64,000 bases of DNA, taken from positions 15,583 through 79,582 of the forward strand of contig JAUYPI010000015.1 in NCBI GenBank assembly GCA_030697645.1, read 5' to 3'. The notes under the pieces were generated by a model that was not told the DNA's origin, searched no databases, and worked only from the letters and a program-made list of their open reading frames with translations. Each line of letters starts with the position of its first letter. Within the stretch, counting starts at the first letter, position 1. The position numbers and the translations under genes are program-made. This DNA comes from a bacterium. Lineage in GTDB: Bacteria > Patescibacteriota > Minisyncoccia > Phycocordibacterales > VMGT01. Below are positions 1 through 64,000 of the stretch, piece by piece.

Positions 1-1261
1 TGTTTGAGCCGCCGGACGTCCTGGCCGTCTACGAGGACTGCGCCCTCCTCTACATCCGCGAAGCGGAGGATGAGTTTCGTGATCGTGGTTTTGCCGGCGC
101 CCGAGTGGCCGACGATGCCGACCTTTTCTCCTGCCCGAATCTTGAGAGAAAAATCGGAGAAGATTTTTTGCTTATGATACGCAAATGTCACGCGGTCGAA
201 TACGATCTCGCCCCCGGCGATATGGAATTCTTCCGGCGCGTCGGGATCGCTAATGTCCGATTTTTTTTCGAACACCTCGACAAGTTCTGATGCGTTTGAG
301 AGCGTTCTGGTGAAGCGGCTTATCGAATTTCCGAGAAACCAGAGACTGTTAAAAATTCTGCCGAAGTAGAGCTGTACGAGTACCACGGTTCCCGTCGAAA
401 GGGCGCCCGCAAGCCAGAAGCGGATTGAAAGATACATACCGACGATCTCAAGGAGCATCATGAGCGTCCCCTGTGCCGCGTACATGACGATCTCAAAATT
501 CCATGCTTGACGCCGTGCTTCTTCTTGGCGGCCGGTGTAGACCGTAAATGCGTCATACTCACGTCTGCTCGACGCGAACATTTTTATATTGAGAATGTTC
601 GTAATCACATCCGCGATGCGGCCGGTCACCTTTGAATCTTCCGCTGCCTCGGCGAGATCATACGGGCGTTGTTTTCGGATAAACAATAAAACGATCGCGA
701 TGAATGCGACGCTCCACAGAAAGAAGAAAATCGCTATTCCCGGCGATGCTTGGAAAAGCACCACCAGTACCACAACGAGAAGCAGGCCGTTCATCCAGAA
801 GTTGAAGGCGAATACTTCTTGCATGTTTTGAAATGCGTCTATATAACGGCGCGTGCTCGCGACGAGCGAGCCGACGAACGTGTTGCTGAAAAAACTATAC
901 GAATGCCGGGTGATCCGCACGAATGCGTCATTCGCAAGCGCCCGGATTATCTTGCGCTGCGATTTCCAAAGCAGGTAGTCCGCCAGGCGATAGGCGATAT
1001 TGCTTGCCACGGCGGCTATCACAACAAAAAAGAGCAGGTGAAAAAGCGTCTGCGCGATCGCTGACTTCTCCGGCTCGCTTGATATGGCGTCTATGAGTCT
1101 GCGGTAGAGGACCGGCGTGACTCCGTTCGAGATGAGCGTTCCGGTCGCATAGAAAGAGAGAGCCGAAAAAAACGACCAGCGGTATTTTTTCATCTGGAGC
1201 CAGTAGTAGTGTATGATGGTGCGAAAACGCACGCCACCTTTTTGTTTTTTAGTTTGTGCCA
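1..1261 (-). CDS. ABC transporter, fused permease/ATP-binding protein (MsbA-like); C-terminal nucleotide-binding domain runs off the window edge
   Basis: The minus-strand frame from ATG (complement of 1259..1261) to nt 1 encodes multi-TM segments followed by a Walker A motif (GHSGAGKTT) near nt 60..100. The ORF continues past the window start, so it is absent from the supplied ORF track. Confidence 0.55.
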
Positions 1262-1446
1262 TGGTGTTACGGTCGGGAGCCTAAGGCTCCTCGCCCAAAT
1301 AACTTTACGAACCTCGCGCTCACTGCGCATTCACCTGCGGCTCGTGCTCAATCACGAAATCCTCGTCGTACAACCAGTACGCCTACGGTTTCGTTCATTG
1401 CGCGCCAAGCCACATCTGAACGCACATTGAACACGAGTTCCGCAAA

Positions 1447-2052
1447 TTATTTTGGCGAGGAGCCTAAGGTCTTGAGCGCCGCCTTGATCCTCTCGCTCGT
1501 GTCTGCGGTGCTTGGCGGCATTTTTTTGAGTGCTTCCCGTGCCTCACGGGCGCTGTAGCCGAGGGTGGTGAGGGCGTCAATGACATCGCCGTAGTCCTCG
1601 CCCGCGCTATCCGCCTCGCGTGCGCTTGCGAGCGAGTCGCGGAGTTCGAGCACGATTTTTTGGGCCGTCTTTTTGCCGATGCCGGAGACCTTGGTGAGGT
1701 AGGAAGTGTCGCCGCGCGCAATCGCGCTCCGCAGGGTCTCGACCGGCGCGAGGTCGAGGATCGCAAGAGCGGATTTTGGCCCGATGCCGGAGACCGATAT
1801 GAGCCGCTCGAAGAGCGAGAGTTCGTCGCGCTCACGGAAGCCGAAGAGCTCGAGCGCGTCATCTCGCACCACAAGGTGCGTCCAGAGGGAGACCTCGCCG
1901 CGCGCGGCGCCGTGCCCTGCGCTCCCTGGTGCGGGACGGAGTGCCGCGCGCGCGTCGGCGCCCACGCGCACGCGGTAGCCGACGCCATGAACGTCGAGAA
2001 TAATGGCGTGATCCTCAACGAGGACAATCGAGCCGGTGAGTCGACCAATCAT
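1447..2052 (-). CDS. ruvA: Holliday junction DNA helicase subunit RuvA
   Basis: The 201-aa product has an N-terminal OB-like domain (MIGRLTGSIV...GVGYRV), two HhH motifs (SGIGPKSA, VSGIGKKTAQKI) and a C-terminal domain, which is the canonical RuvA layout. Confidence 0.9.
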   Translation of the reverse strand: MIGRLTGSIVLVEDHAIILDVHGVGYRVRVGADARAALRPAPGSAGHGAARGEVSLWTHLVVRDDALELFGFRERDELSLFERLISVSGIGPKSALAILDLAPVETLRSAIARGDTSYLTKVSGIGKKTAQKIVLELRDSLASAREADSAGEDYGDVIDALTTLGYSAREAREALKKMPPSTADTSERIKAALKTLGSSPK

Positions 2053-2090
2053 AGCGCCATGATAGCGCCCTTGATTTTTTTCGCAAATTT

Positions 2091-2177
2091 GTGTAGAAAG
2101 TAGAAAGTGGAGAGTAGAAAGTAGGACGACGTTCGTCGTCTACAATCTACCCTCTACCTTCCACTCTCTACTCTCTA
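2091..2177. repeat. Hairpin-array element, arm unit GTAGAAAGT / ACTCTCTAC, core GGACGACGTTCGTCGTC
   Basis: Direct copies of (a)gtagaaagt, a palindromic GC core, then inverted copies (ctctac/ctctactct). The element ends 7 nt before the rpsT ATG. Confidence 0.7.
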
Positions 2178-2183
2178 AGAACC

Positions 2184-2456
2184 ATGCCTATTACCAAATC
2201 AGCCCAAAAGGCCCATCGCAGCTCGCTTCGGAAGCGAGTGTTCAACCGTCGCCGCAAAGATGCGATGCGCGTGGGGATCAAGCGCGTGCGCTTGTCTATC
2301 GTGGTGGGGAAGCGAGAGGAAGGCGCGGCGTTCATCCCCGCGGCTTACAGCGCGATTGATAAGGCGGCAAAGCGCGGCGTCATTAAGAAAAACACCGCAG
2401 CGCGGAAAAAAGCGCGACTCATGGCGGCGTTACATCGAATCGGCCCTAAAACCTAA
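2184..2456 (+). CDS. rpsT: 30S ribosomal protein S20
   Basis: The 90-aa basic protein starts MPITKSAQKAHRSSLRKRVFNRRRK and matches S20 in length and N-terminal signature. Confidence 0.85.
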   Translation: MPITKSAQKAHRSSLRKRVFNRRRKDAMRVGIKRVRLSIVVGKREEGAAFIPAAYSAIDKAAKRGVIKKNTAARKKARLMAALHRIGPKT

Positions 2457-2530
2457 CCCCTAAAACCTAGAGCCTAACGCCAGAAGGTAAAGGTGTCGGT
2501 GACGAAATAACGAATGCACGAGAGAGCAAA

Positions 2531-2568
2531 CATCAAAACAGCGCGGTATAGACCGCGCTGTTTTGATG
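2531..2568. terminator. Intrinsic terminator hairpin (bidirectional candidate) between rpsT and the tRNA pair
   Basis: Perfect inverted repeat caaaacagcgcggt-ata-gaccgcgctgttttg followed by a T-rich tract. Confidence 0.55.
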
Positions 2569-2575
2569 TTTGTCG

Positions 2576-2650
2576 TGGTGCCCCCACGAGGAATCGAACC
2601 CCGATCTCGAGCTCCGGAAGCTCACGTTTTGTCCATTAAACTATGGGGGC
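2576..2650 (-). tRNA. tRNA-Arg (anticodon CCG), CCA encoded
   Basis: Reverse complement folds as a cloverleaf: acceptor GCCCCCA/TGGGGGC, D-arm GTTT/AAAC, anticodon loop TTCCGGA, T-loop TTCGATT, discriminator A plus CCA. Confidence 0.8.
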
Positions 2651-2687
2651 GCGCGCTCGCTTCTTCTCGAGCAGATTTTGCTCCGTA

Positions 2688-2759
2688 TCCCCCCGAGAGG
2701 AATCGAACCTCTGTTTTGAGATCCGCAATCTCATGTCCTGTCCATTGAACGACGAGGGG
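2688..2759 (-). tRNA. tRNA-Arg (anticodon GCG), no encoded CCA
   Basis: Reverse complement folds with a 7-bp acceptor (CCCCTCG/CGGGGGG), D-stem GTTC/GGAC, anticodon stem TGAGA/TCTCA with loop TTGCGGA, and T-arm AGAGG-TTCGATT-CCTCT. The GCG anticodon is unusual for bacteria, where ACG is usual. Confidence 0.6.
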
Positions 2760-2813
2760 TAATGTGTGCGAGGAGTATAGCAGGGTGGCGGTCAGTATGC
2801 CATCCGTGGGCGC

Positions 2814-3266
2814 CTAGAATCCAACCCAGCTCATAAGCCGCGCCGAGAGTGGTTCTTCGAGGGCCTCTTCGATGAGGTGGCGGCGGAGGAGACTGCGCGC
2901 GGGATCAAGATGCTCGTGCGGCAGGGGGATAGTGAGGTGGGGCGTGAAGAGCTTGTGCGGGCGCATGATGAGTTTTGGCGGCTCGCCGCTGGTTAATCCA
3001 AAGGCGTCAAATGCACTGTAGGGATAGAGCGTGTCGTCGAGCGAGATGCCGCGATCACCGAGCTCGAAGCGCCGCAGGCGAGGAGCTCGCGAGGCGATGA
3101 GTCCGAGCGAGACCGCGCTGATGACGATGAGTATCGCGAGCAGCACGTTTTGAAACATGAGGGCGGCCACCGTGAGTGCCGCGGCGAGGATGCCGAGCGC
3201 CCAATACCAGTCGGCGCCGTGTTCGCGCGCTTCGTATTCATACTCATCCCAGGTGATCGGCTGCAT
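2814..3266 (-). CDS. Hypothetical membrane protein
   Basis: 150-aa ORF with one predicted TM stretch (LGILAAALTVAALMFQNVLLAILIVISAVSLGLI). No recognisable domain. Confidence 0.4.
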   Translation of the reverse strand: MQPITWDEYEYEAREHGADWYWALGILAAALTVAALMFQNVLLAILIVISAVSLGLIASRAPRLRRFELGDRGISLDDTLYPYSAFDAFGLTSGEPPKLIMRPHKLFTPHLTIPLPHEHLDPARSLLRRHLIEEALEEPLSARLMSWVGF

Positions 3267-3375
3267 ACTCTATAAAGTCTAGCGCGTTTGGTATTTTGGA
3301 ACAAAGGAAAACCCCGCCGCAAGGTCGCGCGGCGGGGTTTGAGGAACATGAGGCTCTGGCAGGGCAGCATCTTCC

Positions 3376-4479
3376 TTAATAGAAAAGAGTTCTAAAAACT
3401 GGCTGGAACAGGCTGGTGTCTTTCCGACACGCGACCCGGAAGTCACAGCTCGGGCAATTGGGCTCCACGAGCTCGGGGCAGTAGGAACGTGCTCGCCAAA
3501 GCGCGTGATCCACAAATGCCATCACACGCCTTAGACGTGGGAGCCGGGCTCGCACAATCGTGGCAAGCGTATGGACGGCCTGATATGTCGCCCGGCGGAT
3601 CGCTTCCTCGATCGTTGCGGTGACAAAGAGTCGGGCACTATTTGCGGTGCGGAGTACTTTCGCGAGTAGCACCATGCCGCTCCTGAGGCAGACGCGCATG
3701 ATGTGGTAGTCAATGATCGGCCGCAGGTCTTCCCTCTCTGCCGGGACGAGAAAACGCTCGGGCCGCGAAATCATCTCCATCGCAAAGAGCCCGATTTTTT
3801 TTTGGAGCGGGTCCTCCCAAAAACCGGGGACCCACGAGAAGAGCCGATACAATGCTGCGAGCGGCTGTGCAGCGAGGTTTGCGACTTCGATCATTTTTTT
3901 CGGGCTGTTGAGGCCCGACAGTGCGGCACGAAAGTATGCGCCATAGCGGTGCGTGAGCGCGACGCGTGCCTCGATGTCAGGAAACGGCATGGGACCAAGA
4001 TCATCCGAGAGGAGATGCTGGATCGCAACGCCGCTCATGTGCGCGAGGCGGTAGGGCTCGAAGATGCCGCGGTCGCGGTCAAATTCCTGTTTGAGTGCCG
4101 CGAAGAGCAAGGCTGACCCGCGGTACTCTTTGCCTCTGATGTGGCCGGTGATGGGACTCTCATAGCGGCCGTCGCTTGCATACCAAAACCCGTGGTTTTG
4201 AACACAGCTGAATGCGAAAAAGTTTACTGCCTCACTGTCGCCTAGCCCCGGGAAGAGGTCGGCGGCGTAGGTGCGGACGCCATTTTTCTCGGAGCTGTGA
4301 AAGTCCATGCCGCCGCCGCTCTCCGGTATCGGCATCGAGCACAAGACATTTGCAATTTTTTCAATCCGTCGCGGGTTGGTTCGCGCGAGCATGGGTATCT
4401 CCTTGTGGACCGGAACGTCTTGGGTGTTCGATTCTGATGAGACAATAGCCGATTTTTCACCTTCTGACAACCCGCGCAT
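3376..4479 (-). CDS. Hypothetical protein, possibly DUF2419 / queuosine-salvage (Qng1)-like
   Basis: 367-aa ORF with consistent codon usage. Weak resemblance to Qng1 signature segments (SFW..G.Y.G..AL.AA, IDYHIMRV). The C-terminal Cys cluster CPELVEPNCPSCDFRVAC is not typical of Qng1. The family assignment is from memory, not a search. Confidence 0.4.
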   Translation of the reverse strand: MRGLSEGEKSAIVSSESNTQDVPVHKEIPMLARTNPRRIEKIANVLCSMPIPESGGGMDFHSSEKNGVRTYAADLFPGLGDSEAVNFFAFSCVQNHGFWYASDGRYESPITGHIRGKEYRGSALLFAALKQEFDRDRGIFEPYRLAHMSGVAIQHLLSDDLGPMPFPDIEARVALTHRYGAYFRAALSGLNSPKKMIEVANLAAQPLAALYRLFSWVPGFWEDPLQKKIGLFAMEMISRPERFLVPAEREDLRPIIDYHIMRVCLRSGMVLLAKVLRTANSARLFVTATIEEAIRRATYQAVHTLATIVRARLPRLRRVMAFVDHALWRARSYCPELVEPNCPSCDFRVACRKDTSLFQPVFRTLFY

Positions 4480-4588
4480 GAAATTTACAATAACCCACGA
4501 TCATAAATTAGTGTCAAATGTTACGCGATTTCGTGCTTCGGGTTTCGACACATGTGCTTACTGCTTGTTGCATAGTGCTTGCTGCTCG

Positions 4589-5320
4589 CTAGTGCGCGAA
4601 CGCAACGCATATGACACGACGCACTCCAGCGGCGCGGAGCGCGCGGCGGGCTTCAGCGAGTGTGGCGCCGGTGGTGGTGACGTCGTCGAGGACGATCACA
4701 TCGCGGCCGCGGACCGAGGCAGCAGAACGCACAGCAAAACTGCCGACGACATTTCGGAGTCGCTCGGCGCGGTCTCTGAGCGTGGTTTGCGGTTTTGTGT
4801 CGCGAATTTTGTACAGCGTGTGTGGCGTGTGCGTACACATTTCGCCGAGGAGCGAGGCAGTACGCGAGGCGAGAAGTGCGAGGGGGTCGCCACGCTCCCT
4901 TGCGCGCCTCGGTGAGGCGGGGATTGAGACGATGAGCGGTTGCGAGAGCGCGCCGAAGAGCGCGCGCTCCGCGATCTCCTCGGCGAGCACAGCGGCAAGG
5001 CACTCCGCAGCGAGCGCGATCGCCCTCGGCGAGGTGCGGTACTTCATTTCCCAGACGAGTCGCCGTACGAGCGGATCGCGGTACGCGAAGAGCGCTTCAA
5101 TATCAGCGCCGATCTTCTCTGCGCGCGGAGAGAGCTTCAAGAGTGCTTCGGCTGTGAGAGATCGGAGAGATCGACTTGCCGCTCTCGGCGGGGCGAGCAC
5201 GTCGAGTGTGTGCTCGGCGAGGGCATGAAGAACAGCCACAGCGCGTTGGACTTTTCCCCACAGAGGCGCGTTTTTCTTTTGCCGCGTTTTTGCAGCGGAT
5301 GGTATACTAGATGGTATCAC
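4589..5320 (-). CDS. comF: ComF-family protein (phosphoribosyltransferase domain)
   Basis: C-terminal PRTase motif VIVLDDVTTTGATL with a basic N-terminal region. It sits next to the pilus cluster, as comF often does. Confidence 0.7.
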   Translation of the reverse strand: MIPSSIPSAAKTRQKKNAPLWGKVQRAVAVLHALAEHTLDVLAPPRAASRSLRSLTAEALLKLSPRAEKIGADIEALFAYRDPLVRRLVWEMKYRTSPRAIALAAECLAAVLAEEIAERALFGALSQPLIVSIPASPRRARERGDPLALLASRTASLLGEMCTHTPHTLYKIRDTKPQTTLRDRAERLRNVVGSFAVRSAASVRGRDVIVLDDVTTTGATLAEARRALRAAGVRRVICVAFAH

Positions 5321-5410
5321 GGCAGCTCGAGCGGGGAGCGAGCAGAGGACAGACGGCGCACCCGCGGTACCTTATTATACTCCGCGGGGAGGGCATAAAC
5401 CCGAAACACC

Positions 5411-6616
5411 ATGACGTTCGGCGACTTACTTAGAACGCTGATGAAGGTCGTACGACGGCCGGTCTTTGGCACGCGTGGGCCGAGCGTTCTCGGAATAGAC
5501 TTCGGCACTTCCTCACTCAAGGTCGTGCAGGCGTATAAACAAGGCGGCAAGGCAATGCTTGAGACGTATGGGGCTGTCGCGCTTGGACCCTACGGCGGTG
5601 TCGAGGTCGGGCAAGCGACGCGTCTTAGTCCCGAGCAGGCGGCAGCGGCCCTTACAGACCTCTTCCGGGAGGCAAATGTAACGACGCGCCAGTGCGCAGT
5701 CGCGATCCCGCTCTCGGCGAGCCTCGTCTCGTTTATGCAACTGCCCGAGGTCTCCGAGAATGAGCTCACTACGATGGTGCCACTCGAGGCGCGTAAGTAC
5801 ATCCCGGTACCGCTCTCTGAGGTCTCGCTCGACTGGATGATCGTACCGGAGGTGCCCGCCGCGGGGGACCGGGCAGGGGGCGTTCAAGAGGGTGGCGCGT
5901 TTGGAGACAGTGACGCTCACACGCCCCGCTCGGCTTCGGGCGGGGCGAGAGAGGCAGAACGACGTAGTGCCGAACGCGTGGGTGTGCTTGTGGTCGCCAT
6001 TCACAACGAGGAGCTTGCACTCTACCGCGCGATTGGGAGAGCCGCCGCGCTCGCTGTGCATTTTGTGGAAGTGGAGATTTTTAGCGCGGTGCGCGCGGTA
6101 CTCCGACAGGGGATGGAGGTGGTGCTCGTGGTTGACGTCGGCGGACACACCACAAAGATGTATCTTGTGGAACGCGGTATAGTGAAGGGTACGCACAGTA
6201 TCAATCGCGGCTCGCAGCACATTACTGAGGCGCTCGCGCGTTCTCTCGGGATCCCCCTTACTGAGGCCGAGGAGCTGAAGCGGAGTGGCAAGATTGCGGA
6301 GAAGATGGGCGCTCGTACGCTCGAGGAGCTCGTGCCGACCCAGGTAGACCTTATTTTTGCAGAGATACGACGGCTTTTGATTCAGTATCAGCACCGCTCT
6401 CTGAGGGTTGTCTCGCACGCGATTTTTATCGGCGGCGGTGCGCTTCTTCCCGGTTTCCTCGATCGGGCGCGCGCGGTACTGCCGACCGAGGTCTCGCTCG
6501 GCGATCCGTTCCAGAAGCTCGAGGCGCCGGCGTTCCTTGAGGACGTGCTGCGACAGGCAGGGCCGGAGTTTGCGGTGGCCACGGGCTTGGCTCTCCGTGC
6601 GCTGGCGGAACAGTAG
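5411..6616 (+). CDS. pilM: Type IV pilus assembly protein PilM (actin-like ATPase)
   Basis: N-terminal LGIDFGTSSLKVV motif and a two-domain actin/FtsA-like fold pattern (VLVVDVGGHTTK). First gene of the pil cluster. Confidence 0.85.
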   Translation: MTFGDLLRTLMKVVRRPVFGTRGPSVLGIDFGTSSLKVVQAYKQGGKAMLETYGAVALGPYGGVEVGQATRLSPEQAAAALTDLFREANVTTRQCAVAIPLSASLVSFMQLPEVSENELTTMVPLEARKYIPVPLSEVSLDWMIVPEVPAAGDRAGGVQEGGAFGDSDAHTPRSASGGAREAERRSAERVGVLVVAIHNEELALYRAIGRAAALAVHFVEVEIFSAVRAVLRQGMEVVLVVDVGGHTTKMYLVERGIVKGTHSINRGSQHITEALARSLGIPLTEAEELKRSGKIAEKMGARTLEELVPTQVDLIFAEIRRLLIQYQHRSLRVVSHAIFIGGGALLPGFLDRARAVLPTEVSLGDPFQKLEAPAFLEDVLRQAGPEFAVATGLALRALAEQ

Positions 6617-6733
6617 CTCAAAAATTTTCAATTATCAATTTTATAATTTTTAATCAATTTTCAATTACTCAATTTTCAAACACGACGTCGTCCGTTATTG
6701 AAAATTGAAAATTGTAAATTGAAAATTATCACC
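6617..6733. repeat. Hairpin-array element (arm AATTTTCAAT / ATTGAAAATT, core CAAACACGACGTCGTCCGTT)
   Basis: Fills the whole pilM-pilN intergenic region and ends 3 nt before the ATG at 6734. The core contains the palindrome ACGACGTCGT. Confidence 0.8.
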
Positions 6734-7354
6734 ATGGACACTCGCTTCAAAACCACATTTATGTCGAAGCAGCCGATCATGGCGGCGTCGCAAAAGAGAC
6801 ATCGAACGCTCGGCCCGAGCGCCGATCTCCTCGGCATTGTCGTTTCCGGCATATTCGTCCTCGCGTTTCTCTTTGCTGCTGGCACGTTTCTCTACGAGCG
6901 TTTGTCGATCCGCCGCGTCGTCGTGCTGGAAAAAACACTCGCGGAGGCACGCGAGGCATTCGAACCTGCGGTGATCGAGGAGCTCAAGCGCGACGACGCG
7001 CGAATGAAGGCGGCCGAGGTGCTCGTTGCAGGTCACCGGGCAGCGACGCCGCTTTTTCGAGTTCTTGAGGACGAGACTCTTCGAAGTGTGCAGTACAGCT
7101 CGTTTGCCTATACGGTAGAGGGCGGGCCTGGGGGGAAACTCAAGCTCGATGGTAGAGCGCGAGGATTCCGTTCTGTTGCGCTCCAGGCAGATACCTTCGG
7201 TAGTCAGCCAGACCTGATCAATCCGGTATTTTCGAACCTCGATCAGGATGTGAAAACAGGGTTCGCGACGTTTGATTTCGAAGCACAAATCGGGAAGAGG
7301 CTTATGGATTATGGAGCGATGATTGAGAGTGAGGAGGGCGCTGGAAGGCAGTGA
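6734..7354 (+). CDS. pilN: PilN-like pilus assembly protein
   Basis: Short cytoplasmic N-terminus, a single TM (LLGIVVSGIFVLAFLFAAGTFL), then a coiled-coil periplasmic region. Positioned after pilM. Start taken at ATG 6734; the ORF track starts at 6698. Confidence 0.5.
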   Translation: MDTRFKTTFMSKQPIMAASQKRHRTLGPSADLLGIVVSGIFVLAFLFAAGTFLYERLSIRRVVVLEKTLAEAREAFEPAVIEELKRDDARMKAAEVLVAGHRAATPLFRVLEDETLRSVQYSSFAYTVEGGPGGKLKLDGRARGFRSVALQADTFGSQPDLINPVFSNLDQDVKTGFATFDFEAQIGKRLMDYGAMIESEEGAGRQ

Positions 7355-7399
7355 CCGTTTCTTATGAAAGTGCATGTTTTGTAGAATGGCTCGAACTGC

Positions 7400-7514
7400 C
7401 TCAATTATCAATGTTCAATTTTAAATTTTCAATCAATTTTCAATTACCAAATTTTCAAACACGACGTCGTCCGTTATTGAAAATTGAAAATTGTAAATTG
7501 AAAATTAATAATCC
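7400..7514. repeat. Hairpin-array element (same arm and core as 6617..6733)
   Basis: caattatcaatgttcaattttaaattttcaatcaattttcaattacc - caaacacgacgtcgtccgtt - attgaaaattgaaaattgtaaattgaaaatt. Ends 7 nt before the pilO ATG. Confidence 0.8.
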
Positions 7515-8135
7515 ATGAAGCCATTTATTTCCATTCTTATATTCGCCCTCAGTGTTGCCGTGGTGGTGTTCTATATCAAGCCAGCGTTGCCACGGATTAA
7601 GGCGCTCCGGCAGGATATCTTTTTTTTGGAGGATACGCTTGAGAGCGCGCGCGAGCTTCAGAGTGTGCGCGACAAGCTCCTCGCGAAGTATAACAGCTTC
7701 CCGCCGGATGATATTGAGCGGCTGCATAAGCTCCTGCCGGACAATGTTGATAATGTCCGCTTGATTATTGACATAGATGAGATGGCGAGCCGCTACGGCC
7801 TCACGATTCAGGATATAAACATTAAGCAGCAACAAGAATCGCGCGTGCGCACCGCCGGAGCGGCGGACGAGGAAGCGGAGGACTTTGGAACGAGTGCGCG
7901 CACGGCACGTGAAATGTCGGAGGCGGCGGAAGGACTCGTTGAGCCGAAGCTCTCATTCCTCACGCTTTCATTTAGTGTGGTTGCGTCCTACGAGCGGTTT
8001 CTCGCCTTCCTCCGTGACATGGAGCGGAGTCTGCGGATTGTTGACGTCACCGAGCTTTCGTTCGAGTCGGGCAAAGACGCCGCGACCAAGGGGCACCTGT
8101 TTAAGGTGGCGGTGAAGACGTACTGGCTGCAATAG
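7515..8135 (+). CDS. pilO: PilO-like pilus assembly protein
   Basis: N-terminal TM (FISILIFALSVAVVVFYI), coiled coil, and a C-terminal domain. Gene order is pilM-N-O. Confidence 0.5.
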   Translation: MKPFISILIFALSVAVVVFYIKPALPRIKALRQDIFFLEDTLESARELQSVRDKLLAKYNSFPPDDIERLHKLLPDNVDNVRLIIDIDEMASRYGLTIQDINIKQQQESRVRTAGAADEEAEDFGTSARTAREMSEAAEGLVEPKLSFLTLSFSVVASYERFLAFLRDMERSLRIVDVTELSFESGKDAATKGHLFKVAVKTYWLQ

Positions 8136-8136
8136 T

Positions 8137-8328
8137 ATGAAAATTTTCAATTTTCAATTTTGCAATTTTCAATCAATTTCCAAGTACTCAATTTTCAAAC
8201 ACGACGCCGTTCGTCATTAAGTCATTGCAGCATTGAAAATTTATTGAAAATTGTAAATTGAAAATTATGAACACCGGCGCTTGGTTTGACATTTGAGTTT
8301 GCTCCAATTTCGGATTTTAATTTGTTGT
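8137..8328. repeat. Hairpin-array element (AATTTTCAAT family)
   Basis: aattttcaattttcaattttgcaattttcaatcaatttccaag... core caaacacgacgccgttcgtcatt ... attgaaaatttattgaaaattgtaaattgaaaatt. Ends at the ATG of the next gene. Confidence 0.75.
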
Positions 8329-8697
8329 ATGGCTCTCGTAAAAAAATATTGGCTCGCACTTGTGGTAACCGCTGTCCTCGGCGCGGGTGCTCTGGCGTAC
8401 ACACTGTTCCGTTCTTCCGAGGTCACCGAGCTCGCATCGAGCGAGTCGAAGGATCCGGTTGTCGCCGCGCAGAGCGCCGAGACGCTCGAACTTTTGAGCA
8501 ACCTCAAAAGATTGAGCTTTGACGAGGCGCTCTTCCGCGATCCACGCTTCAGAAGCCTTATTGATTTTAGCGTTGAGCTCACGCCGGAGCCCAAGGGGAG
8601 GCGCAACCCCTTTTTGCCGTTTAGCGACGAGGGTGGCGGCGCGGCGGGCACCAGCACGTCCGCTCTGGTAGCAACGTCTACACGCTCTCTCCCATGA
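8329..8697 (+). CDS. Hypothetical pilus-associated protein (PilP-like position)
   Basis: About 122 aa with an N-terminal TM (YWLALVVTAVLGAGALAY). Sits between the pilO-like gene and pilB. Identity is inferred only from context. The ORF track starts at 8293. Confidence 0.35.
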   Translation: MALVKKYWLALVVTAVLGAGALAYTLFRSSEVTELASSESKDPVVAAQSAETLELLSNLKRLSFDEALFRDPRFRSLIDFSVELTPEPKGRRNPFLPFSDEGGGAAGTSTSALVATSTRSLP

Positions 8698-8739
8698 GCG
8701 GCGGGAACAGCGCTGTAGCATAAGAAGTGTAAAACGCAA

Positions 8740-8927
8740 AGCGAAAAGCGAAAAACAACAGCACAAAATTTCAAGCTCCAACCAACAAGCTCCAAACAAA
8801 TTCCAATGATTCAAATCTCAATCTCGAAACACGCCGGTTTGAGATTTGAGATTTGGAATTTGAGGTTTATTTGGAAGTTGTTTTTTGGAATTTGGAAATT
8901 CGTTTTCTTTGCGCTTTTCATTTCTGT
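8740..8927. repeat. Composite hairpin-array element (outer arms GCAAAGCGAAAA, inner arms ATTTCCAA / TTGGAAAT, core GAAACACGCCGGTTTGAG)
   Basis: Nested inverted repeats: acgcaaagcgaaaagcgaaaaacaacagcacaaaat...ttccaa... core ...ttggaatttgag...ggaaattcgttttctttgcgc. Ends at the pilB ATG (8928). Confidence 0.75.
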
Positions 8928-10658
8928 ATGAGTTACCTTTCAGTATTAGCAGACAAGGGCTTGCTTAACTCAGAGGACCTCGCGGCCCTTGAAGAGGAGA
9001 TGGTCATCGCGCCCGAGAAGATTGAAGACGGGCTTGTCGCGCGCGGCGTCAGTGCTGAGCAGGTGCTCCGCGCGAAAGGCGGGTACTTCGGACTTCCCGT
9101 GCGTTCGATTTCGAACGAGAAAATCCCCGATGAGATATTGAAGTATATTCCACAGGAATCAGCCCGGCACTACCGCGTTCTACCGCTCGCGCTTGCGGAC
9201 GGCGTCCTTGAGGTCGGCATTGTTGATCCGGAGAATTTCGAGGCACGTGACGCGATTAGTTTCCTCGCGTCAAAAAATCATGTCCCGTTTAAATTTTTTC
9301 TCATATCGCGTGATGATTTTGATCGCGCACTGCGTACGTACGAAGGGCTCACCGCCCAGGTTGGGGAGGCACTCGAGGAGTACGAGACCGAGCTTGGCGG
9401 CGAGGAAGAGGCGATCAGCAAAGCCGCGGAGGATGTCTCGGGGGCGCCGCTTCCTGGGGGCGAGGTGACGACCATCGAGGAAGCGCCGGTGACGAAAATT
9501 GTTGCAACGATCCTTCGCTATGCGATTGAGGGCGGGGCTTCCGACGTCCATATCGAGCCCACGCTCGAGCGCGTACGGGTGCGGTTTCGCGTTGATGGCA
9601 TTTTGCACACGAGCCTCATTTTGCCGATTAAGGTGCACCGCGCCGTGGTAGCGAGGATCAAGGTGCTCTCGAACATAAAACTTGACGAAAAACGCAGACC
9701 GCAGGATGGTCGATTCTCCGCGCGTATCTCGGGGCGCAAGGTCGATTTTCGAGTTTCCTCTTTTCCAGCCTCCGGCGGCGAAAAGGTGGTGCTGCGCATC
9801 CTTGATCAGGAACGAGGTGTGAAGACACTCGAGGGGATCGGCATGCGCGACTCGCATCTCTCTCTCGTGCGGCAGGCGCTGAAGATGCCCTATGGCATGA
9901 TCCTCATCTCCGGTCCGACCGGTTCGGGAAAGTCAACGACGCTCTATGCGATGCTCCAGGAGGTGGATCGCGAGAAGCTGAACGTGGTGAGCCTTGAGGA
10001 CCCGGTAGAGTACCATATCGATGGCGTCGCGCAGTCGCAGGTGATGCCCGAGATCGGATTTACGTTCGCCTCGGGACTCCGTTCTGTACTGCGACAGGAC
10101 CCGGATGTCATCATGGTCGGCGAGATTCGCGACCGCGAGACCGCACAGCTTGCGATCCAGGCCGCGCTCACCGGACATATCGTTTTTTCGACGCTTCACA
10201 CGAACACCGCGGCAGGTGCCATACCGCGACTTATTGATATGGGGGTGGACCCCTATCTTATCGCGCCAACCGTGGTGCTCGTCGTCGCGCAGCGTCTGGT
10301 GCGCACACTCTGCGCCGGGGCGGGCCGTGCGGTCGCCATCGACGGTAGCATTAAACTGATGCTTGAGAAGCAGTTTGCCGACATGCCGAATGCGCATCGC
10401 GATAGGCTGCCTTTGGGAAAAGAAGTATACGAGGCATCGCCGACCCCCGAGTGCGCTTCGGGCGTGCGGGGACGCACCGCCGTCTTCGAGATGTTTCGTA
10501 TGACGAAAGAGCTTGAACGGGTGATTCTCGAAACGCCGACCGAGTCGAGTGTCTATCAACATGTGCGCGAGGTGCAAGGGATGCTCACCATGAAAGAGGA
10601 TGCTATACTGAAGTCATCCGAGCGTATCGTGCCGTTTGAGGAGGTAAATACACTGTGA
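8928..10658 (+). CDS. pilB: Type IV pilus assembly ATPase PilB (GspE family)
   Basis: Walker A LISGPTGSGKSTTLYAML, GspE N-terminal domain, Asp box, His box (HIVFSTLHTN) and the tetracysteine-region equivalent. Start taken at ATG 8928, just after the repeat; the ORF track extends to 8853 inside the repeat. Confidence 0.9.
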   Translation: MSYLSVLADKGLLNSEDLAALEEEMVIAPEKIEDGLVARGVSAEQVLRAKGGYFGLPVRSISNEKIPDEILKYIPQESARHYRVLPLALADGVLEVGIVDPENFEARDAISFLASKNHVPFKFFLISRDDFDRALRTYEGLTAQVGEALEEYETELGGEEEAISKAAEDVSGAPLPGGEVTTIEEAPVTKIVATILRYAIEGGASDVHIEPTLERVRVRFRVDGILHTSLILPIKVHRAVVARIKVLSNIKLDEKRRPQDGRFSARISGRKVDFRVSSFPASGGEKVVLRILDQERGVKTLEGIGMRDSHLSLVRQALKMPYGMILISGPTGSGKSTTLYAMLQEVDREKLNVVSLEDPVEYHIDGVAQSQVMPEIGFTFASGLRSVLRQDPDVIMVGEIRDRETAQLAIQAALTGHIVFSTLHTNTAAGAIPRLIDMGVDPYLIAPTVVLVVAQRLVRTLCAGAGRAVAIDGSIKLMLEKQFADMPNAHRDRLPLGKEVYEASPTPECASGVRGRTAVFEMFRMTKELERVILETPTESSVYQHVREVQGMLTMKEDAILKSSERIVPFEEVNTL

Positions 10659-10731
10659 GCTTGGAGAGTAGAGGGTAGACACGGATAAAACGGCACTGAG
10701 TTGCCCGTCCCACTTTCCACTTTCTCGTCAC

Positions 10732-11121
10732 ATGAGCGAAAATGAAAAACAAAAAAAGCAACTCCTGCTTATTGATGACGATGAGTTTCTCATTGATATG
10801 TACTCCACGAAGTTTACGGGGGCAGGGTTCGCTGTTATGGCGATGCGGAGCGTAGATGAGGCCCTCGGGAAGCTGCGTGAAGGGTACACACCTGCCATTA
10901 TCCTTCTTGATCTTGTCATGCCCACGGTTGGCGGCATTGCATTTTTGAAAGCGAGGCGAGATGAGCGCCTTGCGCCTGATGCGGTCGTCATTGTGCTCTC
11001 AAATCAGAGTGATGAGGCGCGCATCGAGGAGGCGAAGAAGCTTGGGGCGAAGGGATATATTTTGAAAGCGAACACCGTACCGTCGGAGGTATTAGAGCAG
11101 GTGCAGGCGCTTGCGGGTTAA
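10732..11121 (+). CDS. Single-domain response regulator (CheY/PilH-like receiver)
   Basis: 129 aa with receiver-domain acidic pocket residues (LLIDDDE...LLDLVMP) and a conserved K near the C-terminus. Sits between pilB and pilT. Confidence 0.7.
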   Translation: MSENEKQKKQLLLIDDDEFLIDMYSTKFTGAGFAVMAMRSVDEALGKLREGYTPAIILLDLVMPTVGGIAFLKARRDERLAPDAVVIVLSNQSDEARIEEAKKLGAKGYILKANTVPSEVLEQVQALAG

Positions 11122-11232
11122 TTTTCAATGCTCAATTTTCAATCAATTTACAATGGTCCAATTTTCAAACACGACGTCGTTCATCTATTGAAACATTGAA
11201 AATTGAAAATTAGAAATTGAAAATTTTCGTCT
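11122..11232. repeat. Hairpin-array element (AATTTTCAAT family)
   Basis: ttaattttcaatgctcaattttcaatcaatttacaatggtcc - aattttcaaacacgacgtcgttcatct - attgaaacattgaaaattgaaaattagaaattgaaaatt. Ends 9 nt before the pilT ATG. Confidence 0.8.
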
Positions 11233-12294
11233 ATGGATTACCACAAAGAATTCGAAAGGCTGGTGGAGATTATCTCGAATGAGAACGCGTCCGATCTCCA
11301 CCTTGCAGAAGGGCGTAACCCGATCATCCGCGTGGGGAGCTTCCTCGCGCCACTTTTGAAGTGGCCGGCACTCACGCGCGAGAACATGGAAGGCTATATG
11401 GGAGTTTTGCTATCGAAGAAGAATGAGGCACGATTCCTTGAAACGCGCGAGGTTGACTTTTCGTTTGGTTTACGCGACGTGATGCGTTTCCGCGGGAACG
11501 GGTACATGCAGCGGGGGCTTCTCTCGTTCGCGCTTCGCGTGATCCCGCGCGAAATCCGTACACTTGCGGAGCTCGGCCTTCCGCCGATACTCGAAACATT
11601 TGCGGGACGGCGGCAGGGGTTTTTTCTGGTTGTGGGGCCGGTGGGGCAGGGCAAGAGCACGACGCTCGCTTCGATGGTAGAGATCATTAACCGCACCCGC
11701 GCCGAGCATATCATCACGATCGAGGATCCAATCGAGTATATCTATGAACCCAAGAAGGCTATTATTGATCAGCGGGAAGTGCGCATTGATACCGGCGACT
11801 TCAAAACCGCCCTCCAATCAACATTCCGCCAGGATGTCAATGTGATTCTCGTCGGGGAGATGCGCGATCCTGAGACCATGGCGACGGCAGTGACCGCGGC
11901 GGAGACGGGACACCTCGTTTTCTCGACGCTCCACACGAATAATGCTTCACAGACCGTGGATCGCATCATTGACTCATTCCCAGCGACCCAGCAGGAGCAA
12001 ATCCGCACACAGCTTGCAGGATCGCTCCTCGGCATATTCTCGCAGCGGCTCCTGCCGCGGATCGCGGGCGGGCTCTCTCCGGCCTATGAGCTTCTCGTGA
12101 ATACCCCCGCGACTGCGAATCTCATCCGTGAGGGGCGGACCCATGAACTGCCCTCGGCCCTCGAGACCGGTTCCGAGCATGGGATGGTGGCGCTCAACCG
12201 CTCGCTCGCCGAACTCGTTGGCGCGGGAGAGATCTCGGTGGAGGATGCCTATACGCATTCGTATAATCCGCAGGCGTTGGAGAAGATGCTCTAA
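11233..12294 (+). CDS. pilT: Twitching motility ATPase PilT
   Basis: Walker A VVGPVGQGKSTTLASMV, followed by IITIEDPIEY and the AIRNLIRE-like region (ATANLIREGRTHEL). 353 aa. Confidence 0.9.
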   Translation: MDYHKEFERLVEIISNENASDLHLAEGRNPIIRVGSFLAPLLKWPALTRENMEGYMGVLLSKKNEARFLETREVDFSFGLRDVMRFRGNGYMQRGLLSFALRVIPREIRTLAELGLPPILETFAGRRQGFFLVVGPVGQGKSTTLASMVEIINRTRAEHIITIEDPIEYIYEPKKAIIDQREVRIDTGDFKTALQSTFRQDVNVILVGEMRDPETMATAVTAAETGHLVFSTLHTNNASQTVDRIIDSFPATQQEQIRTQLAGSLLGIFSQRLLPRIAGGLSPAYELLVNTPATANLIREGRTHELPSALETGSEHGMVALNRSLAELVGAGEISVEDAYTHSYNPQALEKML

Positions 12295-12359
12295 AACGAA
12301 ATTGCTCGACCTGTCACCTGTCGAGGCGGCATGGTTCAAGGTTGCCTGGAGGAGTGCCG

Positions 12360-12531
12360 GCACGAGAAATTTTCAATTTCCAATTTTCAATTTCCAATCA
12401 ATTTTTAATTACTCAATTTTCAAACACGTCGTCGCCATTGAGTCATTGAAGCATTGAAAATTTATTGAAAATTGCTCATTGAAAATTGAAAATTAAAAAT
12501 GTCTGCCTTTGGTTTCCCCCTTTAGCATTTC
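12360..12531. repeat. Hairpin-array element (AATTTTCAAT family)
   Basis: gaaattttcaatttccaattttcaatttccaatcaatttttaattactcaattttcaaacacgtcgtcgccattgagtc ... attgaaaatttattgaaaattgctcattgaaaattgaaaatt. Confidence 0.75.
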
Positions 12532-13773
12532 TTGCGATTGTCTAGGATTTTTGATACTGGTATGCTTTTTCGATACACTGCCTATGACGCGGCTGGTCAG
12601 GAGTGCTCGGGCGAAATTGAGGCCGTGAGTGCGGATATTGCGGTCGGCACACTCCAACACCGCGGGCTTGTGATCGCCTCCCTTGAGGAGGCGGCGGGTG
12701 GCGGGGGGCTTTTTGCGGCGAAGCTCACATTTTTCGACCGCGTTACCACCAAGGACCTCGTGATTCTCTCGCGGCAGATCGCGACTCTCTTCGAGGCGCG
12801 GATATCTGCGCTCCGTATATTTCAGATGCTCGCATCGGACGCGGAGAAGCCGATCCTCCAGCGGATATTAGGGCAGATTGTTTCTGACATCCAGGGTGGC
12901 AGCTCCCTGTCCATGGCACTGGGGAAACACCCACGGGTGTTTTCGGCGTTTTATATCAATATGGTCGCCGCTGGCGAGGAATCAGGGAAGATTAACGATG
13001 TCTTCATGTACCTCGCGGATTATTTTGACCGCTACTACCAGGTCACGGCAAAGATTCGCGGCGCGATGGTGTACCCTGCGTTCATTCTCACCGCCTTCGT
13101 GGGCGTGATGGTGCTCCTTCTGACGCAGGTCATCCCGCAGCTTGCGGACGTGCTGCGCGAGGCAGGGCAGGGAGTGCCTATCTACACACGGGTCGTTATC
13201 GGCATGAGCACCCTACTCGTTGACTACGGCGTGTTCGTGGCGGCTGGCGTGATTGGGCTTGGGTTTGCGCTCTGGCGGTATCGTGCCGCAGAGGGCGGCC
13301 GTGTGGCGTTTGACCGTCTTGAGATATCGGTCCCTATTTTTGGGCGTCTTTTCAAACTCCTCTATCTCTCGCGCATCGCTGACAATCTCCATACCATGCT
13401 TGCCGCGGGCGTCCCCATGGTGCGCGTGCTCGAGGTCTCATCATCGGTCGTCGACAACGTGGTCTACGAGACGATTCTCAAGGACGTCGTCGAGGCGGTG
13501 CGCGGCGGCGCGTCGGTCTCGGAGTCCTTCGGCCGCTACGAGGAGATACCCGGCATCATGGTGCAGATGATCAAGGTCGGCGAGGAGGCGGGAGAGGTAG
13601 GCACCATCCTGAAGACACTTGCGGTATTTTATCAGCGCGAAGTGAATAGCGCCGTCGACAGCTTGATTTCGCTTATTGAGCCGGCACTGGTCATGATCCT
13701 CGGCGGCGGCGTCGGCATCGTTGTTGCATCGGTGCTGATACCCATTTACAATATCGCGACGAGTATACAGTAG
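12532..13773 (+). CDS. pilC: Type IV pilus inner-membrane platform protein PilC (GspF family)
   Basis: Two GspF repeats with three TM segments. 12532 is a TTG; the first in-frame ATG is 12562 (MLFRYTAYDAAG) and is probably the true start. Confidence 0.85.
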   Translation: MRLSRIFDTGMLFRYTAYDAAGQECSGEIEAVSADIAVGTLQHRGLVIASLEEAAGGGGLFAAKLTFFDRVTTKDLVILSRQIATLFEARISALRIFQMLASDAEKPILQRILGQIVSDIQGGSSLSMALGKHPRVFSAFYINMVAAGEESGKINDVFMYLADYFDRYYQVTAKIRGAMVYPAFILTAFVGVMVLLLTQVIPQLADVLREAGQGVPIYTRVVIGMSTLLVDYGVFVAAGVIGLGFALWRYRAAEGGRVAFDRLEISVPIFGRLFKLLYLSRIADNLHTMLAAGVPMVRVLEVSSSVVDNVVYETILKDVVEAVRGGASVSESFGRYEEIPGIMVQMIKVGEEAGEVGTILKTLAVFYQREVNSAVDSLISLIEPALVMILGGGVGIVVASVLIPIYNIATSIQ

Positions 13774-13900
13774 AAGTCAATTTCCAATTTCCAAATTTTC
13801 AAATCTCAAACACGGAAAACGTTCGGGTTTGGAAATTGGAGCTTTGAGATTTGGAGATTGTTTGGAAATTGTAAATTTGGAACTTGGAAATTCGAGTCTT
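13774..13900. repeat. Hairpin-array element (arm ATTTCCAA / TTGGAAAT, core CAAACACGGAAAACGTTCGGGTTTGG)
   Basis: caatttccaatttccaaattttcaaatctcaaacacg...cgggtttggaaattggagctttgagatttggagattgtttggaaattgtaaatttggaacttggaaatt. Ends 6 nt before the secF ATG at 13901. Confidence 0.75.
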
Positions 13901-14812
13901 ATGTTCGTTATTCGCCACAAGTTATTTTTCATCATTTTTTCCACTACGCTCGTGGTGCTCTCGCTCGCGGCTGCGGCGATTTTTGGCGTGCGGCTCTCGA
14001 TTGATTTTACCGGCGGGACGCTCGTCGAGGTGAGCTATCCGGGCGGGAGGCCTTCTGTCGCGGAGTTTGAGGAGCGCTTGGGCGTGCTTGTGCTCGACAA
14101 TTTTTTGCTCCAGCCGGCAGGCGAGGGTGGCTACATACTGCGAACGAGGGAAATTCGGTCCGACGAGCGCGCGGCGCTCTTTGATGCGCTTTCATTCGGT
14201 GGCTCGCGCGAGGTCCGCGAGGAGCGATTTAGCGCGATTGGCCCTGCGGTTGGTGAGGAACTCAAGCGAAAGAGTGTCGTCGCGCTTGCGGTCGTCCTCG
14301 GCATGATTATTCTTTTCGTCGCGTGGGCGTTCCGCAGAGTATCAAAGCCGGTGCCGTCATGGAAGTATGGCACGGTGGCGGTGCTCACTCTTTTCCACGA
14401 TATCACCATCCCCATGGGTGTATTCGTGGTGCTTGGCAGGTTTGCTGGCGTTGAGATCGATATTCTTTTTGTTACCGCGCTGCTCGCCATCCTCGGGTAT
14501 TCGGTGAGCGACACGATTGTCATCTTTGATCGCATTCGCGAGAACCTGTTACATAACGAGGAGTACCGCGTGCGGGAGGAGTTCGCCGCGACGGTGGGCA
14601 AGAGCCTTGAGCAGACGTATGTACGCTCGATCAACCTTTCCATCACGACCGCGCTCGTGCTTGCGGCGCTTCTTGTCTTTGGCTCAAGCGCTCTGTGGCA
14701 CTTCGCGCTGGTACTCATGATCGGCGTCGTCGCCGGCAGCTACTCATCAATCTTCCTCGCGAGCCCACTCCTCGTCGTGCTTCGAGGCCGAGCGCAAGAA
14801 AAGAAAACGTAA
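13901..14812 (+). CDS. secF: Protein translocase subunit SecF (SecD/SecF family)
   Basis: Six-TM layout with the conserved SecDF motif GYSVSDTIVIFDRIREN. The 303-aa size fits SecF. Start taken at ATG 13901. Confidence 0.75.
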   Translation: MFVIRHKLFFIIFSTTLVVLSLAAAAIFGVRLSIDFTGGTLVEVSYPGGRPSVAEFEERLGVLVLDNFLLQPAGEGGYILRTREIRSDERAALFDALSFGGSREVREERFSAIGPAVGEELKRKSVVALAVVLGMIILFVAWAFRRVSKPVPSWKYGTVAVLTLFHDITIPMGVFVVLGRFAGVEIDILFVTALLAILGYSVSDTIVIFDRIRENLLHNEEYRVREEFAATVGKSLEQTYVRSINLSITTALVLAALLVFGSSALWHFALVLMIGVVAGSYSSIFLASPLLVVLRGRAQEKKT

Positions 14813-14860
14813 CTCACCTATACCGTCGCGGCTTGCTCGGCGGTTCGTGATTAAATTTTT

Positions 14861-14902
14861 GCATTTGCAATAACTCTGCGATCGCAGAGTTATTGCAAAT
14901 GC
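14861..14902. promoter_or_regulatory. 42-bp perfect palindrome GCATTTGCAATAACTCTGCG-AT-CGCAGAGTTATTGCAAATGC (GCGATCGC centre)
   Basis: Perfect dyad between the secF stop and gmhA. A near-identical copy lies at 40032..40073. It could be an operator or a terminator stem. Confidence 0.5.
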
Positions 14903-15025
14903 CACAAGTGACCACGCGTTGCTTTTCGCGTTTGCTTTTAGAGAGCGCAGCTGCTACTCTGCCTCATAGGTTGACCTTTTTTAAGATATATACGAGCCGA
15001 AACAACGAGACGAGGAGGAGAGCCC

Positions 15026-15631
15026 ATGGGACAGTTGGCGTGGAATTGCCAGTTTTTTCAGTACCTGCAACAGATCGATCAGCTCGCCGAGAAAATGCGG
15101 AACGATAAGGAGCTGGTTCGAAGCGTTGAGCATGCAACCCAGTGCCTGATTTCTACCCTGGGCACTGGCCACAAGATCCTCATTGCCGGCAATGGCGGCA
15201 GCGCGGCGCATGCGCAGCACTTTGCGGCCGAGCTCGTGGGTCGCTTTGCGAGGGCGCGACGGGCGCTGCCAGCACTCGCGCTCACGACCGACACCTCGAT
15301 CATCACGGCGTGGAGCAATGATTTTTCGTTTGAGGATGTGTTTGCGCGGCAGATCGAGGCGCTTGGCGCACAACGCGATATTTTTCTCGCCCTCTCAACG
15401 AGCGGTAATTCTTCGAACGTGATAGTCGCACAGAACGCGGCAAAGTTGCGAGGCCTTAGGATGCTGTGCCTTTTGGGCAAAGGCGGCGGCAAGCTTCTCG
15501 AAGCGTGTGAGCTCGAAGACTGTATTGTCGTGCCGTCGGACAACACGCAGCTTATCCAGGATGCGCATCAGTGGATTTTGCATCATTGGTGCGCGGCAAT
15601 TGATGAGGCGTTCTCGTCGATGGAGCGGTAG
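15026..15631 (+). CDS. gmhA: Phosphoheptose isomerase (SIS domain) GmhA
   Basis: SIS-domain motifs ILIAGNGGSAAHAQHFAAEL and FLALSTSGNSSNVI. About 190 aa. Confidence 0.7.
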   Translation: MGQLAWNCQFFQYLQQIDQLAEKMRNDKELVRSVEHATQCLISTLGTGHKILIAGNGGSAAHAQHFAAELVGRFARARRALPALALTTDTSIITAWSNDFSFEDVFARQIEALGAQRDIFLALSTSGNSSNVIVAQNAAKLRGLRMLCLLGKGGGKLLEACELEDCIVVPSDNTQLIQDAHQWILHHWCAAIDEAFSSMER

Positions 15632-15704
15632 GATGATTGCGCGGCTACTGCGGGACATCCGATGTCCCGCAGTTCTGTAAACCGGAAAAAACAAAAGGGG
15701 CGAA

Positions 15705-16703
15705 ATGATGAATAGCGGTGCGCAGGGGTTGAGAGACATTGTTCTATCCTGGCAGGGCAAGCGCATCGGGGTGATCGGCGACGTGATGCTCGACCACTAT
15801 ATTGAGGGCGAGGTCACAAGAATTTCCCCCGAGGCACCGGTGCCGATCGTGAACGTCAAGCGGGAGTGGTATGCCCCTGGCGGTGCGGCGAATGTTGCGG
15901 CGAATATCGCCTCACTCGGCGGGGAAGTTGAGCTCAGTGGCGTGATCGGCGTTGATGAGGCGGGGGACCAGCTGGTGCGTGAGCTTAAAAAGCGCGGTGT
16001 GAGTTTTCGCGCTACGTGTTTCCCCGACCGTCCCACAACGGAGAAGACCAGGATTCTGGTAGGCAATCAACAGTTGGTGCGCATTGATCGAGAAGCGTGT
16101 ACATCAGTTGATTCCGGGCGTATGCAGCAACTATGGAATGAGCTCGTGGATTGGAAGCAGGCGTGGGACGTGGTTGTAATTTCTGACTACGCGAAGGGCG
16201 TTCTCGCCACGGGTCTCCCTCCGCACATCATTGAATGTGCGCGTCGGCGTCAGAAGCCAGTCATCGGCGATGCGAAACCACAGAACATCAGGGCGTTTTA
16301 TGGCGCCACGGTTTTAATGCCGAACGAATTGGAGATGCGCGCCGTTTTAGAGGGGCTGCATGTCGAGAATTATTGCGCTGCTGCAAAGACGCTCGAGACT
16401 TTATTTTTGGTGACACTTGGCGAGAAAGGTATGGTGTCTGCTGACGCGGAGTCGATAGAGGAGTATCCGACGATACCACGCGATGTGTCCGATAATGTCG
16501 GCGCGGGCGATACTGCGACAGCGGCAGTTGCGCTTGCACTTGCCTTTGGTACCGCGATTCCTGACGCCGCTCGAATCGCAAACGCCGCCGCTGGTGTCGT
16601 CGTCGGCAAGCGTGGCACGGCAACGGTCTCGACCGATGAGCTGCTTGCGGCGCTTGATGAGATGGGCGTGCATGAAATGCACCCGCCGTCTCGGCCGTCG
16701 TGA
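15705..16703 (+). CDS. hldE: D-beta-D-heptose 7-phosphate kinase (RfaE/HldE domain I, PfkB family)
   Basis: PfkB carbohydrate-kinase pattern GVIGDVMLDHYIEGEVTRISPEAPVPIV...GGAANVA with a C-terminal GAGDT motif (VGAGDTATAA). Sits next to gmhA. Confidence 0.75.
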   Translation: MMNSGAQGLRDIVLSWQGKRIGVIGDVMLDHYIEGEVTRISPEAPVPIVNVKREWYAPGGAANVAANIASLGGEVELSGVIGVDEAGDQLVRELKKRGVSFRATCFPDRPTTEKTRILVGNQQLVRIDREACTSVDSGRMQQLWNELVDWKQAWDVVVISDYAKGVLATGLPPHIIECARRRQKPVIGDAKPQNIRAFYGATVLMPNELEMRAVLEGLHVENYCAAAKTLETLFLVTLGEKGMVSADAESIEEYPTIPRDVSDNVGAGDTATAAVALALAFGTAIPDAARIANAAAGVVVGKRGTATVSTDELLAALDEMGVHEMHPPSRPS

Positions 16704-16786
16704 GGCGGCGAAAAATCGTCCTCCAAGCCTGTAAAACGTTACGGGGCAGCTTCTTATTCTAAGAAGCTGCCCCCCTTTTTCGATCT

Positions 16787-17962
16787 TTACGCGAGGAGCT
16801 CAGCGAAGCGACGCCTGTCTTCTATATGCTGCCGAAGGTATTGCATGTAGGGAGTTCCGCCCGTCCCGACATCAGATCGGTTGTATGCACTCGAGTGCGC
16901 CGTCTGATCCTGAATGTAACGTTGCGGATAGCCGAAGTGTATTTCGGAAAATTCCACCATGAGCATCAGAGAGCGATGGAGTTCCTCGCACAGTGCCGGG
17001 TACGTCCTCTGGCAGCCAAGCGCGTAGAGGAGGAGCGATTCGTCTCCTTGTTGGGTCAGAATGGCGAGATCCTTGAGATACTGCCGATGGTGCGATGGCA
17101 TATAATTTGGCATGTCCCGCAAATACTCAGCGAATGCTCCGTCAGTTCGGTGCGGGATGCCAAAAGCGCAGTCGAGAGCAGGAACGATGAGACTTTGTGA
17201 TCCGCTCTCGCCCCAGAAATCCTGCGGTACGTCATCCCAAAAACCGCTGTAGATGACGGGGTGCAGGCGGAAACCCTGGATGTACGGACGCACCATGCTG
17301 AAATACGCTCCCGGATTACAGTGCTCGGGCATGCGTCTGAGGTGCGCATTCATTTTTTCGAGGATCCCTGCGCATTCCCTCAAGAGTGTAATCATCCTTA
17401 CTGCGTCATCGGCAATCCGCGCGTGGTGGAGTTCGGCGAGGAGCGACGGGATCCGTGCGGCAGACGCTTCAATGGCAACATGGATTGCGTTAAACCATCT
17501 GGCATCTTCTGTGCGCAGAAAATACTGCTGCAGTTCGATGTTGTCCGGCTCCAGTTTTCCGTCCGGATCAATGAGCTCCCAGTTCCAGAGCAGGAACGGC
17601 GCGTAGGAGAGAATGGACTTCATGCCGAGACGCCTCGCAAGGTAGACGAGGACTGCTGAGAGCGGTGACTTGATGGACGCCGTCGGAGGCGTCGCACCCC
17701 ATACCCACGCGGCTCCGAGAAATGTTGCCGTGCGGAATAAAAGACGCGCCTGTGCCGGCGGCATCGGTTTCTCCAATGCTTTCTTCGTTATCGCAAGTCG
17801 TGCGATTTCGTCGCACGCGGTGCCGCGGAGGAGGAGCTCGGGAAGGCGTTGTGCAACTTCGAGCCATTCGTCGAACGGCGGTTGTAGGCTATCGGCGCAT
17901 CGCTGAAGGCAGCCAAGCTCTGTGTCGATACCGTAGAGTTCCGAGAAGATTTTGTGATCCAC
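16787..17962 (-). CDS. Indoleamine 2,3-dioxygenase (IDO)-family heme dioxygenase homolog
   Basis: FWDDVPQDFWGESGSQSLIVPALDCAFGI...EYLRDMPNYMPSHHRQYLKDL matches the IDO core FWEDPKEFAGGSAGQSS..FDVLLGI...FLQDMRRYMPPAHRNFL, including the proximal His region. 391 aa. The family match is from memory, not a search. Confidence 0.65.
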   Translation of the reverse strand: MDHKIFSELYGIDTELGCLQRCADSLQPPFDEWLEVAQRLPELLLRGTACDEIARLAITKKALEKPMPPAQARLLFRTATFLGAAWVWGATPPTASIKSPLSAVLVYLARRLGMKSILSYAPFLLWNWELIDPDGKLEPDNIELQQYFLRTEDARWFNAIHVAIEASAARIPSLLAELHHARIADDAVRMITLLRECAGILEKMNAHLRRMPEHCNPGAYFSMVRPYIQGFRLHPVIYSGFWDDVPQDFWGESGSQSLIVPALDCAFGIPHRTDGAFAEYLRDMPNYMPSHHRQYLKDLAILTQQGDESLLLYALGCQRTYPALCEELHRSLMLMVEFSEIHFGYPQRYIQDQTAHSSAYNRSDVGTGGTPYMQYLRQHIEDRRRFAELLA

Positions 17963-18163
17963 TGGCTACTCCTTTAAGGAAGAGTGGTTATTGTCGGGTG
18001 GGGAACAGACGCTCACCATATGCTAGCGATTCTTGTTTTTTTTGTCAATCATAGGACATACGGTCGGCGATCAGGACACGTGTAACGATGGCACTTGATC
18101 GCCTCGAAATAGAGGCGGTCGTAGAGGAAGTTGCGAACATGATCTTCGGCGGTCACCTGGACG

Positions 18164-19570
18164 TTGCTCTCGCCCGTGCAGTGGTTGACCTCTCGTTTGT
18201 TTTCGTCTATAAAACTGGAGATGACTTCCAGCTTAAAATACGTAGTCAAGACCGCTGCATTTCTCGCGGTGCCGTATGCTCTGACTGCTGCGATTATCTA
18301 TCTTGCGTTCTCAACGACCTATAGGCCGATTGAGGAATACAGGATTGTTCGGTTCGTCGTTGTCCTCTTCTTCGTGCCGGTAGTCTTGAAGTATGCGCTT
18401 CACCTACTTGTTGCACCGTTTTATCCCGTGGTCGAGTCCTCTCAGGCAAGACGATTACGATCCGCCATGCTGTCGGTGTCCGTGCTTATACCAGCGTATA
18501 ACGAAGAGGTTGGCATACAAACGACGCTGCGATCAGTGCTTGCCACCGCGTACCCACATCTCGAGATCATTGTCATCAACGATGGATCAACCGATCGCAC
18601 ACACCGCCTTGTCGTGGACTTTATTCGACACCAGAGGAAGACACAGTCGTCTCCAGCCACGATACGATACCGCCAGATAGTAAACGGCGGCAAGGCGCGC
18701 GCACTAAACGTCGGCCTATCCATGGCACACGGCGATATCGTCATTACGATTGACGCCGACAGTGTCATGGGCAAGGACGCCATAGTCAACATGGTGCGGC
18801 GCTTTACGCACTCGCGAGTGGCGTCTGTCGCCGGCAACGTTGCCATAGGCAACAAGCATGGTCTTCTCGGACTGGTTCAGCAGCTCGAATATCTCTACGG
18901 ATTTTATTTCAAGCGTGCGGATGCGCTTTTGAACGCAGTCTATATCGTCGGCGGCGCTGCAGCTGCGTATCGTCGGGATGTGATTGAGGCACTCGGCGGA
19001 TTCGACGAGCACACTATCACAGAAGATATCGAGCTTTCCACACGTCTGCAAGATCACGGCTATATGGTTCGCTACGCTGCAGACGCGTGTGTGCTGACCG
19101 AGGGGCCCGAAACGTTTTCCGGGCTCTGTCGGCAGCGATTGCGTTGGAAGTTTGGCCGGCTGGTGACGTTCTATAGATACCGCCACCTCTTTTTCAGCAC
19201 TGATCATCACCATAGTTTTTTCCTAAGCTTTGTGATTCTCCCGATGGCGCTGTTTGCGGAGTTTCTTCTCTTGCTCCAGGGCGCCCTGCTAACAATCTTT
19301 TATATCTATATAGTGCGCACGAACGACTTTATTCCACTCATGGTCGTGATTATACTGCTGACGTGTATCATTATCTGGCAAATTTTGTCGGATACCCAGT
19401 CGCGCTACCATCGGAATCTGTTTTTGCTCGCCCCAGTCGCGTGGTTCCTTTTTTATCTGCTAGATATCGTAGAATACCAGGCGTTGATTCGGAGCATGTG
19501 GAATCTCCACCGTCGACGGCGTCCTTTGTGGCAGAGATGGAATCGTGTCGGCGTTTTCAGCGCGACGTAA
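18164..19570 (+). CDS. Family 2 glycosyltransferase, membrane-embedded (PgaC / cellulose-synthase-like)
   Basis: GT2 motifs VLIPAYNEE, INDGSTDRT, D-x-D (TIDADS), and Q-x-x-RW (CRQRLRWKFG), flanked by N- and C-terminal TM helices. The likely start is ATG 18221. Confidence 0.75.
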   Translation: MLSPVQWLTSRLFSSIKLEMTSSLKYVVKTAAFLAVPYALTAAIIYLAFSTTYRPIEEYRIVRFVVVLFFVPVVLKYALHLLVAPFYPVVESSQARRLRSAMLSVSVLIPAYNEEVGIQTTLRSVLATAYPHLEIIVINDGSTDRTHRLVVDFIRHQRKTQSSPATIRYRQIVNGGKARALNVGLSMAHGDIVITIDADSVMGKDAIVNMVRRFTHSRVASVAGNVAIGNKHGLLGLVQQLEYLYGFYFKRADALLNAVYIVGGAAAAYRRDVIEALGGFDEHTITEDIELSTRLQDHGYMVRYAADACVLTEGPETFSGLCRQRLRWKFGRLVTFYRYRHLFFSTDHHHSFFLSFVILPMALFAEFLLLLQGALLTIFYIYIVRTNDFIPLMVVIILLTCIIIWQILSDTQSRYHRNLFLLAPVAWFLFYLLDIVEYQALIRSMWNLHRRRRPLWQRWNRVGVFSAT

Positions 19571-19783
19571 GCCCTTCTTCTTCCTGTGTGCGTGTCGCCG
19601 TCCTTGCACACCACAGGTTGTCGTGGTCACCCCAGCTGCATCGGCTATAGTGGCGAGCATGACATGCGCCCACCATGAGCGATCTTTACTACGTTAACCG
19701 CCCATGCGCATGACGCGCATGGGCGCCGCTCTGTCCGTTTTCTACATTGGCCAGTCTTTGCGTTCGAGCGCGCCCACGGTACA

Positions 19784-20404
19784 ATGATTCGTGGACTGTA
19801 TTGGGTATCCTACAAGGAGGTGAAAATGGCAAAGATCCAAAATAGAGTGATGCGCTCGGTCGTGGGCGCATTTTCTCATGGGGTCGGAAAATATAGCGAA
19901 GAAAAGGAGTGCGGCGAGGCGATACACTGGACTCGGAGTGGTGGAAGTATTGGCCGTGAAAGGCGTCGCGCCTACTACCGGCTGCTCGAGAATTATGCGC
20001 AGGATTACTGCCTCTGGGCGCGGGAGCATGTCGTCGTCCTGCTTCGAAAAAAGTTCGTATTTTACCAAATGCCGGGTGGGGTGACGGAGAGTAGCGGCTG
20101 TTTTGCCTCGGAGGCGGTTCAGGACTTTTGCGTGTTCGCTTGGAATGCGCTCGCTGGTTTGCGTCTTCTGTGCAACCCGCGTCGACTGCTCTCTATAGAC
20201 AAGAGCGTAGGAGCACGCATGCTCGAGCAGGCTCTTGCCGGCCTGAAGACGCTCTTTGAGCTCTGCCGACCGCTTCTCACCGGCGAGGCACTGCGACGTG
20301 TTTTTCGCAAATTTCGTCTCTGGTGGCACGAGTGGTGCGTACACGTGAGAGGCCTGCGCGAGCTCATCCGTATATACTGGCCTCCATCATCCTCCGGCTC
20401 GTGA
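19784..20404 (+). CDS. Hypothetical protein
   Basis: 206-aa ORF with a hairpin terminator after it (cccgcccgcgca-tttttt-gtgcgggcggg at 20412..20445). No recognisable domain. Confidence 0.35.
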   Translation: MIRGLYWVSYKEVKMAKIQNRVMRSVVGAFSHGVGKYSEEKECGEAIHWTRSGGSIGRERRRAYYRLLENYAQDYCLWAREHVVVLLRKKFVFYQMPGGVTESSGCFASEAVQDFCVFAWNALAGLRLLCNPRRLLSIDKSVGARMLEQALAGLKTLFELCRPLLTGEALRRVFRKFRLWWHEWCVHVRGLRELIRIYWPPSSSGS

Positions 20405-20553
20405 TAGTAAACCCGCCCGCGCATTTTTTGTGCGGGCGGGCAAACATTTGTGCACGACCGATTTTTCCTCCACTGGTTTAGGGTTGAGCATGTCTGGAGC
20501 GTGAACATCTTTGCCGAAAATACCACCGTCGCCCGCTCACTACAAAAGTGGCC

Positions 20554-20582
20554 TTGACCGCGCGCGGGGCTTCGGCTATAGT
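20554..20582 (+). promoter_or_regulatory. Candidate rRNA promoter (TTGACC-17 nt-TATAGT)
   Basis: Near-consensus sigma-70 -35 and -10 hexamers with a 17-nt spacer, about 180 nt upstream of the 16S 5' end. Confidence 0.4.
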
Positions 20583-20764
20583 AGCTAGGCGGTGTCTTCA
20601 AGGCATGCGCGCGAGAGTTCTTTGACAACAGAATAAGCATACACACAAGACAAAGCAAAAACAAAACGTCTATTCCTTAAAAAAACAGAGAGCAGAAGAA
20701 GTTGTTCCTTCTTTTGTTCCGTCCACAAATAGGGAGGTTGGAGATACTCCAACTTCTATAATTT

Positions 20765-20803
<39 letters not shown>

Positions 20804-20851
20804 GATAAGGCATGCAAGTCATACGGGCCGCACCTCATTGCATTCGGTGCG

Positions 20852-20990
20852 GAATTTTCAATTTTCAATTTTACAATTTTCAAATAATTTCCAATGATTA
20901 AATTTCCAATTTCCAAACACGACGTCGTCGGCGTTTGAAAATTGACCCATTGAAAATTTATTGAAAATTGAAAATTGATAATTGAAAATT
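20852..20990. repeat. Hairpin-array element (AATTTTCAAT family) inserted in the 16S V1 helix
   Basis: Same arm unit and core (caaacacgacgtcgtcggcgtt) as the pil intergenic copies. Flanked by hairpins ccgcacctcattgcattcggtgcgg and gccgcaccgagtgtggcgaggtgcggc. Confidence 0.8.
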
Positions 20991-21190
20991 CCGCCGCACC
21001 GAGTGTGGCGAGGTGCGGCTAGTGGCGAACGAGGCAGTAATACGCAGGAACGTACCCTGGAGACGGGCATAACCAGCCGAAAGGTTGGCTAATTCCCGAT
21101 GGTCCGAGCACATATTTTTGGAGAAAAACAAAAGGCGCATCCTGTACCTGTATAGATACTTTGGATGCGCCCTGCAACATTGAGCGGTTT

Positions 21191-21310
21191 CTAGAGGAAC
21201 AGGAAAGTAGCAATCATTACGGCGATGATACCGACTAAGACCCAAGACATCCAACGAAGCTGACTTGGGCCATAGTCTATTCTTCCGCTCTGTCCTCTCG
21301 CGATTTTCAT
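21191..21310 (-). CDS. Candidate 39-aa single-TM peptide antisense to the 16S V2 insertion
   Basis: aggaggTCGTCatg SD-ATG, then MKIARGQSGRIDYGPSQLRWMSWVLVGIIAVMIATFLFL. It is below the 60-aa cut-off of the ORF track. Coordinates are approximate to a few nt. Confidence 0.3.
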   Translation of the reverse strand: MKIARGQSGRIDYGPSQLRWMSWVLVGIIAVMIATFLFL

Positions 21311-22157
21311 GACGACCTCCTTTTTCGCTGAAGAAAGAAAAGCATAGGGGTCTATATATTGTCAAGTATCTTACTTGGCTTCCAAAAATATGTGCTCGGT
21401 AAAGGAGCAATCTGCTCCGGGAGCGGCCTGCGGGCTATCAGCTAGTTGGTGGGGTAACGGCCTACCAAGGCTCTGACGGCTAGGGGGGGTGAGAGCCCGA
21501 TCCCCGCCGATGACACTGCGACACGGGTCATACACCTACGGGTGGCAGCAGCCGAGAATATTCGACAATGGGCGAAAGCCTGATCGAGCGACGCCGCGTG
21601 GTGGATGAAGCACTTCGGTGCGTAAACACCTTTTATGAGGGAAGAAGTTCGCCGCACCTCATTGCATTCGGTGCGGACATTTCGATATATCGAAATTTCG
21701 AAATATCGAAATGTCCGCCGCACCGAGTGCAGCGAGGTGCGGCGGATTGACGGTACCTCATGAATAAGGGGCTCCTAATCACGTGCCAGCAGGAGCGGTA
21801 ATACGTGAGCCCCAAGCGTTATCCGGAATCACTGGGCGTAAAGGGTGTGTAGGCGGCCGCGTTAGTCCTCCGTTAAATCCCACGGCTCAACCGTGGAGCT
21901 GCGGAGGATACGGCGCGGCTTGAGGGCGCGAGAGGTGTGCGGAACTCACGGTGTAGGGGTGAAATCCGTTGATATCGTGGGGAACACCAAAAGCGAAGGC
22001 AGCACACTGGCGCGCCCCTGACGCTGAAACACGAAAGCGTGGGTAGCGAAGCAGATTAGATACCTGCGTAGTCCACGCCCTAAACTCTGTCCGCTAGCTT
22101 TTCGGAGTATCGACCCTCTGGGAGGCGAAGCTAACGCGTTAAGCGGACCGCCTGGGA

Positions 22158-22189
<32 letters not shown>

Positions 22190-22722
22190 AGACGGGGACC
22201 AGCACAAGCGGTGGATCATGTGGTTCAATTCGATGGTAAACGAAGAACCTCACCAGGGCTTGAAATCCAGATGAACTCGCCTCGAAAGGGGTGCGGCCTT
22301 CACAAGAGGCATCTGGACAGGTGCTGCATGGTTGTCGTCAGTTCGTGGCTTAAGTTGTTCCCTTTAGTGGGGTAACGAACGCAACCCCCGTCGCCTGTTA
22401 TACGTGTCAGGCGAGACTGCCCAGCCCAAAGTGCGGCTCACTTCGGTTCGCCGCAGAATCAAGAAGTATGAAGTATGAAGTATGGAAATGTACGAAGAAA
22501 AACCATAATTCATGATTCATAATTCTTGCTTCTGCATCGAGCGGAGCGAGATGCATTTCGGGCTGGGAGGAAGGCGGGGATGACGCCAAATCAGCATGGC
22601 CCTCTGACGCCCTGGGCTACACACGTGATACAATGGCCGGTACAACGGGTCGCGACGGGGTAACCCTGAGCCAATCCTTATAAAGCCGGCCTCAGTTCGG
22701 ATTGAGGTCTGCAACTCGACCT

Positions 22723-22757
<35 letters not shown>

Positions 22758-23610
22758 TATACTGCGGTGAATACGTTCTCTGGTCTTGTACTCACCGCCC
22801 GTCATGCTAAGGGAGCCGGGAATACCCGAAACCCCGCCCTTTGCTCGCGGAGCAAAGGGCGGGATATATCGAAATTTTGAAATATCGATATGTCCCGCCC
22901 TTTGTTCACTTCGTGAACAAAGGGCGGGGTTACGGTAAGCTCGGTGACAGGAGCAAAGTCGTTGAGACATACTGTCTTGTTGCGACCTATGTGAGCGATC
23001 ACATAGTAAAACCCAACTGATATCGGTGAACCCCAGCGTACACAATTCACAATTTCTAATTTCAATTTTGAATTAGTCATTGAGAATTCGTAGTTGCGCC
23101 AGCTGGGCAATACCGAGGGAAGCCCACTAGGAGCTAGTTTTTTAACTGGTAACTAGTTGCGGCCCCGTAGAGACTTCCTGCACTTTTCTAGAAGTAGAAG
23201 GCGCAGGGGATGGCGTTGAAAAATTCACGCTATAAAACGTTGGCCCCAGCCGTAAAGTTTCCTAAAGAAACATTACGGCTGGGTGAAGATATAGTCCGTG
23301 CCTCAATGTAAATTGAGGGTAACACATGAACAAGGCACCGGTAGCGGAAGCTGTTGGTGGAATCATTCCTAGATCCCGTCCCAAGGCGCGTAAAGCGCGC
23401 CATGTTTAAATATTTAAATGTTTAAACATGGCCAAAATTCGCTTTGCGAATTTTGGCGAGGACTGATCAGGTCGGTCCGAGGGTGGAAGTTTTTCTTCCA
23501 TTCCTCGGAATCATGCTGTGGCTGTCAGCTAAACCAGCTAGCGGAGTTAGATGCAAATTTAGCTTCCAACCGTGGACGGAACAAAAGAGGGAACAAAAAA
23601 CACTCAAAAA

Positions 23611-23640
23611 ACCGCTCAATCGAGCGGTTTTTTGCTTCGC
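23611..23640 (+). terminator. Intrinsic terminator after the 16S gene
   Basis: aaccgctcaatcgagcggtt hairpin plus a TTTTTT tail. There is no 23S or tRNA in the following 40 kb of window, so the rRNA operon looks unlinked. Confidence 0.6.
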
Positions 23641-23703
23641 AGCGAATAGCCGAAAGATTTTTATTGCACGTTAAAAAATCATGCTAGTCAAGTAGTATCT
23701 TGG

Positions 23704-23732
23704 TTGACAATCGTACATTCTCCTGTAAGCTA
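23704..23732 (+). promoter_or_regulatory. Candidate promoter (TTGACA-16 nt-TAAGCT) of duplicated unit 1
   Basis: Consensus -35 followed by a TAnnnT -10. It is duplicated almost exactly at 25489..25516 upstream of the paralogous gene. Confidence 0.4.
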
Positions 23733-23902
23733 TTGAAGTTGCCTAGATTTAGGCATCGAGATTAAACCTCTCTTTATATGGGAGGTTTTGTTTGTTCTTT
23801 GTTAACGGAAAGGAGGTGATGCCTATGTGGGTTTCGTGAGAGATACAAGGGTTTTTCCCGAGTTTTTCAACTGATGACAAACGGAAATGAAAGGGAAGAT
23901 TC

Positions 23903-25276
23903 ATGGTTTCGAAATTAAAGTTCTTGGTCGCAGTATTGCTGATGATTGGTCTTGGTCTGCCCATGTCTATGGTGGCAGCCCCGGCGCCAGATGCAGTGTC
24001 TGTCCTTATTTTGGACAGCACAGTAAGCGGAGGGGCTCTATCGCGTGAGGCAGTACTCGCTGCCGCGAACGGGTTCACAGTGGTAGTTGACAGCGCCGCG
24101 GCCTGGGGCGCGAGAACTATGGCTGAATTCGCGACCTTTAGGGCGATCATTCTCGGTGATGCGACGTGCACGGGCGTTGGCGCGGTGGCCGCCGCCGAAG
24201 CAAACAAGGCAGTGTGGGGGCCAGCGATAGATGGCAACGTGATTATCAACGGTACGGACCCGGTATTTCACCAGGGCCAAGGCGGGGATGCGCTTACCGA
24301 AGGCAGCATTAAGTTTGCGGCTGATGAGCCAACTAAGACAGGCGCCTACATCAGTCTGAGCTGCTATTATGCCGGTGCAGCCTCTGGCACACCCGCGCCT
24401 GTGTTGGATCCTTTTGGCAGTTTTACGGTCGTTGGTCAGGGTGGATGCCCCGCAGATTCGCACATCGTGGCAGTGCACCCGGCGCTTGCTGGGATTACTG
24501 ATGCCAGCCTGTCAAACTGGGGTTGTTCTACCCACAACGGGTTTGTGACGTATCCGGCGGACTTCCTCGTTCTTGCTATTTCCGAGGATATCCCTTCAAC
24601 CTATGTGGCGCCTGATGGATCGACTGGCGCCCCCTATATTCTCGCGCGTGGTGAGACGCTCTCGCCGATTCTGTGCGGGAACGGGATTCTGGAGATGACC
24701 GAGGAGTGCGACGACGGTAACGTTGTCAACGGAGATGGATGTTCTGCCCAGTGCAAGATTGAGGTCTATGTACCTGCGTGCGGGAACGGAATCCTTGATT
24801 CAGGCGAGCAGTGCGACGACGGAAACCTGCTGAATGGGGACGGATGTTCGGATGTCTGTAAGTTCGAGAACCAAGACCCCGATTGTAAGAGCGCGTATCC
24901 TGATCCGGCGACCCTTTGGCCACCGAATCATAAGTACGTGACCGTTTCTGTTCTCGGTGTCACGGATCCTGACGGCGATGCAGTCGTTGTCATGGTGAAC
25001 AGCGTGACGCAGGACGAGCCAGTAAATGGTCTCGGTGACGGCGACACCTCGCCCGATGCCGTGATTAATTCTGACGGTACAGTCAAGGTTCGCGCCGAAC
25101 GCTCCGGAACCCCAAAGGTACCAGGTGATGGACGAGTCTATCACATTGGTTTCATGGCGGAAGACGGCATGGGCGGCAAGTGCGCCGGGACTGTCTTAGT
25201 GTGCGTGCCCCACGACATGGGACAGGGCAGCGTCTGTGTAGACGGCGGACCGCTGTATGACTCGCTCATGCCGTAG
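23903..25276 (+). CDS. Secreted protein: signal peptide, N-terminal domain, two myxo-type cysteine-rich repeats, shared C-terminal domain
   Basis: Signal peptide MVSKLKFLVAVLLMIGLGLPMSMVAAPA. Two C-x-N-G-x-L-E/D-x-x-E-x-C-D-D-G-N-x-x-N-G-D-G-C-S repeats (TIGR02232-like; family from memory). A C-terminal ~130-aa domain (WPPNHK...VTDPDGD...GTPKVPGDGRVYH...VCVPHDMGQGSVCVDGGPLYDSLMP) is shared with 25712..27766. Confidence 0.6.
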   Translation: MVSKLKFLVAVLLMIGLGLPMSMVAAPAPDAVSVLILDSTVSGGALSREAVLAAANGFTVVVDSAAAWGARTMAEFATFRAIILGDATCTGVGAVAAAEANKAVWGPAIDGNVIINGTDPVFHQGQGGDALTEGSIKFAADEPTKTGAYISLSCYYAGAASGTPAPVLDPFGSFTVVGQGGCPADSHIVAVHPALAGITDASLSNWGCSTHNGFVTYPADFLVLAISEDIPSTYVAPDGSTGAPYILARGETLSPILCGNGILEMTEECDDGNVVNGDGCSAQCKIEVYVPACGNGILDSGEQCDDGNLLNGDGCSDVCKFENQDPDCKSAYPDPATLWPPNHKYVTVSVLGVTDPDGDAVVVMVNSVTQDEPVNGLGDGDTSPDAVINSDGTVKVRAERSGTPKVPGDGRVYHIGFMAEDGMGGKCAGTVLVCVPHDMGQGSVCVDGGPLYDSLMP

Positions 25277-25334
25277 TAGTTAACCCTCCTTCCGTAATTT
25301 TGTAAGGCCGCCTCATCCTCTGAGGCATGGCAAA

Positions 25335-25372
25335 CGGCCCGAGCTTATACCTTGCTCGGGCCGTTTCCTTTT
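25335..25372 (+). terminator. Intrinsic terminator of duplicated unit 1
   Basis: ggcccgagc-ttatacctt-gctcgggcc plus a T-rich tail. A near-identical copy lies at 27822..27860 after the paralog. Confidence 0.55.
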
Positions 25373-25488
25373 GTCCAATTGTCCAACGATTAAAAATCGC
25401 TCCGTTGAGCGGTTTTTTGCGTCGCGTTTAATCGAAGGAGGATTTTAATCGCACATTAAATAATCATAGCAGTCAAGTATTACTTGTG

Positions 25489-25516
25489 TTGACAAACGTA
25501 CATCCTCCTGTAAGCT
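25489..25516 (+). promoter_or_regulatory. Candidate promoter of duplicated unit 2
   Basis: Near-identical copy of 23704..23732 and its downstream structured leader (gttgcctag.tttaggcatcg...aacctctctttat.gggaggt.ttgtttgttctttgttaacggaaaggaggtg). Confidence 0.4.
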
Positions 25517-25711
25517 ATGGAAGTTGCCTAGTTTTAGGCATCGGTATCAAACCTCTCTTTATGGGAGGTCTTGTTTGTTCTTTGTTAACGGAAAGGAGGT
25601 GGTGCATTTGAGTGTCGCAGGTATCGCAGGACGATATTTTTTGCGAGAGGGACGGAGCGAATTGTTCACTCCGCCCGAGACGAATCCAGTCTACGGAAAA
25701 GGAACGATTGA

Positions 25712-27766
25712 ATGTTACGACATTATGTAGCGACTGTTTTGGTTGTAGTGATGGCGCTTGTTGCGCCATTGCAATCGGCTCTCGCGGGCCATCTCACCGG
25801 TACTCCGGCAACGTACACGCTCGATGCAGACTTCGACGAGGGCACCCTCGTGAACGTCAACCATACTGATGTGACTGATCAACTTCAGCTCAACAGTGTA
25901 GCTAAGCCATTTGGTTTCATTTGGATCGCCGCATCCGATCGTGGAACGGTGATCAAGATTAACACAGTGACTGGCGCAATTCTCGGCGAATATCGGACTG
26001 CACCTGCAGGCCGCGCGCTTAACCCGTCTCGGACTACCGTTGACAGCAATGGCAGTGTCTGGGCAACAAACCGCAACGAAGGCGACTTTGTCGCAGCCAA
26101 CGCCATTTCACCAGGTATTCCAGCCGCAGGTGGCGGCATGGGTTCTGTCGTCCACATCGGCCTTGAAGAAAACGGGCAGTGTGTGGATCGAAACGGCAAT
26201 GCTGTTATTGATACGTCCGCGGGACTTGGCGATATTAAGCCATGGCTAAACGGCGGCGGTGTTGATAATCTTGGCGGTGTCTCAACCGCCGAGGACGAGT
26301 GTATTATTCACTACACGCGTGTCAACTCAACCTTTTCCCGGCATGTGTCTGTTAATACCAGCAACAATGTGTGGGTCTCTGGCATCGGGGATCGGAACTT
26401 CGACCTCGTTGACGGTGCGACTGGCATGATCATTAGTCAACAGCCATCCGTCGGCTTCGGGGGCTATGGCGGTTTGATTGACGGCGCAGGTGTTATCTGG
26501 TCTGCGCGGCCACTCCTGCGCTGGGATACGGCGCTTCCTTTAGTGGGGCCAAATGGGGATCCTGCGGGATTTAGCATCGGTCCGCCAGCGCCTGCAACCA
26601 ATTGGTCCGGCCAAGGTGCGCCTGATAGTTATGGGCTCTGCATTGACCCATCTGGCAATGTCTGGAATACGCGCTTGTTCGGAAATGCGATTGACAAGTA
26701 CGCGCCGGACGGCACACACCTCGGCACATTTGCCCATGGAAATGGTGAAGCGCAGGGCTGTGTCGCAGACACGAGTGGCCATATCTGGGTTGCACATTCT
26801 TTATTCGGTGCGACCACTGTTGGTCATTTACTGAATGACGGCACCTACGTGGGGAACGTGCCTCTTCCGGGAGGTGTCGGCCCAACTGGTCTTGCCGTGG
26901 ATGCGGCTGGAAAAATTTGGTCTGCTAATATTAGCTCCAATAACGCCTCACGGATTGATCCCTCGTTGGGACCTATCGGTGGAGGCGGAGTTCCTGTCGG
27001 TGCCGTAGACATGACGGTCGCGCTCGGTGCGGGCGCAGGTCCGTATAATTATTCCGACATGACCGGCAGCACCCTGATTGCTGCGCCGAACAATGGCACA
27101 TGGACGATCGTTCATGATAGCGGTGTCGTCGGGCAAGAGTGGGGCAAGGTGAGCTGGACTGCTTCCACGCCGTCCGATAGCATGCTGACGGTGACGGTTG
27201 CGAGTAGTGGCGACGGTTTGATCTTTGGACCTCCGGAAGCCGCGACGAATGGCGGCGATCTGTCGGTCGCGAACGGACAGTATGTGAAGGTGGTCGTGAG
27301 CTTTACGCGCGCGACGACCGGCGAGAGTCCTATCTTGTATGACTTAAGTCTCTCAACGAACGAAGCTCCCGACTGCGACGGTGCCTATGCGGACCCAGGC
27401 GTAATCTGGCCGCCGAATCACAAAATGGTGCCGCTTACAATAAGCGGCGTGACGGATCCTGATGGCGATCCGGTCGTGATCATAGTGACAGGTATCATGC
27501 AGGACGAGCCGACGAACACGCTTGGCGATGGCAACACCGAAGTTGATGGCGCTATTGACATGAGTGGCATGGCTTCTGTTCGTGCCGAACGCACCGGAAC
27601 CCCCAAAGTACCGGGTGACGGACGAGTCTACCATGTGACCTTCGAAGCTGATGATGGCAATGGTGGAAAATGCTCCGGTGTTGCACGGGTCTGCGTACCC
27701 CACGACATGGGACAGGGCAGCGTCTGTGTAGACGGCGGACCGCTGTATGACTCGCTCATGCCATAA
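25712..27766 (+). CDS. Secreted protein: signal peptide, beta-propeller-like repeat region, shared C-terminal domain
   Basis: Signal peptide MLRHYVATVLVVVMALVAPLQSALA. Repeated G-x-h-W-x-x-N blades (NGSVWATN, SGNVWNTR, SGHIWVAH, AGKIWSAN) resembling NHL / SMP-30-type propellers. The final ~130 aa are paralogous to 23903..25276, and the last 25 aa are identical. Confidence 0.6.
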   Translation: MLRHYVATVLVVVMALVAPLQSALAGHLTGTPATYTLDADFDEGTLVNVNHTDVTDQLQLNSVAKPFGFIWIAASDRGTVIKINTVTGAILGEYRTAPAGRALNPSRTTVDSNGSVWATNRNEGDFVAANAISPGIPAAGGGMGSVVHIGLEENGQCVDRNGNAVIDTSAGLGDIKPWLNGGGVDNLGGVSTAEDECIIHYTRVNSTFSRHVSVNTSNNVWVSGIGDRNFDLVDGATGMIISQQPSVGFGGYGGLIDGAGVIWSARPLLRWDTALPLVGPNGDPAGFSIGPPAPATNWSGQGAPDSYGLCIDPSGNVWNTRLFGNAIDKYAPDGTHLGTFAHGNGEAQGCVADTSGHIWVAHSLFGATTVGHLLNDGTYVGNVPLPGGVGPTGLAVDAAGKIWSANISSNNASRIDPSLGPIGGGGVPVGAVDMTVALGAGAGPYNYSDMTGSTLIAAPNNGTWTIVHDSGVVGQEWGKVSWTASTPSDSMLTVTVASSGDGLIFGPPEAATNGGDLSVANGQYVKVVVSFTRATTGESPILYDLSLSTNEAPDCDGAYADPGVIWPPNHKMVPLTISGVTDPDGDPVVIIVTGIMQDEPTNTLGDGNTEVDGAIDMSGMASVRAERTGTPKVPGDGRVYHVTFEADDGNGGKCSGVARVCVPHDMGQGSVCVDGGPLYDSLMP

Positions 27767-27821
27767 GTAGTTACCCTCCTTCCGTAATTTTGCGAGGCCG
27801 CTTCATCTTCTGATGCGTGCC

Positions 27822-27860
27822 ACGGCCCGAGCTATTACCTTGCTCGGGCCGTTTCCTTTT
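27822..27860 (+). terminator. Intrinsic terminator of duplicated unit 2
   Basis: ggcccgagc-tattacctt-gctcgggcc plus gtttccttttg. Confidence 0.55.
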
Positions 27861-27985
27861 GTAAAAGTGGACATCTAAAAGTGGACATCGGATGTCCACC
27901 AAATGTCCACCAATTTATTCAAAGCGTAAAAAATCCGGGCAACCACGGCTGTGGTTGCCCGGATTCTCCTTGCCCGCGATCGTTT

Positions 27986-28228
27986 TTAAATGATCCCCGC
28001 CTTTTTCAGTGTTGCGTAGGCACCATTTCTATTGATGGTTTTGATCGCGCGCGTGGAGAGCTCGAGGCGCACGGTTCTGCCGAGCTCCGGCACAAAAAAT
28101 CTTTTCTTCTGCAGATTCGGCTGTCGGCGGCGTTTGCCCGTCGGGTTGAACTGCGTCGCGCGTGTGCGGTTCGAATATCCGCCGCCGACTTGTGAAGATT
28201 TATGGGTAATGGGACACGATCTTGCCAT
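27986..28228 (-). CDS. rpmB: 50S ribosomal protein L28
   Basis: The 80-aa product MARSCPITHKSSQVGGGYSNRTRATQFNPTGKRRRQPNLQKKRFFVPELGRTVRLELSTRAIKTI matches the L28 pattern (M.R.C..TGK....GN..SHA.N.TKRRF.PNL). The ORF track extends it spuriously to 28468. Confidence 0.8.
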   Translation of the reverse strand: MARSCPITHKSSQVGGGYSNRTRATQFNPTGKRRRQPNLQKKRFFVPELGRTVRLELSTRAIKTINRNGAYATLKKAGII

Positions 28229-28277
28229 ATGATTTTCGCATACTATCACGACAGATACCACTATGCAATTCGTTTTT

Positions 28278-29222
28278 TTAACGGGCCCTAAGATAGACGT
28301 AGATGTCTTCAAGCGCGCGGACGGCGTCGCCGACCGCGATGTTGTTCTGATGGTAGCGCACATTCGTGCAGTCGCCTGCGGCCCAGAGACCCTCGACTGA
28401 CGTGCGTTGTGTCCAGGGGTCAATCTCGATCTGGTTGTACTGATTGAGCGCGAGGAGACCTTCGACAAAGTTGGTTGTTGGCACGAGGCCGATCTCGACG
28501 AAGATGCCCTGCGTCGGATGCTCGCGCACCTCGTCGCTCGATCGGTCTTTGTATATGAGCGATGTCACAAATTGCTCCCCTTTAACTTCAAGGAGCTCGG
28601 CGTTGCTGATTGCTTTCATTTTTGGGTCTTTGAGTACGGCCTTGACGGTAACCGGATCCGCCTTGAACTGCGGCGAGTAGTCGAGGAGTGTCACGCTTTT
28701 GGCATAGGCGAGAAGCTGCGCTGCGGTCTCAAATCCGGCGTTGCCGCCGCCGACGACGGCGACGTCTTTCCCCGCAAAGAGCGGTCCATCGCAGGAGGCG
28801 CAGTAGGTGATGCCCTTATGCTCGAAGCGATCCGCTCCGGGCACCGTGAGGCGGCGGCGGGCGCTTCCGGTCGTGATGAGCACGGTGCGCGCCTCGTAGG
28901 AGCTCTTCTCGGTGAGCACGGCAAAATCGTTTTCCCGTTTTTCAACTTTTGTTACTCTCTCGCTGGCCTTGATCTCGATAAACTCGCCTGCATACGTGCG
29001 CAGATGCTTCTCGAGCATCGCGGCTAGCTCGACGCCAGTTACCGAGGGCGTCCCAATCCAATTCTGCACGTCCGTGGAGACCACGCTCTGGCCGCCGAAG
29101 GGAAGCTGGTTCGGCATGGCAGCGGTGAGGAGTGCGGTCTTAAGCTGCTTTCGAGCGGCGTACACCCCTGCCCCTACTCCCGCAGGACCGCCGCCGATGA
29201 TGATGAGATCGTACATGTCCAT
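28278..29222 (-). CDS. trxB: Thioredoxin-disulfide reductase
   Basis: FAD motif IIGGGPAGVGAG, redox-active CASCDG, and NADPH motif VAVVGGGNAGFETA. 314 aa. Confidence 0.85.
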   Translation of the reverse strand: MDMYDLIIIGGGPAGVGAGVYAARKQLKTALLTAAMPNQLPFGGQSVVSTDVQNWIGTPSVTGVELAAMLEKHLRTYAGEFIEIKASERVTKVEKRENDFAVLTEKSSYEARTVLITTGSARRRLTVPGADRFEHKGITYCASCDGPLFAGKDVAVVGGGNAGFETAAQLLAYAKSVTLLDYSPQFKADPVTVKAVLKDPKMKAISNAELLEVKGEQFVTSLIYKDRSSDEVREHPTQGIFVEIGLVPTTNFVEGLLALNQYNQIEIDPWTQRTSVEGLWAAGDCTNVRYHQNNIAVGDAVRALEDIYVYLRAR

Positions 29223-29376
29223 AAGTATAGCAGAGAGAAGTCATAGGAAAGTAGTATTGACCTACCGACCTCGCCCTGTTAAAGATTAAGAGCAGAAGTG
29301 TTCATGCGAAAGACACCCTCTGCCCGGAACGATTATGATCTTTGCCTTGATTTTTCAAGGATAGAGGAGATGATAC

Positions 29377-30441
29377 ATGACTGCGCCTTCTGTGTTTAGC
29401 CACGATGATGAGGGTGTGAAAGAGGAAGAAGCAGGTGACGGAGAAGAAGTTTCTTCTATTGAAGAGAGTTTTCTATTGGAGGACCTCGACGAGCAGTTTT
29501 TTGAGACCACCGAAGAGGAGGATGCGGAAGAGGAAGCTTCAGAGTGGCTGACGGACCAGGACTCTCGAGTGGCCGAAGCGAAGGGCGTGGTTGACTTCCA
29601 TGAGGTAGGACTCGTTGCTGGATGGTTTCAAACGATTTGTTCTATTCCACTCCTCGATCGCGCGGGCGAGGTCGCTCTTGCGAAACGCATAGAGGAGGCA
29701 GAGACAGAAGCCGAGCGCGATGCAGCAAAGAAGGAGATGATTGAGGCAAACCTGCGCCTGGTGGCGAGTATCGCAAGGAAGTACACCTACAGTTTCGGAC
29801 TGTCGTTCTTGGATAGTATCCAAGAAGGCAACATCGGGCTTATGCGCGCTGTCGAGAAGTTTGATTATCGTCGCGGATTCAAATTTAGCACCTACGCAAT
29901 CTGGTGGATTCGGGATGCGATCCTGCGCGCGATTGTTGACCAAGGCAGGGCAATCCGTATTCCCGTGCATGTCGCAGAGGTTGTCCAAAAAGTACAGCAA
30001 TCTCGCGAGAAACTTGAGGCACTCCACGCTCGTTTACCAACCGCAGAAGCGATTGCTGTGGATACGGAGTTGGACGTCGGACGGGTGCGGCGTGCCTTGC
30101 ATCTTCCGTTGGTCGGCTCACTTGAGCGACGTATAGGCGATGGCGATATCGAGTTCGGCGCGCTGCTCGAGGATAAGAATGCTCCTTCTCCCGTCGACGA
30201 CGCTGTTAAGGAGGATTTGGCGCAAAAAATTAAGGATGTTCTTTCTACGTTAACCCCGCGGGAGGAAAAAATTCTCCAGTTGAGATTCGGCCTCAATGGT
30301 GAGAAGCCGCATACGCTTGAGGAAATCGGACAAATGTTCGGCGTAACTCGCGAGCGGATCCGGCAGCTCGAAGCGCAAGCCCTGAGAAAGCTCCGACACC
30401 CCGCCAAGAGCAGGGTATTACGTGAGTTCCTAGAGGAGTGA
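29377..30441 (+). CDS. RNA polymerase sigma-70 family factor (RpoD/SigA-like) with acidic N-terminal region
   Basis: Region 2 ([35 protein letters not shown]), region 3, and the region 4 HTH ([15 protein letters not shown]...[28 protein letters not shown]). Confidence 0.8.
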
Positions 30442-30521
30442 TTCGCGGCACCGGCCACCAATGGGCTCGTGCCGCGTTTTTTTACCCGGCACCTTGAGGG
30501 AGAGGTGCCGGGTGCGCTAGT

Positions 30522-30971
30522 ATGGACGCTATGCATCTCGAACTGACACAAAATCAATACGATGCGCTGATAAAGCTCGTTGCGCTTGGTAACTGGACGG
30601 CAAATGCTCACCGAGACGAGAACGAGCGGATTGTCGCCTTCGACGAGCTTGAGCGGCATGTCCGTGCTGCGGCGGCGGCTGGTCGCGGTGATGGCACGAT
30701 TGCGCAAGACGCTGAGACCGGCGCCTACTACGCCACCTGGGAGGCGGACGACGATCCGGTTGTGGGCAAACTTATTGACGAGTATGACAACGATACGTTT
30801 TGGGATGAGCTGCTACACCGCCTCGTCGAGCGAGACCTCGAGCGCGCGTACGGGCATGACATTCTCCACGATCCAGAGCACCGCGCGACGCTCGAAGAGC
30901 CGTTTGTCTCTCGGTGGGATGACGAGTTGACGAATTATGGAATCGGGAGGCTCGAGGTGGGGGAGGCGTGA
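30522..30971 (+). CDS. Hypothetical acidic protein
   Basis: 149-aa ORF with no recognisable domain. Confidence 0.3.
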   Translation: MDAMHLELTQNQYDALIKLVALGNWTANAHRDENERIVAFDELERHVRAAAAAGRGDGTIAQDAETGAYYATWEADDDPVVGKLIDEYDNDTFWDELLHRLVERDLERAYGHDILHDPEHRATLEEPFVSRWDDELTNYGIGRLEVGEA

Positions 30972-30974
30972 AGT

Positions 30975-31191
30975 GCCAAGCGGAAAACGCAAAACGAAAA
31001 ACAACAGTGCAAAGCGCAAAAAATTTCCAATTTCCAAAAAACAATTTCCAAACGAATCTCAAATCTCAAGTTCCAAATCACAAACGTTCGTGTTTGGAAC
31101 TTGAACTTTGAATCATTGGAATTTGTTTGGAGCTTGTTTTTTGGAGCTTGAAATTTTATTCTGTTGTTTTGCGCTTTTCGTTTTGCGCTGC
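30975..31191. repeat. Composite hairpin-array element (outer GCAAAACGAAAA / inner ATTTCCAA, core CAAACGTTCGTGTTTGG)
   Basis: Same nested architecture as 8740..8927 and 54286..54520. Ends at the ATG (31194) of the next gene. Confidence 0.75.
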
Positions 31192-31193
31192 AT

Positions 31194-32306
31194 ATGAGCC
31201 GTATGAAATCGTTTTTTGGCACTCTTGCGCGCAGATTTTCTCGAGCGACTCGTTTCTTCAGCGCACATTTCTCGACGCTTGCCCTCCTCGCGGGTTTTGT
31301 GTGGGACAATCTGACGCTCACGCGCGTTGATCTGTGGCTGAATCATATCGGCCTCCTGATCTACCTCGCGCTTGCTGGCGTCGGGATCATTCTGATCAAC
31401 GCCTCACGCGCATCGCAGCCCGCCTGCCTCACCCGCTACGCCTTCTGGTATCCGATTGCCGTGCAGTTTGCCTTCGGTGGCCTGTTTAGCGGCTATTTTG
31501 TATTTTACTCGCGGAGCGGCTCGCTCCCGGCAAGCTGGCCGTTTCTTTTTTTCCTTGCGGCGATTCTCGTCAGTAATGAATTCCTCCGCGAGCGCTACCA
31601 TCGCTTGCTGCTTCAGGTCGGCATCTTGTACATAGCCCTGTTCTCTTACGCGATCTTCGCCGTGCCGGTCGTACTTCGCTCGGTCGGCACCGGCGTTTTT
31701 CTTCTCTCGGGGCTCGTGAGCCTTGCTATGGCGGCATTTTTTCTCGCGCTTCTCTCGCTCGTGCTCACGGAGCGATTTCGCGCACTGGTGCGCCGTGTTG
31801 CGATTTTGATTATCGCGATCTACGCGCTCTTCAACGCCTTCTATTTTTTAAACGTCATCCCGCCGCTTCCGCTCTCACTCAAAGACATCGGCGTCTATCA
31901 CCGCGTCGAGAAGACGGATGGTGGAGGATACCGCGTGCTCGCCGAGGCACCACGGAGAGCATGGCTGCCGTGGCCGCGGCATGATCGGACGCTCTATCTC
32001 GCCCCCGGCGGTACACTCTACTGCTTCAGCTCGGTATTCGCGCCGACAGCGATAACGACGCGCATCTTTCACAGTTGGGAATACAAAGACGCGAGGACAG
32101 GGAAATGGGCGCAAGCGACGCGCGTGCCGTTCTCGATCACCGGTGGGCGCGACGGCGGCTACCGCGGCTTCTCATTTAAGAGTGCGCTCTTCCCAGGTCA
32201 TTGGCGCTGCGACGTCGAGACCGAGCGCGGCGCGCTCATCGGACGGCGGACATTTCGCATCGTCGAGACCGACACACTGCCGAAACTCGTCGAGCGCGAG
32301 GAGTGA
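31194..32306 (+). CDS. Hypothetical polytopic membrane protein with C-terminal extracytoplasmic domain
   Basis: About 8 predicted TM helices followed by a ~150-aa soluble tail. No recognisable family. Confidence 0.4.
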   Translation: MSRMKSFFGTLARRFSRATRFFSAHFSTLALLAGFVWDNLTLTRVDLWLNHIGLLIYLALAGVGIILINASRASQPACLTRYAFWYPIAVQFAFGGLFSGYFVFYSRSGSLPASWPFLFFLAAILVSNEFLRERYHRLLLQVGILYIALFSYAIFAVPVVLRSVGTGVFLLSGLVSLAMAAFFLALLSLVLTERFRALVRRVAILIIAIYALFNAFYFLNVIPPLPLSLKDIGVYHRVEKTDGGGYRVLAEAPRRAWLPWPRHDRTLYLAPGGTLYCFSSVFAPTAITTRIFHSWEYKDARTGKWAQATRVPFSITGGRDGGYRGFSFKSALFPGHWRCDVETERGALIGRRTFRIVETDTLPKLVEREE

Positions 32307-32396
32307 GGGGCAGCAGCGAGGAGCGAGGAAGGCGCGAGGAGGTTTCCCCGTCGTCATAATAACCTGACGGTCGCAATTTTATTATGACGGGGGATA

Positions 32397-32636
32397 ATGG
32401 CTGGCGGCACGGTCCACGATGTACAAATCAACCAAAAAGCGTATAGTGTCTCTATGGCACACACCGTTAAAGACAAGGATATACAATTCGCAAAGAAGTT
32501 GGCAAAGTATGCCGAGAAATGGGTGGCGCTCGAGGTGAAAGAAAAACGTATTATTGCGTCTGGGGTAACCCTTCGAGAGGTACAGGCGAAGCTCGGCCGA
32601 AAAAAAGAGCGGGGGTTACGTTTTCCATTTGGTTGA
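32397..32636 (+). CDS. Small hypothetical protein (79 aa), antitoxin-like size
   Basis: Sits in a locally AT-rich patch, preceded by hairpin cgtcataataa...ttattatgacg and followed by terminator hairpin caccccgagtgaaaacactcggggtg at 32823..32848. Segment KWVALEVKEKRIIASGVTLREV. Confidence 0.3.
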   Translation: MAGGTVHDVQINQKAYSVSMAHTVKDKDIQFAKKLAKYAEKWVALEVKEKRIIASGVTLREVQAKLGRKKERGLRFPFG

Positions 32637-32969
32637 GAAGTACCCCCTCGCGCTGGGTCATCTGCGACCACTGCAAGCCGCTCTTCGGGAAGTATAAAAA
32701 TCAGTTTGCAGTGATGGCGAAGTAGGCCAGGACAACGAGCCTGAACAACTCGACATAATGCGCCAGAAAAACGTGCGGCGAAGTTTAGTACAACCAGAGC
32801 GACTGATCAAAATAAAAATCACCCCGAGTGAAAACACTCGGGGTGATACGATGAATTGCGCTACTCCTTTACAGGCCGACATGCCTACTTCGTTTCTCAT
32901 TCGGCCCGCATTTTGGCGTTGATTTGCTCGATGTGATCTCTCACGCTTAATTTATATTTTGTCAAATTT

Positions 32970-33590
32970 TTGCGCCAGAGGGCAATTGTGCGTATAGTGG
33001 TGATGATGTCAGGGATCGGGGCTATAGCAAAGAAGGCGGCTCTCGCGTGCGCGAGGCGCGCCACGGAGCTTGAGGCCGCACGGCGTCGTGCGAATACTGC
33101 CCGCACGGCCGCAAAGCGCGCCGTTGCGCTAGTGCGGCATGGCGATGCGGAGAGCGCAGGCGGGCTCATCTCAGCTGCGGAGAAAGAACTTGAGGTACTC
33201 GCGCGACTCGCGCGCACGAACCCGCGCCTCCTTGCCGAGAGTTTTTATCGCGAGGCAGTTGAGGAGTATGTAGAGGCAAAAGCGCTCGCTGCTTTTGTGG
33301 CGCAGGGGCGATTTGTCTTGCCTACCGGAATCATTGTTGACCCTGAAGAGATGCTCGGCGGCCTTGCGGATGCAACGGGCGAGCTCGTGCGTCGGGCGGT
33401 GACGATTGCACATGAGAGCGGGGCACTCGCGGAGCTTGAGCTCTACCGTGCCGCCGCTGCCGCCCTCTCCCACGAACTTGCGGCAGTCTCCGAGGCCGGA
33501 AAACTCCGCCAGAAGCACGATGAGGTCGAGCGCAATCTCCACCGCCTCGAGCAGCTCATCTACGAAATAAAGGGGAGAGGGGAGGAGTGA
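32970..33590 (+). CDS. Translin-family protein
   Basis: All-helical, about 200 aa. EEMLGGLADATGELVRRAVT and KHDEVERNLHRLEQLIYEIKG resemble the translin motifs E.YL.GL..L.SEL.R.AV and KYD.KK.EE..YD..IRG. The family match is from memory. The likely start is ATG 33003. Confidence 0.5.
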   Translation: MRQRAIVRIVVMMSGIGAIAKKAALACARRATELEAARRRANTARTAAKRAVALVRHGDAESAGGLISAAEKELEVLARLARTNPRLLAESFYREAVEEYVEAKALAAFVAQGRFVLPTGIIVDPEEMLGGLADATGELVRRAVTIAHESGALAELELYRAAAAALSHELAAVSEAGKLRQKHDEVERNLHRLEQLIYEIKGRGEE

Positions 33591-33594
33591 GAAA

Positions 33595-33760
33595 ATTCGC
33601 CCCGAAAGCCCAAAACACAAATTACAAAACCCAAACAAAACACAAACGCACAAAATCAAAACTCGCGACGCGGAGGTTTATGCTTTTGTGTTTTGAATAC
33701 TGTGCTTTGTTTGGGTTTTGTGTCTTTGTGCTTTGTGCGTTTTATAGCTTAGGTCTTGTG
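33595..33760. repeat. Hairpin-array element (arm ACAAAA(C) / (G)TTTTGT variant)
   Basis: Direct arm copies caaaacacaaattacaaaacccaaacaaaacacaaacgcacaaaatcaaaa, core ctcgcgacgcggag, then inverted ttttgtgttttgaatactgtgctttgtttgggttttgtgtctttgtgctttgtg. Confidence 0.7.
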
Positions 33761-33796
33761 TTTTCGTGAGGCCTGTTTTGAATTTCGAGCTTCGTA

Positions 33797-34921
33797 ATGA
33801 TACGGGTTATGCGTCGTTTCCAATTTTCCACTTCCAACTCCCGATTTCTAAATACAGGCCGGATTCTCCCGTATGTGTTTCTCGTGGGCGGAGTTGTGCT
33901 TGCGGCGCTTGCCGTGCTGTTTTTTTCAGGCGGGGGAGGCGAGAGCGCGCCGGCTGATTCCGTTTCCGAGACTGGAGGCGAGACGGCCTCGGGTGCTCTC
34001 GATACTAGTCTCTGGGAGACATACCAGAGTGATGCATTCGGCTTTTCGATTAAGCATCCGGCGCACTGGGAGGTTCGCGTTTCAGAAGATGAGTTCACGC
34101 CAGCGATCAACATTTTCGACCCGGCAACCGCTGTGGGTGCCGCGTTTCCGCTGACTCATTTCTCCGAGGCGACGCATGTCTCTATGTACCCGCGCGGCAT
34201 CCCGACCGAAGGCGTGTTCAGCAATACGCGTGAGAGCGGCGTTCGTTTCGGTGAGAGCGTGCGCGTGGCGAACGATTTCCTGCTCGAGGATGGAAGCGCA
34301 TGGGCAACGGCCGCGAGCTTCGGCCGTATCGTGCCCGCCGGCTGGGACGAGGCCGGATTTCTGTGGGCGAAAGTAGTGATTGACAATCTCGACCTCACCT
34401 GTCGCCGGGGTGTGGAGACGGTGCCAGTAGACGTTTGCGATCCGCTCTCGGGTGACACACTCGTGCGCCGCGGCACAGTGAATGCACGTGTGCGTGCCAT
34501 TGAGGAGGCGATGCTCGCGTCGTTTCACTATCTTAATCGCGTGCGAGGAGGCACCGTGAGCACGAGCACCGATGCGACGAACCTCTCCGACGACCTTATT
34601 CGCGTCACCTCGCCCGAGCCCGGAGCCGTGATTACAAGTCCGCTCACCATTCGCGGTGAGGCGCGCGGCAATTGGTACTTTGAGGCAACATTTCCGGTCG
34701 TGCTCGTTGACTGGGACGGCCGGATCATCGCGGAGCACTATGCAGAAGCGAAAAGCGATTGGATGACCACCGACTTCGTGCCGTTTGAAGCGATGCTCGA
34801 GTTTGTGGTGCCGGACACCTCCGTGAGCGATCGCGGCGCGCTCATCCTTCGAAACGCCAACCCGTCCGGTCTTCCGGATTATGATGCGGCGATTGAAATC
34901 CCCGTTAGGTTTGTGCAGTGA
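33797..34921 (+). CDS. Hypothetical exported protein (N-terminal TM or signal anchor)
   Basis: ILPYVFLVGGVVLAALAVLFF followed by a Gly/Ser linker and a ~330-aa soluble domain. No recognisable family. Confidence 0.4.
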   Translation: MIRVMRRFQFSTSNSRFLNTGRILPYVFLVGGVVLAALAVLFFSGGGGESAPADSVSETGGETASGALDTSLWETYQSDAFGFSIKHPAHWEVRVSEDEFTPAINIFDPATAVGAAFPLTHFSEATHVSMYPRGIPTEGVFSNTRESGVRFGESVRVANDFLLEDGSAWATAASFGRIVPAGWDEAGFLWAKVVIDNLDLTCRRGVETVPVDVCDPLSGDTLVRRGTVNARVRAIEEAMLASFHYLNRVRGGTVSTSTDATNLSDDLIRVTSPEPGAVITSPLTIRGEARGNWYFEATFPVVLVDWDGRIIAEHYAEAKSDWMTTDFVPFEAMLEFVVPDTSVSDRGALILRNANPSGLPDYDAAIEIPVRFVQ

Positions 34922-34943
34922 TTAGGCCGGGCCATAGGATTGG

Positions 34944-35351
34944 TTGCGCTATTTGTGTAGCCGGGGTTTCGCAGCAAGCAGCAAGCGCCAAGCAATAAGC
35001 ACGGACGGTACATTTGTGTTTGCCGCTTGTTCGATGGTGCTTACTGCTCGGACAACTATGCACAAAGCCCTCCAGCTTCTCCGCCTCATCCCTCGCGGCA
35101 GAGTGGTGACCTACAAAGAGCTCGCGCGCGCCTGCGGCACCTCGCCGCGCGCCGTGGGACGGATACTTGCAGGGAATAAAGAGCCAGCGAAGTATCCTTG
35201 CTACAAAGTCGTCTCTTCGCGAGGCGCGCTCACGGGCTACAGCGCCCCGGGCGGCCTCACTCGTAAGCGCGAGCTCCTCGAGCGCGACGGCGCCACCTTC
35301 GCTCGAGACGGCCGCGTGCTGCCGGAGCATTTTTATCGTTTTGAAGAATGA
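34944..35351 (+). CDS. Methylated-DNA-protein-cysteine methyltransferase DNA-binding-domain protein (Ogt/MGMT C-terminal domain only)
   Basis: HTH VVTYKELARACG and active-site-like YPCYKVV (consensus PCHRV), with the Cys retained. The real start is probably internal (MHKALQLL, about 35058), giving about 98 aa. Confidence 0.5.
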   Translation: MRYLCSRGFAASSKRQAISTDGTFVFAACSMVLTARTTMHKALQLLRLIPRGRVVTYKELARACGTSPRAVGRILAGNKEPAKYPCYKVVSSRGALTGYSAPGGLTRKRELLERDGATFARDGRVLPEHFYRFEE

Positions 35352-36448
35352 GCAGTGATCTTAAACCTAAAGTATTCGTCGCGATGTCTGGGGGCGTGGA
35401 CAGCTCTCTCGCGGCGGCGCTTCTTCAGGAGCGCGGGTTTGACGTGCATGGAGCGTTCATCATGACGTGGCAGATTCCGGGCTTGCCATGCAGCGCGGCC
35501 GAGGACCGTCGCGACGCGATGCGCGTCGCGGCGAAGCTCAACATTCCATTCCATACATTTGATTTCGCCGAGGAGTACAAGCGCGGCGTTGTGGACTACA
35601 TGCTCCGCGAGTATGCGGCAGGGCGGACGCCGAACCCGGACGTGATGTGCAATAAAGAGATTAAGTTCGGTGCGTTTCTGCGGAAGACGCGGGAGATGGG
35701 GGCGGAGTACATGGCGACGGGGCACTATGCGCGCTTAGAAAGAATCAAGAATCATGAATCAAGAATCATGAATCGACTCCTCATGTCCAAAGATACAAAC
35801 AAAGATCAGACGTACTTTCTTTGGATGCTGGGGCAGGAGGCGCTCTCGCGCACACTGTTTCCGATCGGCGATTATCTGAAGAGCGAGGTACGGGAGATGG
35901 CGCGGGAGCGGGGGTTGATCACGGCTGACAAACGAGATAGTCAAGGGCTTTGCTTCCTCGGCAAGATTGACGTGCGGGCATTTCTCGCTCGGCACTTGGG
36001 AGCGAAGGAAGGCAGCGTGCTTGATGCCGCGAGCGGTAAGGCGATCGGGGTTCATGCAGGAGCGGCGCTCTATACGCTCGGACAGCGGCACGGCTTTAGG
36101 GTTGAACACGAAACACCCCGGAGCGAGCCGCTCTATGTCGTGTCGCGCGACATTGCCGCGAATACGATTACGGTCGCGTCGCGAGCGGCCGTACTTCGCG
36201 TTCCCTCTGCGCGTTGCGAAGTTGATCTCGGTATATGCAACTGGATCGGCGAGGCGCCGGAGGCAGGCGGTGTCTACCTCGCCCGTATCAGACACCGCGG
36301 CGAGCTTATGCCGTGTCGAATTGAGCCATTTGAGCGAGATATGAGCCGCACACGAGTGCTTTTTGAAACGCCACTCCTCGCCGCCTCCGGCCAGTCGCTC
36401 GTGCTCTATGAAGGAGAGCGCGTCGTTGGAGGAGGGGTGATTGGATGA
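35348..36448 (+). CDS. mnmA: tRNA-specific 2-thiouridylase MnmA
   Basis: PP-loop VAMSGGVDSS and downstream MnmA blocks. Contains an in-frame insertion of a short tandem repeat (35740..35772) encoding IKNHESRIMNR. Confidence 0.85.
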   Translation: MSSDLKPKVFVAMSGGVDSSLAAALLQERGFDVHGAFIMTWQIPGLPCSAAEDRRDAMRVAAKLNIPFHTFDFAEEYKRGVVDYMLREYAAGRTPNPDVMCNKEIKFGAFLRKTREMGAEYMATGHYARLERIKNHESRIMNRLLMSKDTNKDQTYFLWMLGQEALSRTLFPIGDYLKSEVREMARERGLITADKRDSQGLCFLGKIDVRAFLARHLGAKEGSVLDAASGKAIGVHAGAALYTLGQRHGFRVEHETPRSEPLYVVSRDIAANTITVASRAAVLRVPSARCEVDLGICNWIGEAPEAGGVYLARIRHRGELMPCRIEPFERDMSRTRVLFETPLLAASGQSLVLYEGERVVGGGVIG

Positions 36449-36476
36449 TGTCCTTGCCTGTCTCGTAACAAGAAGT

Positions 36477-36506
36477 ACACCCCGTGCACAGTGGTGCACG
36501 GGGTGT
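36477..36506 (+). terminator. Hairpin after mnmA
   Basis: acaccccgtgcac-agtg-gtgcacggggtgt, a perfect 13-bp stem. It starts a 430-nt non-coding gap before rmuC. Confidence 0.45.
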
Positions 36507-36877
36507 CTATACTGGGGTTCGCGTCGCACGTTACGGACGACGGGTTCCATGACTTTGTTTTTCGTACAGACGTAGTTGTATTATCTCGCCGCTCGTTTCG
36601 GGCGGATAGTCAAAAAAAGCCGATTCGGCGGTATACTGCTGTCGCCGGTCCTTTCGGTAGCACTGGGGGTATCGCCTCCATTGTCGCACGAATTTTGTCA
36701 GTATTGTTGCGCAGTCGACTATCAGTCCCGTCACTATATAGCTTCCTTTCTTAGAATATCTGTGTACTCCGAGCGTTTCTTTTTGTAGTAAAGCAAAAGA
36801 GTAGTCGATAGTCAATGTACTGGGTCTTGCCTCGCGTGTATAGCTGGAGCGCTGCGACTGCGGTAGAATAAAGCGCG

Positions 36878-37987
36878 ATGTCAACGACTCTCCTTCTAGT
36901 TATAGTTGCGATCACGGGGTTTCTCGTCGCGAGCGTTTCTGCATGGTTTTATTTTAGTACCCGTCGGCGTGAGCGCGAGGAGCGCGAGCGAGAGGGGGGG
37001 CAGTCCTTCCTTATGCTACAGAATCAGCTGGGCGAGATTGCGCGTACACTCGATGGGCGCCTCAGTGAGGCGTCGCGGTTTATGCAGGAATCGAACCGCG
37101 AGGTACAGACCGCGGTGCGCGCGCAGTTTAGTGAATCGGCGAAGATCATACGGGAGGTGACCGAGGGGCTCACGAGTCTGCGGGAGACCAATACGCAGGT
37201 CGTTTCGTTTGCGGAGCAGCTGCAGTCCCTGCAGGATGTTCTCCAGAACCCGAAGCGTCGCGGGGTGCTCGGCGAGTATTATCTTGAAACGGTGCTCAAA
37301 AACGTGCTGCCTCCCTCGGTGTACGCGATGCAGCATCGGCTGGGCGCGGACGGCGAGGGAAGCGAGCTCATCGTTGACGCGGCGATTTTCGTGCAGGGGA
37401 AAATCATCCCCATAGACTCTAAATTCTCGCTTGAAAATTACAACCGCCTCGCGAGTGAGCGCGACGAGGCGGAGCGAGTGCGGCTCGAGCGACAGTTCAA
37501 GCAGGACCTCAAGAATCGTATTGACGAGACGAGCAAGTACATCGAACCCTCACTCGGCACCATGGACTTCGCGCTCATGTTCATTCCCTCTGAGGCGATT
37601 TTTTACGATCTCATCATCAACCAGGTTGGCGCGGTAAAGGTCAATACCGAAGAGCTTATCCAGTACGCGGCGCGTAAACACGTCAACATCGTCTCGCCGA
37701 ATTCTTTTTACGCGTTTCTGCAGGTCATCCTCCACGGCCTCCGGCAGGTTGAGATCGAGCAGAATACCGAGCTCATAAGGAAGCGCGTCGGGGAGCTCGG
37801 GCGGCACCTCAAGAGCTACGAGGATTTCTCCCTCCGGCTCGGGAACTCCTTGCGTACCACAGTGAATCACTACAACGCCGCAGGGAAAGAGTTCGGGAAG
37901 ATTGATAAAGACATCCTGCGCATCAGCGGGGCAGAGGCCGGGCTCTCTGCCCTCTCGATTGAGCGGCCGGAGGGGGAGGGAGAGTAG
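36878..37987 (+). CDS. rmuC: DNA recombination protein RmuC
   Basis: N-terminal TM, long coiled coil, and the RmuC C-terminal nuclease-like domain (MFIPSEAIFYDLI...NIVSPNSFYAFLQ). Confidence 0.8.
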   Translation: MSTTLLLVIVAITGFLVASVSAWFYFSTRRREREEREREGGQSFLMLQNQLGEIARTLDGRLSEASRFMQESNREVQTAVRAQFSESAKIIREVTEGLTSLRETNTQVVSFAEQLQSLQDVLQNPKRRGVLGEYYLETVLKNVLPPSVYAMQHRLGADGEGSELIVDAAIFVQGKIIPIDSKFSLENYNRLASERDEAERVRLERQFKQDLKNRIDETSKYIEPSLGTMDFALMFIPSEAIFYDLIINQVGAVKVNTEELIQYAARKHVNIVSPNSFYAFLQVILHGLRQVEIEQNTELIRKRVGELGRHLKSYEDFSLRLGNSLRTTVNHYNAAGKEFGKIDKDILRISGAEAGLSALSIERPEGEGE

Positions 37988-38129
37988 CGCGAGAGCAGAG
38001 CGGCTGCTATTCTACGTTATAGAGTAGGGGTAGAGTAGGGGAAGCCCTGTTTCTTTACACCCAAATGGGATACGAGTGTCCTATTTCATCTGCGGGTTTT
38101 GTGGCATAGAGATCTGAAGGAGGATAGTT

Positions 38130-39569
38130 ATGCGAGGAGAGTATAAGGAAGACAGGCAGTATGTCGTAGTGCATGGGGGTGAGAATGAGGATTTGAGCGA
38201 CGAGGGGTCATCGGAGTTTAACCTCGCAACCAATATCGATGCGCTGAAGGGTGAGGGCACGGCCAATAACATCGCTCGGTACCTCTCTGACGTGCGACGG
38301 TACACACTGCTCACGCGCAAGCAGGAGCAGCAACTGTTCAAGCGTCTTGAGCTGCTTCGGGCGCGAGTGCTTCGCATTCTTCACCTTGCACCGACGACAT
38401 GGGCAGTGATCGAGCGTTTGCGGAAAGAGATTGCCCGGGGAGAAGTCGCGATCAGTGAAATCACCGCACGCGAAGGGGATGAGTCAGCAGAGAGGTTGTG
38501 GGCAGCGTTCTCGACCAGCGCGGATGAACTAGATGAGCTTTTTGTTCGTCTTGATGCATTGCGGCAGGGCGGCGTGCGAGAGCATGTGCAGAGAAAAGCG
38601 CGGCGTGTGCGTCTTGAGCGCCGCGAGGTGCTGCGATCTATTGTTGAGAAGCTCGCACAGGAGCTCTGCCTCACGGAGGTCGTGTACACAATGCTCCGTA
38701 GCGCACTCGAGCGCGGCGTGGAGGAGTGTCCGGAAAATCGGTCGGTGTATGTGTCCTATATGGCTCTGGTCCGCGCCGAAGAGCGTCTGAAGGCAGTTGC
38801 CGACCTCGTGATCGCGTCAAATACGCGCCTCGTGGTCCATGTCGCGAAGCACTACCGCAGGAGCGGCATGCCGTTTCTCGATCTGATCCAGCAAGGAAAC
38901 CTCGGCCTTATGCGCGCCTGCAGAACATTTGAGTACCAGCGCGGGCTCAGGTTTTCCACATACGCGACCTGGTGGGTGCGACAGAGCATCATGAGATCGT
39001 TTGTGGGGCGGCGTATCGTGCGTCTCCCTGAATATATCGAGGATAAGGTGGGTCGTTTTTTTGGTGTTTGTGACGCGTCTATAGCCACACACGGAAGGCA
39101 GCCAAGCGCCTCCGAGCTCGCCGAAGCATTAGGGATACCTGTCGAGAGGGCACACACGTTGCTCGACACATTTGGTGTCAGCGGTTGTGTATATCAGATC
39201 TCGCTCGACAAGCCGATACCGCGAGATAAGGGAGGCAGGGCAAGAAGCCCCCTTGATTTCCTGGCGGATTCGCGAGTCGCATCGGCGGAAGCGCGCGAGA
39301 TCGTCCGTTCGACCGACGCTCTGCTTCGATCATTGCTTGAGTGTCTGGATGCGCGTGAGCAGGATATAGTTCAGCTGCGTTATGGGCTTAGAGAGCATAA
39401 GCCGCATACGCTTCGGCAAGTGGCGGTTGTCCGTAGGCTTTCCCAAGAGCGTATACGGCAGATCGAGGTAGGTGCTCTCCAGAAACTTCAGGACCGCGCC
39501 AGTCGCTGTGGGCCGCTTGCCCGGGAACTCGTTCGAGAACTTTTTCACCTGCGCGCGCAGGAAGAGTGA
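38130..39569 (+). CDS. Second sigma-70 family factor (RpoD-like paralog)
   Basis: Region 2 LIQQGNLGLMRACRTFEYQRGLRFSTYATWWVRQSI and the region 4 HTH. 479 aa, with an N-terminal extension distinct from 29377..30441. Confidence 0.75.
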   Translation: MRGEYKEDRQYVVVHGGENEDLSDEGSSEFNLATNIDALKGEGTANNIARYLSDVRRYTLLTRKQEQQLFKRLELLRARVLRILHLAPTTWAVIERLRKEIARGEVAISEITAREGDESAERLWAAFSTSADELDELFVRLDALRQGGVREHVQRKARRVRLERREVLRSIVEKLAQELCLTEVVYTMLRSALERGVEECPENRSVYVSYMALVRAEERLKAVADLVIASNTRLVVHVAKHYRRSGMPFLDLIQQGNLGLMRACRTFEYQRGLRFSTYATWWVRQSIMRSFVGRRIVRLPEYIEDKVGRFFGVCDASIATHGRQPSASELAEALGIPVERAHTLLDTFGVSGCVYQISLDKPIPRDKGGRARSPLDFLADSRVASAEAREIVRSTDALLRSLLECLDAREQDIVQLRYGLREHKPHTLRQVAVVRRLSQERIRQIEVGALQKLQDRASRCGPLARELVRELFHLRAQEE

Positions 39570-39679
39570 CGAGTGGTCTACCTTTTTTGAGCGCGCAATA
39601 CACCATAACCTCCGTGTCGGTCCGCGAATCGGCACGGGGGTTGAGTTTTTGCCTTTGGCACTGTAGGATGGCTCTATAC

Positions 39680-40018
39680 ATGGAATTTGCGGTGATACAA
39701 ACAGGGGGCAAGCAGTATCCGGTCGCTGTGGGCGAGAGGATCACGATTGAGAAGCTGCCCGGCGAGCTCAAGGAGGGCGACAATGTCACCTTCGACTCCG
39801 TGCTTCTTGTTGAGGACGGTTCCGACACTACGATCGGCACGCCGTTTATCGAAGGGGCGGCGGTGCACGGCACGATCGAGAAAATCGGCCGCGCCAAGAA
39901 GGTTGACGTGGTGAAGTACAAGGCAAAGAGCCGCTACTTTAAGCGCCGCGGCCACCGGCAGCCGTATATGGAGGTGAGGATTACGTCGCTTGATGGGAAA
40001 GTGGAAAGTGGAGGGTAG
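39680..40018 (+). CDS. rplU: 50S ribosomal protein L21
   Basis: MEFAVIQTGGKQYPVAVGERI matches the L21 N-terminus (M.AVI.TGGKQY.V). The ORF track extends it upstream to 39566. Confidence 0.85.
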   Translation: MEFAVIQTGGKQYPVAVGERITIEKLPGELKEGDNVTFDSVLLVEDGSDTTIGTPFIEGAAVHGTIEKIGRAKKVDVVKYKAKSRYFKRRGHRQPYMEVRITSLDGKVESGG

Positions 40019-40031
40019 AAGGTGGAGCGAG

Positions 40032-40073
40032 AAATTTGCAATAACTATGCGACCGCATAATTATTGCAAATTT
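40032..40073. terminator. Second copy of the TTTGCAATAAC-TATGCG-CGCATA-ATTATTGCAAA palindrome plus T tract
   Basis: aaatttgcaataactatgcg-ac-cgcataattattgcaaattt followed by ttatttt, directly after rplU. Paralog of 14861..14902. Confidence 0.5.
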
Positions 40074-40120
40074 TTATTTTCTGTGCAGATCCGCGTTCCG
40101 TCAGCGTACTTCTGCGACTT

Positions 40121-40768
40121 TTATTTCTGCACAGGTTTGCGTTCAGTCAGCGTATTTCTGCGACTCTCGAGCGCTTGTCGCAGCGTCTCAGGGTCCGAGT
40201 ACTCGATCTCGAGCCCGCTCGAGAGACCGCGGCCAAGCGTCGAGAGTTTGACGTGGTTCTGTTCCGTGGCTTCACGGAGCAGCTCCGTGAGGAGGGAGGC
40301 GGTGTGTTCGCCTTCGGTCGTGAGCGAGAGCGCGAGGACGATTTCTTTAAGTTCATCGCGTTCGGCGATTTTTTCCTTGAGCGATGCGAGACGTGGCCAG
40401 CGCAGGGCTGTGCTCTCTGTGAGCGGGAGCGTGCCGCCGAGGACAAAATAGCGCCCTCTGTAGCAGCCGCTCCGCTCCACGACCTCAAGGTCGGCGTCTT
40501 TCTCGACGACCATGAGGACGCTCTTCTCGCGGCGGGGATCGCTGCAGATCGGGCACTCGGCAACATCGGCCTTCACGCGTCGCTCAAAAAATCTGCCGCA
40601 CAGCGCGCACTGTGCCACACTCGTGCTGAGTTCTGCTACGAGTCGAACAAGCTCGCTGCGGTAGCGGTCATCTTCACGCAAGAGAAAATACACGAATCGC
40701 CGCGCCTGCCGCGGCCCGATGCCGGGGAATTTCATGAAGAGATCCGAGAGTTTTGAGAGAGAGTCCAT
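40121..40768 (-). CDS. recR: Recombination protein RecR
   Basis: HhH (KFPGIGPRQARR), C4 zinc finger (C..C...C..C) and a Toprim domain. The likely start is MDSLSKL (40768); the ORF track extends to 40786. Confidence 0.85.
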   Translation of the reverse strand: MDSLSKLSDLFMKFPGIGPRQARRFVYFLLREDDRYRSELVRLVAELSTSVAQCALCGRFFERRVKADVAECPICSDPRREKSVLMVVEKDADLEVVERSGCYRGRYFVLGGTLPLTESTALRWPRLASLKEKIAERDELKEIVLALSLTTEGEHTASLLTELLREATEQNHVKLSTLGRGLSSGLEIEYSDPETLRQALESRRNTLTERKPVQK

Positions 40769-40961
40769 GTAGTGTATGCGCCTCACGTTTTAAAGTAGCA
40801 TACGACGCCCATACTGCGAAGCTCGCGATGCTGCCTAACGAAATGGCGCTGGGTTGAGCCGCTCGTTTTTTGGATGGGTTTCGCATACAATGGACGAAGA
40901 GACAGTATAAAGACCTTGAAAGTGTGAGTATTTACGTCGATGTGTGTGAGCATGTACAAAC

Positions 40962-41816
40962 ATGAAAAACCAAGAAAAGTCATCCCCTCTCGAATCCCTA
41001 ACCATTAACTTCCGACCCGGACACCTCCACCCACTCACGCAGGTGATGGAGCGGATCGCGGCTGTCTTTACTGCACTTGGGTTCGCGATTGCAGACGGGC
41101 CGGAGATCGAAACTGAGTATTACAATTTCGACGCGCTCAATATCCCCGCCGATCATCCGGCGCGTGATATGCAGGACACTTTTTGGCTCGCGGAGCCGAA
41201 AAGTGAATTTCCAATTTCCAAAAACCAATTTCCAAATACGACGAACGTCGAGCGCGCGGATGCCGGGGCAACGTCACAGAAACTTTTGCTCCGCACGCAC
41301 ATAAGCTCACTTCAGGTGCGTTATATGGAGGCACATGGACCGCCGTTTCGGATGATATCGAGTGGGCGGGTGTATCGGCACGAGGCGACAGATGCGACGC
41401 ATGAGGCCCAATACCACTACACGGAGGGGCTTGCCGTGGAGCAAAGCGCCTCGCTGGCGCAGTTGAAGTACGTGCTGGACGCATTTGCAAAAAGCATTTT
41501 CGGCGAGAGTATGAAGAGTCGTTTTCGCCCTGCGTACTTTCCGTTTGTCGAGCCGGGGGTTGAAGTGGACCTCTCGTGCGTCGCGTGTGGCGGCGTTGGT
41601 GGGGCGTGCAGCGTGTGCAAGGGCACCGGCTGGGTGGAGGTGCTTGGCGCTGGCATGGTGCACCCGCAGGTGCTCACGAACGGCGGCATTGACCCCGCGC
41701 TCTGGCGCGGTTATGCATTCGGCGTTGGCGTTGATCGCATCGCCATGCTTCTCTACGGGATTCCGGATATACGATTGTTTTATAACGGCGACCTGCGCGT
41801 GGTGAATCAGTTTTGA
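40962..41816 (+). CDS. pheS: Phenylalanine-tRNA ligase alpha subunit, short form
   Basis: Class II motifs (FRMISSGRVYRHEATDATHEAQYHYTEGL, FPFVEPGVEVD, GAGMVHPQVL). Carries an in-frame insertion at 41199..41250. Confidence 0.85.
   Translation: MKNQEKSSPLESLTINFRPGHLHPLTQVMERIAAVFTALGFAIADGPEIETEYYNFDALNIPADHPARDMQDTFWLAEPKSEFPISKNQFPNTTNVERADAGATSQKLLLRTHISSLQVRYMEAHGPPFRMISSGRVYRHEATDATHEAQYHYTEGLAVEQSASLAQLKYVLDAFAKSIFGESMKSRFRPAYFPFVEPGVEVDLSCVACGGVGGACSVCKGTGWVEVLGAGMVHPQVLTNGGIDPALWRGYAFGVGVDRIAMLLYGIPDIRLFYNGDLRVVNQF
41199..41250. repeat. Half hairpin-array (ATTTCCAA units plus core remnant) inserted in-frame in pheS
   Basis: gtgaatttccaatttccaaaaaccaatttccaaatacgacgaacgtcgag encodes SEFPISKNQFPNTTNVE. 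Confidence 0.7.
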
Positions 41817-41850
41817 TGAGAAAGCCAAGTAGAGAGTAGAAAGTAGAAAC

Positions 41851-43935
41851 ATGAAAATCAGTTACAACTGGCTCCAATCTTTTTTTGATCAAAAGCTTCC
41901 GCAACCGCGGGAGGTCGCGGAGGCGCTCACGATGCATAGCTTTGAAGTCGAGGCGCTCCGCGAGGCGGACAAGGATACCATTTTTGATATTGACATACTG
42001 CCGAATCGCGCGCACGACTGCCTTGCGCACTACGGCGTGGCGCGGGAAGTTTCGACGCTCTTCAATCTGCCGCTCTCGCGCGCGCCGCTCACCGCTGTCC
42101 TTCCCGAGTGGCCAGCTTCCTCCCGTCTCTTTGTGAGCATTGAGGACGCTCACCTCTGTCCGCGCTACAGCGCGCTGGTGATCGAGAACATCGCGGTGGC
42201 CCCGTCGCCCGAGTGGCTCATCGAGCGCCTTCGCGCGATTGGCGAGCGGTCGATTAACAATATCGTGGACGCGATGAATTATGTGATGTTTGACATCGGC
42301 CAGCCGCTCCACGCGTTTGACCTCGAGCAGTTTGCGGTTTCCGAGGGCGCCGTGGCAATCAGCGTGCGCGGTGCTCGTGAGAACGAGAAGATAACGACGC
42401 TCGAAGGCCTCGAGTGCGCTCTTCCCCAAGGGACGCTCCTCGTCACAGACGCAAGCACGAACGCTGCACTTGGCATTGCCGGCATCAAAGGCGGGAGCAG
42501 CACCGCGATTCGGCCGGAGACCGAGCATATCATCATCGAGGCGGCGAATTTTGATCCGGTGCTCATTCGGAAAAGTTCCCGTGCTCTTGGCATCCGTACC
42601 GCGGCATCGGTGCGTTTTGAGCACGGGCTTGCTCTCGACCTTACGCTTCACGCGCTCCGTGAGGCCGCGGCTCTGATTCAGAAGATTGCCGCGACGTCGG
42701 AGACGAGAATCGAGGGATACGTTGACTCTCGAGGGGAAGCGGACGGCGCAGCACAAGAGAGAGGGCGGCCCATTACGATTAGTATTGGCGATGTCGGCGG
42801 CGTGCTTGGGGCCGCGTTTACCGAAGACGATGTTGCGGCAACGCTGAAGCGGCTCGGGTTTTCTTTTTCGGCCGCTGCGGACGGGAATTTTTTCGTAACG
42901 CCGCCATTCGAGCGGTTGGACATCGGAGCCAAAGAGGACCTCGCGGAGGAGATCGGACGCGTGTGGGGTTACGGGCGCCTCACGCCGCAGCCGCCACGGC
43001 CTCCGGAGCAGTCGCCTGAAATGAATAAGCGATTTGCGTATACGAGCGCGATCCGGCACCTCCTCGCGCGGCAGGGGTTTTCCGAGGTGTACATGTATGC
43101 GTTTGCTGGAGCGGGCGCAGTCGAGCTCGCGAACCCTCTTGCGAGCGACAAAAAGTTTCTGCGCGATTCATTGGTGCCTGGTATCATCGGCGCTCTTGAG
43201 CAGAATCTCGCGAACATGGACTTCCTCGGTCTCGAGCGCGTGAGGATATTTGAAATAGGAACGGTGTTTCGCGCTGAAGGTGAGCGGCTTGTGCTTGCAC
43301 TTGCCGCAGGGGAGAGGCAGTCGCGAAGCGGCATACATACTCCGGAGGAGGAGCTTGATCGTACACTCACGAGCCTCCGCGAGCTCTGCGGTGAAGTGTT
43401 TTTGAAAAAGAACGTCGGAGTGCGTGAGGTCGGCAAGAATCGCGCCATCTACGAAGTCGGAATGGAGAAAGTGAATCTCGCGGAAGCTTTTGAGTCGTTC
43501 ACCGTGCTTTCCATGCAACCATGGCGCGAGTCGTCGTCCGAGCACGCGCGCTTTCAGGCGATTTCACCGTATCCGTTTGTGGTGCGCGACATCGCACTGT
43601 GGGTGGAAGTTGGAAGTGGCTTGCCCGCCGAAGCTCGGCTCGCCACGCGAGAGCTCGGCGAGGCGAGGGCGGAGGCGGGAGCTCGGGCGAAGGCGGAGAA
43701 GTTAGAATTTGGGTTCGTGACGGACGAGGTTCGTGGTAGTATAGAAAAAGCTGCAGGCGACTTGCTCGTTGGGATACGCCTCTTTGATACCTTTGAGAAA
43801 GAAGGTCGCACCTCCTACGCCTTCCGGCTTGTCTTCCAGTCTTCCGCGCGCACGCTCACCGACGAGGAGGTGAATTATCAGATGTGGCAGATTACGCAGG
43901 CGCTCGGGGAGCACGATGGCTTTGAGGTTAGGTGA
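41851..43935 (+). CDS. pheT: Phenylalanine-tRNA ligase beta subunit
   Basis: N-terminal MKISYNWLQSFF signature, B3/B4, B5 and C-terminal anticodon-binding-like regions. 694 aa (compact). Confidence 0.85.
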   Translation: MKISYNWLQSFFDQKLPQPREVAEALTMHSFEVEALREADKDTIFDIDILPNRAHDCLAHYGVAREVSTLFNLPLSRAPLTAVLPEWPASSRLFVSIEDAHLCPRYSALVIENIAVAPSPEWLIERLRAIGERSINNIVDAMNYVMFDIGQPLHAFDLEQFAVSEGAVAISVRGARENEKITTLEGLECALPQGTLLVTDASTNAALGIAGIKGGSSTAIRPETEHIIIEAANFDPVLIRKSSRALGIRTAASVRFEHGLALDLTLHALREAAALIQKIAATSETRIEGYVDSRGEADGAAQERGRPITISIGDVGGVLGAAFTEDDVAATLKRLGFSFSAAADGNFFVTPPFERLDIGAKEDLAEEIGRVWGYGRLTPQPPRPPEQSPEMNKRFAYTSAIRHLLARQGFSEVYMYAFAGAGAVELANPLASDKKFLRDSLVPGIIGALEQNLANMDFLGLERVRIFEIGTVFRAEGERLVLALAAGERQSRSGIHTPEEELDRTLTSLRELCGEVFLKKNVGVREVGKNRAIYEVGMEKVNLAEAFESFTVLSMQPWRESSSEHARFQAISPYPFVVRDIALWVEVGSGLPAEARLATRELGEARAEAGARAKAEKLEFGFVTDEVRGSIEKAAGDLLVGIRLFDTFEKEGRTSYAFRLVFQSSARTLTDEEVNYQMWQITQALGEHDGFEVR

Positions 43936-43962
43936 GAGAGGCGTATGGCCTAAATCCGAACT

Positions 43963-44225
43963 GGACATTTGACCATTGACATTTGACCTCGAACCCGCCG
44001 TCGTAGTATCAAAGGTCAAATGTTACATGTCAAATGTCATCGTAATCACTCACACCCGTCATTGCGAGCGGAGCGAAGCAATCCAGTTGTTGAGGCATAA
44101 TTCTGGATTGCCTCGTCGCTCCACTCCGTTCCGCTCCTCGCAATGACGGCTCTGTTACGCAAGATCGTGGTGAGTGTGAGCGGTTACTGTCTGTCAAATG
44201 TCAAAGGTCAATTGTTACCTGTTAC
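43963..44225. repeat. Long nested imperfect palindrome (about 260 nt)
   Basis: Outer arms acatttgaccattgacatttgacc / ggtcaaatgttacatgtcaaatgtc ... tgtcaaatgtcaaaggtcaattg. Inner arms cactcacacccgtcattgcgagcggagcgaagcaatccag / ctggattgcctcgtcgctccactccgttccgctcctcgcaatgacgg...ggtgagtgtgag. Confidence 0.7.
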
Positions 44226-44416
44226 AACAACACGGATTTCGTGCTTCGACATTAGGCTTTAGCTTTTATGTATCTAAAAATTCTTGCCATCCTCTTTTTC
44301 TTGAGCGTCCAAGCGCTGGCGTTGCAGCAGATATGCGTGCATGTTATAAAACCTCGAGGTAGGCGAGACTGAATCGTTTCGTCTTGTAGCGGTTTTTTTC
44401 GAGAAGGGGTTTTGGA

Positions 44417-44749
44417 ATGGTATGGGGAAATGGTGCTGCGCATTGGCGTAAGGTACACGAAGAGCGCGACGCTCTTCGAGCACAAGGGCCTCCTGGTCTC
44501 GTGGGGAGAGACGTGTCTTGTAAGAAGTGTGGTAGTGTGAGCAGGATCGTTCATGACGAGGACGTGATGCATCGTAGTAGACGTTTCGATAGCGAGTTTT
44601 TTGTGACCTGTGCTTGCTGCGAGCAGTCGATTGTCGTGATGAATTCTGAATGGGTTCCTCCGCCCCCGAGGGATAGAAACGGGAACGTGAATTGGGAGTG
44701 CGACGGATCGTATATGCGCTACGAGTTGTCGGACGCGCTTTTGCCGTGA
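44417..44749 (+). CDS. Hypothetical zinc-ribbon protein
   Basis: 110 aa with two C-x-x-C pairs (CKKCGS ... CACCEQS). Lies in a lower-GC patch (44250..45100). Confidence 0.3.
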   Translation: MVWGNGAAHWRKVHEERDALRAQGPPGLVGRDVSCKKCGSVSRIVHDEDVMHRSRRFDSEFFVTCACCEQSIVVMNSEWVPPPPRDRNGNVNWECDGSYMRYELSDALLP

Positions 44750-45107
44750 TCCTTCCTGTTGTGTTGTTTGTGCCATGCGAACAACTGCCCTGCTGCCTTC
44801 GGCTGCAGGGCAATCGTTTTTCGTGAACGTATGAATTCCGTAAACAGGAGCGTATGCGGTTGTACGGAGAGAGTCATTTTGCGAAGATTGACGAAGTTGC
44901 AGCCAAAAATCAAAAATCGCAGCAGGAAGGGATTTCGAAAGAAGTCTATTGTGGAAGAACCAAAAAATGGCGCCAGAGGGCGCCGTTTTTTTTTGTGGTG
45001 AATTATCCACACGAGAGTTCAAAAACGCTTGTATTGATTGGTTTTTTCTGCTAGTATGATTCAGGGGAGGCCGGAGTGCTTTTGAATAAGCCAAGCCGGT
45101 ATTTTTT

Positions 45108-48100
45108 ATGGTAAAAAAGGTGGCACAAAAAAAGGCAAAGAAAGCCGTACAAAAACGTGCGGGAAAAATGAAAACGGCAAAGCCGGGGAATGGCTACGGC
45201 GCCGATCAGATCCAGGTGCTCGAGGGCCTCGAGCCGGTGCGCCGCAGGCCCGGCATGTACATCGGCACGACCGGGCCCGACGGCCTGCATCATCTGGTCG
45301 TCGAGGTGTTTGACAACTCGCGCGACGAGGCGATGGCGGGCTTTGGCGGCGACATCGAGCTTGCGCTTCTCCCGGGTAACCGCGTGCGCGTTGTGGACAA
45401 CGGCCGCGGCATTCCGGTGGAACGCCATCCGCAGACCAAAGTTTCGACACTTGAAACCGTGATGACGACGCTCCATGCGGGAGGCAAGTTCGGCTCCGGC
45501 GGCTACACGGTGAGCGGCGGGCTCCATGGCGTCGGCGTCTCGGTCGTGAACGCGCTCTCGGAGCGGCTCCGCGCCGAGGTGCACCGCGACGGCAGCGCTC
45601 ACGCGCAGGAGTACCGCCGCGGCGAGCCGCTCGCGGCGGCGAAGCGCATCGGCGCGTCGGAGCGCACTGGCACTATCATTACCTTCGAGCCGGACGCAAC
45701 CGTATTTAAAGACGGCATCAGTTTTGACTGGAAGCGCATCGTGGACCACATGCGCCAACAGGCGTACCTCGTGAAAGGAATGCGTATTACGCTCCTTGAT
45801 GCGCGCGCGTATGAGGGGAAGTTCGATGACCAAAAAGTGTTCTACCTGCGTGATCTCGGGCTCGATCTCCCCTCGACGTCGTTTTACTTTGAAGGTGGCC
45901 TGCTCTCGCTCGTACGGTTTTACAATCAGTCGGAGAAGCCGGTGCACAAGAGCATTTTTTATATTGAAAAAGAAGCGCGCGCGCTCGGCGTCGAGTCTGT
46001 GGAAATTGCGTTTCAGTACGTGGACGATATCTCGTACCGCATCCTCGCGTTTGCGAATAATACGTTCAACGGCGAGGGCGGCACACATCTTACCGGCTTC
46101 AAGGGCTCGCTCACTCGCACGCTGAATAGCTACGCGCGCGCGAACAATCTTCTCAAGGAGAAAGACGAAAATTTCACCGGCGAGGACGTGCTCGAGGGGC
46201 TCACCGCGGTGATTAGCGTGAAGCTCCGCGAGATACAGTTTGAAGGGCAGACGAAGGCAAAGCTCGGCTCAGTCGAGGCGCGTACGGCGCTTGAGGGCGT
46301 GATGAACGAGGCGCTTTCGAATTTTCTTGAGGAGAATCCGGACGAAGCGCGCGCGATCATCGGCAAAGTTTCGCTTGCGATGCGGGCGCGGAAAGCCGCG
46401 AAAGCCGCAAAAGACAGCGTGCTCCGCAAAGGCGCGCTCGAGGGCATGACGCTTCCGGGCAAGCTCGCCGACTGTCAGAGCAAAAAGCGCGAGGAGACGG
46501 AACTTTTCGTGGTGGAAGGCGACAGCGCCGGAGGATGTTGGAGTGGAGATACAAAGGTGGCGTTAGCTGACGGACGACATCTTAGCTTTTTAGAGTTGGT
46601 TAAAGAGCATGAGGAAGGCAAGCAGAATTTTTGTTACACCATGCAGGAAAACGGACATATCGGTTTAGCACCAATCGAAAGTCCGAGACGGACGAAACAA
46701 AATGCCGACGTGATTAAGGTGACTCTCGACACAGGCGATGACCTTCTTTGTACCCCCGACCACCTCTTTCGACTCGTGGACGGTAGTTACATTCCTGCGT
46801 ACAACCTAACGTCAAGCCACAGTTTAGCGCCCCTGTATCGCAAAATATCAAAAAAGGGAGAAGGAACACAACTGAACGGGTACGAGATGGTTTTTGACCC
46901 TCAAGCACATAAATGGATGCCAACCCATATTCTTGCTGATATATATAATTTGAAAAAAAACGTCTATGTAACAACTGATGGTAACCACCGGCATCATTTT
47001 GATTTTAATAAGAGGAATAATAATCCGACGAACATTAAACGAGTAACGTATGAGCAGCACATGGCGTACCACCATGCCTACATAGAAAGGACGTTACATC
47101 GTCCTGATGTTAAGCAGAAATCTATTGACTCAAAACGTATCGCGGAGTTTCGTGAACGTGCGAGGGCAAAGTCGCTCGAAAAGCGCGAGCTTTTTAGTGA
47201 GAATGCAAAACGACAGTGGCAGGATGAGGACTATAAGACGTATATGGTCCAAAAATTTCTCGATTACTATTCGAGTAACGAATCGTATCGTAAGCGCAAT
47301 AACGCTCTGCTCGATAAAGCGCAGCGTGAATATTGGAGCGATAACGAAAATCGTCGTGTGCAGTCCGATCGCGTGCGTGTGTTTTTCGAAGCACATCCGG
47401 AACGGAAAGCGTGGTTGTCGCGAGAAGCGAAGCGGCAATGGGACAGCGAATCGCTGCGCGCATGGCGGGGTGAGACAACGCGCCTACAATGGACTCCGGC
47501 GTTTCGTGAAAAACGTCGGGAGGCGTACAACGAGACCTATCTACGTAAGGCGCTCGGTGTCTTGCATGAGCTCTACGCGGAAAACGGCACCATCGATTAT
47601 GCGCGCTATAACGCGCTTCGCAGAGAACGAAATGACCGGAGCATTATTCGCCACGACACAATATGCGAGCGATTTTTTGACGGCGACATGGGACGTATGG
47701 AGGAGGCAGTGGTGAATTATAACCACCGCATCGTAAGGATTGAGCGGCTTGAGGAGCCGATGGATGTTTATGATCTTGAGGTCCCCGGCACGCACAACTT
47801 CGCGCTTGCATCGGGCGTGTTCGTCCACAATAGCGCAAAAATGGCGCGGGACCGGGTAACACAGGCGATTCTGCCGCTCTTCGGCAAGGTGCTCAATGCC
47901 GAGCGCGCGCGGCTTGATAAAATTTTGGCATCGGACAAATTCCGCGCGCTTGTGATCGCGCTCGGCACGGGGATCGGCGAGGGGGTTGATCTCGAGAAGC
48001 TCCGCTACGGCCGCATCATCATCATGGCCGATGCGGACGTTGACGGGTCGCACATCAAGACGCTCTACCTTACCTTTTTTTATCGCCAGCTGCGCGACAT

Positions 48101-48575
48101 TATCGAGCGCGGGCACCTCTACATCGCCGTGCCGCCGCTCTATAAAATTACGCGAGGCAAAGAGGCGCACTACGTGTTTACCGATGACGAGAAGGCGGCG
48201 TATCTCAAAAAACTCGGCGTTGCGATTGATGACGTCTCGGAGCTTGAAGAGGAAGGGGAGGATGGAGAAGGGGATGCGGCTGCGGGCGGCGAGGCACCCG
48301 GAGGCGGAGAGCGCGAGGCAGGAGGAAGCGCGGAAGAGGGAAAACCGAAGAAAACCCCAAAGGTCTCGGTCCAGCGCTACAAGGGCCTCGGCGAGATGAG
48401 CGCGGACGAGCTCTGGGAGACCACGATGGACCCGGCGAGCCGCCTGCTTCACCATGTGATGATCGAGGATGCCGCCGAGGCGGACAAAGTCTTTGACATC
48501 CTCATGGGCACCGATGTTCCGGCGCGCAAAAGTTTTATCCAGAGCAACGCGAAATTGGCGAATCTTGATATATAG
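45108..48575 (+). CDS. gyrB: DNA gyrase subunit B, interrupted by an intein
   Basis: GHKL ATPase N-terminus, then LFVVEGDSAGG | intein | SAKMARDRVTQAILPLFGKVLN, and the Toprim and C-terminal domains (IIIMADADVDGSHI...YKGLGEMS). Has a Lys-rich N-terminal extension. Confidence 0.9.
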   Translation: MVKKVAQKKAKKAVQKRAGKMKTAKPGNGYGADQIQVLEGLEPVRRRPGMYIGTTGPDGLHHLVVEVFDNSRDEAMAGFGGDIELALLPGNRVRVVDNGRGIPVERHPQTKVSTLETVMTTLHAGGKFGSGGYTVSGGLHGVGVSVVNALSERLRAEVHRDGSAHAQEYRRGEPLAAAKRIGASERTGTIITFEPDATVFKDGISFDWKRIVDHMRQQAYLVKGMRITLLDARAYEGKFDDQKVFYLRDLGLDLPSTSFYFEGGLLSLVRFYNQSEKPVHKSIFYIEKEARALGVESVEIAFQYVDDISYRILAFANNTFNGEGGTHLTGFKGSLTRTLNSYARANNLLKEKDENFTGEDVLEGLTAVISVKLREIQFEGQTKAKLGSVEARTALEGVMNEALSNFLEENPDEARAIIGKVSLAMRARKAAKAAKDSVLRKGALEGMTLPGKLADCQSKKREETELFVVEGDSAGGCWSGDTKVALADGRHLSFLELVKEHEEGKQNFCYTMQENGHIGLAPIESPRRTKQNADVIKVTLDTGDDLLCTPDHLFRLVDGSYIPAYNLTSSHSLAPLYRKISKKGEGTQLNGYEMVFDPQAHKWMPTHILADIYNLKKNVYVTTDGNHRHHFDFNKRNNNPTNIKRVTYEQHMAYHHAYIERTLHRPDVKQKSIDSKRIAEFRERARAKSLEKRELFSENAKRQWQDEDYKTYMVQKFLDYYSSNESYRKRNNALLDKAQREYWSDNENRRVQSDRVRVFFEAHPERKAWLSREAKRQWDSESLRAWRGETTRLQWTPAFREKRREAYNETYLRKALGVLHELYAENGTIDYARYNALRRERNDRSIIRHDTICERFFDGDMGRMEEAVVNYNHRIVRIERLEEPMDVYDLEVPGTHNFALASGVFVHNSAKMARDRVTQAILPLFGKVLNAERARLDKILASDKFRALVIALGTGIGEGVDLEKLRYGRIIIMADADVDGSHIKTLYLTFFYRQLRDIIERGHLYIAVPPLYKITRGKEAHYVFTDDEKAAYLKKLGVAIDDVSELEEEGEDGEGDAAAGGEAPGGGEREAGGSAEEGKPKKTPKVSVQRYKGLGEMSADELWETTMDPASRLLHHVMIEDAAEADKVFDILMGTDVPARKSFIQSNAKLANLDI
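46536..47831 (+). mobile_element. Intein in GyrB (432 aa) with no recognisable LAGLIDADG/HNH block
   Basis: Starts C-W-S-G-D-T-K-V (block A) and ends VFVHN followed by extein Ser. The middle carries KRQW/REYW-type tandem repeats. Its first ~550 nt are markedly more AT-rich than the flanking gyrB. Confidence 0.8.
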
Positions 48576-48656
48576 CGTACGCAACGGCGAACTACCAACT
48601 TATAACCACAAGCGAGGAAAAAGCGAAAAAGTTTTCATTTTTTCCGAGCGCCGTGG

Positions 48657-48710
48657 TTATATACCCGAAAACATTTTCGCAAACCTATTGCTTTCGGGTA
48701 TATAATTTTT
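48657..48710 (+). terminator. Intrinsic terminator after gyrB
   Basis: tatatacccgaaa...tttcgggtatata stem followed by attttt. Confidence 0.5.
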
Positions 48711-48795
48711 GGTTAGTGGAATTCGTGAGTCGGGCGTGTTCGTCATCCTCTGTCGCATAGCCACGAAATCCGAACATTAAGCGGACTTTTTTCGG

Positions 48796-48829
48796 AAAAA
48801 AACGAGCCCGTGATTTCCATCACGGGCTC
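48796..48829 (-). terminator. Intrinsic terminator for the minus-strand gene 48880..49518
   Basis: On the minus strand, gagcccgtgat-ggaa-atcacgggctc followed by gtttttttcc. Confidence 0.55.
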
Positions 48830-48879
48830 TATGGTCGGGTCGGGCTTCAGGATTGTGAAATTACGAGTGGGACTAACTA

Positions 48880-49518
48880 TTAGTATTTGATTTTCACCAT
48901 GTCCCCGTAGTCAATGTCGGCGATGTCGGCATACTCAGCGGAGTTTGGGGCGAGGTTTACACCACCCTGCACCACGCTTCCATTTGCCGTCGCCGGAGCA
49001 AATGCGCCTTTGAAGTTTGACTTGACGCTAAATCCCGGCGCCCGGTAGAACGACCGGCTTCCGGTGCGGCTCGCGGAGTCTGTCGCGCTCCAGTCGAGTG
49101 TTATCTCGACCTCGACAGGCGTGTCACTCACATAGTCGTACGCGTTGACCGTCGTTTTGACGCGGGCGCTTGCCAATTTTTTGCCAACCACGAAATCGTC
49201 TGCTGCGATCTCCTGGTACCCGAATATCGACGACAGGTAGATCCACTCGCAGTAGTCGAGGCTGTCGACAAATACAAACACGCTCGACGTTGCCGTTCGC
49301 GGCTCGGGCTTGATGCGCACGACCTGGTCGCTCGCATACACGCCGACATAGGTAACGACACATCCAGTCTCGTCCGTACTTGAAAAGAACGCGGATGCCG
49401 TTTCTCCCCTGACAGAGAATTGCTGGACGTCCGTTTCGGCGCTCGCCTTGGTGGTAAAAGAACCAAAGAGGCACGCCATAACCACAACCGCCGCCAACCA
49501 CTTTACTCTCTGCATCAT
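48880..49518 (-). CDS. Hypothetical secreted protein
   Basis: Signal peptide MMQRVKWLAAVVVMACLFGSFTTKASA and a beta-rich mature region. No recognisable family. Confidence 0.4.
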   Translation of the reverse strand: MMQRVKWLAAVVVMACLFGSFTTKASAETDVQQFSVRGETASAFFSSTDETGCVVTYVGVYASDQVVRIKPEPRTATSSVFVFVDSLDYCEWIYLSSIFGYQEIAADDFVVGKKLASARVKTTVNAYDYVSDTPVEVEITLDWSATDSASRTGSRSFYRAPGFSVKSNFKGAFAPATANGSVVQGGVNLAPNSAEYADIADIDYGDMVKIKY

Positions 49519-49786
49519 TCTGAGTCTCCTTTGGCCACATGACCACAGTGTTTGTTTGTGTACATCGAGACGAGAATCCTGAATCCTGAAGCCGACCGAT
49601 TATGTCTAGCACGGTCTATATGATTTGTCAATGAATTTGGCTACTGCCGAATACTTGGCTCCACGAGCCCCAAAGAACCCGCAACAAGCGCGAAAGTATA
49701 CGAGCGTGCTTACTGCTTATTGCATACTCCTCAGCACTGTTGCCCGGCCTTGGCTGGTTTGATACACTGCGAGTGAAAAGCGCACC

Positions 49787-50377
49787 ATGCCACCTCGCAC
49801 CATTCTCTTCTACGGCAGGTCCGGCTGCGGCAAGGGCACGCAGGCGGGGCTTCTTGCCGAGCGACTTGGAGAGAGCGGAGGCGCGGTGCTTATGGTTGAG
49901 ACCGGCAAGCTCTTTCGGGAGTTCATGGAGCGAAAGAACTTCACGAGCTCGCTCACGAAAGCACTTCTTGCCAAGGGCGGGCTTTTGCCGGAGTTTCTGC
50001 CGGTCTGGATCTGGACGCAAATAATAATTGATCGCTTCAGCGGCGCAGAGCATCTCGTGCTCGACGGGCTTGCGCGGCGGAGCGCGGAGTCCGAGGTGCT
50101 CGATGGCGCGCTCCGATTTTACGAGCGCCTGCCGGCCGACATCGTGATGATCAATGTCTCGCGCGAGTGGTCATTCACGCGGCTCAAGGGCCGTGGTCGT
50201 TACGACGATACGGACGCCGACATCAACCGCCGGCTCGATTGGTACGAGGAGATCGTGGTCCCCGCAGTCGCTTTTTTCCGCAACAAGCCGGGGTATCGTT
50301 TTCACGAGATCAACGGCGAGCAGGCGATCGAGGCGGTCGAGAGAGAGATCACGGAAGCCCTCGCACTTGGCGCGTAA
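49787..50377 (+). CDS. adk: Adenylate kinase
   Basis: P-loop GRSGCGKGTQA (Adk consensus G.PG.GKGTQ) and a C-terminal LID/NMP-bind arrangement. Confidence 0.75.
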   Translation: MPPRTILFYGRSGCGKGTQAGLLAERLGESGGAVLMVETGKLFREFMERKNFTSSLTKALLAKGGLLPEFLPVWIWTQIIIDRFSGAEHLVLDGLARRSAESEVLDGALRFYERLPADIVMINVSREWSFTRLKGRGRYDDTDADINRRLDWYEEIVVPAVAFFRNKPGYRFHEINGEQAIEAVEREITEALALGA

Positions 50378-50380
50378 CGT

Positions 50381-50953
50381 ATGTTCATCGTCGGTATTAC
50401 CGGAACGCTCGGCGCGGGGAAGGGCACGGTGGTTGATTACCTCGTGCGGGAGAAGGGGTTCGTCCACGCATCTGTTTCTGAATTTCTTGCGGTGGAGACA
50501 AAGCGTCGCGGCATCGAGCCGGACAGGATTGCCCGACACAACCTCGCAAACGAATATCGAGCACAAGGGCCGACGGTGCTCATGGAGGCCGTGTATCAAT
50601 CGGTTCCTCAGGGAGTCGAGAGGGTCGTACTCGAGCCGCAACACACCGTCTCCGAGGTGCGGTTTATGCAGAGCCGAGGAGGCGTGGTGTTCGCAGTTGA
50701 TGCGGACCTCGAGACTCGCTATAACCGCATACGAGAGCGTGGGAGTCTTAAAGATAACGTATCATTTGATGAGTTTGCTGCGATTCAGAAGCTCGAAATG
50801 GCTTCGGATGATCCGAACAAGAACAATCTTGGCGCGGCTATCGAGGCAGCTGATTTTCATGTTACAAACGACGGGACGCTGGAGGAGCTCTATACGCAGA
50901 TCGAGCAGGTACTGGCAAAAATTCATTTCTCCAAACACGACGTGCGTGTTTGA
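50381..50953 (+). CDS. P-loop nucleotide or nucleoside kinase (dephospho-CoA kinase / dNK-like)
   Basis: Walker A GITGTLGAGKGTV and a size (190 aa) typical of small NMP/dNMP kinases. Exact specificity is not determinable from sequence. Confidence 0.4.
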   Translation: MFIVGITGTLGAGKGTVVDYLVREKGFVHASVSEFLAVETKRRGIEPDRIARHNLANEYRAQGPTVLMEAVYQSVPQGVERVVLEPQHTVSEVRFMQSRGGVVFAVDADLETRYNRIRERGSLKDNVSFDEFAAIQKLEMASDDPNKNNLGAAIEAADFHVTNDGTLEELYTQIEQVLAKIHFSKHDVRV

Positions 50954-51010
50954 GGTTTGATGCATTGGAATTTGAAATTTGTTTGGAAATTGTTGGTTGG
51001 AAATTGGAGC
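50954..51010. repeat. Half hairpin-array (TTGGAAAT units) after the kinase gene
   Basis: gtttgaggtttgatgcattggaatttgaaatttgtttggaaattgttggttggaaattggag. The core gacgtgcgtgtttgagg overlaps the CDS end. Confidence 0.6.
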
Positions 51011-51078
51011 TTCGTCGTGGTGTGACGTCGGATGTCAACGTCGGCGATTTCGATTATTCAAAGTAACCAAATACGGCG

Positions 51079-51783
51079 ATGCTAGATACTTCACCGAATG
51101 AGTTGCGAATAATTTCCCTCGGCGGCTCGCTCGTCGTGCCGCAGGGTGTTGGCATTGATTTGGGGTTTCTCCACGAGTTCAAACGCTCCCTCGAGCGCGC
51201 GATTGCCCGAGGGCAGCGGTTTGCGGTGGTCGTCGGCGGTGGGAGCGTTGCGCGCGAGTACCAGAGCGCGGCGCGCGAGCTCTCCGAACTCTCGGACGAG
51301 GACGCCGATTGGCTCGGCATTCACGCAACGCGGCTCAACGCCCACCTTCTGCGTACGATTTTTAAGGACGTGGCGCACCCGAGAGTGTTTTCTTCCGAGG
51401 GTGATATTGTCGCGGTTGCGGAGCCGCTTACGATCGGTGCCGGGTGGCGGCCCGGGTGGAGCACGGACTACGTTGCGGTCGCGATTGCAGCGAAACTTGG
51501 CGCTCGGCGCATCGCAAATCTCTCGAACACCGACTATGTGTATGAGCGCGATCCGCGCGAGGACCCGACAGCAAAAAAACTTGCGCGTATCTCATGGCAC
51601 GAGTACCGGCTTCTCATCCCGCGCGAGTGGCGCCCCGGTCTCAACACGCCATTCGACCCCGTGGCCTCGGCGAAAGCGGAGGAGCTCGGAGTTGAAGTGG
51701 CGATCATGAACGGAAAGAAACTTGAGAATTTTGAGCGGTATCTTGTGGGGGAGAAGTTCGAAGGCACCGTTATTGCGCAGTGA
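51079..51783 (+). CDS. pyrH: Uridylate kinase (amino-acid-kinase family, archaeal-type PyrH)
   Basis: ISLGGSLVV...VVVGGGSVAR...IANLSNTDYVYERDP pattern of UMP kinases. 234 aa. Confidence 0.7.
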   Translation: MLDTSPNELRIISLGGSLVVPQGVGIDLGFLHEFKRSLERAIARGQRFAVVVGGGSVAREYQSAARELSELSDEDADWLGIHATRLNAHLLRTIFKDVAHPRVFSSEGDIVAVAEPLTIGAGWRPGWSTDYVAVAIAAKLGARRIANLSNTDYVYERDPREDPTAKKLARISWHEYRLLIPREWRPGLNTPFDPVASAKAEELGVEVAIMNGKKLENFERYLVGEKFEGTVIAQ

Positions 51784-51795
51784 CCAGGAGCCTTG

Positions 51796-51917
51796 AAACG
51801 TCAACGTCCAAAAAAGCCTGCAAAGTCAAAAGTCAAAACGCAAAAGTCAAAGCCACAGCCTAAAAGTCAAAAGTTTTAAGGTTTTGAGTTGTGGTTTTGA
51901 CTTTTGATTTTTGAGCT
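51796..51917. repeat. Hairpin-array element (arm AAAGTCAAA / TTTGACTTT variant)
   Basis: ctgcaaagtcaaaagtcaaaacgcaaaagtcaaagcc ... gttttgagttgtggttttgacttttgatttttgagctttgacttt. Ends at the map ATG (51918). Confidence 0.7.
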
Positions 51918-52697
51918 TTGACTTTCATGTCTCTCATCAAAACTCCAGAGGAAATCGCCCTCATGCGCGCTGCTGGTAAGCGGCTTGCATTCGTGTTGCA
52001 CGAGGTCACTACTGCAGCGCTGCCGGGGGTTTCCGCGCGCGAGCTCGACTCCTCTGCGGAGCGTCTGATCCGCGCAGGCGGCGATCGGCCTGCATTTCTC
52101 GACTATACACCCGGCGGTGCGCGACGGCCGTACCCGGCGACGCTTTGTGTTTCCGTGAACGACGAAGTCGTGCACGGCATTCCGAACGAGCGCGAGAAAA
52201 TACTCCGCGAGGGCGACATCGTCGGTTTCGATCTCGGGCTTGAACACGGGGGATTTTTCGCCGACATGGCGGTGACGATCGGCGTCGGCGGGATTGACGA
52301 GCCGGGCCGACGGCTCATCGAGGCGACGCGTGGCGCGCTTGATGCGGGGATCGCCGTAGCGCGCGCAGGCAGCCACATTGGCGACATAGGTTTCGCTGTC
52401 GCGCGGTTCGTGCGTAAAGGTGGTTTTGGCCTCGTGACGGAGCTCGGTGGACACTCGATCGGCCGCTCTCTCCACGAACTCCCGTTCGTGCCAAACAGTG
52501 CGACGCGCGGCTCAGGCGCTCTACTTGCGAGCGGCATGACGATCTGTATTGAGCCGATGCTCTGTGAGGGAAGTGGCGCAGTACGGCTTGATTCGGACGG
52601 CTACACCTTCCGTACCCGAGACGGCCGCCGCAGCGCGCACTTTGAGCACACGATATTGATCACTGATGGAGGGGCGGAGATACTCACAGCGCCGTGA
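51918..52697 (+). CDS. map: Methionine aminopeptidase type I
   Basis: MSLIKTPEEIALMRAAGK start and metal-ligand blocks (VVHGIPN, DIVGFD, GHSIGRSLHE, FTIEP, HFEHT). Confidence 0.85.
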   Translation: MTFMSLIKTPEEIALMRAAGKRLAFVLHEVTTAALPGVSARELDSSAERLIRAGGDRPAFLDYTPGGARRPYPATLCVSVNDEVVHGIPNEREKILREGDIVGFDLGLEHGGFFADMAVTIGVGGIDEPGRRLIEATRGALDAGIAVARAGSHIGDIGFAVARFVRKGGFGLVTELGGHSIGRSLHELPFVPNSATRGSGALLASGMTICIEPMLCEGSGAVRLDSDGYTFRTRDGRRSAHFEHTILITDGGAEILTAP

Positions 52698-52715
52698 AAG
52701 TATCATGCGCATTGA

Positions 52716-52857
52716 GATGCGATGCGCTTAATTTTCAATTTTCAATTCCAATGAATTTTCAATGTTTCAATGATGCAATGACGGACGACGTCGTGTTTGA
52801 AAATTGGGTAATTGAAAATTGATTGAAAATTGAGCATTGAAAATTTTTCCTTGAGTC
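52716..52857. repeat. Hairpin-array element (AATTTTCAAT family, core in reverse orientation)
   Basis: ttaattttcaattttcaattccaatgaattttcaatg...gcaatgacggacgacgtcgtgtttg...aaaattgggtaattgaaaattgattgaaaattgagcattgaaaatt. Confidence 0.75.
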
Positions 52858-52872
52858 TTGTATACTATACTC

Positions 52873-54285
52873 ATGGCCGAGCAGGACACAGTGAGCCCCG
52901 GTGCTGACATCTTTGAACGCGACGGCGTCGAGTACCGCCGCGTCCGAGGTTCGGAGAACGTGTACGAGTACAACCGTCTTACCGATGCGTCGGCGATTCG
53001 TTTTGAGGGCGGCGGCATCGCCGACGGCTACGTGATGCTCCACGCCGACGGCACCCCGGCGGCTCCGGCGATCTCCTACGTGGTGCTTGATCAGTACATC
53101 AAACGTGATGAACCGTTTCTCGGCGAGCTTGCGCGGACACCCCTCACCGCGCGCGACTTTTCGTATTACAGCGCCGCAGAGCAGGCACTGCGCGCGCTTG
53201 AGCGCGTCTCGATTACCTCTGACGGCAGGAGCGTCACGGTGATCTCAGGAGGGAGACAAGCGCGGATTGATCTCGTCCCGCCGTATCTGGTCGTGGACCG
53301 ATCGTATCGCGAGTTTTTTTCGTTCGTTGACATACGCGCAGGCATGCGGCTTTTCACGGATGTGGAGCTTAAAGTTGATTTCAAAAATCGCAACGTGGTG
53401 CTCGTTGACCGCCGCGGGAGCGGGACGATTCTCGCCGAGCTGCCGTATGCGCGCATACAAGATCTGAGGAGCGGCGAGATGATCGAGCCGGAAGAAAAAA
53501 CGCAAGAGGAAGCACTGGAGCGCGCTTCGTCTCCCGACGGGCGCGCCGCGCCAAAAACTCCTGCGAGCCCGCAAGCTGCGCCTGAGACACTGAGCGCGAG
53601 CGCAGTCATTCGGGGCAATACGGACCAGCCCTCGCCCCCTGCGGAGGGTGTCGCTCGCAGAGCTTCCACCGCAGGTGCTGTCCCTTCCGGGGAAAGCGTA
53701 ACCCCTGATAAGACGGAAACAGAGGAGAAGAGCGCGCAGAAGGAGAAGAGTGCGCCGCAGCGGTCGTCATTTTTGCGCCTCATTACTCCACAGGGCTCTG
53801 AGGCGAGCCCGACGCGCTCCACGGCGCCTTCGGCGAAAGATGCAGAACCGACTCTTCCCGCTCCGCCGCGCGAAGGCTTCCCGCGCCTCATCTCCGAGAC
53901 GCGGCGAGAGGCGGGTACGGAGCGGATTTACGAGCTCCCGCAGAGCAAGGTACGCCTCGCGCTCTCCTACCAGAGAGACGGTTCTATCGTTGTGGTGAGT
54001 GTACAACCAGGCATGTCGCTCTACCCGGGGAGTGCAGTCGTCTCCGACTGGGAGCAGCGCATCCTCCGCGCGCGCGAGCGCTGGAAGAAATTTCGCCACG
54101 ATGACGCGGAACAGGATATTGCCGCGGCAAAGCGCGTCGTCGTCGCCCGCGCGCGTGAGCTTCTTGCCTACGCCGCCGCAGTAGCGGCATTTGCCCCGGG
54201 GTCAAGCGAGGCCCGGGCGCTTGAGGAAGCGCGATTGAAGCTCAGGGCGGATACGGAAGCGAGGTACGGAAAGGTGTTTAAATGA
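52873..54285 (+). CDS. Hypothetical protein with low-complexity Pro/Ser/Ala middle region
   Basis: 470-aa ORF with structured N- and C-terminal portions around a disordered linker. Start taken at ATG 52873. Confidence 0.35.
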   Translation: MAEQDTVSPGADIFERDGVEYRRVRGSENVYEYNRLTDASAIRFEGGGIADGYVMLHADGTPAAPAISYVVLDQYIKRDEPFLGELARTPLTARDFSYYSAAEQALRALERVSITSDGRSVTVISGGRQARIDLVPPYLVVDRSYREFFSFVDIRAGMRLFTDVELKVDFKNRNVVLVDRRGSGTILAELPYARIQDLRSGEMIEPEEKTQEEALERASSPDGRAAPKTPASPQAAPETLSASAVIRGNTDQPSPPAEGVARRASTAGAVPSGESVTPDKTETEEKSAQKEKSAPQRSSFLRLITPQGSEASPTRSTAPSAKDAEPTLPAPPREGFPRLISETRREAGTERIYELPQSKVRLALSYQRDGSIVVVSVQPGMSLYPGSAVVSDWEQRILRARERWKKFRHDDAEQDIAAAKRVVVARARELLAYAAAVAAFAPGSSEARALEEARLKLRADTEARYGKVFK

Positions 54286-54520
54286 AACTGAGTGCAAAAT
54301 GTAAAGTGCAAAGCGCAAAACAACAGTACAAAATTCCAAGCTCCAACCAACAATTTCCAAACAAATTTCAAATTCCAATGCATCAAATCTCAAACACGCA
54401 CGTCGTGTTTGGAAATTGGATTTTGAGTATTGTGATTTATTTGGAGCTTGTTTTTTGGAATTTGGAAATTCGTTTTGCTCATTGCGCTGTTGTTTTTCGC
54501 TTTGCGAGTGCGAGCGGAAC
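54286..54520. repeat. Composite hairpin-array element (outer CAAAGCGAAAAACAACAG, inner ATTTCCAA, core CAAACACGCACGTCGTGTTTGG)
   Basis: Same three-layer nesting as 8740..8927 and 30975..31191. Confidence 0.75.
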
Positions 54521-54612
54521 TATCCGAGGTTTGCGTAGGCAAATGTATACTAGTACCTTGTCCCCACCTCCCTATTTTTAGTCAATCGATGAGCAGCGTA
54601 TAATACTTACTA

Positions 54613-57600
54613 ATGGATTCTCCATCTCAAGAGCGCATATCGCGCGGTTCTCTTACCGTTCTGGGCGAAGACGATCTGGATGTTCAGCTTCGCGAGGCTG
54701 AGCGCAGTAAGGCGATCCTTAAGGAACGCATGGGGGCAGAGAGCGAGGGTGGCTCAAAAGAAAAACGTTTGGCGGAGCAGGAGCTTCAACGTATGCTCGG
54801 TGAGGGCGATGGCGGCACGGGACGTGAGTCGGAAGTAGAAGCCGCGCGCGGAGAGCGGAACCCGGCACCTTCCACGGAAGGCGCTGAGCGGAGCGATAGG
54901 AAGGTTTCCGCGCCTCCCGAACCTCTGCCGGAGATGGGCTTGGCAAAGAAATTCCCGTCGGTGCCACCTGTGACCGAGAGTTCTCGGAGAGACGAAGACC
55001 CTGCATGGGATGCATTTTTTGGCGACGTAGAGGACGTCTCGCACACGGGAGGGGCCGAGATAGGGGAGCGCGAGGAACCCGCCGCACCTTCCCCGCGAGA
55101 CGCCGCAGCGATTGCGCCAGGGGGTGCGTCGGCTGCGCCTCGGGTATCCGAGCGCGCGGGTGCGGCAGGCGCTGCGGCCGAGTCGGCGGTCCCCATCAAG
55201 CTCGACCAGAGCGAGATGGGCGAGGAGGAGAAAAAGGCAGCGGCGCAAATTTTCGCGGAGATCGAAAAGCTGCCGCCGACCGAGCGCGAGGAGGTGGCGC
55301 TCGGATTTGAGAACTGGAATCTCGCCGTGAAGAAATTTAAGGGCCGTATTATTGACCGCGCGGTGAGCGCGGTGCCCGGTGCGCGCAAAGTCGAGTTTAT
55401 TGATGCGTGGGCGCGCAATTTCAATAAAGAGTATCTTGCGGCAAAGCGTGACATCGAGCGGATTCGCGAGGAGAAAGAGAGCGGCACCTACGCCACAAAG
55501 GGTTGGTGGGGGCAGGCGAAAAACATAGGGTATCTTTACGGTACTGCGGCAAAGTTTGCGCGGCCGGCGCTTTCTGCCGCAGGGTTCATGGGCTGGCCGT
55601 ATAAAGTGTGGATGCTCGGCGCGCTCGCTGCCGCGCGCGCGGCAGAGGTGGGAGCGCAAGTTTCGAGGCAGCGGGTGGCGACGACGCTCCGCGGCATGGA
55701 TGAGAGGGAGGCAGACGAGGCGGCTTCAGAGTTGCGTGCGATGGAGAGCGCGTCTGCTGCGATTAGCCGAGAAGGGGAGGACGCAGAAGCCCGCCGTGAC
55801 TACGAACTTGAGGCGCATGAGGGGCTGCCGGCTGAGTATCAAGCAGCATATGATGAAGCGTGGAATTTGTATGCAGAGGCACGCGAGAAACCCGCTGGGG
55901 GTGAACAGGCGACGAGGGAGGCGCTTGACGCGGTATACGCAAGCAGCCTGCCTCAGGGTCTTGCCGAGCGCATCGCACTCGGAAGCGAAGATCAACAACG
56001 TGATTGGCTTGCACAGCGGATGCAGCGGAAGGTAGGTGAGCGCATCGGAGGAATTGTGCAAGAGATTGATGCGGCGAAGACGCCGGAAGAAAAAGAGGCG
56101 CTGGTGAAAAAACACCGCGCAACGCTTGAGAAGTACGACGCGCTCATTGATTCGACCGGCCGCGTGCACGTGACTGCAGTGCGACTTGATCGGCTTGCGA
56201 CAGCCGGTAAGCTCGCGGTTGCAGGGCTTGCGATTGAGACCGGCGTCAGCGGCGGGTGGGCGCTCGCCGGAGCGGTTAAGTATTGGTGGGAGAGAGTCGA
56301 GCTGGTAGCGAACACAGAGGCGGCTCATTTTGAGAGTCGCGGACAGAAAGCTCCGTTTGAGTTTCGCGACAAAGAAGCTCCGTCTGTGCCTGATGCCCCC
56401 ACACAGCCGCCTACAGCGTCGTCGGCACCACCACCGGTGCCGACCGCGCCGCTCTCTCCGTCACTGCCAGAGGCTCCTGCCGCAGAGGTGAGCGCGGCGG
56501 AGGCGGAGGAGTTACCCAAGGCGCCTGCCGTCGCAGTAGGGGCCGCTGTTGCGCCGCGAATGGATGCAGAAGTCGAGAGTGGTGAGCGTGAACGAGGAAC
56601 TCCCACCGAGGGCGAGCAGTTCTCTGTAGCAGTGGAGGAACCTCACGCGGCAGAGGCGGCATCTCGTGTGGAAGCAGTACCCGAGCAAGCCATTGCGGCC
56701 GAAGAGGTGACAGGGGTACACGCTGGAGTCGAGACAGGACATCGAGGAATCGCGGCGGCAGCGCGAGAGGCTGCGGAGAGTGAGCGTGCGGTGGATAGCA
56801 CTGGCGTGCTCGCGGAGGACGTGGCTACCACAGAGGAGGCCGAAAAAGCAGTTGCCGCCATGCGCGAGACACACGCGGAATCAGTGCTTCCCGGGCGCGA
56901 GAGGCTTCCCGTGCGCAAGGGCGATTCGCCGCTGAGGCTCGCGAAGAAGCTCTACGCAGCGCGTGCGCAAGAACTCGGCTACACCGGTGATATGAAAAAC
57001 GCGGCCGCGCTCGAGCGCTGGGCTACTCGCGCGAGCACGCGGCAGTATGTCGGGCAGTGGCTCGTCGAGCACGCAGGGGATAGCAAAGAGCCGATGGCGC
57101 AGAAGTTTTTTGAAGACGTTGAACACGAGCAGCTCCTCGCGCGCTGGAAGGAGCACGCCGATCGCGGCGCGCTTGAGACGCTCGTGCGGCACCTTCGCGT
57201 CGGGGATTTTAACGATATTCTCAAAGAGAAGGCGCCGAACCTCTCTCTTGCGGGCGGCCATATTGAGCTCGATGAGCGCGGCAATATACTCTCCATTGAC
57301 TCCAAAGGCGATCGTCTCTTGGGCCACAGCGCGGAGCGTCGAGCTTCACTGTCGCCGATCGGAGAACGGGAACCTGTATCTCCGAGGCGCGACACAGTGG
57401 CAGAGCGTGAGCAACCAAGTGTGGTCTCCGTGTCGGGAGAGCATCGTGGTGCGCCCCGCGAGGCAGACACTCCTTTGAGCTACACGTCATTCTGGGAGCG
57501 GAGCGGCTTTGAGAAACCTGCGATCGTTCAGAGCGTGGCGGAGAGGGCGGGGATTACACCGCAGGCACTTGACCGCAGGGAGGAGCTCCTCCTTGACTTC

Positions 57601-58233
57601 TGGGGCAAGCACCCGCACGCTATTGCGCACGACTCGCCCCGCGAGGCGCGTCAGCTTTTTGAGACGCTCTCGCGGGATCCAGCGAAACTTGAAAGCCAGC
57701 TTTCGTTCCTTGACCACTTTGCGTACCGCCGCGAGACGCTCTCCGAAGCCGAGCAGGTGCTTCGCGTGGCCGACTTACTTTCCGAGCGGGTAGCTGCAAC
57801 CGACATCTATCGTTCGATTCTTGCGAATTATGAGGCGGTGCGGCACGTGGCTGATGCTACCCGTCAGGCCGATATTCTCGAACTCTTTCTCTCGCACGGC
57901 GCAAGCAAGCAGCCGCTCGAGCGGCTCACCTTGGGTTGGAACCGTACGCTCTTTCGCGGCGTGTCCGCCTCGCTCGATGAGAGTCTTGATCTCCGTGTGC
58001 GATTTTCGGTACGCAGCAACGCGGTACCAGTAGATATGATTCTCTACCGCAACGGTCGCGTAGCCGTTGACGGGCACGGCTTTGATGGCAATTGGCCAGC
58101 ACGCCGTTTTAAGGCGAATGCCCTACCGCTTACCGAAGACTCGCTTCGCGAAGCACTCGCATTCATTAGCCGATCGGATGGCGAGGGCGCAGTATTCATG
58201 AAGTCCGAGAGGAATGAAGGAATGGGAGGCTAA
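54613..58233 (+). CDS. Large hypothetical membrane-associated protein (1206 aa)
   Basis: Long acidic / Ala-rich low-complexity stretches. Two predicted TM helices at about aa 330-350 and 560-585. The C-terminal ~350 aa are structured. No recognisable family. Confidence 0.4.
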   Translation: MDSPSQERISRGSLTVLGEDDLDVQLREAERSKAILKERMGAESEGGSKEKRLAEQELQRMLGEGDGGTGRESEVEAARGERNPAPSTEGAERSDRKVSAPPEPLPEMGLAKKFPSVPPVTESSRRDEDPAWDAFFGDVEDVSHTGGAEIGEREEPAAPSPRDAAAIAPGGASAAPRVSERAGAAGAAAESAVPIKLDQSEMGEEEKKAAAQIFAEIEKLPPTEREEVALGFENWNLAVKKFKGRIIDRAVSAVPGARKVEFIDAWARNFNKEYLAAKRDIERIREEKESGTYATKGWWGQAKNIGYLYGTAAKFARPALSAAGFMGWPYKVWMLGALAAARAAEVGAQVSRQRVATTLRGMDEREADEAASELRAMESASAAISREGEDAEARRDYELEAHEGLPAEYQAAYDEAWNLYAEAREKPAGGEQATREALDAVYASSLPQGLAERIALGSEDQQRDWLAQRMQRKVGERIGGIVQEIDAAKTPEEKEALVKKHRATLEKYDALIDSTGRVHVTAVRLDRLATAGKLAVAGLAIETGVSGGWALAGAVKYWWERVELVANTEAAHFESRGQKAPFEFRDKEAPSVPDAPTQPPTASSAPPPVPTAPLSPSLPEAPAAEVSAAEAEELPKAPAVAVGAAVAPRMDAEVESGERERGTPTEGEQFSVAVEEPHAAEAASRVEAVPEQAIAAEEVTGVHAGVETGHRGIAAAAREAAESERAVDSTGVLAEDVATTEEAEKAVAAMRETHAESVLPGRERLPVRKGDSPLRLAKKLYAARAQELGYTGDMKNAAALERWATRASTRQYVGQWLVEHAGDSKEPMAQKFFEDVEHEQLLARWKEHADRGALETLVRHLRVGDFNDILKEKAPNLSLAGGHIELDERGNILSIDSKGDRLLGHSAERRASLSPIGEREPVSPRRDTVAEREQPSVVSVSGEHRGAPREADTPLSYTSFWERSGFEKPAIVQSVAERAGITPQALDRREELLLDFWGKHPHAIAHDSPREARQLFETLSRDPAKLESQLSFLDHFAYRRETLSEAEQVLRVADLLSERVAATDIYRSILANYEAVRHVADATRQADILELFLSHGASKQPLERLTLGWNRTLFRGVSASLDESLDLRVRFSVRSNAVPVDMILYRNGRVAVDGHGFDGNWPARRFKANALPLTEDSLREALAFISRSDGEGAVFMKSERNEGMGG

Positions 58234-59393
58234 AATTCTCGGAAATCAAATGTCGGCGTGGTCACACACTGCGCGGTATCGATTATACAAAGGGCAGTAC
58301 AGGTGAGTTGGCCGCCGATGAAACCTTCGCTCTGGCAGGTCGAGGGACCGAAATCTTCAGTGTCGCACTTCTCGGCGAGTTGCCGGATGGCATCCCCACA
58401 CTGGTAAACAAAGAGTGTGACAGGCGCGGTTGCCTCACCGTCCCGGCTATCTCGAATGGTGTAGGTGAAGGTTTCTTCGGGGAGGCTAAAAAATCTGGGG
58501 CTTGCACTTGGTGTGTAGCGGAGTAAGGCACCGCCGCTGATTATGGTAACGGTGCCGTTTGCGGGTTGTGTTACCGACACGATGGTGATGGGGTCGCCGT
58601 CCGGATCGGAGTCCGGGGTTGGGGGTTGCGCTCCGCAGTTTGCAAGTACGTCGAGGTCTGTGGAAAGCGCGACAATGCTTTCATTTGCGAAGCAGTTATC
58701 CGCCACGGCGACGGGCGGATCGTTGAACGTATCGTTGAACGTGACGTCGGTAAACTCGATCCAGCCCGGGCCGCCATCTATGGAGCCATTGCCGTCCGTA
58801 TCGTCGCCTCCCCACGCAAACCCCTGGATTTTGCCGCCGCGCACCTCGAGCACTTCGACGGTGACGCCATGATTGTTTGAGCCCGTGCAGCCGCCCGGTT
58901 CTGACAAGCAATTGAGACTGATCCATCCGTCCCAACCGCCGCCGAAGGAGAGCGCCCGCGCCCAGCCGGTAATGGCGCCGGTGACTCTGTTTGCGCGCGC
59001 CTCACAGGGCGCGAGCGGGCAGCCGGGCTGTGGGTTGAAGTCAATCCAGCCGATGCCTGCAGGCGAGGGGCCCGGGTCGCCTGTTCCTCCCCATGCGTAG
59101 CCGGAGAGAACGTCGGTATTGATGTCAAGGTGCACGCCGTAATTGGTGCTTGCGCAGACGAACGGATCATTCGTGCAGTTGAAGCTGATCCAGCCGAAGC
59201 CGCCGTCAACGACGTCGTCGTTATCATCATCCGCTTCGCTCCATGCCCAACCCGTGAGGTTGTGCGTGCTGTCGGCGTGGGTGAGGGGCAGCAGCGATGT
59301 GTGGAAAAATAGCAGCGCAAGCGCGGCGAGCGCGAGAGGGATGATGATGAAGCCGACGCGCATGCGAAATTTCATACCTCTATAATAGCGCAT
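58230..59393 (-). CDS. Secreted repeat protein
   Basis: Signal anchor and four G-x-A-W...G-W-I-x-F-N-C repeats. A DPDGDPITIVSVTQPANGTVTI segment resembles the C-terminal domain of the 23903 and 25712 proteins. C-terminal Cys-rich tail CGDAIRQLAEKCDTEDFGPSTCQSEGFIGGQLTC. Converges on and overlaps 54613..58233 by 4 nt. Confidence 0.45.
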   Translation of the reverse strand: MRYYRGMKFRMRVGFIIIPLALAALALLFFHTSLLPLTHADSTHNLTGWAWSEADDDNDDVVDGGFGWISFNCTNDPFVCASTNYGVHLDINTDVLSGYAWGGTGDPGPSPAGIGWIDFNPQPGCPLAPCEARANRVTGAITGWARALSFGGGWDGWISLNCLSEPGGCTGSNNHGVTVEVLEVRGGKIQGFAWGGDDTDGNGSIDGGPGWIEFTDVTFNDTFNDPPVAVADNCFANESIVALSTDLDVLANCGAQPPTPDSDPDGDPITIVSVTQPANGTVTIISGGALLRYTPSASPRFFSLPEETFTYTIRDSRDGEATAPVTLFVYQCGDAIRQLAEKCDTEDFGPSTCQSEGFIGGQLTCTALCIIDTAQCVTTPTFDFREF

Positions 59394-59435
59394 GACGAGA
59401 GCGTCGCGGTGGAGTTATCCACACCACTTAAATTT

Positions 59436-59760
59436 TCAAATTATCAATTTTCAATTTCCAATCAATTTTCCAATGACACAATTTTCAAACACGACGTCGT
59501 TCGTCATTGAAATATTAGACCTCTCCAGAAAGTCATTTCTACTGCAATTTTTGGTTTTCGGCTGCGACTTCGTCAGACGTCGCAAAATGATTCTCGCCGT
59601 ACATCCAGTACGCCGTCGAATCATTTTGCTCGTCTTCCTCGTCTCGCTCGAAAACCAAAAATTTCGTCGCGAAATGACTTTTTGGAGAGGTCTATTGAAA
59701 ATTCATTGAAAATTGATAATTGGAAATTGAAAATTATGAGTCCGTTTTGGTGATTATGAT
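59436..59760. repeat. Hairpin-array element (AATTTTCAAT family) carrying a 190-nt internal palindromic cargo
   Basis: Arms and core caaacacgacgtcgttcgtcattgaaat, then a nested palindrome gacctctccagaaagtcatttc...ttttggttttcg...cgaaaaccaaaaa...gaaatgacttttggagaggtc, then attgaaaattcattgaaaattgataattggaaattgaaaatt. Confidence 0.75.
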
Positions 59761-59811
59761 AAAATTTTACAGATTTGAGATTTGAGTTTAATACGGTGTT
59801 ATACTAACCGC

Positions 59812-62679
59812 ATGGATCTTTCTCCCAACCGGACTCTCGAGCGGCGTTCTGAGAGGCATGAGGACGAGCTCTCGGAGCTTCGAGTGCGTCTTGCCCAGGC
59901 TGAGCTCGCGGCTGAGCGCGCGCGCGGGGAGCGGCTGTCTCACGAGACCCGGGAGCGCCTCGCGAGCGAGGAACTTACAAGACACCGCGAGGAGCAAGAG
60001 GCGCACGGCGCGGCGAGCCCGGCCGAGACGGCGGCGATCGTGCTTGACCTCGCGCCGGAGAGTCATGATAGTCAGGTCGGGCTCCTCCTTGGCGTCGCAC
60101 GAGATCAGAGTGTCGGCGTGGCGCTTTCCGCCGCGCACAAGCTCGGCAATCCCCACATCGAGGACGATTTTCACCGCGCGCTCGTCGAGTATATCCGCGA
60201 GGGCTATCCCGCCGAGGGAGTGCGCGAGCGGGATCGGCTTTGGAAAGTGCTCCACATGACGCTCTACGAGATTCTCTTGCCGGAATTGCCGCAGGGAGGC
60301 GAGGCGCGCGAGCGCGGTCTCAAAGGGGTGCTCTCTTCGATGGAGCAGTTTTACTCCGGGATGCGCTCGCTTGCCGAGGGAGCGCGGGGAGGGGACATAT
60401 ACGCGCTCGAACTTGCGCTCCCAAACGTCGGGGACGAGGTGAGCTTCTACGTCGCGGTGCCGAGCGCGCGGCGCGACCTCTTTGAAAAGCAGCTGCTTGC
60501 CGTCTTCCCGCGCGCCGAGATCATTCCGCAGCACAACGACTACAACATTTTCAATGAGCGCGGAGCGCATGCGGCGGTGGTCGCGGCGTTTGGTGCGCGG
60601 CCGGCCTTGCCGCTCCGGCTTTACGAGAGCTTCGACTATGATCCTCTCAATGTCATCGCGAATGCGTTTTCAAAAATAGAACGCGCGGGCGAGGGCGCGG
60701 CGCTTCAGTTCCTGGTTCGCCCCTCGGGCGGCGAGCGCTACCAGCGGCACTTTCGCACCATACTGAAGAACGTGCGTGAAGGGATGCTGCTCGCGGAAGC
60801 GCTCGAAACCCCGGAGAGCATACTTGGCGAGTTCGCGGCGAGCGTGCGGGATTTTGTTTTCCAGCGAAAAAAATCGAAACGCGAGGAAGAAGACAGAAAA
60901 CAAAAACCGCCGAGCGTAGACCAGGCAGGAGTGGAACTCCTCGAGCGCAAGGTGGCGACTCCTCTCGTCGAGGCCGCAATCCGCATCGTCGCGTCGGCTG
61001 GAGACGAGCCCCGGGCCCGGGCGATCCTCGACGAACTTGTCGCCGCGTTCCACCAGTTTGAGGACCCGCAGGGGAACCGCCTGCGCTTCTCTCGTCTCTC
61101 GCGCGGCGCGCTCTCTGCCGGCCTTCGCTCCTTCAGTTTTCGCGAGACCGGCGCCGCACCTCTGCTCCCGCTCTCGCTCCGCGAGCTCACTACGCTCTTT
61201 CATTTCCCGGTCGCAGGAGAGCTCGCGACGCCGCAGGTGAGGTTCTCACGCGCTCGAGCCGGCGCGGCGCCCGCGCTCGCCTCGTTTAGAGATACATCCC
61301 GAGCGGTGAGCGCCCCTGCCGCGGCAAGCTCCGCTTATAGCGATCGCGTCGTACGCGACGCGACTTCGGGTGCGACGAGCGCAGCTCGGCAGAGCGAGGG
61401 GGTGGCGCTCGGCGTGAACCGCTTTCGTGGCGCCGAGACTCGCGTCTCGATCGCGCCGGAGGACCGGTTGCGGCATCTCTATGTGATCGGCCAGACCGGG
61501 ACGGGCAAGTCGACGCTCCTGCGGAACATGATCGTCGAGGACATCGCCGCGGGCGAAGGCGTGTGCATGATAGATCCGCACGGCTCGGATGTCGCGGAAG
61601 TGCTTGCGGCCGTGCCGCGCGAGCGCTACGGTGACGTGATTTACTTTGACCCGGGCTATAGCGCGCGTCCGATGGCGCTCAATATGCTCGAGTATGACTC
61701 GAGGCACCCGGAGCAAAAAACGTTCGTCGTGAACGAGCTCCTCGGCATTTTCCGCAAGCTCTTCGGCGCAGTCCCCGAGTCGATGGGGCCAGCGTTCGAG
61801 CAGTACTTCCGCAACAGTGCGCTTCTCGTGATGGAGGATCCCGCCTCCGGCAACACCCTCGTTGATGTCGCGCGCGTCTTATCCGACAAGCGTTTTCGCG
61901 AGCGGAAACTCGCGCAGAACCGCAACCCCCTCATCGCGCAGTTCTGGGAGAATGCCGAGCGCACGACCGGCGAGCAGGCGCTCGCGAACTTCGCGCAGTA
62001 CGTGACCAACAAGTTCGACGTCTTCCTCTCGAATGACGTCATGCGTCCGATCATCGCGCAGCAGCATTCGGCGTTTTCGTTCCGCGACGTGATGGACGGG
62101 CGGAAAGTGCTGCTCGTCAATCTCGCTAAGGGGCGGCTCGGGGATATCAACGCGCACCTCATCGGGCTTGTTCTCGTGGGGAAAATCTTGATGGCTGCGC
62201 TCTCGCGGGTTGACACCCCCGGGCTCGCGCTCCCGCCGTTTTACCTCTATCTTGACGAGTTTCAAAACATTACGACCGACTCGATTGCGGTGATCCTCTC
62301 CGAGGCGCGCAAGTACGGCCTCGGACTCACGATCGCGCACCAGTTTATCGGCCAGCTCTCGGAGAACATCCGCGACGCGGTCTTCGGCAATGTCGGTTCA
62401 CTCGTCGCGTTCCGCGTCGGCGCGGACGACGCCGAGGTGCTCGAGAAGCAGTTCGCGCCGGACTTCCGGGCGCACGACCTGATGAATATCGAAAACCGAA
62501 ACGCGTACGTGCGCCTGCTCTCGCACGGCCGTCCGACGAAGCCTTTCACGATTGAGACTGAGCCGCCGGAGAGCGGCGAGCCACTACAGGTTGAAGACTT
62601 GAAGCTCCGGTCTTATACCCGCTACGGCCGTCCGCGGGAGGAAGTGGAGAACGAAATCTTAGAGCGATATCGAGCGTAA
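59812..62679 (+). CDS. VirD4/TraG/TraD-like coupling-protein-type ATPase with a ~450-aa N-terminal domain of unknown function
   Basis: Walker A YVIGQTGTGKSTLLRNM, Walker B FYLYLDEFQN, then SEARKYGLGLTIAHQFIGQL...GNVGSLVAFRVGADDAE, which matches the T4SS coupling-protein C-terminal region (ARKYG...QS.SQL). No N-terminal TM segments. The family assignment is from memory, not a search. Confidence 0.55.
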   Translation: MDLSPNRTLERRSERHEDELSELRVRLAQAELAAERARGERLSHETRERLASEELTRHREEQEAHGAASPAETAAIVLDLAPESHDSQVGLLLGVARDQSVGVALSAAHKLGNPHIEDDFHRALVEYIREGYPAEGVRERDRLWKVLHMTLYEILLPELPQGGEARERGLKGVLSSMEQFYSGMRSLAEGARGGDIYALELALPNVGDEVSFYVAVPSARRDLFEKQLLAVFPRAEIIPQHNDYNIFNERGAHAAVVAAFGARPALPLRLYESFDYDPLNVIANAFSKIERAGEGAALQFLVRPSGGERYQRHFRTILKNVREGMLLAEALETPESILGEFAASVRDFVFQRKKSKREEEDRKQKPPSVDQAGVELLERKVATPLVEAAIRIVASAGDEPRARAILDELVAAFHQFEDPQGNRLRFSRLSRGALSAGLRSFSFRETGAAPLLPLSLRELTTLFHFPVAGELATPQVRFSRARAGAAPALASFRDTSRAVSAPAAASSAYSDRVVRDATSGATSAARQSEGVALGVNRFRGAETRVSIAPEDRLRHLYVIGQTGTGKSTLLRNMIVEDIAAGEGVCMIDPHGSDVAEVLAAVPRERYGDVIYFDPGYSARPMALNMLEYDSRHPEQKTFVVNELLGIFRKLFGAVPESMGPAFEQYFRNSALLVMEDPASGNTLVDVARVLSDKRFRERKLAQNRNPLIAQFWENAERTTGEQALANFAQYVTNKFDVFLSNDVMRPIIAQQHSAFSFRDVMDGRKVLLVNLAKGRLGDINAHLIGLVLVGKILMAALSRVDTPGLALPPFYLYLDEFQNITTDSIAVILSEARKYGLGLTIAHQFIGQLSENIRDAVFGNVGSLVAFRVGADDAEVLEKQFAPDFRAHDLMNIENRNAYVRLLSHGRPTKPFTIETEPPESGEPLQVEDLKLRSYTRYGRPREEVENEILERYRA

Positions 62680-62682
62680 GAG

Positions 62683-62839
62683 CCTGTCCACTATCTTGCT
62701 TTCGAGATGAAATTTTCTGATTTTGAGCGAGACGAAGTCAAAAATTGCGAGGAATATCGAGATATTTCGAGAAATTTTTGACAAGTCGCAGCCAAAATCA
62801 GGAAATTTCAGGCCGGAATGAAGATAGTGGATAGGCTCT
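62683..62839. mobile_element. MITE-like element with 18-bp perfect terminal inverted repeats
   Basis: gagcctgtccactatctt ... aagatagtggataggctc flanking about 120 nt of AT-rich non-coding sequence with internal repeats (aaatttttgac / gtcaaaaattg). Confidence 0.55.
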
Positions 62840-62848
62840 AAGTGAAAT

Positions 62849-63046
62849 ATGACTCCGGAAAAACAGTACGAAAAGTTCGCCGAATGGTTCGAGCGCGCAG
62901 CGCTTGTCTTTCTCGCATCGTTGGTTGTGCAGCAGATTGTCTCTGGGGTATCGCCATGGAGCCGGTCGGTACTTTTAGGAATGATAGCGGCCGGAGCGCT
63001 CTACGCTGCGGCATATGGCCTTGTTCGTAAGAGTATGGTACGTTAA
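62849..63046 (+). CDS. Small hypothetical membrane protein (65 aa)
   Basis: Two hydrophobic helices (AALVFLASLVVQQIV, LLGMIAAGALYAAAYGL). Confidence 0.3.
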   Translation: MTPEKQYEKFAEWFERAALVFLASLVVQQIVSGVSPWSRSVLLGMIAAGALYAAAYGLVRKSMVR

Positions 63047-63050
63047 ATAT

Positions 63051-63149
63051 ATGGATGGTTTTACTGCCATATATATATTTGGCATAATTCTTGGCCTTGC
63101 TGGCTTGTACCTTGCGTATTGGCCTGAGAAAAAACACGGTCATCCGTAG
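63051..63149 (+). CDS. Candidate 32-aa single-TM peptide
   Basis: ATG at 63051: MDGFTAIYIFGIILGLAGLYLAYWPEKKHGHP. Below the ORF-track size cut-off. Lies between the previous small ORF and ndk. Confidence 0.2.
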   Translation: MDGFTAIYIFGIILGLAGLYLAYWPEKKHGHP

Positions 63150-63179
63150 ATCGTGGAGGGCGTTGCACGTTTCCCCATT

Positions 63180-63764
63180 ATGCAAAAACTCCGCGAAGAA
63201 CAAACGTTTCTCCTGATCAAGCCCGACGGCGTCCGCAAGGGGCTCGTCGGCGAGGTGCTGAAGCGCATCGAGCAGCGCGATCTCAAGATCGTCGCGCTGG
63301 AGATGTTTGCGGCCTCGCGTGAGCAGGTGGACGAGCACTACCCGAAGGACCCTGCGTGGGTGCGCCGCCTCGGCGAGAAGTCGCTCGCGACGTACCACAA
63401 GTACGGCATGGATGCTGCCGCCGAGCTCGGCACGGACGACCCCGACGAGATAGGTAAGATGGTGCGGCGCTGGCTCGTGGACTATATGGTCTCCGCACCG
63501 CTTGTGCGTATGGTTGTGCAGGGTATTCACGCGGTTGACATGGTGCGCAAGATTTGCGGGCCGACGATGCCCTACATCGCCGACATGGGGACAATCCGCG
63601 GCGATTTTTCCGCTGACTCTCCCGCGATTGCAAACAGCGAGAAGCGGGCGGTAATGAACCTCGTGCATGCCTCGGAGACTCCGGAGGAGGCGGCGCACGA
63701 GATCGGATTTTGGTTCGGCGACCGAAAGGCGTTTCAGTACAAACGCTTCGGCATTGATGAATGA
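63180..63764 (+). CDS. ndk: Nucleoside diphosphate kinase (long form)
   Basis: TFLLIKPDGVRKGLVGEVLKRIE and active-site N..H.S block (NLVHASETPEEAAHEIGFWF). Start taken at MQKLREEQ (63180). Confidence 0.75.
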   Translation: MQKLREEQTFLLIKPDGVRKGLVGEVLKRIEQRDLKIVALEMFAASREQVDEHYPKDPAWVRRLGEKSLATYHKYGMDAAAELGTDDPDEIGKMVRRWLVDYMVSAPLVRMVVQGIHAVDMVRKICGPTMPYIADMGTIRGDFSADSPAIANSEKRAVMNLVHASETPEEAAHEIGFWFGDRKAFQYKRFGIDE

Positions 63765-63829
63765 TGGGTAGGGAGGCGAGGGATTTTCAGGCAGTTCCCA
63801 GAGAGCGAGCAGCAGGATTTTTGAAGCAT

Positions 63830-64000
63830 GAATCATGAATTAAGAAGCATGGAGTCCGTTCCCACACTTCATGGTTCACGACCCATGATTCATACTTCAT
63901 GCTCCATACTGCATGACTGCACGTCCCATACTTCATACTTCTTGATTCATGCTTCACGTCCCATGATTCATGCTTCATGATCCATGCTTCAAGTCAGGCA
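63830..64000. repeat. Array of degenerate CATGATTCAT / CTTCATACTTCAT units running to the window edge
   Basis: catgaatcatgaattaagaagcatgg ... ccatgattcatacttcatgctccatactgcatgac ... ccatacttcatacttcttgattcatgcttc ... Same unit family as 22470..22540 and 35740..35772. Confidence 0.6.

Follow-up and report, generated by a model that had tools for sequence, protein, structure and literature searches.

A probable MITE-like palindromic repeat nested in a hairpin array of a CPR genome

The palindrome at positions 59516-59694 of the window (the whole 64,000-nt stretch of DNA analysed here) is probably a dispersed mobile repeat, MITE-like and palindromic over its whole length, that is nested in a second repeat, an AT-rich hairpin array. 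We file this element, here called the cargo, as a new family of a known kind (MITE-like) in a lineage in which such repeats are undescribed. An earlier note on this DNA had seen the arms and core of a hairpin array split by an internal palindrome with its own inner pair, and had offered as explanations either a second element inserted in the loop of the first or a structured ncRNA gene embedded in the repeat. The sequence is as that note described it and the stems are confirmed. Insertion of a second element is supported because seven copies of the array (the carrier) are without the insert, because removal of 177 nt restores their register, and because the cargo family occurs at unrelated loci. 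The insertion is not in the loop, however, but in the right arm, just after the core.

The carrier, the cargo, and the insertion site

The carrier with its insert (59426-59741, plus strand) is one AATTTTCAA hairpin-array copy split by the cargo. Its 5' part, a left arm of AATTTTCAA-type units (59426-59488, plus strand), is followed by the core ACACGACGTCGTTCGTC (59489-59505, plus strand), which is common to the carrier paralogues, and by the first right-arm unit, ATTGAAATAT, which ends at 59515 on the same strand. The rest of the right arm, made of TTGAAAATT-type units, was placed at 59695-59741 (plus strand) by repeat search and paralogue alignment. The unit AATTTTCAA occurs 55 times in the window, where 0.8 occurrences are expected, and eight carrier copies of 105 to 140 nt each share one architecture and core. 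Seven of the eight are uninterrupted (aligned copies at 6623, 7424, 8142, 11120, 12368, 20853, and 52730); the left arm and the first right-arm unit of the split copy align with them, and the 59.4-kb carrier minus the cargo aligns with them end to end. When 177 nt are deleted and one TA is kept, the junction reads ATTGAAATATTATTGAAAATTC, in the same 22-nt register as the ATTGAAAATTTATTGAAAATTG of the paralogues. Since the two match in length and register, the uninterrupted carriers carry a near-consensus target. A member of the carrier family with the core ACACGACAGCGTCG is present in another species, at an atpC-DUF4096 locus (L065), and is itself nested there in a GCGAAAA-type array.

The cargo measures 179 nt with both flanking TAs counted, rather than the 190 nt first reported, and the right arm of the palindrome as first quoted lacked one T. 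It reads GACCTCTCC...GGAGAGGTC between the two TAs and is identified by its fold, its copies, its covariation, and an nhmmer match of E 5e-56. We assign it to the minus strand, which is the 'standard' orientation of the family (GAGCGAGAC...GTCGCAGCC), defined as the better-folding strand in 12 of 12 copies; on the plus strand the palindrome at 59516-59694 reads TAGACCTCTCC...GGAGAGGTCTA. The outer arms found by repeat search are 43 nt long (59516-59558 and 59652-59694), and within them lie an exact inner pair of 15 nt (AATTTTTGGTTTTCG / CGAAAACCAAAAATT) and an exact apical pair of 12 nt (59582-59593 and 59618-59629). The predicted RNA fold reaches -92.7 kcal/mol on the plus strand (z -14.5) and -99.7 kcal/mol on the minus strand (z -12.8), and none of 200 shuffles was as stable. 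As DNA the cargo folds at -62.9 kcal/mol (z -12.5), and the composite of carrier and cargo folds at -131.5 kcal/mol (z -14.8). The only ORFs that overlap the cargo, 59392-59709 (plus strand) and 59451-59624 (minus strand), both run into the carrier. A small protein encoded in the cargo was rejected, since these ORFs are non-coding in composition and are not kept where the element stands in other contexts. With less than about 300 bp and no coding capacity, the cargo is in the size class of MITEs.

The terminal inverted repeats TAGACYTCT...AGARGTCTA are conserved in all 12 full cargo copies, and all 12 occupy the same target, (C)AA/TA..TA/AT, with element orientation relative to this asymmetric motif divided 6:6. 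The sister types described below have TAA, not TA, at both ends. The TA can be read as a duplication (element GAC...GTC) or as the outermost pair of the terminal repeat (element AGAC...GTCT), and the pre-insertion site is CAATAAT either way. Comparison with the paralogous carriers fits an insertion of 177 nt with one TA pre-existing, the TA being equally assignable to the terminal repeat; a filled/empty pair for the cargo alone was not found at an orthologous site.

These ends are consistent with a non-autonomous element that would have inserted at the TA of CAATAAT within the right arm of a AATTTTCAA array, presumably moved by a transposase that acts in trans and recognises the ends TA/GACYTCT. 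The TA or TAA flanks would point to a TA-cutting enzyme of the IS630/Tc1-mariner type or of the IS427/IS1031 type within the IS5 family. Elements of the IS630/Tc1-mariner group duplicate TA, and the IS427 and IS1031 groups of the IS5 family generate duplications of 2 to 4 bp, TA(A) or TNA; given the TA (or TAA) flanks, either class would fit, and the flanks of the cargo are compatible with an IS630/Tc1-mariner-derived MITE. We infer both the class of the transposase and the status of TA as a true target-site duplication. The full-length hairpin may also matter for mobility or persistence, whether as a folded single strand, as a cruciform, or through correction of one arm by the other.

A search of the window and about 0.3 Mb of related loci for unpaired or distant ends found no autonomous IS with matching ends; every terminal repeat end there pairs with another at about 180 nt. 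The DUF4096 protein (ORF1 of IS5-family elements) was considered as the partner IS and rejected, because its solo, atpC-linked homologues have no DDE part and mark it as a conserved relic. In L060 its ORF is found some 3 kb past the end of the window, and the sequence upstream of it reads TA followed by GACACTCT. The solo gene, of about 100 aa and 68 to 80% identity, occupies the same atpC-linked locus in L060 (7049-7360), L065 (2888-3184), and L067 (244-573), and its product, which corresponds to the N-terminal domain of IS5-family transposases, may have been domesticated for DNA binding. Contigs L035 and L067, which represent the L033-type genome, have a cargo-family insertion in the hairpin array just upstream of the DUF4096 gene.

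Dispersal, sister elements, and variation between genomes

Scanning metagenomes with a pattern specific to the cargo yielded 14 loci, and BLAST within those loci added further copies. At least 12 full-length cargo copies (11 distinct) and several partial ones were recovered in the four metagenomes Ga0114944, Ga0114945, Ga0137796, and Ga0209399, with unrelated flanks. Several of the further copies are at the ends of contigs, where a repeat that interrupts assemblies would be expected. Conservation of the cargo outside this strain, whose absence would have counted against the earlier note, was thus found, but in the form of a repeat family. Two different loci (L027:4845 and L034:2541) carry an identical element sequence, which suggests recent movement of the family. 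All 12 full copies are intergenic, in mixed orientation relative to neighbouring genes, and they frequently adjoin stop codons, as would fit a target that contains TAA in a genome rich in GC. A blastn search of a plasmid collection gave no match to the cargo. A scan of viral contigs with the terminal repeat gave 24 matches, all attributable to chance and without BLAST similarity to the element.

The window contains other members of this group. A sister element at 62677-62841 (plus strand), GAGCCTGTCC...GGATAGGCTC between two TAAs, folds at -85.3 kcal/mol (z -13.2) and matches the cargo profile with an nhmmer E of 1e-8; its internal orientation is opposite to that of the cargo, and the two have the mid-stem and the invariant loop in common. 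Five copies of this 62.7-kb type, with 89 to 94% identity and all with different flanks, came from a pattern scan of representative genomes and are present in the Parcubacteria group bacterium MAG Greene1014_15. The terminal TAA of the sister element is also the stop codon (62677-62679) of the ATPase gene described below. The genes beyond the element are a 65-aa ORF and ndk, both on the plus strand; a minus-strand ORF (62838-63836) considered as its convergent neighbour is spurious. A possible distant relative, a palindrome of about 185 nt at 1283-1466 (plus strand; GGCTCCTCGCC...GGCGAGGAGCC between two TAAs; fold -84.3 kcal/mol, z -8.5), has an apex, CGTACAACCAGTACG, that resembles the apex of the cargo, and a weak profile match (E 0.003). 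It supplies the last seven or so codons and the stop of the minus-strand ORF 1447-2052. The gene-end overlaps at 62677-62679 and 1447-1469 resemble MITE-ORF fusion.

A half copy of the cargo family (44851-44948, plus strand; profile positions 83-179, E 3.5e-23) lies between pheT and gyrB and ends in GTCTA/TTGT. Its truncation falls exactly at the hairpin apex, as would be expected after cleavage of a palindrome at the loop and subsequent repair. About 20 nt after it stands a hairpin that resembles an intrinsic terminator (GGCGCCAGAGGGCGCC, then T9).

A significant inverted repeat in the flanks surrounds the insertion in only three or four of the 12 cargo-type copies (dyad z of 8.6 for the window copy, 4.4 for L026, 4.6 for L028, and a marginal 2.7 for L027), and in none of seven copies of the other types (six of the 62.7-kb type and the window element at 1283-1466). 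Nesting of the cargo in dyad elements is recurrent, not obligatory, and the carrier is not needed. The role of the hairpin array as a carrier, as the earlier note had put it, is therefore incidental, with 8 of 12 family copies outside any dyad element. The simplest cause of nesting is that AT-rich arrays offer an AT-rich target in an otherwise GC-rich genome.

Across the window there are two palindromic layers, AT-rich arrays and GC-richer hairpin elements of 165 to 190 nt, which nest mutually, interrupt short-read assemblies, and lie at gene ends. Among the arrays is a nested pair at 30979-31189, in which the two halves of a GCGAAAACG-type array (30979-31007 and 31161-31189) enclose one of the AATTTCCAA type (31018-31160); further arrays with other units are present at 13779-13892, 43964-44038, 51822-51925, and 63811-63992. 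The 16S rRNA gene (20758-23009) has two insertions, 20826-21020 and 21650-21744, both bounded by one GC-rich inverted repeat of about 27 nt (GCCGCACCTCATTGCATTCGGTGCGG ... CCGCACCGAGTGyrGCGAGGTGCGGC). Inside the first is a complete AATTTTCAA carrier copy (20853-20990), inside the second a TTTCGAnAT-type hairpin array, and the two insertions look like a third nesting layer within the rRNA gene. A group I intron (Rfam RF00028, 51.8 bits) is present at 22954-23318, at the 3' end of the same gene. The 16S match spans 2252 nt compared with a model of 1533 positions, so the gene is heavily interrupted; such 16S rRNA genes occur in CPR bacteria.

The element site itself is intergenic, between two divergent genes and upstream of both likely promoters. 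The gene on the minus strand encodes a secreted Big_9/cadherin-like protein (ORF to 59393; likely start at 59375, which is the start called in L060 and is also kept in L033). The gene on the plus strand (ATG 59812 to 62679) encodes a VirD4-like or HerA-like P-loop ATPase of 955 aa, the label VirD4-like being acceptable from its weak but above-threshold Pfam matches (TrwB_AAD_bind, TraG-D_C, T4SS-DNA_transf, and DUF87). The cargo ends 118 nt upstream of its ATG, and the ATPase gene is flanked by two palindromic elements, the cargo upstream and the 62677-62841 sister element downstream. Homologues about 50% identical to this ATPase are found in hundreds of Parcubacteria/Paceibacterota assemblies; it is a conserved chromosomal Parcubacteria gene. 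The position of the cargo beside it is incidental, because the gene is conserved in the chromosome and orthologues are without the insert. An extended -10-like box, TGTTATACT, at 59797-59805 precedes the ATPase ATG, is conserved in L033, and is likely the promoter of this gene; TATTAT is a -10-like box before the Big_9 gene start (region 59373-59390). At both divergent genes (59797-59814 and 59373-59390) the boxes sit about 6 to 7 nt from the start codon, which suggests that both transcripts are leaderless. A motif resembling a DnaA box, TTATCCACA, has only two exact occurrences in the window, 59415-59423 upstream of the ATPase gene and 45003-45011 upstream of gyrB, both intergenic and each within about 100 nt of a cargo-family copy. 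We rejected it as a feature of the element, since the ATPase-side motif is kept in the cargo-less L033 (1602-1610) and so belongs to the locus. The window as a whole is housekeeping DNA, with pheS, pheT, gyrB, adk, ndk, map, sigma factors, and 16S rRNA; gyrB (45108-48575) is interrupted by an intein (Pfam Intein_splicing, residues 485-908).

The orthologous locus is available in L033 and L061, whose identity to the window is about 85% over the Big_9 gene, the ATPase gene, and ndk. In both, the AATTTTCAA carrier and the cargo are missing from the site of the element, and a different hairpin array, of AAAGTCAAAA units, lies there between the conserved flanks GTTATCCACA and TTTGAGATTTGAGTTTnATACGGTGnTATACT. 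This array (L061:1300-1405 and L033:1615-1715) is 91% identical to the one at window positions 51822-51928. The hairpin arrays are thus themselves dispersed families and behave as exchangeable ones, one intergenic site having different arrays in different genomes.

Conservation of the hairpin and alternative readings

RNAalifold on the 12 aligned full-length copies predicted 67 pairs, and 97.7% of cells are paired across the aligned copies. The covariation analysis proposed in the earlier note found strong compensatory change: both sides differ in 19 of the 67 pairs, compared with 10.1 +/- 1.8 in shuffles (none of 500 as high) and 1 to 4 in slid controls, although such counts overstate the independent events because the copies share ancestry. 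At least three versions of the outer stem occur, mutually compensated, and copy L024b is a left/right chimera that is correspondingly unstable. Two segments, GGCTGCGAC (59560-59568, plus strand) and its partner GTCTCGCTC (59641-59649, plus strand), form the two sides of an asymmetric loop and are invariant in 12 of 12 copies. The loop consists of a 1-nt bulge and a small 2x3 internal loop (GAGCGAGAC opposite GTCGCAGCC), invariant in the 12 copies and in the 62.7-kb type. The same strand folds better in all 12 copies, by 0.2 to 18 kcal/mol (7 to 18 in 11 of the 12). G-U pairs outnumber A-C by 29 to 12 when cells are counted, and by only 13 to 10 when columns are counted.

The cargo hairpin is thus maintained through compensatory changes around an invariant bulge and internal loop. 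Ordinary MITEs need no full-length covarying hairpin, and the structural conservation exceeds what a plain MITE model needs. The invariant asymmetric loop and the predicted one-strand folding preference hint at a single-strand role, as RNA or ssDNA, that the plain MITE model would leave unexplained.

One way to accommodate this is that the hairpin itself is the recombination substrate, its folded single strand, with extrahelical bases, serving as the target of an HUH/Y1 transposase or of an enzyme similar to integrases, so that the cargo would be a hairpin-dependent mobile element, comparable to IS200/IS605 ends or integron attC sites, and not a classical cut-and-paste MITE. Structure conserved over variable stem sequence around the invariant bulge and loop, the strand preference in folding, and the stability of the DNA fold all speak for such a substrate, and the asymmetric CAAT/AAT can be read as insertion 3' of a tetranucleotide without duplication. 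We nevertheless consider it quite unlikely, since insertion is orientation-specific in IS200/IS605 whereas the cargo copies divide evenly with respect to their target, since the ends contain no attC core sites (GTTRRRY / RYYYAAC), and since the 24 window ORFs scanned include no Y1, TnpB, or integrase gene.

Less likely still is a structured, possibly mobile ncRNA gene, in which the hairpin of about 180 nt would be transcribed as a regulator or an RNase III substrate. It would account for the compensatory covariation along the whole stem, for the invariant bulge and internal loop, and for the consistent folding strand with its excess of G-U over A-C cells, an excess that is smaller by columns. 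However, the Rfam scan proposed in the earlier note gave no match between 59350 and 59850 at E<=10 and, at gathering score, only rRNA, tRNA, and the group I intron across the window, and a consensus scan of 59300-59900 found two weak promoter-like sites where 1.0 is expected and no terminators, i.e., no signal above background. The orientation of the copies relative to neighbouring genes is mixed, the window copy has a divergent promoter on either side and is upstream of each, and the orthologous locus is without it. A distribution in many copies, all flanked by TA and at one specific target, is what a transposable repeat shows. The ncRNA gene suggested at the outset is therefore not borne out.

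It is very improbable that carrier and cargo are mobilised or lost together as a composite, with the hairpin array as vehicle. The appeal of this reading comes from L060 (GCA_034376905.1, JAXMIX010000052.1, a Patescibacteria group bacterium MAG), which is 99.9% identical to the window on both sides and is without 293 nt (window 59437-59729), almost exactly the carrier plus the cargo, so that it reads CCACTTAAATTTT directly followed by AAAATTATGAGTCC. The junction nevertheless falls inside an imperfect direct repeat, AAATTnnnAAATTAT, with the outermost bases of both arms retained, as slippage or an assembly or polymerase skip would leave them. For this reason we read L060 as a probable slippage deletion of the composite palindrome, or as such a skip, rather than as a naive empty site. 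In the same assembly the ATPase gene is also split, into ORFs of 235 and 700 aa. Against the composite, moreover, in Logan contig L021 (SRR13727529) the right arm is connected to the ATPase gene, only one such composite is known, seven carriers have no cargo, and 8 of 12 cargo copies have no dyad host. Presence/absence variation is thus seen for the cargo in L033/L061 and in L060, the carrier being missing too in both cases.

An oriT or other cis site for the adjacent VirD4-like coupling ATPase, suggested by the short distance to this gene and by the related palindrome that starts at its stop codon, is effectively refuted by the L033/L061 orthologues, which have neither palindrome, and is further opposed by the many unrelated loci of the family, the widespread ATPase homologues, the housekeeping setting (pheST, gyrB, adk, ndk, map, and 16S), and the fact that no relaxase was seen.

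Relation to known repeats and significance

A mobile repeat of the MITE-like kind has several counterparts. Bacterial MITEs are under 200 bp long and have terminal inverted repeats, 5'-TA-3' termini, a target-site duplication, and long stem-loops; among such repeats, RUP inserts preferentially into other mobile elements or IS elements, and YPAL targets sites in or beside regions of dyad symmetry (PMC2229807). The features of the cargo agree with this description of MITEs, its target-site duplication being putative. Like the cargo, RUP and the Correia/NEMIS elements of Neisseria are non-coding repeats of less than 200 bp with terminal inverted repeats, 5'-TA-3' ends, and TA-containing targets, and they are multi-copy, intergenic, and predicted to form long stem-loops. 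Compared by description, the cargo differs from them in being palindromic from end to end, its stems covarying and its asymmetric loop invariant, and also in that it is not AT-rich inside, has a CPR/Parcubacteria host, and has no known partner IS. RUP, in Streptococcus pneumoniae, is thought to be mobilised by IS630-Spn1.

The ERIC/IRU and YPAL/RU-2 repeats of enterobacteria and Yersinia resemble the cargo as imperfect palindromes of 127 to 168 bp that form long hairpins, and the dyad targets of YPAL recall the three or four nested insertions among the 12 copies of the cargo family. YPAL, however, has no TA termini and makes variable duplications of 3 to 26 bp, whereas the cargo family has the fixed target CAATAAT, and ERIC differs in its short terminal repeats of 7 bp. 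Elements derived from IS200/IS605 and integron attC sites are similar to the cargo in that a hairpin is kept while its sequence varies, in the conserved unpaired bases of the stem, and in a specific asymmetric target. These systems need only sub-terminal hairpins and no single element-long hairpin, and the cargo is unlike them in its random target orientation, in having no attC core motifs, and in having no Y1, TnpB, or integrase gene nearby. Assignment to either was rejected, to an attC site because the ends TAGACYTCT / AGARGTCTA contain no GTTRRRY, and to an IS200/IS605-type element because of the 6:6 target orientation and because no TnpA or TnpB gene is among the 24 window ORFs scanned. 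REP/BIME repeats (palindromes of 20 to 40 nt with a GTAG-type head, linked to RAYT) were likewise rejected, as the cargo has 179 nt and other ends, and no RAYT was found in the ORFs scanned. Full-length transcripts of the QMITE elements of Coxiella burnetii (e.g., QMITE2) are predicted to form a single very stable stem-loop (PMC10969869), a feature in common with the cargo. QMITE2, as described, has direct repeats of 7 to 9 bp and terminal repeats of 23 to 29 bp, unlike the cargo, and belongs to an unrelated lineage. A full-text search of the literature on MITEs in CPR/Patescibacteria found nothing relevant.

The mobile repeats of CPR/Patescibacteria genomes are almost undescribed, and once they are recognised they need no longer be annotated wrongly as ncRNA genes, oriT sites, or spurious ORFs. 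Such palindromic repeats also explain contig breaks and the 293-nt assembly discrepancy, and they can be used to mark variation among strains. The only feature that could point to a new mechanism is the strong compensatory evolution seen in a 'selfish' hairpin. It is conceivable, though unlikely, that the element-long hairpin is the functional unit, its folded single strand (DNA or RNA) being recognised by a CPR recombinase or an RNA-binding factor; if so, the family would represent a new class of mobile elements that depend on a hairpin, or else a regulatory RNA that is mobile, with a tendency to insert into other hairpin repeats.
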